63,999 nucleotides of DNA, filler included, from 14 parts of 14 records of this genome joined end to end with filler, not necessarily neighbours in it, one strand, 5' to 3'; positions 1-63,999 are shown, counted from the first letter of the whole stretch. Numbers and translations are program-made. Notes: generated from the sequence alone by a model not told the origin.

Positions 1-26
1 CAATTCACAACTCACTCATTCACTAA

Positions 27-1202
27 CTACCCTACTCTCGGACAGCGCTTAAATTCTTTCGTTCTATCAAACAAATAGCGATAAGTGATATATTCTTTGT
101 CACGAGTTGTTCCTAATTGAGAAACAAAACGATTCATTTTTGGATTAAAATCGCCCACCCAGTTCATATCAATGGTTTCATACTGATAATGCGGATTATC
201 TCTTCCTGCCTGACGGAAACGCAAAGCGATAGCAGATTCAACCCCTTTTCCTTGAAAGTCTGGCACAACGCCAAAGATTACGCCACAAGTACGAGTAATC
301 ACGCCACGCATCAGGAGTAACATAAACTTAGCTTTTTCCCAAACGCCAAATTTACCGTTAAGATGTTTTACTATTTGATTAATATCTGGAATCACGATAA
401 AAAATGCGATTGGACGCTCGCCAGCGTAGGCAAACCAAGTAAGTTCTTCGTCGATAATAGGTTTCATTTGTTTTACCAAATTACTTGCCTGTTCTTCTGT
501 CATGGCTTTTACACCCGGAAATTTTGCCCAACCTTCATTGAAAATCGTTCTAAAATCTTCGCCATATTTCGCCAATTTACTCTTTTCGATATGTCTAAAT
601 GAGTACTCTGGATTTTCATAAATACGTTTAGCTTTTTCCTCTACAGCAGGAGCAACAGAAGCCGCTCGTATCGGCGATACATAAACATATTGTTGGAAAT
701 AATCCTTGAAACCATATTTATCAAAGTACTGAATATAATATTCTTTCGTCCAAGGCATTTTGTAGGTAGGTTCATATTGCCAACCTTTGGTCATCAAACC
801 CCAGAAAGAATCTCTTTCTCCAAAATTAATGGGTCCGTCCATCGCTTCCATACCTTTAGAAGATAGCCAGTTTTTACAAGTATCAAATAATATAAAAGCA
901 GCAGTTTCGTCTTCAATACATTCAAAAAAGCCCATTCCGCCTGTAGGTTGTTCTTCTTTTGTAGCCGTTTCGTGATTGATAAAAGCGGCAACTCTTCCGA
1001 TAGTTTTACCTTTTTCGTCCTGCAAAATCCAACGAATGGCTTCTCCGTGTTTGAAGTATTTATTTTTCTCAGGATTGAAAGTATTTTCAATATCTTGGTC
1101 GAGCGGACGAATCCAGTTTTTATCCTGTTCATACAAACTCACAGGTAATAAAAGAAATTCTTGTTGGAGATGTTTATGGTTAGCTACTTCTAAAATGGTC
1201 AT
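27..1202 (-). CDS. YghO-like tandem GNAT-fold acyltransferase (family containing bacterial ceramide synthase bCerS)
   Basis: 391 aa. Family-typical motifs LPxxLY..W.RPL, IGRVAAFIN, GFFECI and GPINF, plus a C-terminal acetyl-CoA-binding loop GVVPDFQGKGV. Confidence 0.7.
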   Translation of the reverse strand: MTILEVANHKHLQQEFLLLPVSLYEQDKNWIRPLDQDIENTFNPEKNKYFKHGEAIRWILQDEKGKTIGRVAAFINHETATKEEQPTGGMGFFECIEDETAAFILFDTCKNWLSSKGMEAMDGPINFGERDSFWGLMTKGWQYEPTYKMPWTKEYYIQYFDKYGFKDYFQQYVYVSPIRAASVAPAVEEKAKRIYENPEYSFRHIEKSKLAKYGEDFRTIFNEGWAKFPGVKAMTEEQASNLVKQMKPIIDEELTWFAYAGERPIAFFIVIPDINQIVKHLNGKFGVWEKAKFMLLLMRGVITRTCGVIFGVVPDFQGKGVESAIALRFRQAGRDNPHYQYETIDMNWVGDFNPKMNRFVSQLGTTRDKEYITYRYLFDRTKEFKRCPRVG

Positions 1203-1284
1203 TGTTGTTGGGTTGAATATTTTTTCAAAGATAGAGGATTTTGGTTTGAGATAATTGATGAAGTAATTTTAAGTGTAAATAAGG

Positions 1285-1323
1285 AAGTAGTAACTAAGTA
1301 GTAACTAAGTAGTAACTAAGTAG
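1285..1323. repeat. 11-bp tandem repeat (AAGTAGTAACT) x3.5 between divergent genes
   Basis: Exact copies at 1285, 1296 and 1307, partial copy at 1318. Confidence 0.95.
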
Positions 1324-1332
1324 CTTAAGTTA

Positions 1333-1340
1333 TATATTTG
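1333..1340 (+). promoter_or_regulatory. Bacteroidota sigma-A -7 element (TAnnTTTG)
   Basis: TATATTTG lies 15 nt before the ATG at 1356. The same motif precedes cysS (3073-3080), dxs (6517-6524) and the 8726 ORF (8714-8721). Confidence 0.55.
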
Positions 1341-1355
1341 TTCAAAAATAATAAT

Positions 1356-2987
1356 ATGGCATTACCTATCAATATAGAAGACCTCATCAACGGTCAGACC
1401 GTGGAATGGGAAAGGATAGAGTTTAAACGTGGTTGGAATCCTGAAGAAATAGTTCATACTTTATGTGCATTTGCAAATGATTTAAATAATTGGGGAGGAG
1501 GATATGTAATTGTGGGGATAGAAGAAAAAGAAGGTATTCCTATTCTTCCGCCTTGTGGTATTAATCAAGCTGAGTTGGATGCTATTCAAGGAAAAGTATT
1601 AGAATTAGCTTATCAGATTTTACCCAATTATTATCCGTTAGTTCAACCCTATGTAATTAGTGGCAAACATATTTTGGTTATTTGGTGTCCCGCTGGAGAT
1701 AATCGACCATATACAGCTCCATATACACAAGGAAAACAACCTCAGCGTTATCCATACATTAGGTTTGGCTCTCGAAGTATTGTGGCTAAAGATGATAATT
1801 TACGAAGGCTTCAAGAACTTACAGCAAGAATACCATTTGATGATAGAATTAATGGTAGAGCAAGTTTGAATGACCTTGATTTAGGAATTCTTCAAGCCTT
1901 TCTTCAAGAAGTAAAAAGTGATTTATATGAAGAAAGTAAAAAAATATCCTTTGCAGAGCTGTGTCAAAGAATGCTCATAGCTAAGGGACCTAAAGAATCA
2001 ATTAGACCATTAAACGTCGGGATATTATTTTTCTGCCGTGAACCTGAAAAATACTTGGATAGGTGTTGGATAGAATTAGTGATACATCATGATGAGACAG
2101 GGAGAAATTTTACTGAAAAGTATTTCAAAGGACCTATTCATCACCAAATAAGAACAATTTTAGAGTATTTTAGAACAAATATCATTCAAGAGGATATTTT
2201 AAAAGTTTCTGGTAAGGCTGAAGCGGATAGATATGTTAATTATCCTTTTGAAGCATTAGAAGAGATTTTTGCAAATGCAGTTTATCATAAAAGTTATGAA
2301 GTAGGAAAACCAATAGAAGTACAAATTTGGGATGATAAAATTGAAGTTTTGAGTTTTCCTGGACCAGTACCTCCAGTAGATGCTCAAATTTTGAAACAGA
2401 ATCAAAGAATAGTAGCAAGAGATTATAGAAATAGGAGGATTGGGGATTTTTTGAAAGAACTTAGGCTTACTGAAGGTCGAGGAACAGGCTTTCCTAGAAT
2501 TTATGATGCATTAGAAAAGAATGATTCACCCAGACCCATATTTGATACTAATGAACAATCGACTTATTTTTTGACAACAATTTTTGCGAAAAAAAATCCT
2601 CAAACTTCAAATATTGAAAATACAAAATCTCGTGTTTCAAAATTTAATTATCATGATTTGTTGAAGCATTTATACGAGGAATCAAAACCGCTGCCTACCA
2701 CAGCAGATTTAGAAAGAGTTGAAAGGACTTTAGCCTCCATAGATGAAAAAATGCTAATGATTCTTATGTTTTTAGATAAAAATGGAGAAAAAAAGAAAAA
2801 AGAAATTTTTTCATATATAGGATTAACAACTCAAAGTAAGAATGTTAATAATTATTTGATTCCTCTTGTCGAAAAAGGACTCGTTCAACCAACATTTAAA
2901 GACAGTAGGAATAGTCCTTTACAGCAATACTTCATAACTGAATTTGGAAGAAAAGTGCTGGATTTAAAAGAAACATTTTTTAGTTAA
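1356..2987 (+). CDS. Schlafen/AlbA_2 domain + HATPase_c_4 ('RecG C-terminal') + winged-helix protein
   Basis: N-terminal EWERIEFK..CAFAN..GGG..GI (AlbA_2); central YPFEALEEIFANAVYHKSY and RNRRI..L.EGRGTG; C-terminal wHTH ending SPLQQYFIT. ATG at 1356 preferred over the ORF-track TTG at 1338. Confidence 0.85.
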   Translation: MALPINIEDLINGQTVEWERIEFKRGWNPEEIVHTLCAFANDLNNWGGGYVIVGIEEKEGIPILPPCGINQAELDAIQGKVLELAYQILPNYYPLVQPYVISGKHILVIWCPAGDNRPYTAPYTQGKQPQRYPYIRFGSRSIVAKDDNLRRLQELTARIPFDDRINGRASLNDLDLGILQAFLQEVKSDLYEESKKISFAELCQRMLIAKGPKESIRPLNVGILFFCREPEKYLDRCWIELVIHHDETGRNFTEKYFKGPIHHQIRTILEYFRTNIIQEDILKVSGKAEADRYVNYPFEALEEIFANAVYHKSYEVGKPIEVQIWDDKIEVLSFPGPVPPVDAQILKQNQRIVARDYRNRRIGDFLKELRLTEGRGTGFPRIYDALEKNDSPRPIFDTNEQSTYFLTTIFAKKNPQTSNIENTKSRVSKFNYHDLLKHLYEESKPLPTTADLERVERTLASIDEKMLMILMFLDKNGEKKKKEIFSYIGLTTQSKNVNNYLIPLVEKGLVQPTFKDSRNSPLQQYFITEFGRKVLDLKETFFS

Positions 2988-3000
2988 AATAAATATTATC

Positions 3001-3037
3001 AAAAAGCTATTTGTTCATATCTGTCAAATAGCTTTTT
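3001..3037 (+). terminator. Intrinsic terminator hairpin
   Basis: AAAAAGCTATTTG-N11-CAAATAGCTTTTT just after the stop at 2987. Confidence 0.75.
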
Positions 3038-3119
3038 GGAACGAAAATTACTTCAATCCGTTATACTTTTATTAGTTTTGTAAAGAAATCAATTTAGTCC
3101 ACAAGAATAATCAAACTGA

Positions 3120-4610
3120 ATGCAACCCCTAAAAATATACAATACCCTCAGCCGAGAAAAAGAACTTTTTACGCCCATCAACGCCCCGCATGTGGGAATG
3201 TATGTTTGTGGACCAACGGTTTATAATTACGTTCACCTTGGAAATGTCCGTACTTTTTTAACTTTCGATATTCTCAATCGTTACCTTACTCATATTGGCT
3301 ACAAAGTGCGTTATGTAAGAAATATTACAGACGTTGGTCACTTGGTGGGCGATGGCGACGAAGGCGAAGATAAAATCGGCAAAATGGCGAAGCTCGAAAA
3401 GCTTGAGCCGATGGAAATTGTGCAGCGTTATACCAATGATTTCCATAAAGTACTCGAACAATTTAATTTACTTCCGCCAAGTATCGAACCTTCGGCTACA
3501 GGTCATATTGTAGAACAAATCGAAACTACAAAATCTTTAATTGACAAAGGTTTAGCTTACGAATCGCAAGGTTCTGTATATTTTGATATTGCTCGCTATA
3601 ATGCAGAAGGAGGAAATTATGGTAAACTTTCGGGAAGAGTACTGGAAGATTTATTAACCGAAACTCGTGATTTAGATGGCGTTGGTGAAAAGCGTAATCC
3701 TTTAGATTTTGCTCTTTGGAAAAAAGCTGCTCCTGAACATTTAATGCGTTGGACTTCGCCTTGGGGCGATGGTTTTCCGGGTTGGCATTTAGAATGTACT
3801 TGTATGAGTACCAAATATTTAGGTGATACTTTCGATATTCATGGCGGAGGAATGGATTTGAAGTTCCCACATCATGAATGCGAAATTGCTCAGGCAAAAG
3901 GTGTAAATGGCGTTGAACCAGTTCGCTATTGGATGCACTCGAATATGCTTACGGTGAACGGACAAAAAATGTCTAAATCTTTGGGCAATTCTTTCTTGCC
4001 AGCTGAATTATTTGCTGGTTCGCATCCATTGTTAGAGCAGGCATACAGCCCGATGACGGTTCGTTTCTTCATGTTGCAATCGCAGTATAGAAGTACTTTA
4101 GATTTTTCAAACGATGCTTTAAAGGCTGCTCAGAAAGGTTATAAACGTTTGATTAATGGATTAAGAATCGTCAAAAATCTTGAATACATTGCTGATGATG
4201 CTATCGTCGTTGATGAAAAACAAGTATCTGAAGTAGAAAAAGGTATTCAAAACTGCTACGATGGTTTGAATGATGATTTGAATACTGCTGTTGCTATTGC
4301 AGGCTTGTTTAATTTGGTCAAGAAAATCAACCAGCTCTATATGGGACAAGTACAAACCGCCCAATTAGGCGAAAGTACTTTTACTTTGTTGAAAGAATCA
4401 TTCGTTGCTATTATTGAAAATGTACTTGGCTTAATTGAAGAACCAAACGAGAATGTTGAAGCTTTTGCGAAAGGAATGTTATCGCTTTATCGTGAATACA
4501 AAGAAGCAAAACAATACGATAAAGTAGATGAAATCAGAGGTTACTTCAAGGCGAATGGTTTAGTCATCAAAGACATGAAAACAAAAATTGATTGGGCTTA
4601 CGAAGAGTAA
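3120..4610 (+). CDS. cysS: Cysteine--tRNA ligase
   Basis: MYVCGPTVY, HIGH-like HLGN, PGWHLEC, DIHGGGMDLKFPHHECE and KMSKS. Confidence 0.99.
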   Translation: MQPLKIYNTLSREKELFTPINAPHVGMYVCGPTVYNYVHLGNVRTFLTFDILNRYLTHIGYKVRYVRNITDVGHLVGDGDEGEDKIGKMAKLEKLEPMEIVQRYTNDFHKVLEQFNLLPPSIEPSATGHIVEQIETTKSLIDKGLAYESQGSVYFDIARYNAEGGNYGKLSGRVLEDLLTETRDLDGVGEKRNPLDFALWKKAAPEHLMRWTSPWGDGFPGWHLECTCMSTKYLGDTFDIHGGGMDLKFPHHECEIAQAKGVNGVEPVRYWMHSNMLTVNGQKMSKSLGNSFLPAELFAGSHPLLEQAYSPMTVRFFMLQSQYRSTLDFSNDALKAAQKGYKRLINGLRIVKNLEYIADDAIVVDEKQVSEVEKGIQNCYDGLNDDLNTAVAIAGLFNLVKKINQLYMGQVQTAQLGESTFTLLKESFVAIIENVLGLIEEPNENVEAFAKGMLSLYREYKEAKQYDKVDEIRGYFKANGLVIKDMKTKIDWAYEE

Positions 4611-4645
4611 CCTTAACTATTTTATTCAATTTTTAACGAATTCAA

Positions 4646-5434
4646 ATGAGAACTCCCAGTATAACGCCTGTTGTGAAGGCATTGATGGCGATTAATATTA
4701 TCGTATTTGGTGTAGAGTATTTTGGTCATAAAGATATGATTGTGTCGGTAATGGGGCTTCATTACTTTACTTCTGATAAGTTTTTACCTTTTCAGTTTTT
4801 AACATCTCTTTTTGTTCATGCAGATCTTCATCATTTATTTAACAATATGTTGGGCTTGTTTTTTCTTGGGCCAATGTTAGAAATGTATTGGGGAGACAAG
4901 CGTTTTTTGACTTTCTTTTTAGTAACAGGAATGGGCTCTGGTTTACTATATATGGGTTTAAAGTATTATGATTATTCAATGCTTGAATCAGCCACAAGAG
5001 CATATATTGAACATCCAGATTTAAATCAGTTTAGTAAATTTTTGTATCAGTATTTTCCAGACGGAATACCGCATAATGCTTATGCACTAATTGAAGGGAA
5101 TCCAAACAATATTACCGTACAGAATTCAGTTCTAGTTGCACAAGAATGTTTGAAGTCTGTTTTGGATACTCCACTAATCGGAGCATCTGGAGCGGTGTTT
5201 GGTGTAATGGCAGGTTTTGCCTTGCTTTTTCCTAATACTGAACTAATGCTTTTTTTATTACCAATCCCGATAAAAGCGAAATATTTTGTAGCTTTATACG
5301 GTCTATACGAACTGTATGCTGGCTTGAATAAAATGCCGGGTGATAATGTCGCACATTTTGCCCATATCGGTGGAATGATATTTGCGTTTATTCTAATTAA
5401 AATTTGGGGTAAAAATAGAAACTCCTTTTATTGA
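4646..5434 (+). CDS. Rhomboid family intramembrane serine protease
   Basis: HLFNNM, catalytic GASG and AHFAHIGG, multiple TM segments. Confidence 0.95.
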   Translation: MRTPSITPVVKALMAINIIVFGVEYFGHKDMIVSVMGLHYFTSDKFLPFQFLTSLFVHADLHHLFNNMLGLFFLGPMLEMYWGDKRFLTFFLVTGMGSGLLYMGLKYYDYSMLESATRAYIEHPDLNQFSKFLYQYFPDGIPHNAYALIEGNPNNITVQNSVLVAQECLKSVLDTPLIGASGAVFGVMAGFALLFPNTELMLFLLPIPIKAKYFVALYGLYELYAGLNKMPGDNVAHFAHIGGMIFAFILIKIWGKNRNSFY

Positions 5435-5520
5435 AAATAATAACATTCTGTTTTTCAAATTGTTATATTGAAACATTGAAGTTTTTTGAGTAATATTAAA
5501 GTTTATAAAGGAATATAAAA

Positions 5521-6432
5521 ATGAGTGGGATTTTAGATGACTTTAAAGACGCTTTTTCCAAGCGAAACAATGGCTTAATTCAGCTAATATGGTTGAATGT
5601 AGCTGTATATGTTGTGATGTTGTTGGTGTTGATAAGTCTAACAATTTTCTTTAAAAAAGCTGAATTGTTTGATAATGCTTTATCATACTTAAGCCTCACG
5701 CCGTCTTTAGGGGTTTTTATGTATCGTCCGTGGACGATTCTTACTTACTCTTTCTTTCACTCTGTTAATCCCATTGCTCATTTATTGCCCAATATGTTGA
5801 TGCTTTACTGGTTTGGAGCCATCATTCAAGAGTTTTTGGGTAGCCGTAGATTAATCAATTTGTATATTTTAGGGGCAATTTTCGGAGGTGTTTTTGCTTT
5901 ACTTACTTTCAACTTTATTCCTTATTATCAAACAGGAATTAATACAACCATTATTGGTGCTTCTGGCAGTGTAATGGCAATTATGTTTGCCGCCGCTACG
6001 CTTGCTCCAGATTATACTTTTTTCTTGTTTTTGATTGGTCCTGTTAGAATAAAATACATCGCCTTCTTTTTCTTTTTGATTTCATTGGCTGGTGCAATTG
6101 GAGTAAATGCTGGCGGAGGAATTGTCCACTTAGGCGGTGCTTTATTGGGTTATTTGTACGTGAAACAATTGCAAGCAGGTAACGATTGGGGAACACCAAT
6201 TGATGTAACGGTAGATTTTTTCAAAAGAATTATCAATCGTACCGAAAAACCGAAGATTAAAGTTGCTTACCGACAAAAAGAAACTTCTTACAATAGTACA
6301 AGTGTAGGTGTAGGCGTTGGTTATCCAGATGAAGATGAAGTTGATGCTATTTTAGATAAAATTTCACGCTCAGGCTACGAAAGTTTAACAAAAGAAGAAA
6401 AACAAAAACTATTCAAAGCTTCTCAGAAGTAA
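5521..6432 (+). CDS. Rhomboid family protease with C-terminal DUF6576-like tail
   Basis: HLLPNM, GASG and HLGG; tail VDAILDKISRSGYESLTKEEK. Confidence 0.93.
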   Translation: MSGILDDFKDAFSKRNNGLIQLIWLNVAVYVVMLLVLISLTIFFKKAELFDNALSYLSLTPSLGVFMYRPWTILTYSFFHSVNPIAHLLPNMLMLYWFGAIIQEFLGSRRLINLYILGAIFGGVFALLTFNFIPYYQTGINTTIIGASGSVMAIMFAAATLAPDYTFFLFLIGPVRIKYIAFFFFLISLAGAIGVNAGGGIVHLGGALLGYLYVKQLQAGNDWGTPIDVTVDFFKRIINRTEKPKIKVAYRQKETSYNSTSVGVGVGYPDEDEVDAILDKISRSGYESLTKEEKQKLFKASQK

Positions 6433-6451
6433 GATAATATACTCATTTTTC

Positions 6452-6489
6452 AAAAAAAGGTTAAGTAGTAAATCTGCTTGACCTTTTTT
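6452..6489 (+). terminator. Intrinsic terminator
   Basis: AAAAAAAGGTTAAGTAG-taaat-CTGCTTGACCTTTTTT. Confidence 0.75.
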
Positions 6490-6631
6490 ATTGTTACCAA
6501 GCTTAAAATATTTCCGTAAATTTGTCAGCTCAATACGAAGTTTGACCTAAGATTCTTCCTATATTTAAGTTTAGTAAAACATTTTAAGGATTAACAGGGT
6601 TATTACTTTCAAATTCACACTCGGAAAACCC

Positions 6632-8593
6632 ATGCAAATTATACCCGGAAAAATATTAGCTCAGATTAATACTCCAGAAGATTTAAGGAGACGTAATCGT
6701 TCTGAATTGTTGCAGATTTGTGATGAACTGCGTCAATACATTATTGATGATGTATCGGTGTATGGCGGACATTTTGGGGCTTCGCTTGGTGTGGTTGAAT
6801 TATCCGTAGCACTTCATTATGTTTTCAATACGCCCAACGATCAGTTAATTTGGGATGTAGGTCATCAAGCTTACGGACATAAAATCTTAACAGGGCGTAG
6901 AGATAATTTTCATAGCAATCGCCTTTATGGTGGTATTTCTGGTTTCCCAAAACGCAAAGAGAGTAAATATGATGCCTTCGGTGTTGGGCATTCTTCTACT
7001 TCTATTTCAGCGGCTTTGGGAATGTCGGTGGCTTCTAATTATAAAGGAGAAACTGACCGTCAGCATATTGCAGTAATTGGCGATGGCTCAATGACGGGAG
7101 GAATGGCTTTTGAAGCGATGAACCATGCGGGAGATATTCCGAACAATATGATTATCATTTTGAATGATAATTGTATGGCAATCGACCCGAATGTTGGTGC
7201 TTTGAAAGAATATTTAACAGATATTACTACTTCACATACTTATAATCGAGTAAAAGATGAAGTGTGGAATCTGTTAGGAAAAATGTCAACATTTGGCAAA
7301 TCTGCTCAAGACATTGTTTCTAAAATTGAAAATGGACTAAAAGCTACTTTGCTCAAACAAAGTAATTTATTTGAATCACTGAATTTACGATATTTCGGGC
7401 CAATCGATGGGCACGATGTAGAATATATGGTTACGGTCTTGAATGATTTGAAAAACATTCCTGGTCCTAAAATTCTTCACTGTATTACTACCAAAGGCAA
7501 GGGTTATGCTTTAGCTGAAAAAGACCAAACTTTATGGCATGCGCCGGGTAAGTTTGATAAGATTACTGGTGAAATCAAGAAGAAGTATTATTCCACGCCA
7601 CAAGCGCCAAAGTATCAAGATGTTTTCGGGCATACAATTGTTGAATTAGCAGAGAAAAATTCAAAAATTATGGGCGTAACGCCTGCAATGCCTTCGGGAA
7701 GTTCGCTGAATTTGATGATGAAAGTAATGCCAAATCGTGCTTTCGATGTTGGAATTGCGGAACAACATGCAGTTACTTTCTCGGCGGGTATGGCTACGCA
7801 AGGACTTACGGTTTTCTGTAATATTTATTCAACCTTTATGCAACGTGCTTACGACCAAGTAATTCACGACGTTGCCATTCAAGAATTGCCCGTTATTTTC
7901 TGTTTAGACCGTGCAGGTTTTGCTGGCGCTGATGGACCTACGCATCATGGAGCTTACGATATTGCTTATATGCGTTGTATTCCAAACATGATTGTTTTCG
8001 CTCCGATGAATGAAAAAGAGTTGAGAGACATTATGTTTACTGTTGCTCAAGACGAATTTAAAGACTTGAAAAAATGTATCTCTATTCGTTATCCACGTGG
8101 CGAAGGTGTTATGCCTAATTGGAAAACAGAATTTGAGAAAATGGAAATCGGTAAAGGTAGAAAAATTAAAGATGGTGAAAATGTAGCGATACTCACAATC
8201 GGTCACATCGGAAACTATGCCGTTCAAGCTTGTGAAGTATTAGCCAACGAAGGCATCAATCCAGCACATTATGATATGCGTTTTGTAAAACCTTTAGACG
8301 AAACGATGCTTCATGAAATTTTCCAAAATTACGATAAAGTAATTACGGTAGAAGATGGTTGTATCCAAGGTGGTTTTGGTACTGCTGTAGCAGAATTTAT
8401 GTTGGACAACAATTACGCAGCACAAATCAAACGTTTGGGTATCCCTGATAGAATTGTAGAGCATGGAGAACAATTAGAGTTACATCATGAATGCGGATTT
8501 GACCCAGAGGGAATTGCAGAAGCGGTTAGAAGTATTCTTGGAACTCAAAAGAATATGAACAAATCAGAAATAGTTAAGGTGGCTCTAAATTAA
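6632..8593 (+). CDS. dxs: 1-deoxy-D-xylulose-5-phosphate synthase
   Basis: GGHFGASLG, WDVGHQAYGHKILTGR, GDG..NDN (TPP-binding), GIAEQHAV and DRAG..GADGPTH. Confidence 0.99.
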   Translation: MQIIPGKILAQINTPEDLRRRNRSELLQICDELRQYIIDDVSVYGGHFGASLGVVELSVALHYVFNTPNDQLIWDVGHQAYGHKILTGRRDNFHSNRLYGGISGFPKRKESKYDAFGVGHSSTSISAALGMSVASNYKGETDRQHIAVIGDGSMTGGMAFEAMNHAGDIPNNMIIILNDNCMAIDPNVGALKEYLTDITTSHTYNRVKDEVWNLLGKMSTFGKSAQDIVSKIENGLKATLLKQSNLFESLNLRYFGPIDGHDVEYMVTVLNDLKNIPGPKILHCITTKGKGYALAEKDQTLWHAPGKFDKITGEIKKKYYSTPQAPKYQDVFGHTIVELAEKNSKIMGVTPAMPSGSSLNLMMKVMPNRAFDVGIAEQHAVTFSAGMATQGLTVFCNIYSTFMQRAYDQVIHDVAIQELPVIFCLDRAGFAGADGPTHHGAYDIAYMRCIPNMIVFAPMNEKELRDIMFTVAQDEFKDLKKCISIRYPRGEGVMPNWKTEFEKMEIGKGRKIKDGENVAILTIGHIGNYAVQACEVLANEGINPAHYDMRFVKPLDETMLHEIFQNYDKVITVEDGCIQGGFGTAVAEFMLDNNYAAQIKRLGIPDRIVEHGEQLELHHECGFDPEGIAEAVRSILGTQKNMNKSEIVKVALN

Positions 8594-8668
8594 TTTTTAG
8601 AGATAATCTGCTGGAAATAAGAGGGATAACTAATAACTTTCACATCTGAAGGCTAATTAATAATGACT

Positions 8669-8696
8669 AAGGCGAAAATGATTTTTCGCCTTTTTT
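8669..8696 (+). terminator. Intrinsic terminator after dxs
   Basis: AAGGCGAAAA-tgat-TTTTCGCCTT followed by a T-run. Its position argues against the ORF-track start at 8663. Confidence 0.7.
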
Positions 8697-8725
8697 ATTT
8701 TGGCTTTATTAACTACATTTGCCCA

Positions 8726-9121
8726 ATGAAACAATTTACAGCCATATTGCTAAGTTTAGTCATCTTTGTGGGAAGCCTATTCCCCAAAGCCGATGCTTTG
8801 CAGTTAGCAAAAATTGGAGAATTGGTAAAACACTATAAAGAACACAAAAATAGTTGGAATGAAAACATTAGCTTTTTAGAGTTTTTAACGATGCATTACT
8901 CTACCGCATCTAAACACTTAAAAACAGCTAAACATTCTCATTCAAATTTACCAAATTTAGATTCACACAGTACAGCAACGCTGTTTGAACCTACTTTCAA
9001 TAAAAAAATTGTACTCCACTTTGATGCTATCTTCAAAGTCTTTTCTGAACCCAATTTCGTTTGGAAAAATTTCTATAGTTTTTCTATAGTTCAGACGCTA
9101 TTCAATCCTCCTCGATTCTAA
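8726..9121 (+). CDS. Small His-rich exported protein upstream of the heavy-metal RND operon, ending FNPPRF
   Basis: Signal-like MKQFTAILLSLVIFVGSL, His motifs HYKEH / FLTMHY / HSH, C-terminal PP motif. TACATTTG promoter element ends 5 nt before the ATG. Confidence 0.75.
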   Translation: MKQFTAILLSLVIFVGSLFPKADALQLAKIGELVKHYKEHKNSWNENISFLEFLTMHYSTASKHLKTAKHSHSNLPNLDSHSTATLFEPTFNKKIVLHFDAIFKVFSEPNFVWKNFYSFSIVQTLFNPPRF

Positions 9122-9279
9122 TTTCTCTAGGCAAAATCCGCTTTGTCATTTCTTATCATTTTTCCATCACGAAGTTTCCTTCGTGAAAATACCTTTATTT
9201 ATAATAATGAGCTTTTCCGTCATGGAATTACAAATTTTTATGTCTTAAAATTTGGGCTCTTCTTCTTGAAAAATATACA

Positions 9280-12200
9280 ATGATAGATTCAATCATTCGA
9301 TTCAGCATATATAATAAGCTGACAATCGGTTTATTGGTATTGGCATTGGCGACTTGGGGTGGTGTTTCACTAACTCAATTAACCATTGATGCCCTTCCAG
9401 ATATTACTTCCAATCAGGTGCAAGTAATTACGCAGTCGCCAGCTTTGCCTGCTTCTGAAGTAGAAAAATTTATTACTTATCCGCTAGAAATCTCATTAAG
9501 AACTGTTCCTAATACCAAAGAAATTCGTTCAATTTCAAGAATGGGTTTATCGGTTATTACTGTCGTTTTTGATGACGATGTGCCTACCGAAAAAGCCAGA
9601 CAACAAGTTTCTGAAAAAATTAGAGAAGCAGAACCTAATTTAATTGCTGGTGCTGGTCGCCCAGAGATGGCGCCAATTACCACTGGTCTTGGCGAATTTT
9701 ACCAATATACTTTGGTCGTTGACCCAAAATTCAAAGACAAATACTCTTTAGCTGATTTACGAACCTTGCAAGATTGGGTTGTGAAAAGACAACTTTTAGG
9801 CATAAAAGGCGTCGTAGAAGTAAGTTCTTTTGGTGGACATTTGAAGCAATACGAAGTCTCAATTAACCCAGAAAAACTAAGAGCGATGAATTTGAGCGTC
9901 GCAGAAGTATTTCAAGCTTTGCAAGATAACAATGCCAATTCTGGCGGTAGTTATATCGAGAAAGGTACAGATGCTTACTTTATTCGTTCGGAAGGAAGAG
10001 TAAATAGTTTGCAAGATATTGAAAACGTTGTGATTACTACTCGTGGAGGCGTTCCTGTGTTGGTAAATGATGTGGCGAAAGTTCAGTTTGGTCATGCAGT
10101 GCGATATGGAGCGATGACTCGTAATGGCGAAGGTGAAGCTGTTGGCGCAGTTGTACTTTTACTGAAAGGTGAATCTGCCGAAAAAGTAGTGGTAGATGTT
10201 AAGAAAAGAGTAGCAGAAATTCAAAAATCTTTGCCAGAAGGCGTAAAAGTAGAATCGTTTATTGATAGGAGTAAACTGATTGATAAGTCTATCGGTACGG
10301 TTCAGAAAAACTTGATTGAAGGTGGTTTAATCGTGGTTTTTATTTTGGTTTTATTCTTGGGAAATTTCAGGGCAGGTTTGGTCGTTGCTTCGGTGATTCC
10401 ACTTTGTTTACTTTTTTCTTTTGCCATGATGAAACTCTTTGGTGTGTCGGCTAATTTGATGTCACTTGGTGCGATTGACTTTGGTTTGATTGTCGATGGA
10501 GCAGTAATTATCGTAGAAGCCGTTGTACACCGATTACACACTAAAACCATTCCTGAAAATCATGACGGACAAGCTTACAGACTCACTCAGCTTGAAATGA
10601 ATGAATCTGTGTATGATTCAGCCGTTACGATTCGGAAATCTGCTGCATTTGGTGAAATCATCATTTTGATTGTTTACTTCCCAATACTTGCCTTGACGGG
10701 TATCGAAGGAAAAATGTTTCGCCCAATGGCTGAAACGGTAAGTTTTGCCATTATTGGCGCATTGATTTTGTCGTTGACTTACGTGCCGATGATGTCTTCT
10801 TTATGTTTAAGTAAAAAGATTGACCATTCAGAAACCATTGCTGATAAAATTATCAACTTTTTATATCGTTTCTATCAACCAATTATTACTTGGTCGTTGA
10901 ATAAGAAAACGATTATTTTAAGTACTTCATTGGCATTTTTTGTAGCAAGTTTGATGCTTTTCGGCAGTTTGGGCGGTGAATTTATTCCTGAATTGAATGA
11001 AGGTGATTTTGCTGTTGAAACCATTCTTCACAGTAATGCTTCATTGTCTCAAAGTGTGTATTCTAACAATGAAGCAGAAAAGCTTTTACTTCGTGAATTT
11101 CCCGATGAAATAGTGCAAATAGTGTCCAGAATTGGTTCTTCCGAAATTCCAACTGATCCAATGGGTATCAATGCCTGTGATTTAATTATTGATTTGAAAG
11201 ATACCAAAGAATGGAAAAAAGCGGAAACGATGGAAGAACTCGCCCAAAAAATGGATGATGTTTTGAAAGATATTCCGGGTGTCACTTTTGAATTTACGCA
11301 ACCTATTCAAATGCGTTTTAATGAATTAATTGCAGGCGTAAAGTCGGATGTAGCCATTAAAATTTTTGGAGAAGATTTAGATGTTTTATTCGAAAAAGCC
11401 CAAGAAGTAGCCAAGAAGATTCATAAAGTAAATGGTATCGCTGATATGAAAGTACAGCAAATTGATGGCGTACCACAAATGGTGGTAACTTACAATCGTC
11501 AGAAAATAGCTCAATATGGTTTAAAAATCAGCAATCTGAATACTTTGTTGAAATCAGCTTTTGCAGGCGAAGAAGCAGGCGTTGTTTATGAAGGAGAAAA
11601 ACGTTTTGGTTTGGTTATTCGATTGGATTCTTCGTACAGAAAAGACATCCAAAATATCCGAGATTTATACTTGGATTTACCCAATGGTGGTAAAATTCCT
11701 TTCTCGGAAGTAGCAGAAATTTCATACAAAGATGCGCCTGCTGAAATTACCAGAGATAATGCTCGCCGTAGAATTTCGATTGGTATTAATGTTAGAAATC
11801 GTGATGTAGAAAGCTTGGTGAAAGAAGTTCAAACGATTATCGACAAACAAGTAAAACTCCCAATTGGCTATACCGTTGAATATGGTGGTGCTTTCGAGAA
11901 TCTTCAAGCCGCTAAAAGTAGATTGTTTATTGCTGTGCCTGTGGCACTTTTCTTAATTTTTGCGCTTTTATTCTTTACGTTCAATTCTTTTGTAGAAGCC
12001 TTGATTGTCTTTGTAGCGATTCCACTTTCGGCAATTGGTGGTATTTTATCTCTTTGGTTGCGTGATATGCCTTTTTCTGTTTCAGCGGGAATTGGTTTTA
12101 TTGCTCTTTTTGGTGTAGCGGTTTTAAATGGTATCGTACTGATTTCTTACTTTAAAATTCTGGAAAAAGAAGGAATAAGTGACATTAAGCAAAGGATTTT

Positions 12201-13611
12201 AGAAGGAACAAAAACTCGTTTCAGACCCGTCATGATGACGGCGGCTGTGGCTTCGATGGGTTTTTTACCAATGGCTTTGAGCCATTCGCCCGGTGCAGAA
12301 GTACAAAGACCTTTGGCAACGGTAGTAATTGGTGGATTGATTACCGCAACCATTCTTACTTTGGTGGTTTTGCCTGTGATTTACAGTCTGGTTTTTGGTA
12401 GAAAACCAAAAGCTTCGAAAACCCTAATTACTTCAATCGCTTTATTATTGATAAGTACAGCCACTTTTGCACAAAATACTCCGCCACAGAATTTGCAAAT
12501 GTGTATTGATAAAGCGGTTCGTCAAAACCAAAATGTACAGATTGCCAATTTAGAAATTTCCGGGAATCAAGCTTTGGTAAAAACGGCTAAAGAATTGCCC
12601 AAAACCAGTTTTGATGCTCAATACGGGCGAACACAAGTTTTCAACGGAAATGATGTAACCTTTACCGTTGGACAATCTTTTGCTTTGCCAAGTTTGTATA
12701 AAGCTCAAGAAAATTTGCTAAAAGGCAATGTGTTGACGGCTGAAAAACGTGCAAAACTCACCAAAACACAATTAATAGGCGAAGTAAAAAGTGTTTACTT
12801 TCAGATTTTACATACGCATCAATTTATTCAATTATTAGCCCAGCAAGACAGCCTTTATCAGAGTGCTTTCAAAGCGGCTTCGGTGCGATACAAAACTGGC
12901 GAGACGGATTTATTAGAAAAAGTATCTTCCGAAACTCGACTCAGAGAAATCCAAAATCGTATCCAACAAAGCCAAGCTGATGAGCAGAATTTGTATCAAA
13001 CATTAAGGTTTTTGATGAATACCAACGAAAACTTTGAGATTGATTACGCAGGAAATCAACAAAAAGCAATGGTGTTAAGTAATGCTGAATTAGCTTCTAA
13101 TCCTTTCTTAGAAATCATTAAACAGCAAAGCGAAGTAAGCAAATTGCAAACCAATTTGGAACAACAACGCTTGAAACCAGATGTAAGATTGGCGCTAACC
13201 AACCAAAGTATTGAAAATCATTTCAATCAAAACTTTGTACAGCTTGGGCTAAATGTGCCGATTTTTACCAAAGCGCAACAAGCTAGAATTACCGCTTCAA
13301 AAATCAACGAGCAAGTAATTACTCAGCAATATCAGTATGCTGAAAACCAATTACAAAGTCAGTTGAATTCATTGAAAATACAGTTTGATAAAGCTGAAAA
13401 ATCACTGAATTATTACAAAAATTCAGCCTTGCCACAAGCGGAATTGATTGCTAAAACGGCTTCAAAAAGCTATCAATCAGGCGAAATTGAATATGTGGAA
13501 TTTGTACAGAATATCACACAAGCTTGGCAAATCAAAGAAAATTACTTAGCTGAACTACAGCATTTTAATCAAATTATCATCAATATCGAAACTTTAATTG
13601 GCAATGAATAA
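9280..13611 (+). CDS. czcA: CusA/CzcA heavy-metal RND efflux transporter fused to a C-terminal TolC-like outer-membrane factor
   Basis: IDALPDIT, NLMSLGAIDFGLIVDGAV, EGKMFRPMA, RFRPVMMTA and QRPLATVVIGGL, followed by about 380 aa of helical OEP-like sequence; 1443 aa total. Confidence 0.93.
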   Translation: MIDSIIRFSIYNKLTIGLLVLALATWGGVSLTQLTIDALPDITSNQVQVITQSPALPASEVEKFITYPLEISLRTVPNTKEIRSISRMGLSVITVVFDDDVPTEKARQQVSEKIREAEPNLIAGAGRPEMAPITTGLGEFYQYTLVVDPKFKDKYSLADLRTLQDWVVKRQLLGIKGVVEVSSFGGHLKQYEVSINPEKLRAMNLSVAEVFQALQDNNANSGGSYIEKGTDAYFIRSEGRVNSLQDIENVVITTRGGVPVLVNDVAKVQFGHAVRYGAMTRNGEGEAVGAVVLLLKGESAEKVVVDVKKRVAEIQKSLPEGVKVESFIDRSKLIDKSIGTVQKNLIEGGLIVVFILVLFLGNFRAGLVVASVIPLCLLFSFAMMKLFGVSANLMSLGAIDFGLIVDGAVIIVEAVVHRLHTKTIPENHDGQAYRLTQLEMNESVYDSAVTIRKSAAFGEIIILIVYFPILALTGIEGKMFRPMAETVSFAIIGALILSLTYVPMMSSLCLSKKIDHSETIADKIINFLYRFYQPIITWSLNKKTIILSTSLAFFVASLMLFGSLGGEFIPELNEGDFAVETILHSNASLSQSVYSNNEAEKLLLREFPDEIVQIVSRIGSSEIPTDPMGINACDLIIDLKDTKEWKKAETMEELAQKMDDVLKDIPGVTFEFTQPIQMRFNELIAGVKSDVAIKIFGEDLDVLFEKAQEVAKKIHKVNGIADMKVQQIDGVPQMVVTYNRQKIAQYGLKISNLNTLLKSAFAGEEAGVVYEGEKRFGLVIRLDSSYRKDIQNIRDLYLDLPNGGKIPFSEVAEISYKDAPAEITRDNARRRISIGINVRNRDVESLVKEVQTIIDKQVKLPIGYTVEYGGAFENLQAAKSRLFIAVPVALFLIFALLFFTFNSFVEALIVFVAIPLSAIGGILSLWLRDMPFSVSAGIGFIALFGVAVLNGIVLISYFKILEKEGISDIKQRILEGTKTRFRPVMMTAAVASMGFLPMALSHSPGAEVQRPLATVVIGGLITATILTLVVLPVIYSLVFGRKPKASKTLITSIALLLISTATFAQNTPPQNLQMCIDKAVRQNQNVQIANLEISGNQALVKTAKELPKTSFDAQYGRTQVFNGNDVTFTVGQSFALPSLYKAQENLLKGNVLTAEKRAKLTKTQLIGEVKSVYFQILHTHQFIQLLAQQDSLYQSAFKAASVRYKTGETDLLEKVSSETRLREIQNRIQQSQADEQNLYQTLRFLMNTNENFEIDYAGNQQKAMVLSNAELASNPFLEIIKQQSEVSKLQTNLEQQRLKPDVRLALTNQSIENHFNQNFVQLGLNVPIFTKAQQARITASKINEQVITQQYQYAENQLQSQLNSLKIQFDKAEKSLNYYKNSALPQAELIAKTASKSYQSGEIEYVEFVQNITQAWQIKENYLAELQHFNQIIINIETLIGNE

Positions 13612-14773
13612 TCTTCCAAAAAATCATATAATTTCCTTTCAAAAAGGCTTTTTATTAGGTATTACTTTATTAATCAATATTGCTTGTTCAAATACAAAAG
13701 CTGAAGAACAAGACAAAGAGGCTGAAACAATAACCGACGTCGTTACTTTATCTGCTGAACAAATCAAAAATGCAAAGCTGACTTTGGGAAATTTCGACCA
13801 AACCACTATTTCAGATGAAGTAAAAGCCAATGGTATGGTGGATGTTCCGCCGATGAATATGGCTTCTGTGAGTATTCCTATTAGCGGCTATGTAAAAAGT
13901 ACTAATATTTTGCCCGGTTCGGCAATTCGTAAAGGAGGAGTTTTAGCCACGATTTACAGTATGGATTATATCCAATTACAGCAAGATTATTTACAGGCTG
14001 TTAGTAAATTGAAGTATTTAGAGCTGGAACTCGACCGCCAGAATACTTTAAGTAAAGAAGATGTTGGTGCTAAGAAAAAACTTCAACAGGCTGATTCGGA
14101 AGTTTCGTCGATAAAAGCATTGACGAAAGCTCTTGAATTGAAACTTGAAATGATTGGCTGTTCTGTGGAAAAGCTTAAAAAAGGACAAATTTTATCTGTC
14201 ATTAATATTACTTCTCCGATTGATGGCTATGTGAAAATCGCTAATTTATCCATTGGAAAAAATGTAGCACCTATTGATGTTTTGTTTGAAATTGTTGGCG
14301 ATGCCCATAAGCATATCGAATTAAAAGTATTTGAAAACGACATCAATAAAATAAAAGTAGGACAAAAAATCATGGTAGAAAATCCGAAATTCTCGGAAAA
14401 AAACATGACCGCAACGGTTTTTTTGGTAGGAAAAAATGTTGAAGCGGATACCAAAACCATTAATATTCACGGGCATATTGATGATGAAGCGATGGAGAAT
14501 AAACTAACCGTTGGGCAGTATGTCAACACGAAAATTTTAACCGGAAAAAGAATCGTTAATACTTTGCCAGAGTCAGCAGTGGTATTGCATGGAAATGGCG
14601 GTTTTATTTTTATCAAAACGAAAGAAAATACTTTCCAGCAAATCCCAGTAAAAATTGGCATTACTGAAAGAGGAAATATCGAAGTAATTCCTGAAAAAAA
14701 TATAGGAAATCAACAGGTTGTAAAACAAGGAGCTTCTATTTTACAAGCAATGCTGACGGGTTCAGAAGAGTAA
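13604..14773 (+). CDS. RND efflux periplasmic adaptor (CzcB/CusB-like lipoprotein)
   Basis: Lipobox-like IACS, barrel-sandwich VSIPISGYV and ITSPIDGYV. Start overlaps the czcA stop (ATGAATAA). Confidence 0.92.
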   Translation: MNNLPKNHIISFQKGFLLGITLLINIACSNTKAEEQDKEAETITDVVTLSAEQIKNAKLTLGNFDQTTISDEVKANGMVDVPPMNMASVSIPISGYVKSTNILPGSAIRKGGVLATIYSMDYIQLQQDYLQAVSKLKYLELELDRQNTLSKEDVGAKKKLQQADSEVSSIKALTKALELKLEMIGCSVEKLKKGQILSVINITSPIDGYVKIANLSIGKNVAPIDVLFEIVGDAHKHIELKVFENDINKIKVGQKIMVENPKFSEKNMTATVFLVGKNVEADTKTINIHGHIDDEAMENKLTVGQYVNTKILTGKRIVNTLPESAVVLHGNGGFIFIKTKENTFQQIPVKIGITERGNIEVIPEKNIGNQQVVKQGASILQAMLTGSEE

Positions 14774-14979
14774 TTTGTAGCATAAAAAAGTGATTAAGAA
14801 ATAAATTAATGTTTAGACGCAACCGTTTAGCATTTTATCCTGTATAAAGGATTAGGACATACCAAGTATTTGGTTTTTGAAAGTAATACCCAATAATCTT
14901 TTATAGAAGATATAACTTTCATAATGTTCTACGTTTTCATCCGAGCAAATAAATATTTTTCAATTAATCCTTAAAATTT

Positions 14980-15426
14980 ATGAATACTACAGAAGAAAAA
15001 ATGAATCGCCTTACTTTTCTAAAACAACTAGGACTTTCTGGGGCAAGTTTAATGGCAGTGTATTGTGGTGTAACGATGAGTTCTTGTACTAACGAAAGCG
15101 ACGAAGTTACGCCTTTACCAAGTACAGGAATCAAATTTGATTTATCGCTAGCAGCCAATGCGGCTTTACTTACAAAAGGTGGATATGTTGTGGATAGAAC
15201 CAACAACATTGTGGTAGCCTTTACCAATGTGGGTACTTATGTGGCTGTAACGTTGATTTGTAGTCATGAAGGACAAAAACAAATTACTTATGCTACGGAT
15301 AAATTTTATTGTACTGCTCACGGCGCTACTTATGATAACACTGGAAAAGGAACGAATGCCAATGGAAGTGCTGGGTTAAAAGCTTATATGGTTACACAAA
15401 GCGGTACAGTTTTAACGATAACCTAG
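14980..15426 (+). CDS. Rieske [2Fe-2S] lipoprotein with Tat-like signal
   Basis: MNRLTFLK..MSSC signal/lipobox; CSH and CTAHG ligand motifs. Confidence 0.9.
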   Translation: MNTTEEKMNRLTFLKQLGLSGASLMAVYCGVTMSSCTNESDEVTPLPSTGIKFDLSLAANAALLTKGGYVVDRTNNIVVAFTNVGTYVAVTLICSHEGQKQITYATDKFYCTAHGATYDNTGKGTNANGSAGLKAYMVTQSGTVLTIT

Positions 15427-15525
15427 AGACCCTACAACCGAAAATTACGTATGTCTTTTCGACAGTAAATTACGAAATGGTTTTATGAAAGATTTAAAAC
15501 CATTTCGTTTAAAAATATCCAACTT

Positions 15526-16437
15526 ATGAAAAAATATCTATTGGTATTCAGTTGCTTAATTAGTTTCCAGAGTTTTTGTCAGGACGACCTGATGGATATG
15601 CTTAACAAAGAAAAAGGAACGCAACCCGAATATACTTCCGCAACATTTAAAGCGACTCGCTTAATCAATGGACAAACCATTGAAACCGTCAGTAAAAAGC
15701 ATCTTAATTTCTGGATTTCTCATCGATTTGGAGCAGTAAACTCAGGCTTTATTGATAACTTTTTTGGTTTAGACGAAGCTCGTATCAGACTCGGTTTAGA
15801 ATATGGTTTGAGTGATAACCTGACCATTGGTTTGGGCAGAAGTTCACAAGAAAAAACCTATGATTATTATGTGAAATACAAAGCAGTTCGTCAGTCGAAT
15901 AGCGTGCCTGTTACTGTTACTGGTTATTTGAGTGGTGCAGCCAATACAATGGCTACAGGTTATACACTTCCTTCTGGTTCAACCTTGAAATTTGATGATA
16001 ACTTAGAACGCCAAACATACTGTGCACAAATTCTGATTGCTCGTAAATTCAGCGATAAACTTTCTTTGCAAATTATGCCAACGGTTATTCACTTCAACAA
16101 AACAGAAGTGGAAGATATGAAAAACGATATGTTAGCATTGGGTTTTGGAGGTAGATATAAGCTTTCTAAACGAGTAACACTAAATGCCGAATATTACCTA
16201 GCAGACCACGGCAATAGCAGTATTTCAGGCAAGTACCATAATTCATTAGCAGTTGGTTTTGATATTGAAACAGGTGGACACGTTTTCCAATTGCATTTTA
16301 CCAATTCAAGAGGAATGGTAGAGCGTCATTTTATTGCTCAAACGCTTGGAGAATGGGGTAAAGGAGATATTTTCTATGGATTTAACATTGCCAGAACATT
16401 CAGTTTTGATGGCAAATCAAAGAAAGATAAGCACTAA
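15526..16437 (+). CDS. DUF5777-like outer-membrane beta-barrel protein
   Basis: Signal peptide, TFKATRLINGQT, HRFG, FFGLD, IETGGHVFQLHFTNS and terminal GFNIARTF. Confidence 0.8.
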   Translation: MKKYLLVFSCLISFQSFCQDDLMDMLNKEKGTQPEYTSATFKATRLINGQTIETVSKKHLNFWISHRFGAVNSGFIDNFFGLDEARIRLGLEYGLSDNLTIGLGRSSQEKTYDYYVKYKAVRQSNSVPVTVTGYLSGAANTMATGYTLPSGSTLKFDDNLERQTYCAQILIARKFSDKLSLQIMPTVIHFNKTEVEDMKNDMLALGFGGRYKLSKRVTLNAEYYLADHGNSSISGKYHNSLAVGFDIETGGHVFQLHFTNSRGMVERHFIAQTLGEWGKGDIFYGFNIARTFSFDGKSKKDKH

Positions 16438-16438
16438 C

Positions 16439-16981
16439 ATGAAAAAGAATATTTTAGTATTGGTTTGGGCTTTATTGATAAGTCAAGCTAGTTTTGCACA
16501 GCTATATTTTACCCAAACAGGTAAAACTAGTTTCTTTTCCAAAACACCTTTAGAAGATATTTCAGCAGTAAACAGCACAGTTTCTTCTATTTTAAACACG
16601 GCAACCAACGACATCGCCGTGCGAATGAACATCAATCAATTCAGATTTCCGAATAGATTAATGGAGGAGCATTTCAACGAAAACTATTTAGAATCAGAGA
16701 AATTTCCAGCGGCTACTTTCAAAGGCAAAATTGCTGAAAAGATAGATTTTACCAAAGAAGGTACTTATGATGTAACTGCGAAAGGAGTAATGATGATTCA
16801 CGGAGTAAGCAAAGAAAAAGTACTCACAGGGAAATTGACCGTTGGGAAAGATAATATCAGCATCGACACCAATTTTGAAATCGCTTTAGTAGATTATAAA
16901 ATTGACGTTCCTAAATTAGTTTGGGAAAAAATTGCCGAGAAAATTGCTGTTAAAAACAGCTTTTCTTTAATCAAAAAGTAA
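16439..16981 (+). CDS. YceI family protein
   Basis: Signal peptide from ATG 16439, FFSKTPLEDI, LMEEHFNENYLESEKFP and IHGV. Confidence 0.88.
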   Translation: MKKNILVLVWALLISQASFAQLYFTQTGKTSFFSKTPLEDISAVNSTVSSILNTATNDIAVRMNINQFRFPNRLMEEHFNENYLESEKFPAATFKGKIAEKIDFTKEGTYDVTAKGVMMIHGVSKEKVLTGKLTVGKDNISIDTNFEIALVDYKIDVPKLVWEKIAEKIAVKNSFSLIKK

Positions 16982-17014
16982 CAGGACTTCTCAAGTCGTA
17001 GAAGGATTTATACC

Positions 17015-17045
17015 ATCGCTCGTGTCATCACGAGCGATTTTTTTT
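17015..17045 (+). terminator. Intrinsic terminator
   Basis: ATCGCTCGTG-tcat-CACGAGCGAT followed by T7. Confidence 0.85.
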
Positions 17046-17145
17046 NNNNNNNNNNNNNNNNNNNNNNNNNNNNNNNNNNNNNNNNNNNNTTAATTAATTA
17101 ANNNNNNNNNNNNNNNNNNNNNNNNNNNNNNNNNNNNNNNNNNNN
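17046..17145. other. Artificial contig spacer N44-TTAATTAATTAA-N44 (first of 13)
   Basis: Identical 100-nt spacers also start at 22467, 24567, 27219, 31933, 36237, 39785, 43826, 47094, 50125, 55554, 58658 and 61231. The linker gives stops in all six frames. Confidence 0.99.
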
Positions 17146-17506
17146 CTAAATCGAAAATACAGTGGTTGAATAATTCTACCATTTCATCTTCGAATTCGAT
17201 GCCACGATACACGTTTTCTAAAGCACGAAGTCTGTCAACATATAAAGCTGCGCAACCTGATTTTTTCAAAGTACCGATGTCACCACCAGAGCCTTTAATC
17301 CACATCACATCAGTTTGATTTCCCGTTAATGGGTCTTTATCTACGATTTTAACAGAAGTGTTTCCACCGCCATAATTTGTTAAACGGAGATCCGCTCCTA
17401 AGAGGTTTGAGCGATAAATGAATAAAGCTACTTCGTCGCCTGCTAGTTCGGCAGCTTTGGCTTCGTCCCAAAGATAGCTTACGTATTTGAATGTCTTGGT
17501 TGCCAT
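17146..17506 (-). CDS. Bifunctional rhamnulose-1-phosphate aldolase/short-chain dehydrogenase, N-terminal part (truncated by contig end)
   Basis: YRSNLLGADLRLTNYGGGNTSVK and MWIKGSGGDIGT. Confidence 0.9.
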
Positions 17507-17964
17507 TTTTTTATAAAAAATATAATAATTAATGTTTAGCAAAACTAGAATTCTCCGTATCTTAAACCGTCCTGTACTATCATGCGGAAAAATGCGCTAT
17601 AAATGAAGCAATCCATTGTTGGGTCTTACAAGATTTAATAATAGCAACTTTTTGGGCTATTTTTAGGCTTTATTGAAGGTAAAGCGCAAAATAAATAATA
17701 GAAATTTTAACCTTTTAATGATGGAACAATAGCATTTATTAAGTATAATTACTCTAAAAGTTGCATTTTAAGCTATTTAGCAAGGCTATTATGATAAAGG
17801 TTTGGGTGTTTTTTTTAAATTTGGAGGTATTATTGCATACAAGTGCATTAAGTGAATAGAATATTGCAATACTTTGCATCTTTTGGTATTTTACACATTA
17901 AAATTATAAATAAAAAAGTAAATTTTTATTAGAAACTTATTGATAACCATTTATATAAAAAGGT

Positions 17965-20637
17965 ATGAGTAAAAGTATAAGTGCGGAGAAGCTGCGATTG
18001 AATACTCGCAAAGATAATAAGGGGTGGAAAAAGTGGGGTCCTTATCTCTCAGAGCGGCAATGGGGTACAGTTAGAGAAGATTACTCAGCCAATCAGGATG
18101 CTTGGAATTCAGTGACACATGATATGGCACGTTCAATTGCTTATCGTTGGGGCGAAGAAGGAATTGCTGGTATTTCAGACAACAAATCTCATATTTGTTT
18201 TGCTTTGGCTTTTTGGAATCATAACGACCATATTTTAAAAGAACGTCTTTTTGGCTTAACTGGTAGCGAGTCTAATCACGGAGAAGATGTAAAGGAATTA
18301 TATTATTACCTTGACTCTACGCCGACACACTCCTACATGAAAATGCTCTATAAGTATCCAATTAATTCATATCCTTATGATCAATTGGTTTCTGAAAGTA
18401 GAAAGCGTTCTCGTTTAGAGCCTGAATATGAAATCCTTGATACGGGTGTTTTTGATAACAATGAGTACTTCGATATTTTTATAGAATATTCTAAAGCAGA
18501 CGAACAAGATATTCTTATCAAAATAACGGCTCATAATAGAAGTAAAAAGACTGCGCCACTTACTATTTTACCAACTGTTTGGTTTAGAAATACTTGGAGC
18601 TGGGGCTACGAAAACTACAAGTACAAACCAATGATGACTGGTGTGGCGAAGAAAGCCATCGATATTGACAATAAAAATATTGGTCATTACAAACTGTACT
18701 GCGAAAATGCTCAGGAATTACTTTTCTGTGAAAACGAAACCAATTTTGAACGTCTTTATAAAGTAGGAAATGCTTCGCCTTATTGTAAGGATGGTATCAA
18801 TGATTATATCGTTGATGATAAGAAAACCGCTATAAATCCGAATAACATTGGTACAAAGGCAGCCGCTAGATATACTAAAACCATTAAAGGCGGTGATAGT
18901 TATACGGTTAGACTTCGTTTAGTTGACCATTCTATTCTTGAACCATTTGGTGGTTTTGAAGATACAATGGATAAACGTATTCGTGAAGGAAATCAGTTTT
19001 ATGAAGAAGTACAGCAAGGTGTAGAAAATCCAGAATTGTTAAAAATCCAGCGACAAGCTTACGCAGGTATGCTTTGGACGAAGCAATGGTATTATTATAA
19101 TATCAACGAATGGATAAAAGGCGACCCTGCTATGCCAAAGCCTTCGGAATATAGAAAGTATGGACGAAACGCAGGTTGGCGACACATGTATTCAGCCAAT
19201 ATTTTGTCGATGCCCGATAAATGGGAATATCCGTGGTTTGCAGCTTGGGATTTAGCCTTCCATACGTTACCATTGGCTAGGGTTGACCCAGATTTTGCAA
19301 AACGTCAATTAGCTGTAGTACTCCGTGAGTATTATATGCACCCGAACGGACAAATTCCTGCTTATGAATGGTCGTTTTCGGATGTGAATCCGCCTGTACA
19401 TGCTTGGGCAACTTGGAAGGTTTATGAAATTGACAAAGAAATGAATGGCAAAGGTGATATTGCCTTTCTCGAAAAAATCTTCCATAAATTATTACTAAAT
19501 TTTACTTGGTGGGTAAACCTAAAAGATGAAGGAGGAAATAATATTTTTGGTGGAGGCTTCCTTGGTATGGATAATATCGGAGTATTCGACCGTTCGGCTA
19601 CTTTACCAACTGGCGGACGTTTAGAACAAGCTGACGGTACTGGTTGGATGGCAATGTACAGCTTGAATATGTTACGAATTGCCGTAGAAATTGCCTTGGA
19701 ACGTCCTGTTTATCAAGACATGGCTTCAAAATTCTTCGAACACTTTTTGCATATTGCGGGAGCGATGCAATCGCTTGGAGGAGATGAAATAAGTCTTTGG
19801 GATGAAGAAGACCAATTCTATTATGATATGCTTCATTTACCGAACAATAATAGCATGTTGTTGAAAATCAGGTCGATGGTTGGTTTGATTCCTCTTTTTG
19901 CAGTAGAAGTCTTGAATCCTGAAATGCTTGAAAAGTTACCAGATTTCCGTCGCAGAGTAGAATGGGTTTTAGCGAATAGACCCGACTTAGCAAGTTTGAT
20001 TTCTCGTTGGTATGAATCAGGTAAAGGAGAAAGTAGATTACTCGCAATTCTGAGAGGTCACCGTATGAAAATGATTATGAAAAGAATGTTTGACGAAACA
20101 GAATTCCTTTCTGATTTTGGTATTCGTTCACTTTCAAAATATCATTTAGAACATCCTTATCAGTTCAGAGTAAATGGCGATGTACTCAGAGTAGATTATA
20201 CACCTGCCGAATCAACTGGAAGTATGTTTGGTGGAAACTCAAACTGGCGTGGACCAATTTGGTTCCCAATGAATTTCTTATTGATTGATTCGCTGATGAA
20301 GTTCCAAGAATATTATGGAAACGATTATGAGGTAGAATATCCTACCAATTCGGGTAATATGGTGAGTATCAAAGAAGCAGCGATAAGTATTTCAGAGCGT
20401 TTGATAAATCTATTTACTGAAAACAGTGAAGGAAGACGTCCAATGTATGAGAAATACGAAAAAATGCAAAGCGACCCTCACTTTAAAGATTTGATTCTTT
20501 TCAATGAATATTTTGATGGTGATACTGGGAAAGGGCTAGGAGCTGCACACCAAACGGGTTGGACTGGTCTTGTAGCAGAGTTGATATTGAGTGTTTCTAA
20601 AGCAGAGAAAAATAGCTTTAAAGAAGCGAAGATTTAA
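17965..20637 (+). CDS. MGH1-like / GH63 family glycoside hydrolase
   Basis: WGPYLSERQWGTVREDYS, SMPDKWEYPWFAAWDLAFH, NSNWRGPIWFP and EYF.GD.G.GLGA.HQTGWT. Confidence 0.92.
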   Translation: MSKSISAEKLRLNTRKDNKGWKKWGPYLSERQWGTVREDYSANQDAWNSVTHDMARSIAYRWGEEGIAGISDNKSHICFALAFWNHNDHILKERLFGLTGSESNHGEDVKELYYYLDSTPTHSYMKMLYKYPINSYPYDQLVSESRKRSRLEPEYEILDTGVFDNNEYFDIFIEYSKADEQDILIKITAHNRSKKTAPLTILPTVWFRNTWSWGYENYKYKPMMTGVAKKAIDIDNKNIGHYKLYCENAQELLFCENETNFERLYKVGNASPYCKDGINDYIVDDKKTAINPNNIGTKAAARYTKTIKGGDSYTVRLRLVDHSILEPFGGFEDTMDKRIREGNQFYEEVQQGVENPELLKIQRQAYAGMLWTKQWYYYNINEWIKGDPAMPKPSEYRKYGRNAGWRHMYSANILSMPDKWEYPWFAAWDLAFHTLPLARVDPDFAKRQLAVVLREYYMHPNGQIPAYEWSFSDVNPPVHAWATWKVYEIDKEMNGKGDIAFLEKIFHKLLLNFTWWVNLKDEGGNNIFGGGFLGMDNIGVFDRSATLPTGGRLEQADGTGWMAMYSLNMLRIAVEIALERPVYQDMASKFFEHFLHIAGAMQSLGGDEISLWDEEDQFYYDMLHLPNNNSMLLKIRSMVGLIPLFAVEVLNPEMLEKLPDFRRRVEWVLANRPDLASLISRWYESGKGESRLLAILRGHRMKMIMKRMFDETEFLSDFGIRSLSKYHLEHPYQFRVNGDVLRVDYTPAESTGSMFGGNSNWRGPIWFPMNFLLIDSLMKFQEYYGNDYEVEYPTNSGNMVSIKEAAISISERLINLFTENSEGRRPMYEKYEKMQSDPHFKDLILFNEYFDGDTGKGLGAAHQTGWTGLVAELILSVSKAEKNSFKEAKI

Positions 20638-20655
20638 AAATTTTTGACTTAAAGT

Positions 20656-20687
20656 AAAAGGTATCAGTGTTGGCTGATACCTTTTTT
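20656..20687. terminator. Bidirectional terminator between convergent genes
   Basis: AAAAGGTATCAG-tgttgg-CTGATACCTTTTTT. Confidence 0.8.
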
Positions 20688-20688
20688 A

Positions 20689-21966
20689 TTATACCAACAC
20701 CGAAAACAAATCGGGTTGTTCGTTCAATTTTTGATAGACGATGTTCTGGGCAATCATTCGCTCTAACATGGGTTCATAATCCTCTTTGTGTTTCAGTTCG
20801 ATGCCTAACAATACAGGACCAGATTCTCGGTTTGTTTTTTTCTGGTACTCAAATAAAGTAATGTCATCTTCTTCTCCCAACACATTATTTAAAAAATTCT
20901 TCAATGCGCCTGCTCTTTGCGGAAAACGAATAATAAAGTAATGTTTTAAGCCTTCATAAAGGAGTGAACGTTCCTTTATTTCTTCGGTACGAGTAATATC
21001 ATTATTTCCACCAGAAACCAAACAAACCACATTTTTACCTTTTATTTCCTCTTTCATAAAATCCAAAGCGGCAATGGTTAAAGCTCCAGCTGGTTCGGCT
21101 ACAATGGCAGATTCGTTATATAATTCTAAAATAGTTGTACATACTTTGCCTTCTGGAACAACAATAATATTATCCAGAGTTTCTTTACAAATATTGAAAG
21201 TCTTTTCGCCAACACGCTTAACGGCTGCTCCATCTACAAATTTGTCAATGCTTTCCAATTCAATTACATGACCGATCTCAAGACTTGCTTTCATTGAAGC
21301 CGCACCAGCAGGTTCAACACCGATGATTTTGGTATGTGGAGAAAGTTGTTTGAAAACCGTAGAAACACCAGCCGAAACTCCACCTCCACCAATCGCCAAA
21401 ATAATATAATCTATCTTAACATCCGAATCTTTAAAGATTTCAAGCCCGACAGTCGCCTGACCAGTAATCACATCCATATCATCAAAAGGATGAACGTAAG
21501 TAGCATTGTGTTCTTCGCAATATTGCTTGGCAGCATTTGACGCATCATCATAAGTATCGCCAACTAGCATTACTTCAATATCATCTTTCCCAAACATTTT
21601 TACTTGTTTGATTTTCTGATTTGGCGTAGTCGTAGGCATAAAAATCGTGCCTTTTACTTTCATTTTATGGCAAGCGTAAGCCATGCCTTGCGCATGATTT
21701 CCCGCAGAAGCACAAACTACTCCTTTCGCCAATTCTTCCGCAGAAAGCCTAGCCATTTTATTGTATGCACCTCTGATTTTATAAGAGCGAACAATTTGTA
21801 AATCCTCTCTTTTTAAAAAAATATTAGCATCATAGCGTTCGGAAAGAACAATGTTTTCGGTAAGTGGAGTATGAACTGCTACACCACGAAGGCGCTCAGC
21901 CGCTTCATAAATACTTTCGAGCGTGGGGAAAATAGCATCTTGTTTTTGATCTGTTTTATTAGCCAT
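20689..21966 (-). CDS. ilvA: Threonine ammonia-lyase (biosynthetic, short form)
   Basis: KREDLQIVRSYKIRGA (PLP lysine), SAGNHAQG, GGGG loop and one C-terminal ACT-like domain FPQRAGAL. Confidence 0.97.
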   Translation of the reverse strand: MANKTDQKQDAIFPTLESIYEAAERLRGVAVHTPLTENIVLSERYDANIFLKREDLQIVRSYKIRGAYNKMARLSAEELAKGVVCASAGNHAQGMAYACHKMKVKGTIFMPTTTPNQKIKQVKMFGKDDIEVMLVGDTYDDASNAAKQYCEEHNATYVHPFDDMDVITGQATVGLEIFKDSDVKIDYIILAIGGGGVSAGVSTVFKQLSPHTKIIGVEPAGAASMKASLEIGHVIELESIDKFVDGAAVKRVGEKTFNICKETLDNIIVVPEGKVCTTILELYNESAIVAEPAGALTIAALDFMKEEIKGKNVVCLVSGGNNDITRTEEIKERSLLYEGLKHYFIIRFPQRAGALKNFLNNVLGEEDDITLFEYQKKTNRESGPVLLGIELKHKEDYEPMLERMIAQNIVYQKLNEQPDLFSVLV

Positions 21967-21991
21967 GTTGATGAAATAAAGCCTTTGATTT

Positions 21992-22465
21992 TTATTTTAC
22001 AAATATAAGATAGTTTATGTCTTGATAAGATGTAATCTTTTTGAAACCATAATCCTTGTACTCTTGATTGATGAATTGCGTTAAATTATTATTACTTAAA
22101 TCTCTTGATTTTTCATCTAAGTAAATAAAATTTATATTTTTCTGTTTTACAAAAGAACCAATGTTTACATTATCTTTTTTTAGTAATGGATTTGAAAAAT
22201 AATTATCTAATTTTTCCTTAAAAAATATAGGAGAAAATGGTTCATTAGACATAAGAGATACTTTTTGATACTCAGCCTTTTTTAGAATGTATTCATATAG
22301 TGCTAATGTTTTCGGCACTTCAGAGTTGCTATTGTATTTTAATGTATAACCTAATGTCCAAATTCCAATAATTATAAGAAAAGCAAATTTTGGGAAAGTC
22401 CTTTGCTTAAAAACGACGCTATTAAGTACAATACCAATAAGTGAAAAATAGATAATAAGATGGAA
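21992..22465 (-). CDS. C-terminal part of a membrane protein (5' end off-contig)
   Basis: The frame stays open to the contig edge with hydrophobic segments (FHLIIYFSLIGIVL; FAFLIIIGIW). Very AT-rich. Confidence 0.6.
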   Translation of the reverse strand, partial: FHLIIYFSLIGIVLNSVVFKQRTFPKFAFLIIIGIWTLGYTLKYNSNSEVPKTLALYEYILKKAEYQKVSLMSNEPFSPIFFKEKLDNYFSNPLLKKDNVNIGSFVKQKNINFIYLDEKSRDLSNNNLTQFINQEYKDYGFKKITSYQDINYLIFVK

Positions 22466-23202
22466 TNNNNNNNNNNNNNNNNNNNNNNNNNNNNNNNNNN
22501 NNNNNNNNNNTTAATTAATTAANNNNNNNNNNNNNNNNNNNNNNNNNNNNNNNNNNNNNNNNNNNNTTTTTTTTTTTTTTTTTTTTTTCATTTATTACGT
22601 TTCCGCTGCGCGAATCGATCCTACATTCGTGCAATGTTTATACCCTCGACTTCGGGCAAGATGCCCGATGGCACATTTGGGTGTGTGGATATATTGTGAG
22701 GACGCTCAGTATTTTTCGTATATTTTAGGGCCCGAATGGTCATTCCTGGCGGTTGCGGGAGAGTCCAATTACCGTGAATACTTCGCCGATATTCGTGTAC
22801 ATGTGGAGCCCCTGTCACATGACTTGTTAAGGTAAGGCTTAAGAATATTAAAACTGTTCTCTGTCACATGACATGCTTTTGTAGGGCCGCGGAACCTTTA
22901 AGATCCAGTCTAAGAACCTCTGCCTCAGGAATCTGATAACGAAGACATATTCGATTCATTTCAGTCAGATAACTTGTTCTAGTCAAGCCTAACCCCTCGT
23001 CATCGACAAAAACGGAAATATCTGGACAAGTACATTCATCACATTCAAATTACTCAGATTGCTCGTCCTGAGGGATATTCAAGAATCATTCCCCTGCACG
23101 CAAGGATGATTGAAACTCAGCTGTGGCTATCTGTACCTGTATGTGGACCTGTGCCTGTGGATGCGTGTGCATGTTTTCATGGATTTTTGTTTTTCCCCAC
23201 AG

Positions 23203-24150
23203 AACCTATCCATTCTACTTCGAGGAGACGAACGATGGAAGGCAGCCATTCTACTCTGAAATTCTCCCCAAGCTCGAGCAATCAGGACATTCATTGATAG
23301 CACACAGTGGGGTCTTTGATCACATCCAGCACGGTGTAGCAGGCAGTAAGAACTTTGCTGAGGCTGATGTTGGAAGGGCTGCCATGGATAAAGTCAGGAA
23401 ACAGTTGAATCTGGACCTGCTAAAGATGAAGGATTGGATTGATGCCCATCCTGACTACTTGTTGATTATTGCAAGGTTTGTTTTCTCTTTCCATGCTCAT
23501 TAATAAGATGAAGGATGGATTGGCACCCTTCCTGACGACGAGCCTCTGATCACAAGGTTAGCTGGAATAATAGATGAGAAAAGTCTGATCGGAAGCAGAT
23601 AATATCAGCTTCGAAATATCTGAAGCATCAGATTGAGGAATATGGCATGGTGTTGGCAGGGCTGCCATTAACATTGTCAGGAAACAGTTCAATGAACTTG
23701 CTATTGATGGAGTGGATTGGCGGCCTTCCGGATTACCTTCGCATTACTGCAACATTAGTTTTTATTTTCTGGAGAGGATGGTCGAATATGGACTTTCTTT
23801 GCCATGAAGAATTGAATCGACGCCCCTGATCGATCTTTTCCAATTATTGTACTTTCTTTTCGTACTCACATCGTCCTTCCTCAAGCGCGCCCCTTACGCT
23901 CTCCCATGAACTTCTTTCCTGGTTTAGACGTCGATACATCTATAATTGTATTGATGAACATGATTTATAAGCTTATTTATCTATTTCTGGATGTGCATAT
24001 CTGTGATATATGTACAGTGACCACGGTGTGGACGCACACACATCCAAAGGCTCACGTGTGACTCACGGATACTCCACCAACCAGAATGAGGGCTATCTGA
24101 TGCTATACAACCCGGCATTCACAGGACCCCATGTGCAGCGTATTAATGCT
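23203..24150 (+). CDS. Eukaryotic alkaline-phosphatase-superfamily gene fragment (GPI ethanolamine-phosphate transferase/NPP-like), spliced
   Basis: Exon 23203-23475 (FDHIQHG..LLIIA) joins exon 24018-24150 across a GT-AG intron to restore the metal motif A-S-D-H-G. Confidence 0.7.
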
Positions 24151-27100
24151 GTAAGTACAAATCAGGTGTTCTGTCACTTGGCCTCAGATGCCGCGCAGTA
24201 AACAACATGGTGTTAATTCGATTGAAAACCGGTGTTATATCCGCGTTAAAATGGTGAGCTATTGAATTACTCCACCGATCTTGATGAATGTATCCCCGTG
24301 TCTGCGAAAAATGCTCAACCTCAGCTGCTAACTCAATACCGACACTCCTATCCTTCGTTTGTCATCAGCTTTGGCCATTTTAGAAGTTCATGGCGCTCTT
24401 TTGCGAGCGTTGTTTTTCAGGGCGAAAAAAAAAAATCAAAAAAAAAAAGAAGAAGTGAGAAAACACAAAACAGTGAATGGAATTGGAACATGAGCATCAA
24501 AAGCGAAGGTCCGCTCACTCATCTCTGATATGATTCATACTCTTAATGCCGATTCTTTTGCTGTGTNNNNNNNNNNNNNNNNNNNNNNNNNNNNNNNNNN
24601 NNNNNNNNNNTTAATTAATTAANNNNNNNNNNNNNNNNNNNNNNNNNNNNNNNNNNNNNNNNNNNNACCATTCTTGAACTCTCTGCTCTACCTTAAGTTG
24701 GGATAGAAGCAATGCATAATCTCTGGTAATTTGATCTTTTAAAATTTACATATCCATTCTCTTTCTCGCTCTCGAAGAAAACGTGTTCGATGCCATATCC
24801 GCGTTCTGGGCAACATTTGTACATTTGGACCCGTGAGCTTCGGCCCAAGTCTATGATTCTCTGAAACCAGGATAACGTAGGATACTTACTCTATTGTCCT
24901 CATCCTGTCATTAGATGGTGGCATTCTCTCTGTAACTCGTCTTCCGAAACGTCACGAAATATAAATGTTTATTGTTCAAGGAATAATAAACTACAAACTA
25001 CCGGTACATTTTAAATACCGAGTGGCTTTTATTTTAAACAATAACGTGGAACGTTATAATAATCGAGGTTTTTTGTATCAGTGTCCTTCGTCCTTCTGCT
25101 CCAGCAGTCTCGCAGCATGAAAAAAGTTGCTCGTTTTTTCCTGATGTGGAACTCGAACACTTGAAGGACAGAAAGCAATGGACGGAGAGATATGTACAGA
25201 GATAAATGTCACTCCTTGGGGTCAGCTTTGCGACAAGTAAACACGTGTAAACGCTAGGAGCTAGCTCTGTAGCTCTGAGCTCTGAGCATTTAAGCAAAAC
25301 ATCCAGAGAGGAATCCACATTGGTCGGCATTTAACATTGGTCAAATTTAATGTCAGAATAAAATTGACTACGGAAAACGAGTCAAAGAACATAAATCAAT
25401 AAAAAGAGTTGGTGAGTATATCGAATTAAAAGGACAGAGAGCCCGGATAACAGTTCACACTAACTCAGATGGGGCAAGCGAATAATATTATGAAAATAGT
25501 GATTCGAGCGTATCTAACGCCACAAAAAAACATTAACAAGAAAATGAATATTAGCCTCAATGAAAGTTCGAAATAAATAAAATAAGCTCATATTTACAGA
25601 AAATAAATAAATATTAACGGTTCGGAAACGGCAAAAAACTCAGAAAAATAACTGAACGGCAACAGTTGTAACTGTAAGCAGGCACGGAAACGACTGCAGC
25701 CTAACAGCCAATGATAACGATGAGATGAAATGGACGACGAAGAATAATAAAAAAGAGAAACCGAAAAGCGAAAAAACAAAACAAAAAACAGTGGATGTAG
25801 TGTCGGTCGACGAAATTCACAAACGTTTTTTGGTCCTCCATTCCCTCTAAATACAAGTTGATAATTCGGAATGTTGGATAATGGCTCGTTCCTGCTTGGT
25901 TGCTTGGAAGCAGGTGGGGGTTTCCCTCTCCCTATCTGTCCTCAACCAAAGTTGCTCTGTTCCCTATCTGTCCTCAGCCATATTTGTAGGGTCAGACTCA
26001 TACACAAAGGCGGCATTATTGTCGTTCCTGCTCCTAGCTCGCCTCGGCGCCCGAGGGGTGCCCCGAGGGGGAGTCCCGGGAGATGAATGGCCGCTGTTTG
26101 TCCCCATACCCACACCCATACCCATCATTTCAGGCGTGGGCATTTTGAGCAGGTTCAAGCGGTCTTTGGATGAGATTTCCACAGACCCACTGCGTTTGAT
26201 CGACTCCTTAACCGATTTCAATGTGTCCTCAAGATCCATGGCCGAGCTGTCCAGTTTCTCAAAGCGATGCACGTTCCGCATGTGAGACATGGACGTGTGG
26301 GGCTTTTCATCAGCATTGGAAATCTTGCTATCATCTTGGTGATTTCTGAGGGTAGAATTAAGAGGGACTTCAGGGGGAATGAAGACTTGTTTTGGCTATG
26401 CCCAAGGAAGAGAGGAATATCGCATCATGGCCCATGTGGATAGCACTCAATCATGTTCATCACCGTCATGCGGCTCTTTGCTTACGGGTGCCAACCGAAA
26501 ATTTTGATGCAAATGGAACGCTGTCTCCTATGTATGTCAAGAGATTTGTGGCCTTATCTAAGACCAGCACTGCCTTGATGTGCATTCATTTTCTCGTCTT
26601 TCTCCCTCGACCCCCCCCCTTTTTTTTTCTCTCTCTCTCCCTCCTTTTCTATTGCAGGAACTATCGCTGAAAAGAAAATCGAAGCAGAGCGAGTTGTGAC
26701 GAAGGACTCCAAGAATCTCAGCTCTGCCTCGCCCGAGGAGCGGCTGGTCAGGCTAGAGATGAGCATGGCGTCTCTGACCGACAACGTGGCCAGCCTCACG
26801 CAGGTCAGCACCCGCATCCTCGACGACCTGCACTACCTGCGCCTGCTGTCCGAGAGGCAAGAGCAGAGGCTCAAGCGAGCCGTGCCCGATGGCCATGCTG
26901 ATGCTGCTAGTACTGCATCGCTTGTGGGGGGGGGGGTGCAAGAAGAGGCTTCAGAACAGCCCCGAGGTCTGATAGTGGGGGTAATTATGTCCCCTATGAG
27001 GGCAATCTCGGCTGGGGCGGGGTAGGGAGCGGATTCCCACCCTCACCTACATCCAATTCTAGCTCCAACCCTGCGTTGAATTCCAACAATAATGCTGCGC

Positions 27101-28436
27101 AAGGACCGGCGAGTACCTTAGCGCACGGGGGCTCGAACTCTGCCCCGCACTTACTCTCTACCCCATCCTCTCAGCGAAACCGCTCGGATACTGCCACGTC
27201 AGCGTCTGTACCCCCCCCNNNNNNNNNNNNNNNNNNNNNNNNNNNNNNNNNNNNNNNNNNNNTTAATTAATTAANNNNNNNNNNNNNNNNNNNNNNNNNN
27301 NNNNNNNNNNNNNNNNNNCCCCCCCCCACCACGGCATGCACATCACGCTCGAGCATCTCCACGATGACCTGCAGCACCAGACACGCGTTCCGCTCCACAC
27401 ACAGCTGCTGGTAGCTCTGGTCGAGATTCACATCGCTGCCCAGCCCGTCTCCCCCTACAGAATTCAACACGAACAAGAAGAAAAGAGCAAAAGGAAGAAA
27501 AAACATCGAGTGAGGAGGCTGATCTTGCGAGCCATTTTATCTTGTGAATAGACGATGTTGTGAATGTTCCTTCTGCACCAGTCTCTATTTTCCGAATCAG
27601 TGAAGAAGACAAAAAGCATTGTCGACATCAGAGCTTTCTTCCCCAGCGAAATGAAAGGTGGTATAATAATACAAATATCTATTTGGCAGTTTGTCTCTCC
27701 AACGCCAAATGAGCTCTGCGGCAGCTAATGATTAACTCGCTAACATTTTGGATGTTCTCGCGCGATAACATGAGCCCAAGCAGACCAAGCATACCTGCAT
27801 CATTAGCGACGCTGCCGGCTTCAGTGGAACTCAGCGGATCACTAATGTCACCAAATAGATCACTATCGGTGACACCTTTCCCTCTTCCCCTGCCTCTCCC
27901 TCTCCCCCCCCCCTCTGGCTCCTCTCCCTCTCCCTCTTCCCCTACCTCTCCCCCTTCCTCTCCCCCGGCCGCCAGGCACGTCATTGGCGAGAAAGTTTGG
28001 CATGCCCAAGTCAGGCTCACTCGCACTCAGGTCTTGCATTGCTACATCTCCATCCTACACCATGTTCACGACACAGGTGGACGATGAAAATCAGAAAATG
28101 TAGGTTGGGGTAAATCCATAAAGCCACAAAGTGTTCAATACATTCATTAACAATTGAGAATTTATGGTTGTCATTATCCAATCTGGAGCAAAAGCCGGAT
28201 AAATTCGACATCATCATGGCGTCATGAAGAATAAAGTTGGATATTTATGGACTGAGAACAAAATACAATAGAAAAATAAATAAAAAAATGTTAGAAGAAT
28301 TGGGATTTGTCAATCTCAGGGATTGCCACACCCCAGAAGAATTTGGAGCGATACGAGAATGATATTAGATTTCATCATCAAATCCCATCTTTCACAAGAC
28401 AATACAAGACATTTCGCATCATATGAGATTACATAC

Positions 28437-29345
28437 CTGGAAAGCTACATATTTCTGGCAGCTGGCACCAGCCTGAGCGAGAATCTGCTCAAAGCGGACC
28501 CACTCTTCCTCCGTGCCATGAGTCCGGTTCACAGGCGTCCAGATTTCATCATTATTTAGAAAGGGTGGGAACAAGGAGAATGTCCGTGACAGAATAGCAC
28601 ACACCACCTGTGCTGTGGATGCCGAACATGCTGTTTGCAGACATGAGAGGAGGAGGTTAATGACACTTGTGACAGGTAAGGATTCTCGATTTGAGCATTT
28701 CTCTTGAGCTACTTTGAGAAAGTTTTCCTGGGTTTCAGCCGCGGCTTCGTCCTCAATATCCTTTACATATAATGTTCTCATGAGATTGATGAGTGTGGAT
28801 GGAAATTTTGCAGGCTTGGGCTCAGTTGAAGTTGCATACTTGAGCGCATGCTCGAGACACAGGGGTCGATGACCTTCAAAATCTAGCATTAAGGACTCCA
28901 GACAGGGAACATGAAAGCTTTTGCGACATTTGGAATCACTACATTGCAGACAAGCTCCAGATTTGGTGTTGCATATATCACAGACCAGAGCTACACGCTC
29001 TTTCATCGTCGGGTGATCAAGGTTAAGGTTGATGAAAGAAAGTCCAGGATCCAGAGTACATTCCGGAATAAGTTGTACACAGCGCACATGCGCCCAATGT
29101 CCTTGTCCATCAGACTTCATTGCGCCTCCCGTTTTGGGACATAGATGGCATTTCTGAGATGGCCTTTGAAGTCGACAAAGGTCACAGAACCAATCGCCAG
29201 AAGGAATGGATGAGATTCCATAACAGTTCTGATGAACTGCGATATGTCCACAATTTCGTCCTGAACAGATCACAATCTCGTTGCCTGGAGACCAGATGCC
29301 ATGGCCGCAAATTTCACAGAAGGATTCTTCATCGTCCGACTCCAT
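28437..29345 (-). CDS. PZP (PHD-zinc knuckle-PHD) chromatin reader, AF10/JADE/BRPF-like, first exon
   Basis: CEIC..C..C..VHQNCYG..WFCDLC, CHLCP..GGAMK..WAHVRC and CDIC..GACLQC..C..FHVPC. CAG|GTATGT donor at 28436. Confidence 0.88.
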
Positions 29346-31743
29346 CAACGATACCTATTCACTTTTAACGATATGTAGAATGTTGTCTCGCAAAATTAAG
29401 TCAGATCCTGATGAATGAAAGCCTCACAAAAGTATGTCACTCGAAAATGGCGCGAAAAGAAGTCGGGGTAGGTCATTATACTTTCTAGAAGTTTGATGAG
29501 AGAGCACTGGCATGATGTGGGCATGACTTGGGCGATGCGGATCTATTTCGATCTATCACTGAGAATTTTCAACGGTTGCCAAAAAACACAACACACGAGC
29601 AAGAAGCAGAGGTTGTAAGCAGCGATTTTCGTGTAGATGTTCTTGCGAACCCTGTTCTTTCTTTCAATATACTATATCCTACTTACCGGTTAGCGACTGC
29701 TGCTGTTTTTCACCCTCAGTTTCATCTTCACTCATCGCATTTTCTCTATAGATTGTTATGAACATCCGATCACGGAAAATGTCGCGAATTATCTCAAATC
29801 TGAGAAAGGTGTTACCAATCTACTCTTTGTTATTAGATATCAATGCATCTCACTGCTTTTTTATATAGATTACCGAGTTCTGATTCTTGGCCTTCGATAT
29901 GATCGATTTCACTCGTTGGACCTTGTTTCCCAATATCAAGAGCTCCTTCGATCCATTCTTGGCTCACATCATGCGCACAAGTTATCTGTAAAAAATATTG
30001 GAAATCGAGGTATATCTCTCTCCGATTTCAACTATTTCTCATTGTTTTGTTCAACGATCATGTACTCTTGAAAATATGATTCTCATTTTCCCCCCCTCCT
30101 TCTGCTTCAATCGTATTAATTTAGGCGGCCGTGTGGCCCTGGAAATTGTCTCTAACGAGCGATTAGATAGCGCACCGCTTGCTGCCCTTGATGATTTGGT
30201 CATTGAATATGCAGTATGAATTCCCTCCCCCTTCCAATTTCGCATCTCCACTTCACAATTTTCATCCGGGGTCCGCGTCATGCAATAATTCACTAACAGC
30301 ACTAAATATATTGCTCCTGCCATTTGGGTCATTTTCCCTGCATTTTAAATTGAGGAGATTTTTTTGGGGATGGCGACCTCGAACTTTAACGGAACGGTGA
30401 TTACGTGAGTCAATCGTTTGTCTCTTTTTCAGTCATTCCGTAGCGGATACGTTGCTAAATTTTCTTTGTGAGTGTGGATCTGAGCCGACCCAACTTAACT
30501 CGGCCGATTCTTGGCGAGCATAATATTGTACAAACCCTCTTCGTTTGCACTTGACTGAATGTAACGAGGGTGGAAGCTGCACTCTTCCCATACAATGATT
30601 GGAATATCGATTCTGCGACTCTGGCATTGCGTCTGAAGCGGGTACGAAATTCCAATGAACTCTCACATAATGAAGAATGGCAAGTTGAAATCGCACTGCT
30701 TTGAACGCAAAACCCCGCACCTGTGACCATGAATAAGGAGCAAATGCGCGAATCAGATGACGCGAGGGCGAAGACTTATTTTTGATCAATCTTTACAACT
30801 CCAAACATGGTGGGTTTCGGCCTGGTTTCGGTCTGGAATCCAGCCGGATTCACACATTTGGACTCAGAATCTGTTCAAGAAATGTTGTTTGGGTGCCCAC
30901 AAAAAGTCCATCCGAGCCGAAGGAGAATCCTTTGGTGTTCAATCCTCACTACTCCTGTTTCCCTATCTCCAAATGCACCCAGTCTTTTGCTCGGCCCCAT
31001 GACATAATCTGTGTACTTTGTGATGCAGGACTGCATGCACCAGCACGCCGAGACAGTGCTTGAGGACCACCCGGCACCGTGGCAAGAGGCAGCAAAGTTC
31101 TGCTCCACCCTCTCCCCGATTCCTCTCGACTATATACCCTGTACGCACACCATTCCAACCGATTACACACACCCCATCACAGCCATCACAACAATGCCAA
31201 CGATCTGAAGAGACATTTGCAAACTGGGAAACCATTTCTGGGAATATATTTCTGTCGAAATTTCAGTTGTTCTTCTTCTTGAGCTGAACTGGGAAGGATT
31301 GATTGAATGCACCTTGTCTCGGACTCTCCAACTCGATGTGTACCTAATCATGTGGATCAAGATATTCATTCTTGGCTTCAGTTCATACTGAGATCTCGCC
31401 ACAGATTGAAGTACAAGCTCTCGATGGCAGATAGCTATAAATTCAGTACTCTCAAACTTACTTGGGGATTTCATTCTAATTCTTGTTATCTAATAAACCG
31501 AATTACTTCCTCACCTAAATTTCATGCCTGGATTTTCGGAAATTGTCCCGCTATTACATCGTATCATTTTTCTCCTCTATCATTCGCTCGCGGTTTCTTT
31601 CCACTTCTATCATTTTTCTCCACTTCTATATGTATATTGATTTTAATCTATTTCCCTGTGTGCGTATTGTTTTGTCTATCTCACAGCCCACATCACATTC
31701 CTGCAAGGGACCACTCCTGTTTTGAAACGCGCAAGGCCGTCAT

Positions 31744-31800
31744 CTAGTACGTTACTAGCACGTTAATTTACTAGCACGTTCATTGACTTGCACGTTAATG
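31744..31800. repeat. Short degenerate tandem repeat (about 16 bp, ACTAGCACGTTAATT)
   Basis: actagcacgttaattt / actagcacgttcattg / acttgcacgttaatg, preceded by ctagtacgtt. Confidence 0.7.
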
Positions 31801-32112
31801 AGGCGATGTAGCATCCATGTCATGATAAAAGCTTCAAGAACCAACAGTTCTATCAAGCGAAATAATAATGTCAAGTAACGTCTACTGACATGCTTGTAAT
31901 TTCCTTTTTTAATTGAAAAGATTTTCTGAAAANNNNNNNNNNNNNNNNNNNNNNNNNNNNNNNNNNNNNNNNNNNNTTAATTAATTAANNNNNNNNNNNN
32001 NNNNNNNNNNNNNNNNNNNNNNNNNNNNNNNNCCGCCATTTTGCCACTTTTTGATTTTTCTTTCGACGCGTCTTCACTGATTCCGGGCCGGGATGGATGT
32101 CCTCGCTTAGAC

Positions 32113-35100
32113 ATGGCCGACGAGCAACCTTGTGCAATATGTCTTGATCCGATCGAAAATCGGGCAACTCTCAATGCTTGTCCGCACTGCTTCTGTCTCG
32201 ACTGCATCTTGCAATGGACTGTATGTTTTTCTTTCCTGAGGAGTTATTCGGGAGCTCATATCGATCATTATCCAGGAATTGACTAATCTATGTCCACTTT
32301 GTAAAACTCGGATTCTAACTATTCAATCATCGGACAAGAACATTCCAATCCATGATCGAGTCCTCCGAGTGAACTGCGATGGAGGAGATGAAGATTTATC
32401 TTCATTTTGGGACCCAAGAGACCTATCATTCTGTCGAGTTTGTGGCTCTCCTCACTCCGAGGATCGACTTCTTCTCTGTGACTCTTGTGATGAAGCCTAC
32501 CATTGTACTCACTTATTTTGGGTGGTATTTTTTCGCTGCTTTACTGACAGTTTTTTGTTTCTCCAGTGGAATGTCTCCATCCTCCGTTATCTGAGGTCCC
32601 TGAAGGCACATGGATGTGTCCCAATTGTGAAGATAGCGGAAATGCAGTAGATAGCGAAGAATCAGACTCAGAGCTCCATCTGGTATGTTCCGTTTTGTCT
32701 CAAATATAGAATGACAATTGATCAATGCACTTGTAAATGCTTCATATGTACTCAACGGTTGTTCTGAATTGAAAACTCGCACGTGTGTCCGAGATCTGGC
32801 TCGACATTTTCTCTATTTTCCCATTCCTCCTTATTCTCACGAGAACAAAATTCATCATTTCTGCGAGCTTCCAACACTCGAGAATGAGTTTCTTATTGAG
32901 TTGAATATTTTTTGCTTCTTTCATCTTTATCTTCTGGAGCTTATCGCTGTAGCTGCACTCTGAATCATACCTCAGAAACAGATACTCTTTTTTCTTGACA
33001 GAATGTCGTGATCTAACCCATCCCTGGGCCCGTATCATCGTTTCGGGTCTTGGCTGTCATGGTTTTCCTTGTTTTGTGCATATGTATTTGCTTACTGCTG
33101 TTGTACAATTTTGACTCAGAATTATGGCTGTGATAATACAAAAAATCGCCAAATTCGACTTTCGACATAAAGGAGAATGATCCCAATTCTAGAATTATTG
33201 TTGAAGATAGTAACTAGAACTGCAACAGGTCATCAGGTCGAGGACCGGATTGTTTTCGTATAGTCCTCGATTTTTCTTGTGGTGCCTCTACTATCCAATC
33301 TCCTCTCTTCATCTCATCGTTTCGAGTCTTGAAGGTCATCAATGAGCCCGTGCTTGTTTCTCCCTTATCCCAGTATGTTCATTTGCTTACTGCTGTATTT
33401 TAACATTGCCCATCTTCGGACAGTCAAATGATTCTGGAATTCGAAGGGCATCTCGGGTGCGGAATCGAAGAAGAGAGCGAGTTCAAGAGCAGCTTGTGAA
33501 TCTCCGCCGTCGCAGGCGTCTTGCTCAGATTGGCGAAGATGATGATGAAGCCACATTATCCTCTAAAAGATATGACTTCGCTTCCCTCAGGCCCGAGACC
33601 TATCTCGAAGACCCCGAAAAGTGCTTCGAAATGATTCGACAGGCAAAGAAGATAGAGCGGGCTTCCAGAGAAGCCTCATCCCGTGCGGCTGTATCAAGTT
33701 TTTCCTTTGATACTTTTCTTTGGAAAAAGGTACTGACGATTCATTGATTTCCTTTCCTCATTTATTTTGAGTCAATGTTTTGCGTTCATATTTTCAAAAC
33801 GTAGCCTTCTGACCGTCTCGATTACTGCGCATCGAAAAGTAACTGCGGGAAAGATCATGCTACACTCTGGATGCGCTGTTTTTCGCTGTAATGCTGGATC
33901 TTAATCCGAAATCTCACTCTTTGCATTCGACCTTAGGAAGTAATTATTCAGAATGCTGAATGTGATTGTCTCTATTGAACTGAAATCAGATGAGGTCTGG
34001 CATCATTCGGCCTGCGAACGTATTATTTGCTGTTTTTTTTATTGGCAATACCACGTCCGCGGTGAGAAAAGAAAGAATTGATAGTTTCGGGACAACCAAA
34101 ACGTGTCGATTTTTCTGAAGGAAGGATCGATTCTTTTTTTTCCCCCGAGGTCTATTCTCTATTCTCGCCTTCCTAGAAGAGTGTGTCGCTGCTTTTGGTA
34201 ATGGGGTTGATTTCTTGACCCTTGTTCGCATGTTCTCTTTTTTCATTAACCTCATTAACTTTCTTATTATGATTATTTTCCCGTGAACCATAGGATGACT
34301 CACGGTTTGGGTCTAGACGTGTTACGCGCAGCTCAACATCGACACTACATGACGATTTGACCGGCCTCGAAGAAATCTACGAGATTTCTCCCTCCAACAC
34401 CAACACTGAGAGTCTAACCAACAGACATTCGCACTCTCGAAACCCCACCCGAAACCTCGAACCCATCTCTCAGAATCCTGAGACCAATTCACATCAGTCA
34501 TTTCTCTCTGGATGCAGTAAACAGCCTCAGCGGCGATCCACTCCCCCTTCAATCGCTTCTATCCCCTATCCACGGTCCAGCGATCTTCAGAGAACAACTA
34601 TCATATCATCCGTGAATGTTCCCTTGCTCTTACAAGAGCTGGATGAGCCACGTCAGAAAACCGATACTCACACTCCATTTGGTAACAAGCGTAGATATGA
34701 ACCTGATCAGGATTCCTCCACTTCCTCCTGGAGATCAAAACGCAGTAGATCCACACCCTCGCCCTTATCCTCGCCACCCACAGATAGAGACGCAAATGAA
34801 AGTGAAAAGGAAGATATTCCAGTGGCAGAAACCAGCAAGGGAATTGTACGAAGCCTGACTGATACGCGTTCGATCCCCGGTGCTTGCACTGTCAAAGCAG
34901 AATTGAATAGAGTCATGGAACAGTTGAACAACTCCATCCTGCCATCCTCAACCCTATCCTCAACTCCATTCTTAGCCTCTTCCTCATCGGTCACTTCATC
35001 TTCCCCAACCGCAACTGCAACACCAGCTCTTTCATCGGCTCATTTATCCTTCTCATCCTCATCATCAGGCGTCAGAGCCACGAAGTATTTCTCTCCTAAA

Positions 35101-35775
35101 CAAACCGATCCATCCGCTGAAAAATCATCTTCATCCACATCAGTCGTTCCAGAATCAACGTCATCCACATCAAAGTATCTAACATCACAAATTGACATAA
35201 TTAACAGCCACAATACTCTGAATAAGCAATCAAAAGCCGATGAACCAGTACACTCTCCAGAACCTCTCGATCCTCACAATTCTCTGACTGCTGGAAATTC
35301 TTCGAACTTAACAGCTCACAAGAAACCCGAGCTAACTGATCAAGACTCAGAATCTGGTTCTGAAAGCGTATCCCAGCACCAAAAAGAACAGGAAGAACCG
35401 GAAGAATCTGTAGACAACTCCATTAATTCTTCCTCTAGCCAACAGGACCTGTTCAGTCTCCTCGAAACATGGCGATGCAGAAAGCGACCACCAGCGGTAT
35501 CCTCGCACAGAGTTACAGCACCACTGCGGCCCGTTTCTGATGCAGGAATAAGTCGATCAGGCGTGAGTAAACTCGGGACTTACACCAGCACTGTGGGGAA
35601 AACCAGTGACTTATCAGGGCTAGGTGCCGCTAGGCCCTCTCAGGGACAAACCACAACCTGTCGTACAAATAGCGCTCTGAACTCTTCCTCTCTCTTGCCA
35701 AAACAGGATTCCACTCTGCCGAGAAAGAAGAGTGTTCGGGATGATTCTACGTTTGCTTGCCTATTTGCTCTTTGA
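32113..35775 (+). CDS. RING + PHD finger protein (PHRF1-like) with long Ser-rich tail, spliced
   Basis: Removing introns 32221-32275 and 32505-32566 (branch TACTGAC) restores CAIC..CPHCFCLDC..CPLC and CRVC..LLLCDSCDEAYHLECL..WMCPNC. Downstream exons near 33425-33690 and 34300-35750 are inferred to be the same gene. Confidence 0.82.
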
Positions 35776-36336
35776 ATCTAATGTCACAGATGGGCGCACA
35801 TATTGGGTTTGACTATTTTAGACTATTTCAACTGATAATTATTTATCACTCGAACCTCCATTTTTCTGTTTCGATCGCACATAGAAAAAATGCAGGGATC
35901 ATATCCAATATTGGAAACTTTGGATCTCACATCCACATTCATTTTCTGATACGTATTTAAGCAGCTGCCGGTTACCCTAGGCGTTATAATGGCGATGATA
36001 GATGTCGATTCGATCAATCTAGCCGAAAATGCGATCTCGCTTTTGCAAAAAAGTCGCAAGTGATTGCTGCTTTATTTTGGTTTTCGTTCGAAGAGAGCTC
36101 AATAAAATCGTTTGCTCACACACGCTGTGTTTCACCCGGAACTTGTCCAAAAATGAAGCGAGAGATAAAAGTCCCGATAAAAGTCCCGAGAAAGGAATTC
36201 AATCGAAATATTGGACCTATTACCGATCTGCGACCANNNNNNNNNNNNNNNNNNNNNNNNNNNNNNNNNNNNNNNNNNNNTTAATTAATTAANNNNNNNN
36301 NNNNNNNNNNNNNNNNNNNNNNNNNNNNNNNNNNNN

Positions 36337-39300
36337 GTTGGTGCAAGTGACACCATCACCAGAGTAGCCGGTGTTGCAAGCGCATCGGAAGCTGCCAGCG
36401 GTCTCGACGCAAGTGGCCGTGGACGCGCAGTTGTCAGTGTTCTTGGTGCACTCGGCAGTGTCATCGCACACCAGACCGGTGCCAGAGAAGCCAGTGTTGC
36501 AAGAGCAAGTGAATGAGCCAGTGGAATCGGCGCAAGCGGCGTTGATGTCGCAGTTGTCGATCGCGCTGGAGCACTCGTTGGTGTTGGCGCAAGTGAGCCC
36601 GTCACCCTCATAGCCAGCGTTACACATACAGTAGAAGCTGCCAGAGGTATCGATGCACGCAGCCTCGGCAGCGCAGTTATCAGTGTTCAGAGTGCATTCA
36701 TCAGCATCGCCGCAAGAAGTGCCAGTACCAGAGAAGCCATCGAGGCATTCACAAGTGAAGGAGCCATCGGTGTTGGTGCACTCGGCATTGCGGTCGCAGT
36801 TGTGGAAGCCGCCGTCACACTCATCCAAGTCGGCGCACTCCAAGCCAGTGCCAAAGTAGCCGAGGTTGCATTCACAGGAGAAGGAGCCAGCAGTGTCGAT
36901 GCAGGTAGCCAGAGTGGCGCAGTCATGGAGAGAAGCAGTGCACTCATCCACATTGGCACAGGAGCCTTCCTTGTCCTCATAGCCCAAAGAGCATTCGCAA
37001 GAGAAGGAACCAGCGGTGTTGGTGCAGTTGGAGCGAGGAGGACAGCTATCCGTGGCAAGCGCGCACTCATCGACATCAACACACTCAGAGTCAGTGCCGT
37101 TCATCTGCATCGTGTAGCCGGCATCGCACTCGCACCAGAAGCTACCGATGGTGTCGACACACGTGCTGGACATGGCGTCGCAGGAATCGACGGCAGTGTC
37201 ACACTCATCGATATCGCTGCAGTCAAGGCCATCGCCCTCGAAACCAGTGTTGCACTCGCAGGCAAAGGAGCCATTGGTGTTGTTGCAAGCGGCAAAGAAG
37301 TGGCAGTTGTGGGTGGCAAGCTCGCACTCATCAGTGTCCAGGCAGGGCTGGCCACTGCCATAGTACCCAGCGTCACAGGTGCACTGGAAGCTGCCATAGG
37401 TGTCGGAGCAGAGAGCATTGGGATCGCAGTCGTGGATAGCAAGCTCGCACTCGTTCACGTTCAAGGGGAACTCATAGGACTGACCAGCCCAGACATCACA
37501 GTCATAGCCAGAGATGCAGCCGCAAGTAAAGCTGCCGTCGGTGTTGATGCAGTCAGTCATGGACATGCAGCCATGGAGACCAAACTCGCACTCATCCACA
37601 TCCGTGCAGTTCTGACCGTTGCCAGTGTACCCGGTGTTGCAGGAGCACAGGAAGCTGCCATAGGTGTCAGTGCAAGTAGCGTTGAGGTCGCAGGAGTGAG
37701 TGCCGAAGAGGCACTCGTCCACATCGCCGCAGTCGATGCCATCGCCGCTCCAGCCAATGGGGCATGAGCAAGTGAAGGAGCCGTCGGTGTTGTTACAAGC
37801 AGCGTTCGGGCCGCAAGTGTCGAGAGCAAAGACGCACTCGTCCATATCGACGCACAGGGAATCGGACAGATAGTAGCCGGCATCGCAGGAGCAGATGAAG
37901 CTGCCCGGGATGTCGATGCAGTCAGAGAATTCAGGGCAAGTGTCCAAGGCGAGCTCGCACTCGTCGACGTTCGCGCAAGTCACACCATCGCCTTCATACC
38001 CGACGTTGCAGTCGCAAGTGAAAGACCCAACGGTGTTGGTGCAGTTGGCACGAGGATGGCAGTTGTCATAGCCGAGATCGCACTCGTCGAAATCACCGCA
38101 AGTGACACCATCGCCAATAAGGCCAGTGCCACAGCCGCACACGAAGCTGCCGTAGGTATCCGTGCAAGCAGAGTCAGCATCACAGTTGTGGAGGCCAAGC
38201 GCACACTCGTTGGCGTTGGGGCAGCTCACACCATCACCGTCGAAACCAGAGTTACAAGTGCAAGTGAAGCTACCTTGTGTATCAGCGCAGACGGACTCCA
38301 AGTCGCAGTTGTGAGTAAGCAGAGAGCACTCATCGATGTTGGTGCAAGTGAGACCGTCGCCGAGGTAGCCGATGGGGCAGGCGCAAGTGAAGCTGCCAGC
38401 AGTATCCGTGCAAACACCAACAACAGGGTCGCAGTTATCGGTGGCAATGGTGCATTCATCGATGTTGACGCAAGACACACCATCACCCTCATAACCGAGG
38501 TTGCAGGCGCAAGAGAAAGAGCCATGGAAGTTGGTACAGGTAGCGTTGGCATCGCAGTTGTCAATGGCAAGCGTGCACTCATCGCGTTCGGTACAGACAG
38601 TGCCGGAACCAGGCAGACCAGCGGGACAAGTGCAAGTGAAGCTACCAGGGGAATTGGCACAAGTGGCAGTGGAGTCGCAGTTGTCAATGCCGATAGTGCA
38701 CTCATCGACTTCAGAACAGGTGAGGCCAGTGCCAGAGTAGCCGAGGTTGCAGGCGCAGTAGAAGCTGCCCGGAGTGTCCGTGCATGTGGCAAGAGTGGAT
38801 TCGCAAGTGTCAGTGTTGAGGGTGCATTCATCGTCATTCGTGCAAGTGACACCATCACCAGTGTAACCGAGGTTGCAAGCGCACTCGAAGCTGGCATAGG
38901 TGTTGGTGCAGGTGGCTTCCTCGTGGCAGCTGCTAGTGCCCAGAGTGCATTCATCATCCTCCTCGCAAGTCACACCGTCACCAGAGAAGCCCACAAGGCA
39001 GTCGCAAGAGAAGCTGCCGATAGAGTCAGTGCAGGTAGCCTCAGAGGAGCAAGTAGAGCCAGCAGTACATTCATCGATGTTCTCGCAAGTCACACCGTCA
39101 CCAGAGTAGCCATCATTGCACACACATTCGAAGCTGCCGGCAGAGTTGGTGCAAGTGGAGCCATAGATAGCGCAGTTGTCAGCGCCAGTGGCACACTCAT
39201 CGTCCTCAGTACAGGTAAGACCATCACCAGAGTAGCCAGGGTTGCAAGTGCACCAGAAGCTGCCAGAGGTGTCAGTACAGGTGGCATCGGCGGCGCAGTC

Positions 39301-39784
39301 AGCGGCACCAAGGTTGCATTCATCATCATTCGTACAAGCGAGACCGCTGCCAGAATAACCGATGTTGCAGGCACAGGTGAAGCTGCCGTCAATATCAGTG
39401 CAAGTAGCCTCAATATTGCAGTTGTGCACCAAGGTTGTGCACTCATCGATGTTAGTGCAAGAAACAGTGGCATCGCCTTCATAGCCCTCATTGCAGGCAC
39501 AGCTGAAGCTTCCCACAGATTCAGTGCAAGTCGAGAAAGCAGCGCAGTTGTGAGACCCTTCCACACACTCATCGTAATTGGTGCAAGTGAGACCATCACC
39601 GGAGAAACCGGCGTTGCAGGCACAAGTGAAGCTACCAATAGTGTTGGTACAAGTAACACCAGAGCTAGCACAGCTGTCAATGCCAGTAGCACACTCATCG
39701 ACCTCAGTACAAGTCAAGCCATCTCCAGAGAAGCCAGTGAGGCAAGCGCAGGTGAAAGAGCCAGCAGTGTTGGTGCAAGTGGCA
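36337..39784 (-). CDS. Fibrillin-like tandem calcium-binding EGF repeat protein (internal fragment, about 27 repeats)
   Basis: Uninterrupted frame across the whole contig with repeated D-x-D-E-C...C-x-N/D-T-x-G-S-F-x-C-x-C..GY.GDG..C. Confidence 0.97.
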
Positions 39785-39884
39785 NNNNNNNNNNNNNNNN
39801 NNNNNNNNNNNNNNNNNNNNNNNNNNNNTTAATTAATTAANNNNNNNNNNNNNNNNNNNNNNNNNNNNNNNNNNNNNNNNNNNN

Positions 39885-42800
39885 CCATCTTTCTTGGGGG
39901 AGGACTGTGCGGGATCCCTGCTGTAGATGAGGCATGTGTTCGCCAGCGCTTTCGCTGGGTTCGCGAGCTCTGCGTCATACTGCTCGTCAGGTGCACCATA
40001 CGGCTCTGTGGAGAGATGGAGAAGAGAGGATCAGATCGGTGAGGAGGTTGTACATCCAGTGCGTTTGTTATGCCGGATGGTCAACATTTGAAGGTTTACT
40101 ATCCAGCCAGTTTTAGGATATAAAAACTCCGATTATCCATGTTACAAAGTGAAGAGGTCATTTGTGAAGAGCCAGAAGCTCGGGCCTTAATATCCTCGGA
40201 TTCTGACCCTTGATCTCGACCAGTTCACTTCATTACACAGGTAATAACTTTTTACACTTTTCATCGGAAAGCAGTGACGTATTAATAATTGAAAGAATAC
40301 AAGAAATTATAGCGTAAATCCTCGGGCGAGTGTCGTCACCCCGAGGACCGCTCTCCCTCGAGTTAACACCAGAATTACCCATGTTATTAACTATTGTTAT
40401 CTTTCTTACGTGTGCTCAACGAGTTGCCCTATCACAAAGATGGCTGATTGGTGAGAGTGTAATGTTGACCATAGTACAGAAAATTGTCTATCACCTAGAG
40501 CTGAACCGTGTAGCCAGGGCTGCGGGTGGCCGGCGAAATTAGATTTGACCGAATGACAGAGAAGTTAACTCGGTCAGGTAGCCATGGCATAAAATTTAGT
40601 CATCTGGTATAAGAGGACACGCCGCCCACACTACGGAGTATCGAGCCCTTAGGGAGCAGAACATAAATGGCCATCTGATCAGAACTACCGTCCAGATTGA
40701 AAGCGGAAGTTCCCAAGAGATTTGAACTTCACTCTTTGCTATCAAATGACATACCGTCAACACTGAATGCAGTATCGACACCCTCAGGAGCTCGACCATG
40801 CAGCCAGGCCTGCCTGTGGCCGTGAGCAATCAGATTTGACCTGCTGGCCAGCCCCACGAGCCCCACGGAGTATGCCGCCGTGATGCTTGCCTGTGCCGCC
40901 AGCGTCATGCCACTCAATTCCTCCTCGGACCCTGTTGTGTGAAATATCCCAGGGCATAAATTTCGAGATCAATGAGAAGTTTTCGGCATAATAATAATCA
41001 TCATCATCATCATCAGATATTGCTTTCCAAAATGAGCAAAAATGCGGGTGTCTAATATCGACAGTGAATGAGATTATTCCTCCCCGAAGAAGAGACTGGC
41101 TGAAACAGCGAGCCATTCACGCAATGTGAGTGAGTTCTTTATTCTCCATCTCTGGTGCTCGACTGAGGGCTTTCATTGCACTGAGGGTATGTGGATGTGA
41201 TGTGTGGTGTGGAATAGAATGTGTAAGATACTTCGTTGCAGCAGATACTAGCCGTAGATGGGTAGTGTGTAAATATCGCCTCCTCCGATTGTGATGAGAT
41301 GAGCCGCTTGTCGTGTGGTAAATGGCATGTGATAAATACATCGATGGCGACGCGTGTCATTGTTGTGTGAGCGTATCGTTGCATGGTCTAGCATATAGTG
41401 GTGTACAGTCACCCCTTTCAAATTGCACAGGGTACCAGCCTGTATTCTCCGTTCGAAATGGGATGAGAGTTCAAGGCGAATACAGAAGCTGGGAACCGTG
41501 TACAGTTGGCTGTAGTGTACTGAGAGGCGGTATGATATGCTTGCTTACCATCAGCGATCTTCGCACGCAGAGCGCGCACTTGTGCTAGCAGCTGGGTCAG
41601 TTGTCTCGGCAAATTCGCCTCCCCTTCCACATCAGAGTCAGGGCTCCTTGCCCCATCCCTTCCCTCCCCATTCACCCCATTGTTTCCCTCTCCCGCTACA
41701 CCCACACCCACACCCATCCCCCTACCTGCACCCCCGGTCTCCAAATCAACATCATTATTATTCTCAGCATCGTCAGGGTTCGGCCACGGGCCCGCTAGGC
41801 CTCCAAGCCCTACTAACCCAGCCAATTCCGCGAGCCCGGGTGCTCCCACCCCACCACCGCCATCGCGGCCAAGATCCAGCAGGGCCTGAAGCAAAGGCAA
41901 GGGGGCATGGCCCTCGGCTAGCAGTGACGCATACTCCTCTTGGAGAAGCTCGATGGGTGGGTGGATCTCGTGGCACAGGCAGCACTCCACTTCTAGCTCG
42001 TAGTTGTGCTGGTTGCGCCCCTCAGTCTGCACCAACAAACAAAAGTGGGAAGTACGAGTTGATGATGTAATTCTCTTTGACGACGAGGACGAACACTCCG
42101 CTCACAAAGACAACCTAGTGTGATGGGGGCGATCGAATTAAGTGCGAAGGGAAGAAGGAAAGACTCCACAGCAAATAAACAACAGAAAAGAGGAAGGAGA
42201 GAGGAGAACAAAGAATCTAAGACGAATCAATCCGATCTTCGGGAGCTTTTCGTTCTGATTACTTTTGATCAGCAATCTGAAAAATTCGAGAGCTTTTTCG
42301 TTTCTGTCGTAGAATGTGGAATGTGCGGTGCGAATGCCGTTTTTTCTTTGCTCTCACTGCCTCCACTCTTTCATATTCTTGTATTTTCCCCAATGAGCGA
42401 TATAAGGGAGATGGACTTGAGTTAGTGTTCTGTTGTGCGAGCAGCAGCCCATACTCAGGGTTAGTAACACGCATATTCACTGAGAATGGAATTCCGATGG
42501 CTGCGTTTCATTGTAGATAATCGCAAATGAATGAAAGCATTGGCGGTGAACAGGATGAAATTGATATTTCACATGCGAGAATCATTTCAGCTTTTCCTCG
42601 ACCCTGTTGTGATAATTCCTGACCGCACTTCATCGTTTTCTCCCGTTTCGTGCACCATTCGCTCCTACTCGGCATCCCTCGATGTGATCATTCGGTTCGA
42701 CCTTCAGGCTAATCCCGCGTCCCTCTCTCCCTGCTGCTGACTGCTTCCCCATCAGTTTGTTGTTTGCTCTTTGTTGTTTTCTACTTGATGAACACACATC

Positions 42801-43000
42801 ATCATTCTCCTCTGAAAAATGATTGTGCGTCCAGAAATAGATGCTGATTTGTGTACCTGGAAGGGTGATGTTGGAGGCTGCGGCAACTGGTCCTGGTCCA
42901 GACCGTGCTTCTTGGCAAATGCTTCCTGCTGTGCCTTGAGCCGAGCCATTGCTTCGGCCTGCCGCTTCTTGGCTAGCGCCTTGCGGTCGACGCCGCCATC
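39885..43000 (-). CDS. Probable UBR1/2/3-type N-recognin E3 ligase fragment, spliced
   Basis: Exon 42857-43000 RKALAKKRQAEAMARLKAQQEAF (UBR basic helix); exon 41549-42026 with CCLCHE (start of split RING); exon 40755-40931 VGLVGLASRSNL. Splice phase between the last two exons is consistent. Confidence 0.6.
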
Positions 43001-44373
43001 CTGGGTAGTCAAGACGACGATATAGGCATTGAGATTGATAAGTTTCGAGTTCAACAATGATCGTATACCATATATATCGAGAAAGAGTAGAACTTCTGAC
43101 TTAACATAAATACTCTCTACGCTAACTCTGACTCTGCACCACCAGCAGCAACAACCAATCAGTCATCCACATCACATTCTATCTTGTTGCGTGATGGCCA
43201 GATCATTCTCATCCCACGAGAGCAGTCTCATCTGATGCTACAATAACATCTTCCATTTGATGCTCCCTCGCAAACTGCATTCTCCTTAAATTCCTTTTCC
43301 AATCGTAAGGAGAATTCAGGCTGGACCCTGTGCGGTTTGGATGGGTGTATGGATGCTGTATAAGTATGTGTGTGGGGGACGGTGCATGGGTATCTGTGTG
43401 TGTATGGGTATCGGTTGCTACACGTGTTCCGGTGTCTGGCTTGGATACGAAGTTTCATAGATGCTAAACCTTGGACTGAGGTATGTACACTATATACATA
43501 TATAAATAAATAAGCGAGGAGAGTCGAATAGCACTGGGGCAGCCTGATATCACTAGAACAGTTTGACACCTCGCAACCCTCCGTAATTTACAATTCAAGT
43601 GACCCCCATGACTTCTCTTCTGTCTGGCTTCTTAGTCCCAGAAATCCAATTAGTAGAAAATGAAATCGATGCGAATGCAAGTCAGCTCCTATACGAGATC
43701 CGAAAAAGCGAAAAATAACACGACACCCTCGATAAAAACAGGAAGCCATTCAATACACCGGCTCAATCGTTTTCCACAGGGAATAATAGCTACTTACTCA
43801 CGGGGTTGCAAGACTCAAGAAGTCTNNNNNNNNNNNNNNNNNNNNNNNNNNNNNNNNNNNNNNNNNNNNTTAATTAATTAANNNNNNNNNNNNNNNNNNN
43901 NNNNNNNNNNNNNNNNNNNNNNNNNCATCATCATCATCATCATCATCATCATTCAGTCATATATGGCATTCTATGCGATTGGACGTTCTCCCTGTTGTGG
44001 GCTCATTTTCGATAAAGTCGAATCCCGGCGACAGAGAATAAGTTGTTCAAGTTTAATGATTATTTCGATTTGCCCTGAATAATGGAGGCCCGGTATGCCA
44101 TCTTCTTATTAACCAATCAGCAAATTGGCCACGCTGTTTCTCATTCATAACATCGTCGGTCCGTCACAGTTTGGATCCACTCTTCCAAAACATGTTCCTG
44201 ATCCAAGAACCCGAATACCATATCAATATACATTCACATACATTCCCATCGCATTTCACCCATTCACCCACTGGAAGTGTACTCTGGAATATGCATCCTC
44301 TAAATCATTAAAATCTTTGATTATGGACTTATTACTGATGCATATGCGTGCAAAAAATCTGTATCTGTGACAG

Positions 44374-47093
44374 TTCCAAAGCATGTTCCTGATTCAAGAA
44401 CTCGAATACTACATCTGCGCGTGCCTGGAGGTGGTGCGGGCGAGGTTCGAGGATTCACCCAAATGGAGGGTACGTCGTTTGTCTGTTTTGTTCATGATGT
44501 TCTCAGCTTCTTTACTCTGATGATAGTATTGCGAATTGTAGATAGGATAGTCGTTCCTTCATTCTCTTAGGTGGAATATATAGATATATCATGTCGCTTT
44601 TACGATCAGTTTCTTCGACCCAGCAGGGTTTTTTTTTCTTTTTTTTCTTTTCTGCATTGCCACCATTTGCCTCCTTTTTTTGTTCCGTGCTCTGATCTTA
44701 TAAGTAGACTTTAGGACCATTATTCACGGGTCTGACTACGATTGTACCGTACAGATACCTGCCTTTCTGGACTGTAGTTTCCTCATTTACCTCCTGTGAT
44801 GCGTGTGCAGACGTGGACGGCCCATCATTCACACAACGTCCGACTACACTGTAACACAACTCCCTGGACTGATTTACCTCCCTTGTTGTGCTCTCCTATC
44901 TTGTGGTATAGACATTACGACCATTATTCACAGAAACATCGCATCTGATTGCGATGTTGGGGACCGAGTGTTTCAACACAACTCTCTGTCTTTATGGACT
45001 GTAGTTTTCTCATTCAGCTCATGTGATGTGTATGTGTGTCGACGTTACGACCGGGATTCACGTAAACATCTGACGGCGATGCTGGTGACTGAGTGTTCAA
45101 CAAAGCACTCTTGACTCATTTACCTCCCTTATGCTCTCTTCTCTTGTGGTGTAGACTTTACGACCGCTATTCACCGAAACATCTGACTACGATGTTGGTG
45201 ACCGAGTGTACAATGCCCTCTCCAAGACCATGGCCATCACCCTAAAGCGCGCAGCGGCCGCCTCCTCTGCCTCTGCCTCTGCCTCTGCCCCTCCCTCCAC
45301 CTCCTCTCAATTCTCTGGTGCACTCGGACCGGCCCCCCCTCACGCGCATATCGCGCTCACACTCACTCAGCCGCATACCTCCTCTCTCATTCCTATCGGC
45401 TCCTTCCCGGCATCATCAGTATCCCATCACTCCGCTGTGACATCCAGTACCAACCCTTCAGGTTCTTCTTACACATCTCTTCTGCCTCGACCGAATCCCA
45501 CGTCAACTATCATTACCTCATCATCATCATCAACAACAACAACACTCCCCACACCCATGTCCAACTCAACCCCAAGCACTACCACTCCATCAAATAACAC
45601 CGCCTCCTCATCAACATCATCATCAACAGCATCCATCCCTGCGTCTTCAGCATCGGAGAATCAGGCTACAGCGCTTGGCCTTGGACTCAGTGAAGTACTG
45701 ACAGAGGACGAACTGAGCGATACCGATGATGATGTTGATGATGATGTCATGGACGGTCAGCACAACAGCTCAGCTGCCAACGACCCCAATGAGGATGGCT
45801 CCGAGGGGGACATCACCACCCCCATCATCATCCCTGATAACGACCAGTCATATCAGGATAAAACAACGAACAAAGACGAAGGAGAGAAGGAAGTCGAAAT
45901 CGTGGAGAAAGAGAAAGATGCGAGCGCATCGAATGCCGGACTATCAAGCACATCCACATCCACACCTACACCTACAGCCGCATCATCCACACAAGAAAAC
46001 ACCATCCTCGGCACCACTAAATCCGGCCGAGTCAGAAAACCTAGCTGTAGAATCATTGGTGACTTCACCACAGACCTCACACTACCTGACTCCCGGTCCC
46101 GAAGAACCTCTGCAGGCACTGGCACAGCCGGTATCACATCTACCACATCTTCGGGCGCCCCTACGACACCAGGGGGCACTCCTACTCCCGCAAACCGCCC
46201 GAAAAAGCGCGCTCGAACCACCCATAACACTGCTATTCGTCACTCTGCAGTCTCTGAGCTTGCTGTGATCGGCGTTATGAAAATCTTGCTCAGGAGTTTA
46301 CTATCCCCTGATGCCAAACATACCTACTTGACTCAGAAAAGCGCGCTATGGGGCACCAATGCGCTACTCTATGCCACCGCAAATGGCCAAGAGGCAGTGG
46401 CGAAGTTTTTACTTGAGCAAATTTCCGCACACTCACCCTACCCGACCTCGGACGCACAACGCGCAACGTTCATCACCCAGCAGGGTAAAAATGGCTACAC
46501 TTGTCTGATCCATGCCGTGGAAAAGGGTCAAGCAGGCTTAGTGCAGCTCATCCTGGACCAGCTACCGTCCATGGAGGACAAGGCCGCTTTCATTTTGCTC
46601 GAGGCTGTGCTGGAAAGAGAGGAGAGACAGAAGCTGAGAGTGAGCGCGTTCACCCTCGCACAGCAGATGAAAAACACACGTATATCTGCACTCTTTGAGA
46701 ACATTCTCGCCGAGGCGGCACAGAGCTCGGGAACTGACGATTCGGATGTCGAAGATTCCAGCAATGAGGATGACGATCGGGATGAGGATGGGTCTGAGGA
46801 GGGAGACAGGGATCGGGAGACAGAAAACCTGCATCCAAAACAACCAGTGTTTGTGCCTAAAAAATCCACGAGGATAGCGCTCAAGAAAGCGCGAGCTCTG
46901 TCCAAGAATGACGGTGAGAGTTCTGAGGACATTCCGACCCCGAAGGCAAAGAAACAGAATAATAATAGTGCTGCTAATAAGAAGGACAAGGAAAAGGAAA
47001 AAGAAAAGGAGGACAAAAAGGAGAAGGAGGAGGGGAGGAGGAGAAGGAGGGCAGAGAGGGCCTTGAGAGAGAGGGAGAGGGAGAGGGAGAGGG
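44374..47093 (+). CDS. Ankyrin-repeat protein with S/T-rich and charged low-complexity regions, spliced, partial
   Basis: Phase-0 exons 44374-44469, 44571-44627 and 45155 to contig end. Ankyrin motifs GTNALLYATANGQEAVAKFLL and GYTCLIHAVEKGQAGLVQLIL. Confidence 0.75.
44704..45210 (+). repeat. Five degenerate tandem copies (about 100-130 bp) of an intron-3'-end/exon-start unit
   Basis: Core agac(t)ttacgacc..attcac..acatctgac starts near 44704, 44807, 44908, 45038 and 45151. Confidence 0.85.
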
Positions 47094-50000
47094 NNNNNNN
47101 NNNNNNNNNNNNNNNNNNNNNNNNNNNNNNNNNNNNNTTAATTAATTAANNNNNNNNNNNNNNNNNNNNNNNNNNNNNNNNNNNNNNNNNNNNCATTCCC
47201 TAAATAATTAACGAACCTCCGAGTAAAAATGCTTTTTTTTTTCCTGGACTGAAAAGTTTTCCAACTTATTTTGACATGATTTTCCAACTCTCACTTCCTC
47301 CCGTCCCTCTTCCTTATCTTCCTCGCTGTTGTCTGTTTGTCTGTCTGTCTCTCTCCTCTGCAGTACCAGGTGGTGTATGTGGCAGGGGTGTTGAAACCCG
47401 AGGACGTGGAATCAGCCAAAGTACTCCACCCTGTTCGCATACCCTAAACTCACATGACGCAACAACACATCCCCTTTTTTCCCACTCCTCAGGAACTTGA
47501 TACCAGAATACATCACGTCTAGTGCCGTCATCGCCAGCATCATCAGCAGCATCATCATCGTCATATCCATGTAGACCACGCGACAACATCATGAAGTCTT
47601 CACACCGAATACGTTATGCGTCGATGCAGGATTTCAAAGTGATATACATTCTGTGCGCGCATCCTCGTTCAGTGATTCTAGAACATGAGCTCAGATTGTC
47701 GTAATTTGAGATAGTTATTTACAGGTCTGATACCCTTGACAGCTTTTGGTGCCAGATTGTTCTTGATTGTTGTTGGTAATTACATATAAGCGTATGTATT
47801 GTCCGTGGATCAATCATACTGATAGGACTGAATCTTTGCTCAACTATTTGGGGGTATTTGGGACGAGACACCCTAAACTTTGATGTCATTTCCATAATGA
47901 TTCTCAATGAAGCATCTGTATGAGAAAAAACAGTATGATGAGCATGGGTTGAACATCGAATCATTTTCAGAGACATTCACGACACGACAACGTACCCGCA
48001 CATCACTATGTCATTTCACCTGACCACGCTACGACCCCAATTTGTAAAATTGCATATTTGCCTGCCGTTGCCAGCTGTTGCCTTCACCTCGCTTTCTAAC
48101 TTTCTGAACCCTGGTGGTAGCGATTCACCTTATTTGTTCTGATGGTTGCAAATCCACCTATCACTCTATCGAAAGATTCGAACGCTCGAAAGATTCCATC
48201 GATCGATATCCTTCAGCAGTGTTCGCCCAAATTTGATCCTTGTTTTCGATTGTAATTTAGATTGTGGAATTCTCTTGTTGGAGGTCATTTTTCGAAATAA
48301 AAGTCATCTTTATATAGTAAAGCCATAATGTGGATTGTGTGGATAAGATATTCAGAACAACATCAATGTCATATACATAATGTGCATAATGTTGTAATGC
48401 TCTCCAACTGTCAATGCATCTCGGCCTTTTCACCATTCCACCTGGCCCGCAATCTCTGTCAATCACCACCTGTTGTCTGCCAAGTGCTGTATGATTCTGA
48501 ATAGTTACCTTTGGCGTCCGCAGCGCTCGATTTGAACCGGGCCGGTAACAACGCTGGCGCCGTTGATAGAGGAGGACAGAGGGGGGGTTAAAGAAATGTC
48601 ACCGACAACGTTACAACTTTTTTGCTCACGTGACGACGTTCACATCTTGTATCTTTCTCTCACAAAACGAGGACACAACGTCCACAGTTAAATATTTTAT
48701 TTGCTGATTGGGAATCAGGAAGGAAACGAAGATTTATCCCAAGTCCAAAGGGACAAACAAAATCAAGAGTGAGGGGGCGATAAACGTAGATGTACTGCAG
48801 TTTCTATACGCTGCCTGACTCTCTTCAGTTGCTGAATAACATCAAGATGAAAATGAAAGCGCTCAACAATAATTCGAGAGGAGATACAACATCAGGAGGT
48901 ATCAGCGTCATCAGGAGGTGTCATCAAGAAGAATAGAGTATGAAATGTTGAGTCGCTCCCTGAGCGACGGTGAGGACATCACACAAAAATCGTAAAATCC
49001 GAGGGGACGAGGAAGTAAATTGCCTCCCCCAAACTGAACCAACTCTGCTCTGAATTCCTCCGATGTTGGTGTGTTAACTAACGCCTGAGTTCTCAGCCCA
49101 GGCATCGCCGCATGGTCAGAACATCGGCGGAAGAGAAAAAAAGGAAAGATGAAGAATCGATGAGAGTGATGCTCAGTGGCAGCGGTTCTGTGGAATTATG
49201 AAGTTACGAAGCGCCGGGCAGGCACTCGTGGATCTGCAGGCGCTTGTCATCGGACACGGATGCAATGCGAGTACCATCGGGATTGAAGCACACGCCCCAC
49301 ACCTGCCATGGAAACAGAAAGTTAAGGGAGCGTAGGGTCCGGGAGGAAGGTAGGGTAGGGTAGGTAATGGTAGGGAGAGCAAAAAGATGACGTCAGGTAC
49401 ACATCCCAATGCGAATAACAAAGGAACGCTTTGCTCGGAGGCTTACTGGAAGTTACTTGTTTCTACAGTTTGTAGGACAAGGTGAAAAATGGAGGTCATA
49501 TCAGGGATGAAATCATTCAGAACATCCGAGTATGAAATGTCGATAAAACGTTGTTGGAAGACGAATATATCATTATAGATGCACGAAAGTGAAGGAATCG
49601 GGAAAAGACCCGATCGTTTTTGGAGAAGGGGGGTCCGTTCCTACCCATGATTCGGGACGGAACATATTTACGACAGGAAGAGGTTGTTTGCATTTTTCCA
49701 CCGTGAGGTTTAGAAAAATCAGAAAATGACTGGCGCTCTTGCTCATTCCACTCGGACGCGAGATATTCTAAGGTGAGTTCAATTCAGACTTCGACGACGT
49801 TGGGTTGGTAGAAATGGCTGTCTGTGATTTCCGTAGCAGGGAATTCGGACAAAGAGGAAAACGAAAGTTATCTTTCAGAACGAACTCCCATTCAGATAAA
49901 TAAGCTCATCACTAGTGTTAGATCAAAAGACTCCCCTTCTGCAAAACGTTCCGGTCCTTTCCCGATTATTTTCAGTGTGCCGAACTCAATGAATTGATCG

Positions 50001-50488
50001 GAACCTGGACATAATGCTGTGCTTTTCTTTCTTTGGTCATATTTGCAAAAAACATGTACATGACACAAATTACAAACATCTCAGACTCACACTCGTCACA
50101 ACCCCCCCCCCCCCCCCCCCCCCCNNNNNNNNNNNNNNNNNNNNNNNNNNNNNNNNNNNNNNNNNNNNTTAATTAATTAANNNNNNNNNNNNNNNNNNNN
50201 NNNNNNNNNNNNNNNNNNNNNNNNATACAGGTAATGTATCACACTACGATACATGTCATACACGCATATACCGTTTCTGCAGGGTATGATGTTGTATACT
50301 ATTACGGTAGAACTCCCAACAGAAAAATTAGTGCAATAGACACTGTCGTAAACTTACCGATTGCGTGTGGTCTGTTACGCCCCGGTCGTTACCTACACTC
50401 TACTCGTGTAGTGTACAACAACACGTACAGGCATTTCCGAAACCGTATACTACATGACAGTACATATTAGTATAACACTGTAACGTAT

Positions 50489-53400
50489 ACGCCTTTCCGG
50501 GGTTATACCTAATCGGTACGGTACTAGTAATACTACGATTACCAGCACAGTAGACGTAACATGCATACGCGTAATGCATGAGGTACAAATACAACGGCAT
50601 AAGAGCTTCTGAATACATACCACGTGTTGTATGCTTGTCTGTATTTGTGTATAGATACAACTGTTATGTACTAGTATACGCCCCGGAAAGGTGTAAACAC
50701 ATCCACTGTATACCTAACGGTATGTTACGTATTACATAACAGTATATGCACGTTGCGTACTAGTAGAACACGGGATAAGAATCATAGCAGGTGTGTATAG
50801 TATTCTCAGTAGGATTGCTTTCTATTTTTGTGATTGTATGTATTTGCTACAATTACAACATGCACATTGGAAAGGTGTGTCTCCCGACAGAAGGTTAACC
50901 CATAAGGTGTACACCTTTCCGTGTATACGTATATAACACGCATTAAAAACAAAAACATACAAAAAAAGATAAAAATTATTGTATACCGTATACCCGCATG
51001 ACGCAGGGAAGTGGCGTGTTAATAACATGTGTTTATGCATATATGGATATTTAAATTATGTATCGTCTACGTATAGATAATCAATCCCAGTTAAGCCGTG
51101 TTGATAACAGTATATCCTTACGTAATAAATGTACCGGTATCGTTTTAATAGGTTGTTACAATTTTTAACAGTGTTGTATTGTTGTTATGTAGAACAACGC
51201 ACAACTATTTTTTATAGGAAAAACGTTATACGTTAGTGTAACTATAAGCTATACAGAGGTAGGACAATGCACAACACCTTTCCGGGAATAACGTTTGTAG
51301 CGTATAATTTATACACAAACAAACAGACCAGCAATAGTATAATACGTATACCGGTATGTACGCCTACGTATTTGTACGCAATGCGGAATACATGTATGCA
51401 TGTATAGATGTAATTGATAAAGATCCATGCGTTCTATATCTTCCCGAAGGAATACTACAAAGTGTGTATGTTAAACATACACAACCGATATGGTACACTA
51501 GTTATGTTACATACGTACGCGTGGGAGTGTATACTGTATGCATGTTACGCAGCATGTACTCCTCCCAGGTAAATGTTCTTCTACGAAATATCTGTTGTAT
51601 GTGTAGCAGTACCATCTCATAATACGGCCACACCTTTCCAGGGTGTAATGTTATGTATACTTAACCGTAACAATCACAAACAAAAAATGAAAAAGTAACT
51701 CCTACGTTACATGCGGTATTTACTGCCTCCTCCCGGGGTATGCATGTTCCTCATACTATATAGTACGGTAGGTGTGTATTAAGTGGGAGGTTATCTTGGT
51801 TTTTTGTTATTTTCCCGGGTAGCATTCATCTGCAGGAAAGGTGTACCTCCAGGGCGTAACGGGTTATACGCTTTACGTTACATAACCGTAACACATCACA
51901 TGTACCATGTACGGTTTTAAATTATGTCATGCACACAGCGAGTAACAGCATGTACATGCATTATTAATCGTAAACTACAATGTGCATCACGTGTACCGTG
52001 TACAATACATATGACCCCACATGATCGTGTTCTACATTTTTTGATTGTTGTGTGTACACTACATTCTATACTTTTACAGGAAAGGTGCATAACAAACGTA
52101 CGTTAACCGATTACTATGATCGTACCATACTAACATACGAAGTCATGTACAGTAATATAATACATACACCTTTCCTAGGTAGTATTATGTGTATAATAAC
52201 CTACAACAACTACGACAATAAACAACATGAAAATAATTATATCATGTACACGCCACGCGTATACGCACATACCGGTATACATCGTGCATAGTCTTGTGTC
52301 TTGTTTTTGTTTGTTGTCTTTAAGTGCATTAATACATATCATTGGAAAGGTGTACACGTATTAATCGTATAATGTGTACTTCAAATAGTATTACGACGTA
52401 TACACTGTAAACGTCCACTGTATATCTTATATTAAGTTGCGTTCCGGGGATAACCCTCAGGTATGCGTAATCGTGGTGCGACACACACGGTCTACGTAAT
52501 ATATGGCTTCGTTACTAGTCTCACATATTTTTGTTACTACATAAATTATAAAATACAACAACAACCATCACTGCCGGGGTAATGACTACGCCTTAATATA
52601 TTACTCGCAGTACAGGGGTTATTTCGGGCACGTGTATTTGTACTACGCGGTACATTATACATATACGTATGTAATACACCTTTCCATGTATGTACATAAG
52701 TAACATTGAACACATCAAATCTGAACCTAAAAACAAAAATATGTAGACATTACTGGGAGGAGGATGCAAACCGATAACCTACCATGAAAAACAGCTTGTA
52801 TAAATGGTACGCTATACGGTTTACATGTTATCTCCTCCTGGGTTATCACGTATACACACGTATACTAATAGTTCGGGCACGTGCACTACGTTATCGTGGT
52901 AAATGTATGTTGGTACATACCACCCCGTGTGTACAATAATGCCACGGGACAGCATAGTATGTTCTACGGTAATATGTGTGTCTCGTAAGTCATGCACCTG
53001 GGGGTCACACCTTTCCAACAAGTGCATTCAAATACGTAATTACCTATCGGAATTAATAAGTAGTAATCCTACCGATATGTACTAGGGGGCGTACACTTTG
53101 TTGTACATATTTAATATGTGTGTCACATACCCGGTAAACATACCTTTGCGGGTAATCTACGTGTTGTATAGTTATCGGCGTCTTTTTAGACAACATGACA
53201 TACGGGATACAACTTATTCCGGAAATGCACGCGATTCGTGGTATACTAGACGGATATGATGTACTATATCCGTGCGTATAGTATGTAATGTACATCACCA
53301 GGAAAGGTAATGACATATCATAAGATTTTGTAATAGCGTAAACCAGTATAGTGGTAACTAACCCTCTCGATATGTGCGTAACGAACGTATAGTTTTACGA

Positions 53401-55031
53401 TGTGTATATATACGCGTAATATACCCGCGTAGGTATACTACTTTTATACAGGGTTGTACCCCAGCAATGGGATGTATGTATTAATAGTAAACGTAAGTTG
53501 TACCATATGAACCTACACCTTTCCTGTTGTGACTTACGACGTAATATCGTGTAAACACAACAAAAAAAAAGCACATATATATTACAGGATGTTTATCCAA
53601 ATCACACCGTGTTTTTCACGAATACTACTCGTGACGTATGTCTACCGTGTATCGTTTTTTTTAAGTAGTAAACCTTCGCGAGCATAAGATAGTTACACAA
53701 CTCTATATAACATGTATACATCACCACGCCTTTCCTAGGTAGACGTAACGCACATTACACGCACACACAAATCACAAAAAAATAAAGAAATTACATGTAA
53801 ACGCCGTCGTGTATATTTGGTTGTATTACATACCCGAGAACCGATGTGTGTTTGCGTGGACTATGTACTATAGCGGATTAACTGTCACACCTACATGTAT
53901 TTACTATTGTTTAATGTGGATTTAATACACATACGCAGGTCCTACATATATCAGGAAAGGTGTATGATGCATGTAGTACATTACATGGCATGTAAAATAT
54001 AGTAACTACATGTACATATGTATATGGTGATCAGTTACCGCTCACCACCAGGGGTGTGGTGTATACATGTATGTGATATAAACATATTACGTGTTGCTTG
54101 CAACAAATAAGTTTACAGTATTGTATACAGTATACGGTGGATGTTATTAATTGTATACGTACGTTGTGGCTATGTTGGTGTCCGTAATTTAAAGGGTATA
54201 CTTTTACAGAACACACTAGAACAAAATGTGGCATACGTTACAATCGCATGGAAGGAACACCTTTCCGTAAATGCATACCGGGACATATAATACAAACGGG
54301 AACACAAATCATTTCAAATGTCTGTCAACCGTGCATATGTGAATCCCGGTCATTGTGTGTTTACTTAAAACCCGTACACGTAATACATTTCCGACATGGT
54401 GTCAACATAGACTCATTACACGACAGTTGTACACTGCATCTACTATGAGGGTAGCACTTATAAAAATCACCTTTCAGTAGTTCTAATATACAACGTGCAC
54501 TTATGTACGTGACACCTTTCCGGAATATGCACATGTAACAACACATTATTCTGCTAACGCATAAAAATATAATAGAAGTATGTACCGTTAATTAACATTG
54601 CACGCACATTGCGTAACATACGTACACCTTTCCTAAAGAGAGACACTGCTTAGGTAAACACATCAACAAAACACATACCGTACGTAGTATTACATAGTAT
54701 GTTATGCGTACTGTCTTTGCAGGTACAAGGTATACACATTGCGTGTAAGCGACTGTACCTGTACATCCGGGCGTGTGTCGAACATATGTATGCTGTATAC
54801 ATGCAACACACCTTTCCTAATAAAAGTGTAAGTACGTTACATATACATGCAACAATAAACTAACATGAAATTAGTCTTGAGACATACGTTGATATACAAA
54901 TAGGGCGTACCGCATCGGGTGTAATCCATCTTTTACAATTTGTTGTCACTCACGTAGTAACGTAGTCTATACCCGTGGTACAGGAAAGGTGTACTATGCA
55001 CATATATGTATACAACAGTACACACCTTTCC
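50489..55031. repeat. Dispersed bidirectional decamer array ACACCTTTCC/GGAAAGGTGT (about 23 copies) with unique spacers
   Basis: Exact on +: 50911, 51274, 51630, 52166, 52676, 53007, 53515, 54257, 54512, 54624, 54808, 55022. Exact on -: 50685, 50869, 51835, 52344, 53954, 54983. Variants: 50489, 52079, 53301, 53726, 54467. Confidence 0.97.
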
Positions 55032-55410
55032 AATGTGCCTGGTATCTTACAATAAACGAACTACAATCCATAAATCAAACAAGCCTACACGATACACACT
55101 TAGCATACATGACGTAATATTAGTGTACACGACATTGTAAAGTTTTTATTACATGTACTTGTAGTTACGTTACTGTATAATGTACGCAATGACTGAAATC
55201 ACTTTCCACCGCGTATATGTTGTCGGTATATACAATTACACCTACAAAAAGTATAGCTGCATGTACGTACATATATAAGTACATACCCCGTGTCCTGCGT
55301 ATGCGTATAGTAACATTCATCACACGCAATACTAATCCGGGACATGCATACATTCGGAGAGGTTAATAGTACGTGATGTTTTCCATCAGAAAAAAGGAGA
55401 GTAGGTTTCT

Positions 55411-55553
55411 ATCGGGAAAACTTTAAATTAAAATTTTCGGAAAAGTAAGAATCCGGATGAAAGTATATCCTCAGGAAAATTTCCGGGGAAACTTTCAGGG
55501 AAAATTTCGGGAAATTACAGGAAAACTCCCGACGGGAAAATTTCCGGGGAAAA
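55411..55553. repeat. Degenerate 10-15-bp quasi-palindromic repeats GG(G)AAAATTTCC at contig end
   Basis: GGAAA starts at 55415, 55439, 55474, 55487, 55499, 55510, 55520, 55535 and 55548. Confidence 0.85.
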
Positions 55554-55746
55554 NNNNNNNNNNNNNNNNNNNNNNNNNNNNNNNNNNNNNNNNNNNNTTA
55601 ATTAATTAANNNNNNNNNNNNNNNNNNNNNNNNNNNNNNNNNNNNNNNNNNNNAGAAAAGGGGGGAGTCCAGATGATCATCGCGAGATTCGAGGAATTTG
55701 GGCTTCAGGTCAACAACTCTCAAGAAATAGGAAGGAAACAACTCAC

Positions 55747-56719
55747 CATTCAGCTGGCGCATTTCCTCTTCGCGGCCTCTCATAAGCTTCATTTCATCAG
55801 TGATGTGGCCCATAGCCTCCTCAAGATGATTCACGCGGTTCTGCACACGTGTCAGTGCTTCTGCCTTGGCTGCATCTGAATTTGAAACAAGTCATAAAAC
55901 AAAATATAAATAATAATAAATGTTGAACAAGGCTGTTCGACTTCCAATATTTCGTTTCATTTTCTTTTCCAGAAGCCAGAAGGGACTAGATTCGACTCAT
56001 AGAATCACTATCAGGGCTGCATAAAGGTGAAATGAAATCGAAGAAGCAAAAAAAAGAAAGAAAGGAATGAGAAATATCAATCAGGATGCCTGAACGAGGC
56101 TAAAAAGATGAAAATGAGAAGCCATCGCGATCCCCGTCATCGGAATTCTGAACAGAGATTTCTCGCAACAAATCAAAGGATATTACATACCCGAATAGTC
56201 ATCCTCTTCATATCTGGCATCGATGGCAACATCAATGAAGAGAGCATCATTCTCTGTAGTCGGGAATAAGAATAATATGAGCACTCACCATTTTCAATCG
56301 GGCTTTAAAAAAAGCACAGGGACGTACCGCGCCAGTCGCCAGAAGAAGTTGTGAAACAGACAAAGTACTCGCCATCATCAAGAGAAGAGAATGCGAACTT
56401 GCCCTTACCGGCTTCCGCAGTCTTATCATAGAATACCTTGTCTTGACCATGGGCCTACACACAAGGAAGGATGCGATGAGAAAATCGAAGAAATCAAGAG
56501 CAATAATTCCCAGCTGACCTTGATATTGACTCGAGTGGCAGCAGGATTTTCAGCTTGGATGATAATATTGTAGTCGACCACGATCAATTCATGAGCTTCC
56601 ACATCCTCTTTGAAGCACTTGGAACCACCATCAAGAGGGAGCTGGATCTTGAGACAATATATGCTTTGAATCAGGAACAATAGTCCAACAAGAACGGCTT
56701 CTATCCTCAAATAAGCCAT
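55747..56719 (-). CDS. p24/emp24/gp25L (TMED, GOLD-domain) cargo receptor, spliced, 3' end off-contig
   Basis: Exons 56719-56519, 56454-56328, 56253-56191 and 55875-55747. Signal peptide, KCFKE, GKFAFSS..GEYFVCF and coiled coil REEEMRQLN. Confidence 0.9.
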
Positions 56720-56892
56720 GTTTTGTTCAGAGTATTTCACAATGCGTTCCTTCACTTCACATCCATTCAGCTCCACGTCAGCCGTCGGATCAATCAATTT
56801 TGAAAGGACGCATGGCTGAGAGGGTCGAGCTGTCGTCTTGATTGATTTTCCCTTGAGTTTTCTCGCTTGTAATCTCCGTATAACACGCGAAA

Positions 56893-58065
56893 ATGACAAG
56901 TCGATTCGATGAAGACCAGCATATGGAAAGCTTCAATGTCGATAATGACTTTGAAGGCGGACAGTGGATCAATGGCGAGTTCTTTTATGAAAAAAAGAAA
57001 GAGAGGCGTCGAATGACCAAAGATGAAGCCCTCTATGGATATGATTCTGATGATGATCGCAATAATCTGAAGAAAATGCGTGTGGATAAGCCCCTTTTCT
57101 TTGTGAAATCCGATGAGGTCATGGGTGGGGATAGTACTGAAATGAAGAAGGCTGAGCCTGCCCCAGCTAGTGCAGCAGCTGAGGCCCCTACACCAGCACC
57201 TCGTCCTCCACCGCGCGGCTCTGCAGGCTTTGCAGGCCTTCGCCAAGCCACAGCTCCGATCGCTGAATGGGAAAAACACACCAGGGGTATTGGTATGAAG
57301 CTTCTTGAAAAGATGGGATACAAGAAAGGTCAGGGTCTTGGTAGGGATGGAGCGGGTATTGCTGAGCCTATTGCTGTGAAATTGCGCCCGAAAGGAGCCG
57401 GTCTGAGCTTTGGCGATTTCGATGAGAAAACCACACAGCAGAAATTGAATGAGTACGAGCAGATGCCTGAAGAGGCTGTCGCACCAGAGGCAGTCGCTGA
57501 GCCTGTTCCCCAGCTGTGGAAGCGCGGGAACAAGGAAAAGAAAAAGAAAATTGTTTATCGTACTGCTGAGGATGTCGTGACCGAATCCGAAGGCAGACCT
57601 ATTATTGTGGACATGCGAGGGCCTCAAGCCCGTGTAATCACAAATCTCACAGAATTGAAACATACCCCGACTGGAGAGATGAAACTCCATCCGAAAAAAT
57701 TCCCCGAATTGCAACACAATGTGAAACTCCTCGTGGATTTAGCAGAATTGGACATTCAGAACTTGGACCGCAAAATCAAGCTCGAAAAGGACCGTCTCAT
57801 TGCCCTAGGCAAAGAGCGAGAAAGCCTCGAACAGCAACTACTAGAAGATGACCTGAAGGAAAAGCGCCTCAGCGAAGTGTGCCGTATAGTGGCAGAGTGC
57901 AAGGGCATGGAGGGTGTGGACATTCAGGACATCATTGGTATCTTCCAGCTCTTACGTAGTGACTATCGCGAAGAATGGACTTTGTATAATATCAGCGCCA
58001 TGATCCCGGCTGTGGCTATCCCGAGATTGAATGAAATGCTGCACACGTGGGACCCCCTGCGGCAG
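56893..58065 (+). CDS. TFIP11: Tuftelin-interacting protein 11 / Ntr1 G-patch spliceosome disassembly factor, first exon
   Basis: DFEGGQWINGEFFY..TKDEALYG (TIP_N), G-patch WEKHTRGIGMKLLEKMGYKKGQGLG..GI.EPI, IVDMRGPQ and PELQHNVKLLV. Confidence 0.93.
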
Positions 58066-58757
58066 GTACATTTTCTGTTATTTTTCTTCCCGTTTTGTTA
58101 ATTTAAGACGTTGTTAATCTCATATTGTGAAAATGCATTTATCTTTCCTGATACACTCATCCATTCCCTTATTCTTGTACTCACACTCACACCACTCTCA
58201 TTTATTTGTCCAATTCATGACGATAACATTAGCACCACCCATCACTCATACGTGCCGTTCATATCGTCTAATTTGCACTGGCTACGAATTTGCCACTCGT
58301 CTTGCTCTCTCGTACTCCTCATGTTGTTCATTTCTCCTCGGTCATTCATCCCGAATCCTTCTCTACGGATTGACCATCAAATCAACTTCCCCGACATTTC
58401 CCATCAGTATCCCAAACCCTAAAACCCCAATTCCACTATCCAAACCGTTAGATCCCCTCTTATCTGTCATATCCTCACACTATCCAGTCTCTATTGCTGT
58501 AACGATAGAGAAATAGCAGGCATGAACCGCTATTCGTCGAAAGCATATTCATTCGCCCGAATCTTCATATATTTGATCCCCATTGTGGGCTTAGTTATTA
58601 TGTGTTTGATCGCGGGATAGTTCAACAATGATTTTGGTAATGATGAGCTTCTTTTATNNNNNNNNNNNNNNNNNNNNNNNNNNNNNNNNNNNNNNNNNNN
58701 NTTAATTAATTAANNNNNNNNNNNNNNNNNNNNNNNNNNNNNNNNNNNNNNNNNNNN

Positions 58758-59827
58758 CCCGCCAGAGTCACCCTGGCAAGAGTCCTGGCCACCCTTCTGG
58801 TTCTCATCACTGCGAAATCAAAAAAGACAGGATTAGTTAGATACAAGGAGATGAGTGAACAAGAGTGAAAGGACATACTAAGCACAGATCATGTTCTCAG
58901 TGAGTTCACCGCTGTACATGTCATTGCACATGGGCTGGTCGACCATGGCGAGACCGACGGTCATGGCGTGATCAGCGACATCACTGCCAGACGAGGTGGT
59001 ACCGTAACCGGCAACGGTCACACAGGCACCAGCACGGTTGAACTCAGCACTGCAGGATGAAACAAGACACCGCAGAGCAAAAAAAGAAAGACCAACGTGA
59101 GCAAATGCAAAAAGAAGTAATTTCAAGAGAGAAAGAGAGAGAGAGAGCAGGGGTAAAAGATAGAAAGAAACAAAACAAAACGTACGCGCGGTGGTAGTCA
59201 AGGAAATGGGAGGTCTCAGTGACAGGGCGGTCGAGCTTGAGGAGGGTGATATCGTTATCGAGGGTGTTGTAGTTGAACTCGGGGTGCTCGAACTTGGCAA
59301 CGACGTTGTACATGGTACCGTCGGTGTCGCCCCAGTAGTACTTGTTGGCGCCAACGTAGATTTCGTAGCCCCTGGGGTCAGCACCATAGGAGCAGTGGTT
59401 GGCAGTCAAAACCCACTCGGGGGCAATGAGGGAACCACCGCAGAGGGAGCCAGCGGGAGCGGCAACGACGAGGAAAGGATACTGTCATTAACAATCCAAA
59501 GATAATATTAGATACAATGAGGAGAAAGGGAGTTGAATGAATTTCTGTACCTCATCGGGGAAAGCATCCTCACCGTTCACGATACGGCCGGGGCCAGTAG
59601 CGGCAACGCAGGCACCACCATCCTGGTGACCCTCACCAGAGGGAGGAACCGAGGAGGAGGGAGGGACGGGGGAGGAGCTCATGCCACCGAAAGCTAAGAA
59701 AGAAAGTAACGCCACATCAGGTTGCGATTCCAATTTTTGGTACGGAGCAAGGGGCAAGAACAAAAAGATTACCAGAGGCAAGGCCGATGGTGGCAGAGGC
59801 AACGAGGAACTTAGTAAGGGCGTTCAT
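58758..59827 (-). CDS. Secreted trypsin-like (S1A) serine protease, spliced, 3' end off-contig
   Basis: Signal peptide MNALTKFL.., activation site R|IVNG, CGGSLI..WVLTANHC, NDITLLKL and DSCQGDSGG (S1 Asp). Confidence 0.97.
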
Positions 59828-61496
59828 ATTAAATAGCAGGAGAACAAGACAAGACAGAAACAATGATGAAAACGCACTTGAGTGGTTTTTTTCGCCTCTA
59901 TAGAAAACGCTTGGGCCGTATAGGGGGGGTATGAACAAAAAATTGTTGCAAGGAAAGTGCAATTTCAAAACAATGAGGAATAACAAAACAAAAACAAAAA
60001 CTGCTCTCGAAAGCTCGTTGTTTGCCGTGTTACTTGTTCTACATATTGTTCCAAATTCCTACACACTCTTTTCCACTCGAAGAAAAGTCCTTTAAAATTG
60101 TTAAAATCTTTGGTGCAGAGAAGGATTTACTGAACCGTTAGCGAGGTGTATTTGAGGTGTTCTTTCATCCTAACGCGTTTCACTTCCTCTTGAACGGGAA
60201 AAGTGGGACACGAAATTGTGAACCTCTGTCAAGGGAATGTTTGTCTTTGGGATCGTGCCTTGCATTGCCTCTCCTCCTCTTTGGTTATCAGTGTATATCT
60301 CGACTGATGTATAATCACACGAAGCTCTTTCATTTGAATCCTTCTTGTTGGTCGCGTGAAAACTGTGTAACTCGGGTTTCAACAAGTCGAGATGATGAGG
60401 GGGCCAGGCAAGCAAGGAGGTAATCACTCAATGGTTATATATATCTTGCTCTTATGATTCTCTATTTTCAGCGAGCTCTATTATGGAGACCTCTCGAAGA
60501 AGTCACCGTTGATCTAGTTGTGTCCTAGTTCCATCCTACCGATAGACTCACTCATTTATCTACCACACTCTCACTCTCACTCTCACATTGCACGACTCCT
60601 TTCACACCATCTCTCGATCACACAACAACTGTCTCCATCGAGTCTTGTGAAAACTATTCTGGAGAGGCAATTCTTGATGGTCTCTGATTTCAATCGCTTC
60701 CGGATTCCGCTCTTTGCTCAAATCACAGAGACCCATCAGTAAACTCCAGCTCGTTTTCCTGAGAACGAGGACATCCAGGACGACCGAAGTGGATCTTCAA
60801 GTTTACGGGATAACTCATAATGCTGTGATTTCTTTCGATTTCCTCCACCATCAAGCTCTGTGACGTGTTGTTTCTTTCACCTCGAGGATAACTCATCTGA
60901 GCCCGAGAGACTTTCTTTGCAAATTAACATCAAAAAAAGTGTGCAAGGCTCCAAGGCTCGCACCGTTTCACACTTTCTGCTGCCGACTTCGAATTGAACT
61001 AATTTTCTGCTGTTTATCTCGTTTTCGGTTCTCTTTTCGTTCTAGTCTCATGTCAACTATTCTCACTCCTCTATCTTTGCTCAGTCTCTCTGCCTCTTTG
61101 TGTTTTGTGAGAGTCAAAATATCCCGCGCAAGGATGCAGTATCATACCGTGCGCTCCGCGTGTTAGAGTCGAGACTCACCTGGGGGCCATTCACGAATTA
61201 CGTAAGAAAAAAAAGTGGAATTTTAGACACNNNNNNNNNNNNNNNNNNNNNNNNNNNNNNNNNNNNNNNNNNNNTTAATTAATTAANNNNNNNNNNNNNN
61301 NNNNNNNNNNNNNNNNNNNNNNNNNNNNNNTCAACTACAGTGGCATGTGCGAAACTTGTCTCGGGGACCATGCGGAGTACTATTATTTTCCCTTCATCCT
61401 GATGCAGTGTCAGAACCGTAGGTAGTGATCTCAGCTGTACTGAATATACTGACTGTCGCTGAGACTGATGTAATAACCTTTGTTCATAATGTGCAG

Positions 61497-63808
61497 GTTC
61501 GATCCCTGGCATGCTCCGACTCTGGTGTCTTCGAGGCCTCGGATGAAATTGGAGTGCTGATCTGGAAGGCACCGCCTCCCAGGGAAACAGGTAACGTTCC
61601 TGATCATATTTTGCCCTCGTCGACCCTATATTATCAACCCTTTGATTCTGGTAGTTTCTCGGCTTATCTGCTCTCTATGCCCTCAATGATTCTGGTAATT
61701 TATGAGCAATATTTATTTCGACTCGCTGTCCAGATGAAATTAGCACACCTCGACGTGGTGTGCGCGATGACGGGGTGAGCACCCCCCACAGTGCCCTGCG
61801 GTCCTCCTCGGATCACACCCATGCCCAGGCCCATACCCAGCCCCCACCCTCACCCTTGGTCTCTACCCCATCGCACACCCAATCACACACTCCCCCACAC
61901 GCACAGTCACACCCACCATCCACCTCCGCCACGCGCTCCGCCCACACCCATCCCCTGACGTCCCCTCGACTCGCATCCACTCGCCAGTCCACCACTAGCA
62001 GCCCCAGTACCAGCACTACTTCGACCACTGCGGTTCCAGCTCTTGCTCTCGGAAATCCGTCCTCTTCTGCTGCGCAGACTCCAGTCAGTACAGCCACAAA
62101 TACTGCTACTACGAGTCATAATATTTCACCAACCGTGGCAGCGCGTGCTACTGCCCAGCTCGCTATGGGTACAGCAGAACAGGACCTCGATGACGAAGTC
62201 TTTGTGAGAAAGCGCAGAAAGCCAGCGCAGAGGCAACCCGCTCAGACACAGCTACAGCCACAACCACCTTCATCCACCTCCAGAAGTGCCAAGGACACTG
62301 CTGCTGCACTACTGACCGAGTCAGAGAGCGGTACGCCCATTCTGGCGGAGAAAGAGCCCTCACAGGCCTCATCTTCATCCTTGGCGACAGTACCCATACC
62401 TGCCCTCGGGGATATCGCAATGGAATTGTCTGATGCAAACGCACAGTCAGGAGCTAACCGGTCTAGCCCCTCGGAGTCCCTTACCACATCTTCGAGCACA
62501 CGGTCCAAGAAAACGAAAAGAAAGTAGGTCTTTCACTTTTTCTTTCTCTTTGGTTTTTGTTTCTTTGTTGCTTCCTTTCTTTTTCTGTGTGTGTTTGTGA
62601 CTCTGAGAGCTTTCAGCTCTTATTTTGTTGTCGCCGACATGTATATTTGCTCGGGTACAGTGTGTGATGTATGTGGCTTTCGTATATATATTTGAGGGCG
62701 GAAACGAAATGATTTTTAGAACAAATCACGTGGGTATGGGGAAAGGGCTAATCTTCAACAAATTAGTAAAATATCGACTTACATTTTATATTCTCTCTCT
62801 GGATATGCACAGAATTGAACCAGAGGCAGCAGCGTCATCCGTCTCCGTAACTGAAATACCCGATAAAAAGGCCAAGACTGTGACCCCACTCAGAAAATCA
62901 CAGCCCGATTCCCACGCTACGAAACCCATCTCTGAGGTATGCGTACATCCTGGAAGTAGATCAATGCAGTTACTCTCGCACACCCTCTATCTTTCCCCTC
63001 GAGTTGATTTCCTGTATCGATTTCTGACCCTCATAAAAATTTACCGTGCATTTTCATTACCGCCTATCTGCATTCTCTATCCCATTATCATACCAACCCC
63101 CCGGGCTCACTTCACTCTCTCTCCGACCTTACATTGCACTATGTCATTCCCACTCAAACCAAATCAGGTCCATCCCGTGGAGGCGAAGCGCTCAGTGTCC
63201 CCAGAGATGAAGCCCTCCATTGCCAGCCCCAACAGTAGTAGTAGTATTAGTGGCAATCAGTCTGTTCCTAATGCCCCTCCATCCACAAGCTCCAAGGCAA
63301 CGGCTCGCAGGAAACTCGGATTGCAAGATCAAAGCCACGCACCCACATCTACATCGCAGCAGCATGAAGCACCCAAGGAATCCATCAGCCAGCTTCATGC
63401 CGAGCAAGCCTCGGCACCAGCGCAATCATCTCTTCCTTCTTCATCAGCATCCATCATCCCTTCATCATCCGAATCTGTTTCAACGATCCCTGTCCCGATG
63501 ATGGTGTCAAACGATGTGGATAAGGGGGAGTCTGGGTTTGAGATCGGAGTAACAGGTGCAAGCACTAGTGAGAGTGATAGTCAGGCCACAAGACTTGGAC
63601 ATGCAGGGGTAGGAAATGGAGTGGGGACTGTTCTAGGTCATCATGATGAAGGGGATGGTCAGGGTCAGGGTCAGAGTGACCATGAGAGTGCCCATGAACA
63701 ACAGAGTAGTGGGTTGCCTCGGGACCCGCAGGCGGAGATGCAGTCACTGAATGACGCTGTGCGGTTCCTCACTGAGGATAACGATGTCTTGATGGCCGAG
63801 CTTCTCAG
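61497..63808 (+). CDS. Spliced eukaryotic gene with long S/T/P/Q-rich low-complexity exons, function unknown
   Basis: Open frames at 61760-62527 and 62800-63808, GT-AG junctions (e.g. 62937 GTATGC to 63167 CAG) and a basic RKRRK motif. Confidence 0.5.
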
Positions 63809-63999
63809 GTATCTACTCCTATTCTCATTCTCCTCGATATTAGCATTCTCGCCTTGGCTATTCCGACCTCTCCCCTAAAGTGTTACTGAAGGGGCATATA
63901 ACGGGGTTCCAAAGATTCTCAGAAATCTGGAAAGTGTCACCCATTTCGTCGCTCCTTCAGTAGCCCGTTCCGGGAGAGAGAGAGAGAGAGAGAGAGAGA

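Follow-up and report, generated by a model that had tools for sequence, protein, structure and literature searches.

The guide-RNA (gRNA) molecule of Trypanoplasma borreli (Parabodonida) is the closest described system to the locus that we report here. In the part of the published account available to us, each of its molecules carries 18-30 gRNA loci (mean 23), which occupy the two strands of a unique core, with long, CSB-3-bearing tandem repeats in inverse orientation on both sides of that core (PMC9679448). According to the same text, a 9-nt motif, RYAGGCTTT, is found 20-40 bp upstream of these loci, gRNAs have a median length of 28 nt and G:U pairs amount to 0.11 per base; the motif is significantly enriched beside the predicted gRNA loci, and the authors state that small-RNA sequencing is needed for proof (PMC9679448). 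As far as the available text on Trypanosoma brucei goes, its minicircles are 1-kb circles with CSB-1/2/3 in which each cassette sits between imperfect 18-bp inverted repeats at a distance of 80-150 bp, and gRNAs begin 30-32 bp past the conserved repeat (PMC6868439). In Perkinsela, the accessible sections describe candidate gRNA genes that have an A- or A/C-rich tract beside them (PMC4669381).

Kinetoplast DNA is presented as very abundant in the text that we could consult (PMC6334171). Furthermore, rhodelphids and other predators are cultured on Parabodo caudatus or Procryptobia sorokini, and the available parts of the corresponding reports describe how the sequences of these flagellates contaminate the predator data sets (PMC7859406, PMC8355241, PMC12495952).

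Results

A contig of alternating purines and pyrimidines

The window, by which we mean the whole stretch of 63,999 nucleotides that was analysed, is made up of 14 contigs with N spacers between them, of which the array occupies one whole contig of 5329 bp (50225-55553). This contig is ORF-free, contains about 22 units headed by a decamer box and has a base composition unlike that of all 13 other contigs in the window, corresponding to purine-pyrimidine alternating DNA (AC/GT 1.61, TA 1.36, CG 1.30, GA/TC 0.55). Besides the box, the only repeat family (direct, inverted or tandem) found in it is a terminal array of 12-13-nt tandem repeats of the GGAAAATTTCCGG type (55474-55553), located in a right flank (55390-55553) whose make-up differs from the rest; in other sequencing runs this array continues for at least 255 nt in variant forms. 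The sequence TTTCCGGGG is common to the flank and to several boxes with their flanking bases. No repeat was seen at the left end of the contig, and no CSB-3 in the 164 nt of the right flank. The hexamer GGGCGT occurs six times in the contig against 1.27 expected, a count as high in 0 of 500 simulations, which we take as a weak hint. A CSB-3-like 13-mer, GGGGTGTGGTGTA, which we take to be the minicircle CSB-3 dodecamer plus one extra base, is present at 54051-54063 on the plus strand, and the match is weak in that 102 of 1500 Markov-simulated contigs (6.8%) give one like it.

The longest stop-to-stop frame wholly within the contig has 113 codons (53053-53394, minus strand), and exceeds the 88 aa that the original prediction had set as the upper limit. 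Six-frame read-through of the contig gave no Pfam family below E 0.24 and three read-through frames gave no PDB chain below E 0.47; the contig had no match in Rfam, nor among phage, plasmid and IMG/VR sequences.

The decamer box

The exact decamer ACACCTTTCC is found 18 times in the contig, 12 times on the plus and six on the minus strand, with a spacing of 39-508 bp start to start. This agrees with the original prediction, and the window total of 19 was reached by 0 of 100 dinucleotide-preserving shuffles of the window (mean 0.13). The copies in the contig rise to 21 when one mismatch is allowed and to 25 with two, and the box core CCTTTCC is present in 22 copies (14 plus, eight minus) against 0.31 expected; the only strongly over-represented words in the contig are those derived from the box. 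Alignment of 21 box copies revealed about 11 conserved positions and no conserved column beyond them. The original prediction had not noticed the decamer in any other contig; the 19th exact copy is in fact located in another one, at 27872, within CT-rich low-complexity sequence, and looks like a chance occurrence. The earlier view that such a header belongs to no described system is too strong, because species-specific motifs beside gRNA genes are described. Searching the literature, we did not find the decamer itself.

Numbering the units from left to right, nine of those on the plus strand carry a box followed by an A/C-rich tract: unit 4 (50911-50975; box 50911-50920, tract 50935-50975), unit 5 (51274-51334; box 51274-51283, tract 51313-51334), unit 6 (51630-51694; box 51630-51639, tract 51669-51694), unit 9 (52166-52227; box 52166-52175, tract 52198-52227), unit 11 (52676-52739; box 52676-52685, tract 52709-52739), unit 14 (53515-53575; box 53515-53524, tract 53553-53575), unit 15 (53726-53790; variant box ACGCCTTTCC at 53726-53735, tract 53747-53790), unit 19 (54624-54679; box 54624-54633, tract 54656-54679) and unit 22 (55022-55099; box 55022-55031, tract 55049-55099). 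The same arrangement is seen on the minus strand in unit 2 (50624-50694; box 50685-50694, tract 50624-50650), unit 3 (50790-50878; box 50869-50878, tract 50790-50846), unit 7 (51767-51844; box 51835-51844, tract 51767-51813), unit 8 (52037-52088; variant box GCACCTTTCC at 52079-52088, tract 52037-52055) and unit 10 (52294-52353; box 52344-52353, tract 52294-52321). The other eight boxes have no clear tract. They include a second copy of the variant ACGCCTTTCC in unit 1 (50489-50498, plus), the exact box of unit 12 (53007-53016, plus) and the variant TTACCTTTCC of unit 13 (53301-53310, minus), as well as the exact box of unit 16 (53954-53963, minus), which lacks a tract at the usual offset. The tract is weak after the exact boxes of units 17 (54257-54266, plus), 18 (54512-54521, plus), 20 (54808-54817, plus; score 10) and 21 (54983-54992, minus). 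Most units are single or in tandem. Units 3 and 4 (gap 32) and units 21 and 22 (gap 29) stand back to back, and there are only three convergent pairs of exact boxes, formed by units 6 and 7, 9 and 10, and 20 and 21, with gaps of 195, 168 and 165, respectively.

A polar A/C-rich tract

When tracts were counted from a score of 15 upwards, 14 of the 22 boxes were found to have a same-strand tract starting at +12 to +36, against 3.6% of random positions (binomial P ~1e-15). Conversely, 14 of the 15 tracts in the contig have a same-strand box upstream, with the tract 5-40 nt downstream of the box, the one boxless tract being that at 52550-52571 on the plus strand, and the mirrored controls gave 0. 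The polarity of the box, which had been proposed from a first inspection of the sequence, is borne out, and one trait of kinetoplastid gRNA genes, an A-rich information region that keeps a fixed spacing from a species-specific conserved flanking motif, is seen at this frequency in the contig. The tracts are 19-57 nt long (median 29). The A+C content at +28 to +58 past the core is 0.715 against 0.50 at random places, a value that 0 of 5000 resamplings reached, and the composition at +30 to +50 is A 0.54-0.56, C 0.19-0.25, G 0.08 and T 0.14-0.16. Only nine of the 22 units have ACACA, a sequence of the RYAYA type at which gRNAs start in T. brucei cassettes, at +20 to +36, RYAYA being frequent throughout this purine-pyrimidine-alternating contig.

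The reverse complements of the tracts resemble U-insertion-edited mRNA, and several units give open hydrophobic frames rich in F, L, V and C. As a low-power proxy, the inferred target of unit 15 was searched in two frames against 5.8 billion proteins (those of 75-2000 aa), with one candidate and none scored. Overlapping or G:U-compatible pairs, of which a highly redundant gRNA cascade might give an excess, showed no enrichment among the tracts (top score 42, null mean 41).

Presence in other sequencing runs

The contig sequence is present in 14 runs from seven studies with 11 organism labels, and the contigs of all four runs compared, from four studies, agreed at ~100% identity, their unique part differing by one substitution. 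The sequence is also found in cDNA from either strand. In runs X5 and X9, six loose ends correspond to the template-switching oligo, a string that co-occurs with "template switching" in 21 papers, and they therefore mark RNA 5' ends on both strands; two of these ends, at 52664 (plus) and 52702 (minus), lie on either side of the box of unit 11. The six oligo-marked 5' ends show no single offset from the box, and at least two are next to G runs, at which invasion by the oligo can occur. Moreover, two cDNA contigs of run X9 terminate at A-rich tracts, one in the A run of unit 4 and the other (53085-53790) at the tract of unit 15. With respect to the rest of the window, its main eukaryote is Rhodelphis-like, and the closest relative of its TFIP11-like gene is that of Rhodelphis marinus (51% identity). 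The window yielded neither a kinetoplastid gene nor a spliced leader or part of a maxicircle.

Discussion

We infer a kinetoplastid origin, an editing function and a role for the box, and we consider it rather probable that the contig is a gRNA gene array of a parabodonid-like kinetoplastid. The original prediction had already proposed an organellar gRNA-cassette molecule from a kinetoplastid-like protist; the T. borreli-like organisation makes this the best fit, while the kinetoplastid part of the proposal finds no kinetoplastid gene in the window to accompany it. The contig would then come from a mitochondrial (kinetoplast) DNA molecule that is present in high copy number in a kinetoplastid flagellate, and would carry an array of gRNA genes that serve uridine insertion/deletion editing. 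An element adjoining the gene, either a promoter or a processing signal, could be provided by the conserved box, (T/C)ACACCTTTCC, from which transcription would be directed away. The A/C-rich tract, starting 12-36 nt downstream, would be the information region, in which A would pair with the U inserted into the edited mRNA and C with its G, G:U pairs being few, and the gRNA would be trimmed out of long precursors from both strands and then given a 3' U tail. If this is correct, the T. borreli distances would favour the tract as the guide itself; the less favoured option would be that the tract is a leader and the guide lies further downstream, as in Perkinsela.

With regard to the source of this DNA, the literature and the run labels make a co-cultured parabodonid, either prey or companion, plausible, because of the distribution over runs and the Rhodelphis-like genes in the same window. 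The near-identity across runs is in keeping with a single laboratory strain that accompanied many cultures. The parabodonid prey flagellates are of the same order as T. borreli.

Several other explanations were considered. The array could consist of promoter-headed small non-coding RNA genes, of the 21U-RNA or snRNA type, from the nucleus or an organelle of a non-kinetoplastid eukaryote, in which case the box would be an upstream promoter element and the A/C tract the start of a short transcript. Dense units on both strands with a strictly conserved header and unique bodies, the transcription of both strands of the region and the lack of a kinetoplastid marker in the window would all agree with it. 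In nematodes, the 21U-RNA (piRNA) loci are thousands of autonomous mini-genes on both strands of nuclear, AT-rich DNA, with an 8-nt motif ~40 nt before the RNA, and the present units resemble them in lying on both strands and having a short upstream motif. However, CTGTTTCA, which we take to be the Ruby motif of these loci, has 0 copies in the contig, which speaks against a 21U-RNA-like array, put forward as an alternative in the original prediction, and the payload here is low-complexity A/C sequence and not the diverse 21-mers starting with U that are found there. Since, in addition, the composition is unlike that of all eukaryotic contigs of the window, no Rfam family matches, and near-identical copies under 11 organism labels in seven studies are hard to square with the nuclear locus of one predator, we regard this explanation as unlikely. 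Slightly more doubtful still is that this is non-coding high-copy DNA giving rise to no small RNA, in which the box would be a protein-binding site, for instance for replication, as with the universal minicircle sequence (CSB-3), or for packaging or segregation, and the A/C tract a structural element such as a bend, a patch free of nucleosomes or a site of unwinding. The box complement GGAAAGGTGTA and the CSB-3 dodecamer both contain GGTGTA, and the CSB-3-like 13-mer together with the GGGCGT excess, the structural constraint suggested by the purine-pyrimidine alternation and the absence of a fixed offset between box and 5' ends point in the same direction. Nevertheless, on either strand the tract follows the box with strict polarity and at a fixed distance, which is what transcription units produce and binding sites do not need; furthermore, in the available text on T. 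borreli a motif with similar distance and orientation is enriched beside predicted gRNA loci (PMC9679448).

Of about the same low likelihood as such binding sites is that the array represents an undescribed class of header-bearing mini-genes in another protist or its organelle and not a kinetoplastid gRNA locus; there, the RNA itself might contain the decamer, which would serve as a constant handle attached to a variable A/C-rich guide, much as a CRISPR repeat does. An old repeat whose copies have decayed, or an artefact of assembly, in either case devoid of function, would be consistent with the lack of coding capacity and of database matches, with the fragmented, mixed assembly and with the homopolymer runs at some contig ends. 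Yet 18 letter-perfect decamers amid unrelated flanks are not a product of decay, and the same sequence was assembled independently in all four runs compared, from four studies, which makes this very improbable. Finally, with TGA as the sole stop, open frames reach 534 codons, as in protein-coding DNA under another genetic code, but several overlapping frames are open at once on both strands because the dinucleotide bias depletes TGA to 0.47 of expectation, and the read-through frames (six against Pfam, three against PDB chains) returned nothing below the E-values given above, so that a coding function is hardly credible.

If the contig is indeed a gRNA gene array, the decamer would make it simple to retrieve all guide RNAs of a free-living parabodonid out of data that already exist; we found no description of gRNA gene organisation in free-living parabodonids in the literature searched. 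It would be the third well-defined motif adjoining gRNA genes, T. brucei having its 18-bp repeats and T. borreli RYAGGCTTT, it would permit a comparison of the marks by which mitochondrial gRNA genes are singled out for transcription or processing, and it would support that short, G:U-poor gRNAs on multi-gene molecules are general in Parabodonida. It would also imply that ORF-free kinetoplast DNA of prey slips past protein-based decontamination into the assemblies and bins of other organisms. Should the units be header-bearing mini-genes of another protist instead, they would represent a second, independent RNA-guided system in eukaryotic organelles.

Comparison with known guide-RNA systems

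The contig shares with Perkinsela, a non-trypanosomatid kinetoplastid, the ORF-free character of its mitochondrial contigs and an A- or A/C-rich tract, which there adjoins the mRNA-complementary region, according to the available text (PMC4669381). In that text, the tract is upstream of the guide, the authors do not report a common flanking motif, and short tandem repeats end the three protein-coding mitochondrial contigs and not the gRNA contigs (PMC4669381). The likeness to T. brucei, within what could be consulted, lies in a motif at a fixed distance upstream, an A-rich guide and precursors from both strands (PMC6868439), and the convergent box pairs (gaps 165-195) recall the inverted repeats of its minicircles. 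However, the present molecule, of at least 5.3 kb, has single units that are headed by a perfect decamer and may point either way, and in T. brucei G:U pairs are frequent (0.4 per base as quoted). Framing of cassettes by 18-bp inverted repeats was considered for this contig and rejected, as there are only three convergent pairs of exact boxes.

The comparison with T. borreli, limited to the accessible part of its description, shows differences in the motif, which is RYAGGCTTT there and ACACCTTTCC here (RYAGGCTTT has 0 exact copies in the contig, and three with one mismatch against 4.0 expected), and in the flank repeats, which are ~1-kb ScaI units there and have a 12-13-nt period here. Furthermore, gRNA identity was assigned there by alignment to edited mRNA, whereas here it is predicted from the DNA organisation. 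Tandem repeats bound the core there and are seen here at the right end. In both molecules, many loci are located on both strands of an ORF-free unique core (18-30 there, about 22 boxes here), and the ~20-30 loci of a T. borreli-type molecule have their counterpart in 22 box cores without inter-unit repeats, as putative gRNA genes. A short motif is found upstream of the loci, at 20-40 bp in T. borreli and at 12-36 nt in this contig; the median gRNA of 28 nt compares with a median tract of 29 nt, and the 0.11 G:U pairs per base with a G content of 0.08 in the tracts.

Box copies and the tracts that follow them

The array contig (50225–55553; 5329 bp, 37.8% G+C) is one entire contig among the 14 that N spacers link into the window, and holds 18 of the window's 19 exact copies of the box, ACACCTTTCC, 12 of them on the plus and six on the minus strand. 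Only 0.13 copies are expected in shuffled windows and none of 100 shuffles gave 19, so the decamer array on both strands that had been described from reading the DNA is confirmed, far beyond chance. The decamer had not been seen in any other contig, but one exact copy lies at 27872, within CT-rich low-complexity DNA, where it looks like a chance occurrence. The array contig contains 21 copies when one mismatch is allowed and 25 with two, and the heptamer core CCTTTCC occurs in it 22 times. When word counts were compared with a second-order Markov model, the only far-outlying words were derived from the box. Boxes are found in tandem, back to back (gaps of 32 and 29) and convergent (gaps of 195, 168, and 165), with no fixed higher order, and in a box-anchored alignment of 21 copies similarity is confined to about 11 columns. 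Except for a 12–13-nt tandem array at the right end (55474–55553), the array contig has no other repeat families.

The DNA 3′ of the box is rich in A and C. The A+C fraction is 0.715 at +28 to +58 after the core vs. 0.50 at random places, a value reached in none of 5000 resamplings, and the base make-up at +30 to +50 is A 0.54–0.56, G 0.08, and T 0.14–0.16. Scoring A or C as +1 and G or T as −2, with a threshold of 15, we have found 15 tracts on both strands of the array contig, 14 of which have a same-strand box 5–40 nt upstream. A tract starts at +12 to +36 from 14 of the 22 boxes, compared to 3.6% for positions picked at random (binomial P about 1e-15), and the other eight boxes have a weak tract or none. 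The mirrored controls, G/T-rich tracts at the same offset and tracts on the opposite side of the box, both gave zero, and the polar box-then-tract unit of the original prediction is thus borne out. The 14 box-headed tracts range in length from 19 to 57 nt (median 29). The spacers (50925–50946 and 53737–53758) of units 4 (box 50911–50920, plus strand; tract 50935–50975) and 15 (variant box 53726–53735, plus strand; tract 53747–53790) start alike, with TAACACGCATTA vs. TAACGCACATTA at +14 and +11, and in several other units the top-scoring mutual similarities are also in near register with the box. Such in-register similarity, which is not above a shuffled null, may reflect unit duplication or a weak second element.

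Occurrence in public runs and transcription

The array sequence was found in 14 public runs, belonging to seven studies and carrying 11 coded organism labels, and four of the 14 contain 0.94–0.99 of the array contig's sampled words. Four runs, taken from four further studies, have contigs that match the array contig at about 100% identity and cover 26, 28, 21, and 12 of 30 bins; no inference is drawn from parts uncovered in single runs. The unique part has one substitution among the four runs (51987 T>C, in the coded runs X5 and X6), and any other variation is located in the right-end repeat.

Six loose ends in X5 and in another matching run, X9, read as one adapter string, which is presumably the template-switching oligo of SMART-type cDNA synthesis; the string is found together with "template switching" in 21 papers. 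These ends indicate that X5 and X9 are cDNA, which is known from the adapter ends alone, with no RNA run on record for the array sequence. On the plus strand, RNA 5′ ends map to about 50465, 50693, 52664, and 53085, and on the minus strand to about 52702 and 55289; a fixed box-to-5′-end distance is absent among the six. Two of them (50693 and 53085) adjoin G runs, sites open to oligo invasion. Because of these neighbours and the variable offsets, the 5′ ends count solely as evidence that long RNAs from both strands of the array contig exist. The cDNA contigs 50465–50955 and 53085–53790 stop where units 4 and 15 have their A-rich tracts; ends of this sort would be produced by a poly(A) tail or by oligo(dT) having primed within the tract.

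Neighbouring contigs and possible source organism

The array contig consists mostly of alternating purine–pyrimidine steps (AC/GT 1.61, TA 1.36, and CG 1.30 vs. GA/TC 0.55 and AG/CT 0.63), and the 13 remaining contigs of the window (TA 0.47–0.80, AC/GT 0.69–1.10) all look different, so it comes from another genome or compartment than they do. Two of these 13 contigs are bacterial (AcrB-type pump; glycoside hydrolase) and the remaining ones are eukaryotic (EGF repeats, PHD fingers, ankyrin repeats, and a TFIP11-like protein).

Several features of the neighbouring contigs can be recorded in their own right. A 1443-aa ORF in a bacterial contig (9280–13611, plus strand) encodes an AcrB-type RND pump in full (Pfam ACR_tran, residues 5–1038) together with an outer-membrane efflux protein (OEP) domain (best stretch 1271–1441); pump and channel are either fused in a single gene or belong to two genes that are read through as one. 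The 3.4-kb contig at 36289–39828 (minus strand; 56% G+C) is wholly one frame open at both ends, and its 1142-aa ORF (36289–39717, minus strand) has 27 EGF_CA stretches, corresponding to some two dozen calcium-binding EGF repeats. Two closely spaced plus-strand ORFs of 255 aa (61760–62527) and 417 aa (62625–63878) belong to no Pfam family; for the second, there was no homologue among proteins of 229–730 residues and a protein atlas was uninformative, as it also was in one more attempt to place the eukaryotic contigs. The assembly is mixed and fragmented, and the runs of C at contig ends (50100–50124 and 27319–27328) probably arose during sequencing or assembly.

The closest match of the TFIP11-like ORF (56893–58101, plus strand) is a Rhodelphis marinus EukProt protein, with 51% identity at 98% query coverage, and most other named matches are from green algae and land plants (28–43% identity); the main eukaryote of the assembly is therefore a Rhodelphis-like predatory flagellate. 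The ORF covers the first 50 positions of the 275-position GCFC domain and then stops, which probably means that an intron lies downstream. According to the literature, predators such as rhodelphids, prokinetoplastids, colponemids, and others are cultured with Parabodo caudatus or Procryptobia sorokini, both parabodonids, as prey, and RNA-seq and genome data sets of the predators contain sequences of the prey, which may even be filed under the predator name (PMC7859406, PMC8355241, PMC12495952). The amount of kinetoplast DNA can be larger than that of nuclear DNA (PMC6334171). One prey strain shared by many cultures would give near letter-for-letter recurrence of an ORF-free sequence under many labels, and from the chain of host gene, prey literature, and run spread we infer a prey-derived kinetoplastid source for the array contig.

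Interpretation of the array

We consider it rather probable that the source is a parabodonid-like flagellate and that the array is made of guide RNA (gRNA) genes on its kinetoplast DNA, ACACCTTTCC being a species-specific gene-adjacent motif. Where an edited message is rich in U and G, a guide that binds it almost exclusively by Watson–Crick pairs has to be A/C-rich itself, as the tracts are, and the reverse complements of the tracts resemble pan-edited kinetoplastid mRNA. Within the gRNA reading there is an appreciable, if lesser, chance that the tract is a leader and the guide comes after it, an order noted for candidate gRNA genes of Perkinsela (PMC4669381). Tract pairs compatible with guiding one mRNA (overlap, G:U allowed) were not in excess (top score 42 vs. 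a null mean of 41.2). Two frames of the message predicted from unit 15, searched against 5.8 billion proteins, gave one candidate with no score, a result that weighs little because it concerns one of the 14 tract-bearing units and proteins of 75–2000 residues only.

That the array contig is protein-coding DNA under another genetic code is barely conceivable. Its longest stop-to-stop frame has 113 codons, exceeding the ceiling of 88 aa set by the original prediction, and long frames appear only when TAA and TAG are read through; several overlapping frames are then open together because TGA occurs at just 0.47 of its expected frequency. With X at stops, its six frames gave best E values of 0.24 and 8.9 in Pfam, and the best PDB match of three frames was one antibody fragment (E 0.47). 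It is very improbable that we are dealing with an artefact or decayed repeats; the sequence of the array contig recurs almost unchanged across separate studies. Phage and plasmid collections gave no match at about 65–70% identity or above, and in IMG/VR viral contigs a 30-base stretch of the array contig was unmatched. One match to the back-to-back box pair pattern in viral contigs was judged to be chance.

The boxes could also be protein-binding sites in high-copy non-coding DNA, which we find quite unlikely; the one-sided tracts at a set distance are what box-headed transcription units would give. Genome contigs scanned with the back-to-back box pair gave 33 loci, about the chance expectation by our estimate, none of them box-rich (28 with just the two copies of the pattern and the rest with three to five). 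A small-RNA array with promoter heads from a non-kinetoplastid source seems unlikely. No kinetoplastid genes were found in the window, a result that lends the gRNA reading no support. Rfam gave nothing at gathering scores across the whole window; a CsrB match in the right-end repeat (E 0.6) was dismissed as noise. Literature searches with the decamer or its complement returned, among the matches listed, unrelated works with primer- or construct-like strings.

Comparison with known gRNA systems

Trypanoplasma borreli belongs to the order Parabodonida, as do the parabodonid prey. In this species, gRNA loci lie on both strands in the unique core of repeat-flanked molecules, 18–30 per molecule (average 23), with a conserved RYAGGCTTT 20–40 bp upstream of the gRNA, and the gRNAs have a median of 28 nt and just 0.11 G:U pairs per base (PMC9679448). 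The array fits this layout in its two-strand units, unit number, upstream motif distance, and tract length, and the A/C-rich tracts are what few G:U pairs would call for. It differs from the T. borreli molecule in its motif; RYAGGCTTT has no exact occurrence in the array contig and three at one mismatch (vs. 4.0 expected). In T. brucei, the gRNA start lies at an RYAYA sequence 30–32 bp past a conserved 18-bp repeat (PMC6868439). ACACA, which fits RYAYA, is present at +20 to +36 in nine of the 22 units, RYAYA being frequent throughout the array contig, and the array differs from the T. brucei cassette in being without framing inverted repeats. A single 13-mer (54051–54063) corresponds to the universal minicircle dodecamer plus one base, and 102 of 1500 first-order Markov simulations yield a match just as good. 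A word search located GGGCGT, which we take to be the core of the minicircle CSB-1, at 51852, 53087, 54769, and 54903 on the plus strand and at 50683 and 50382 on the minus strand, six copies vs. 1.27 expected, a number reached in none of 500 simulations. Some of these copies adjoin a box, as in CCTTTCCGGGGCGT. As the array departs from the T. borreli and T. brucei definitions alike, we place it provisionally, as a candidate, among the kinetoplastid gRNA genes that are marked by a conserved motif close to the gene.
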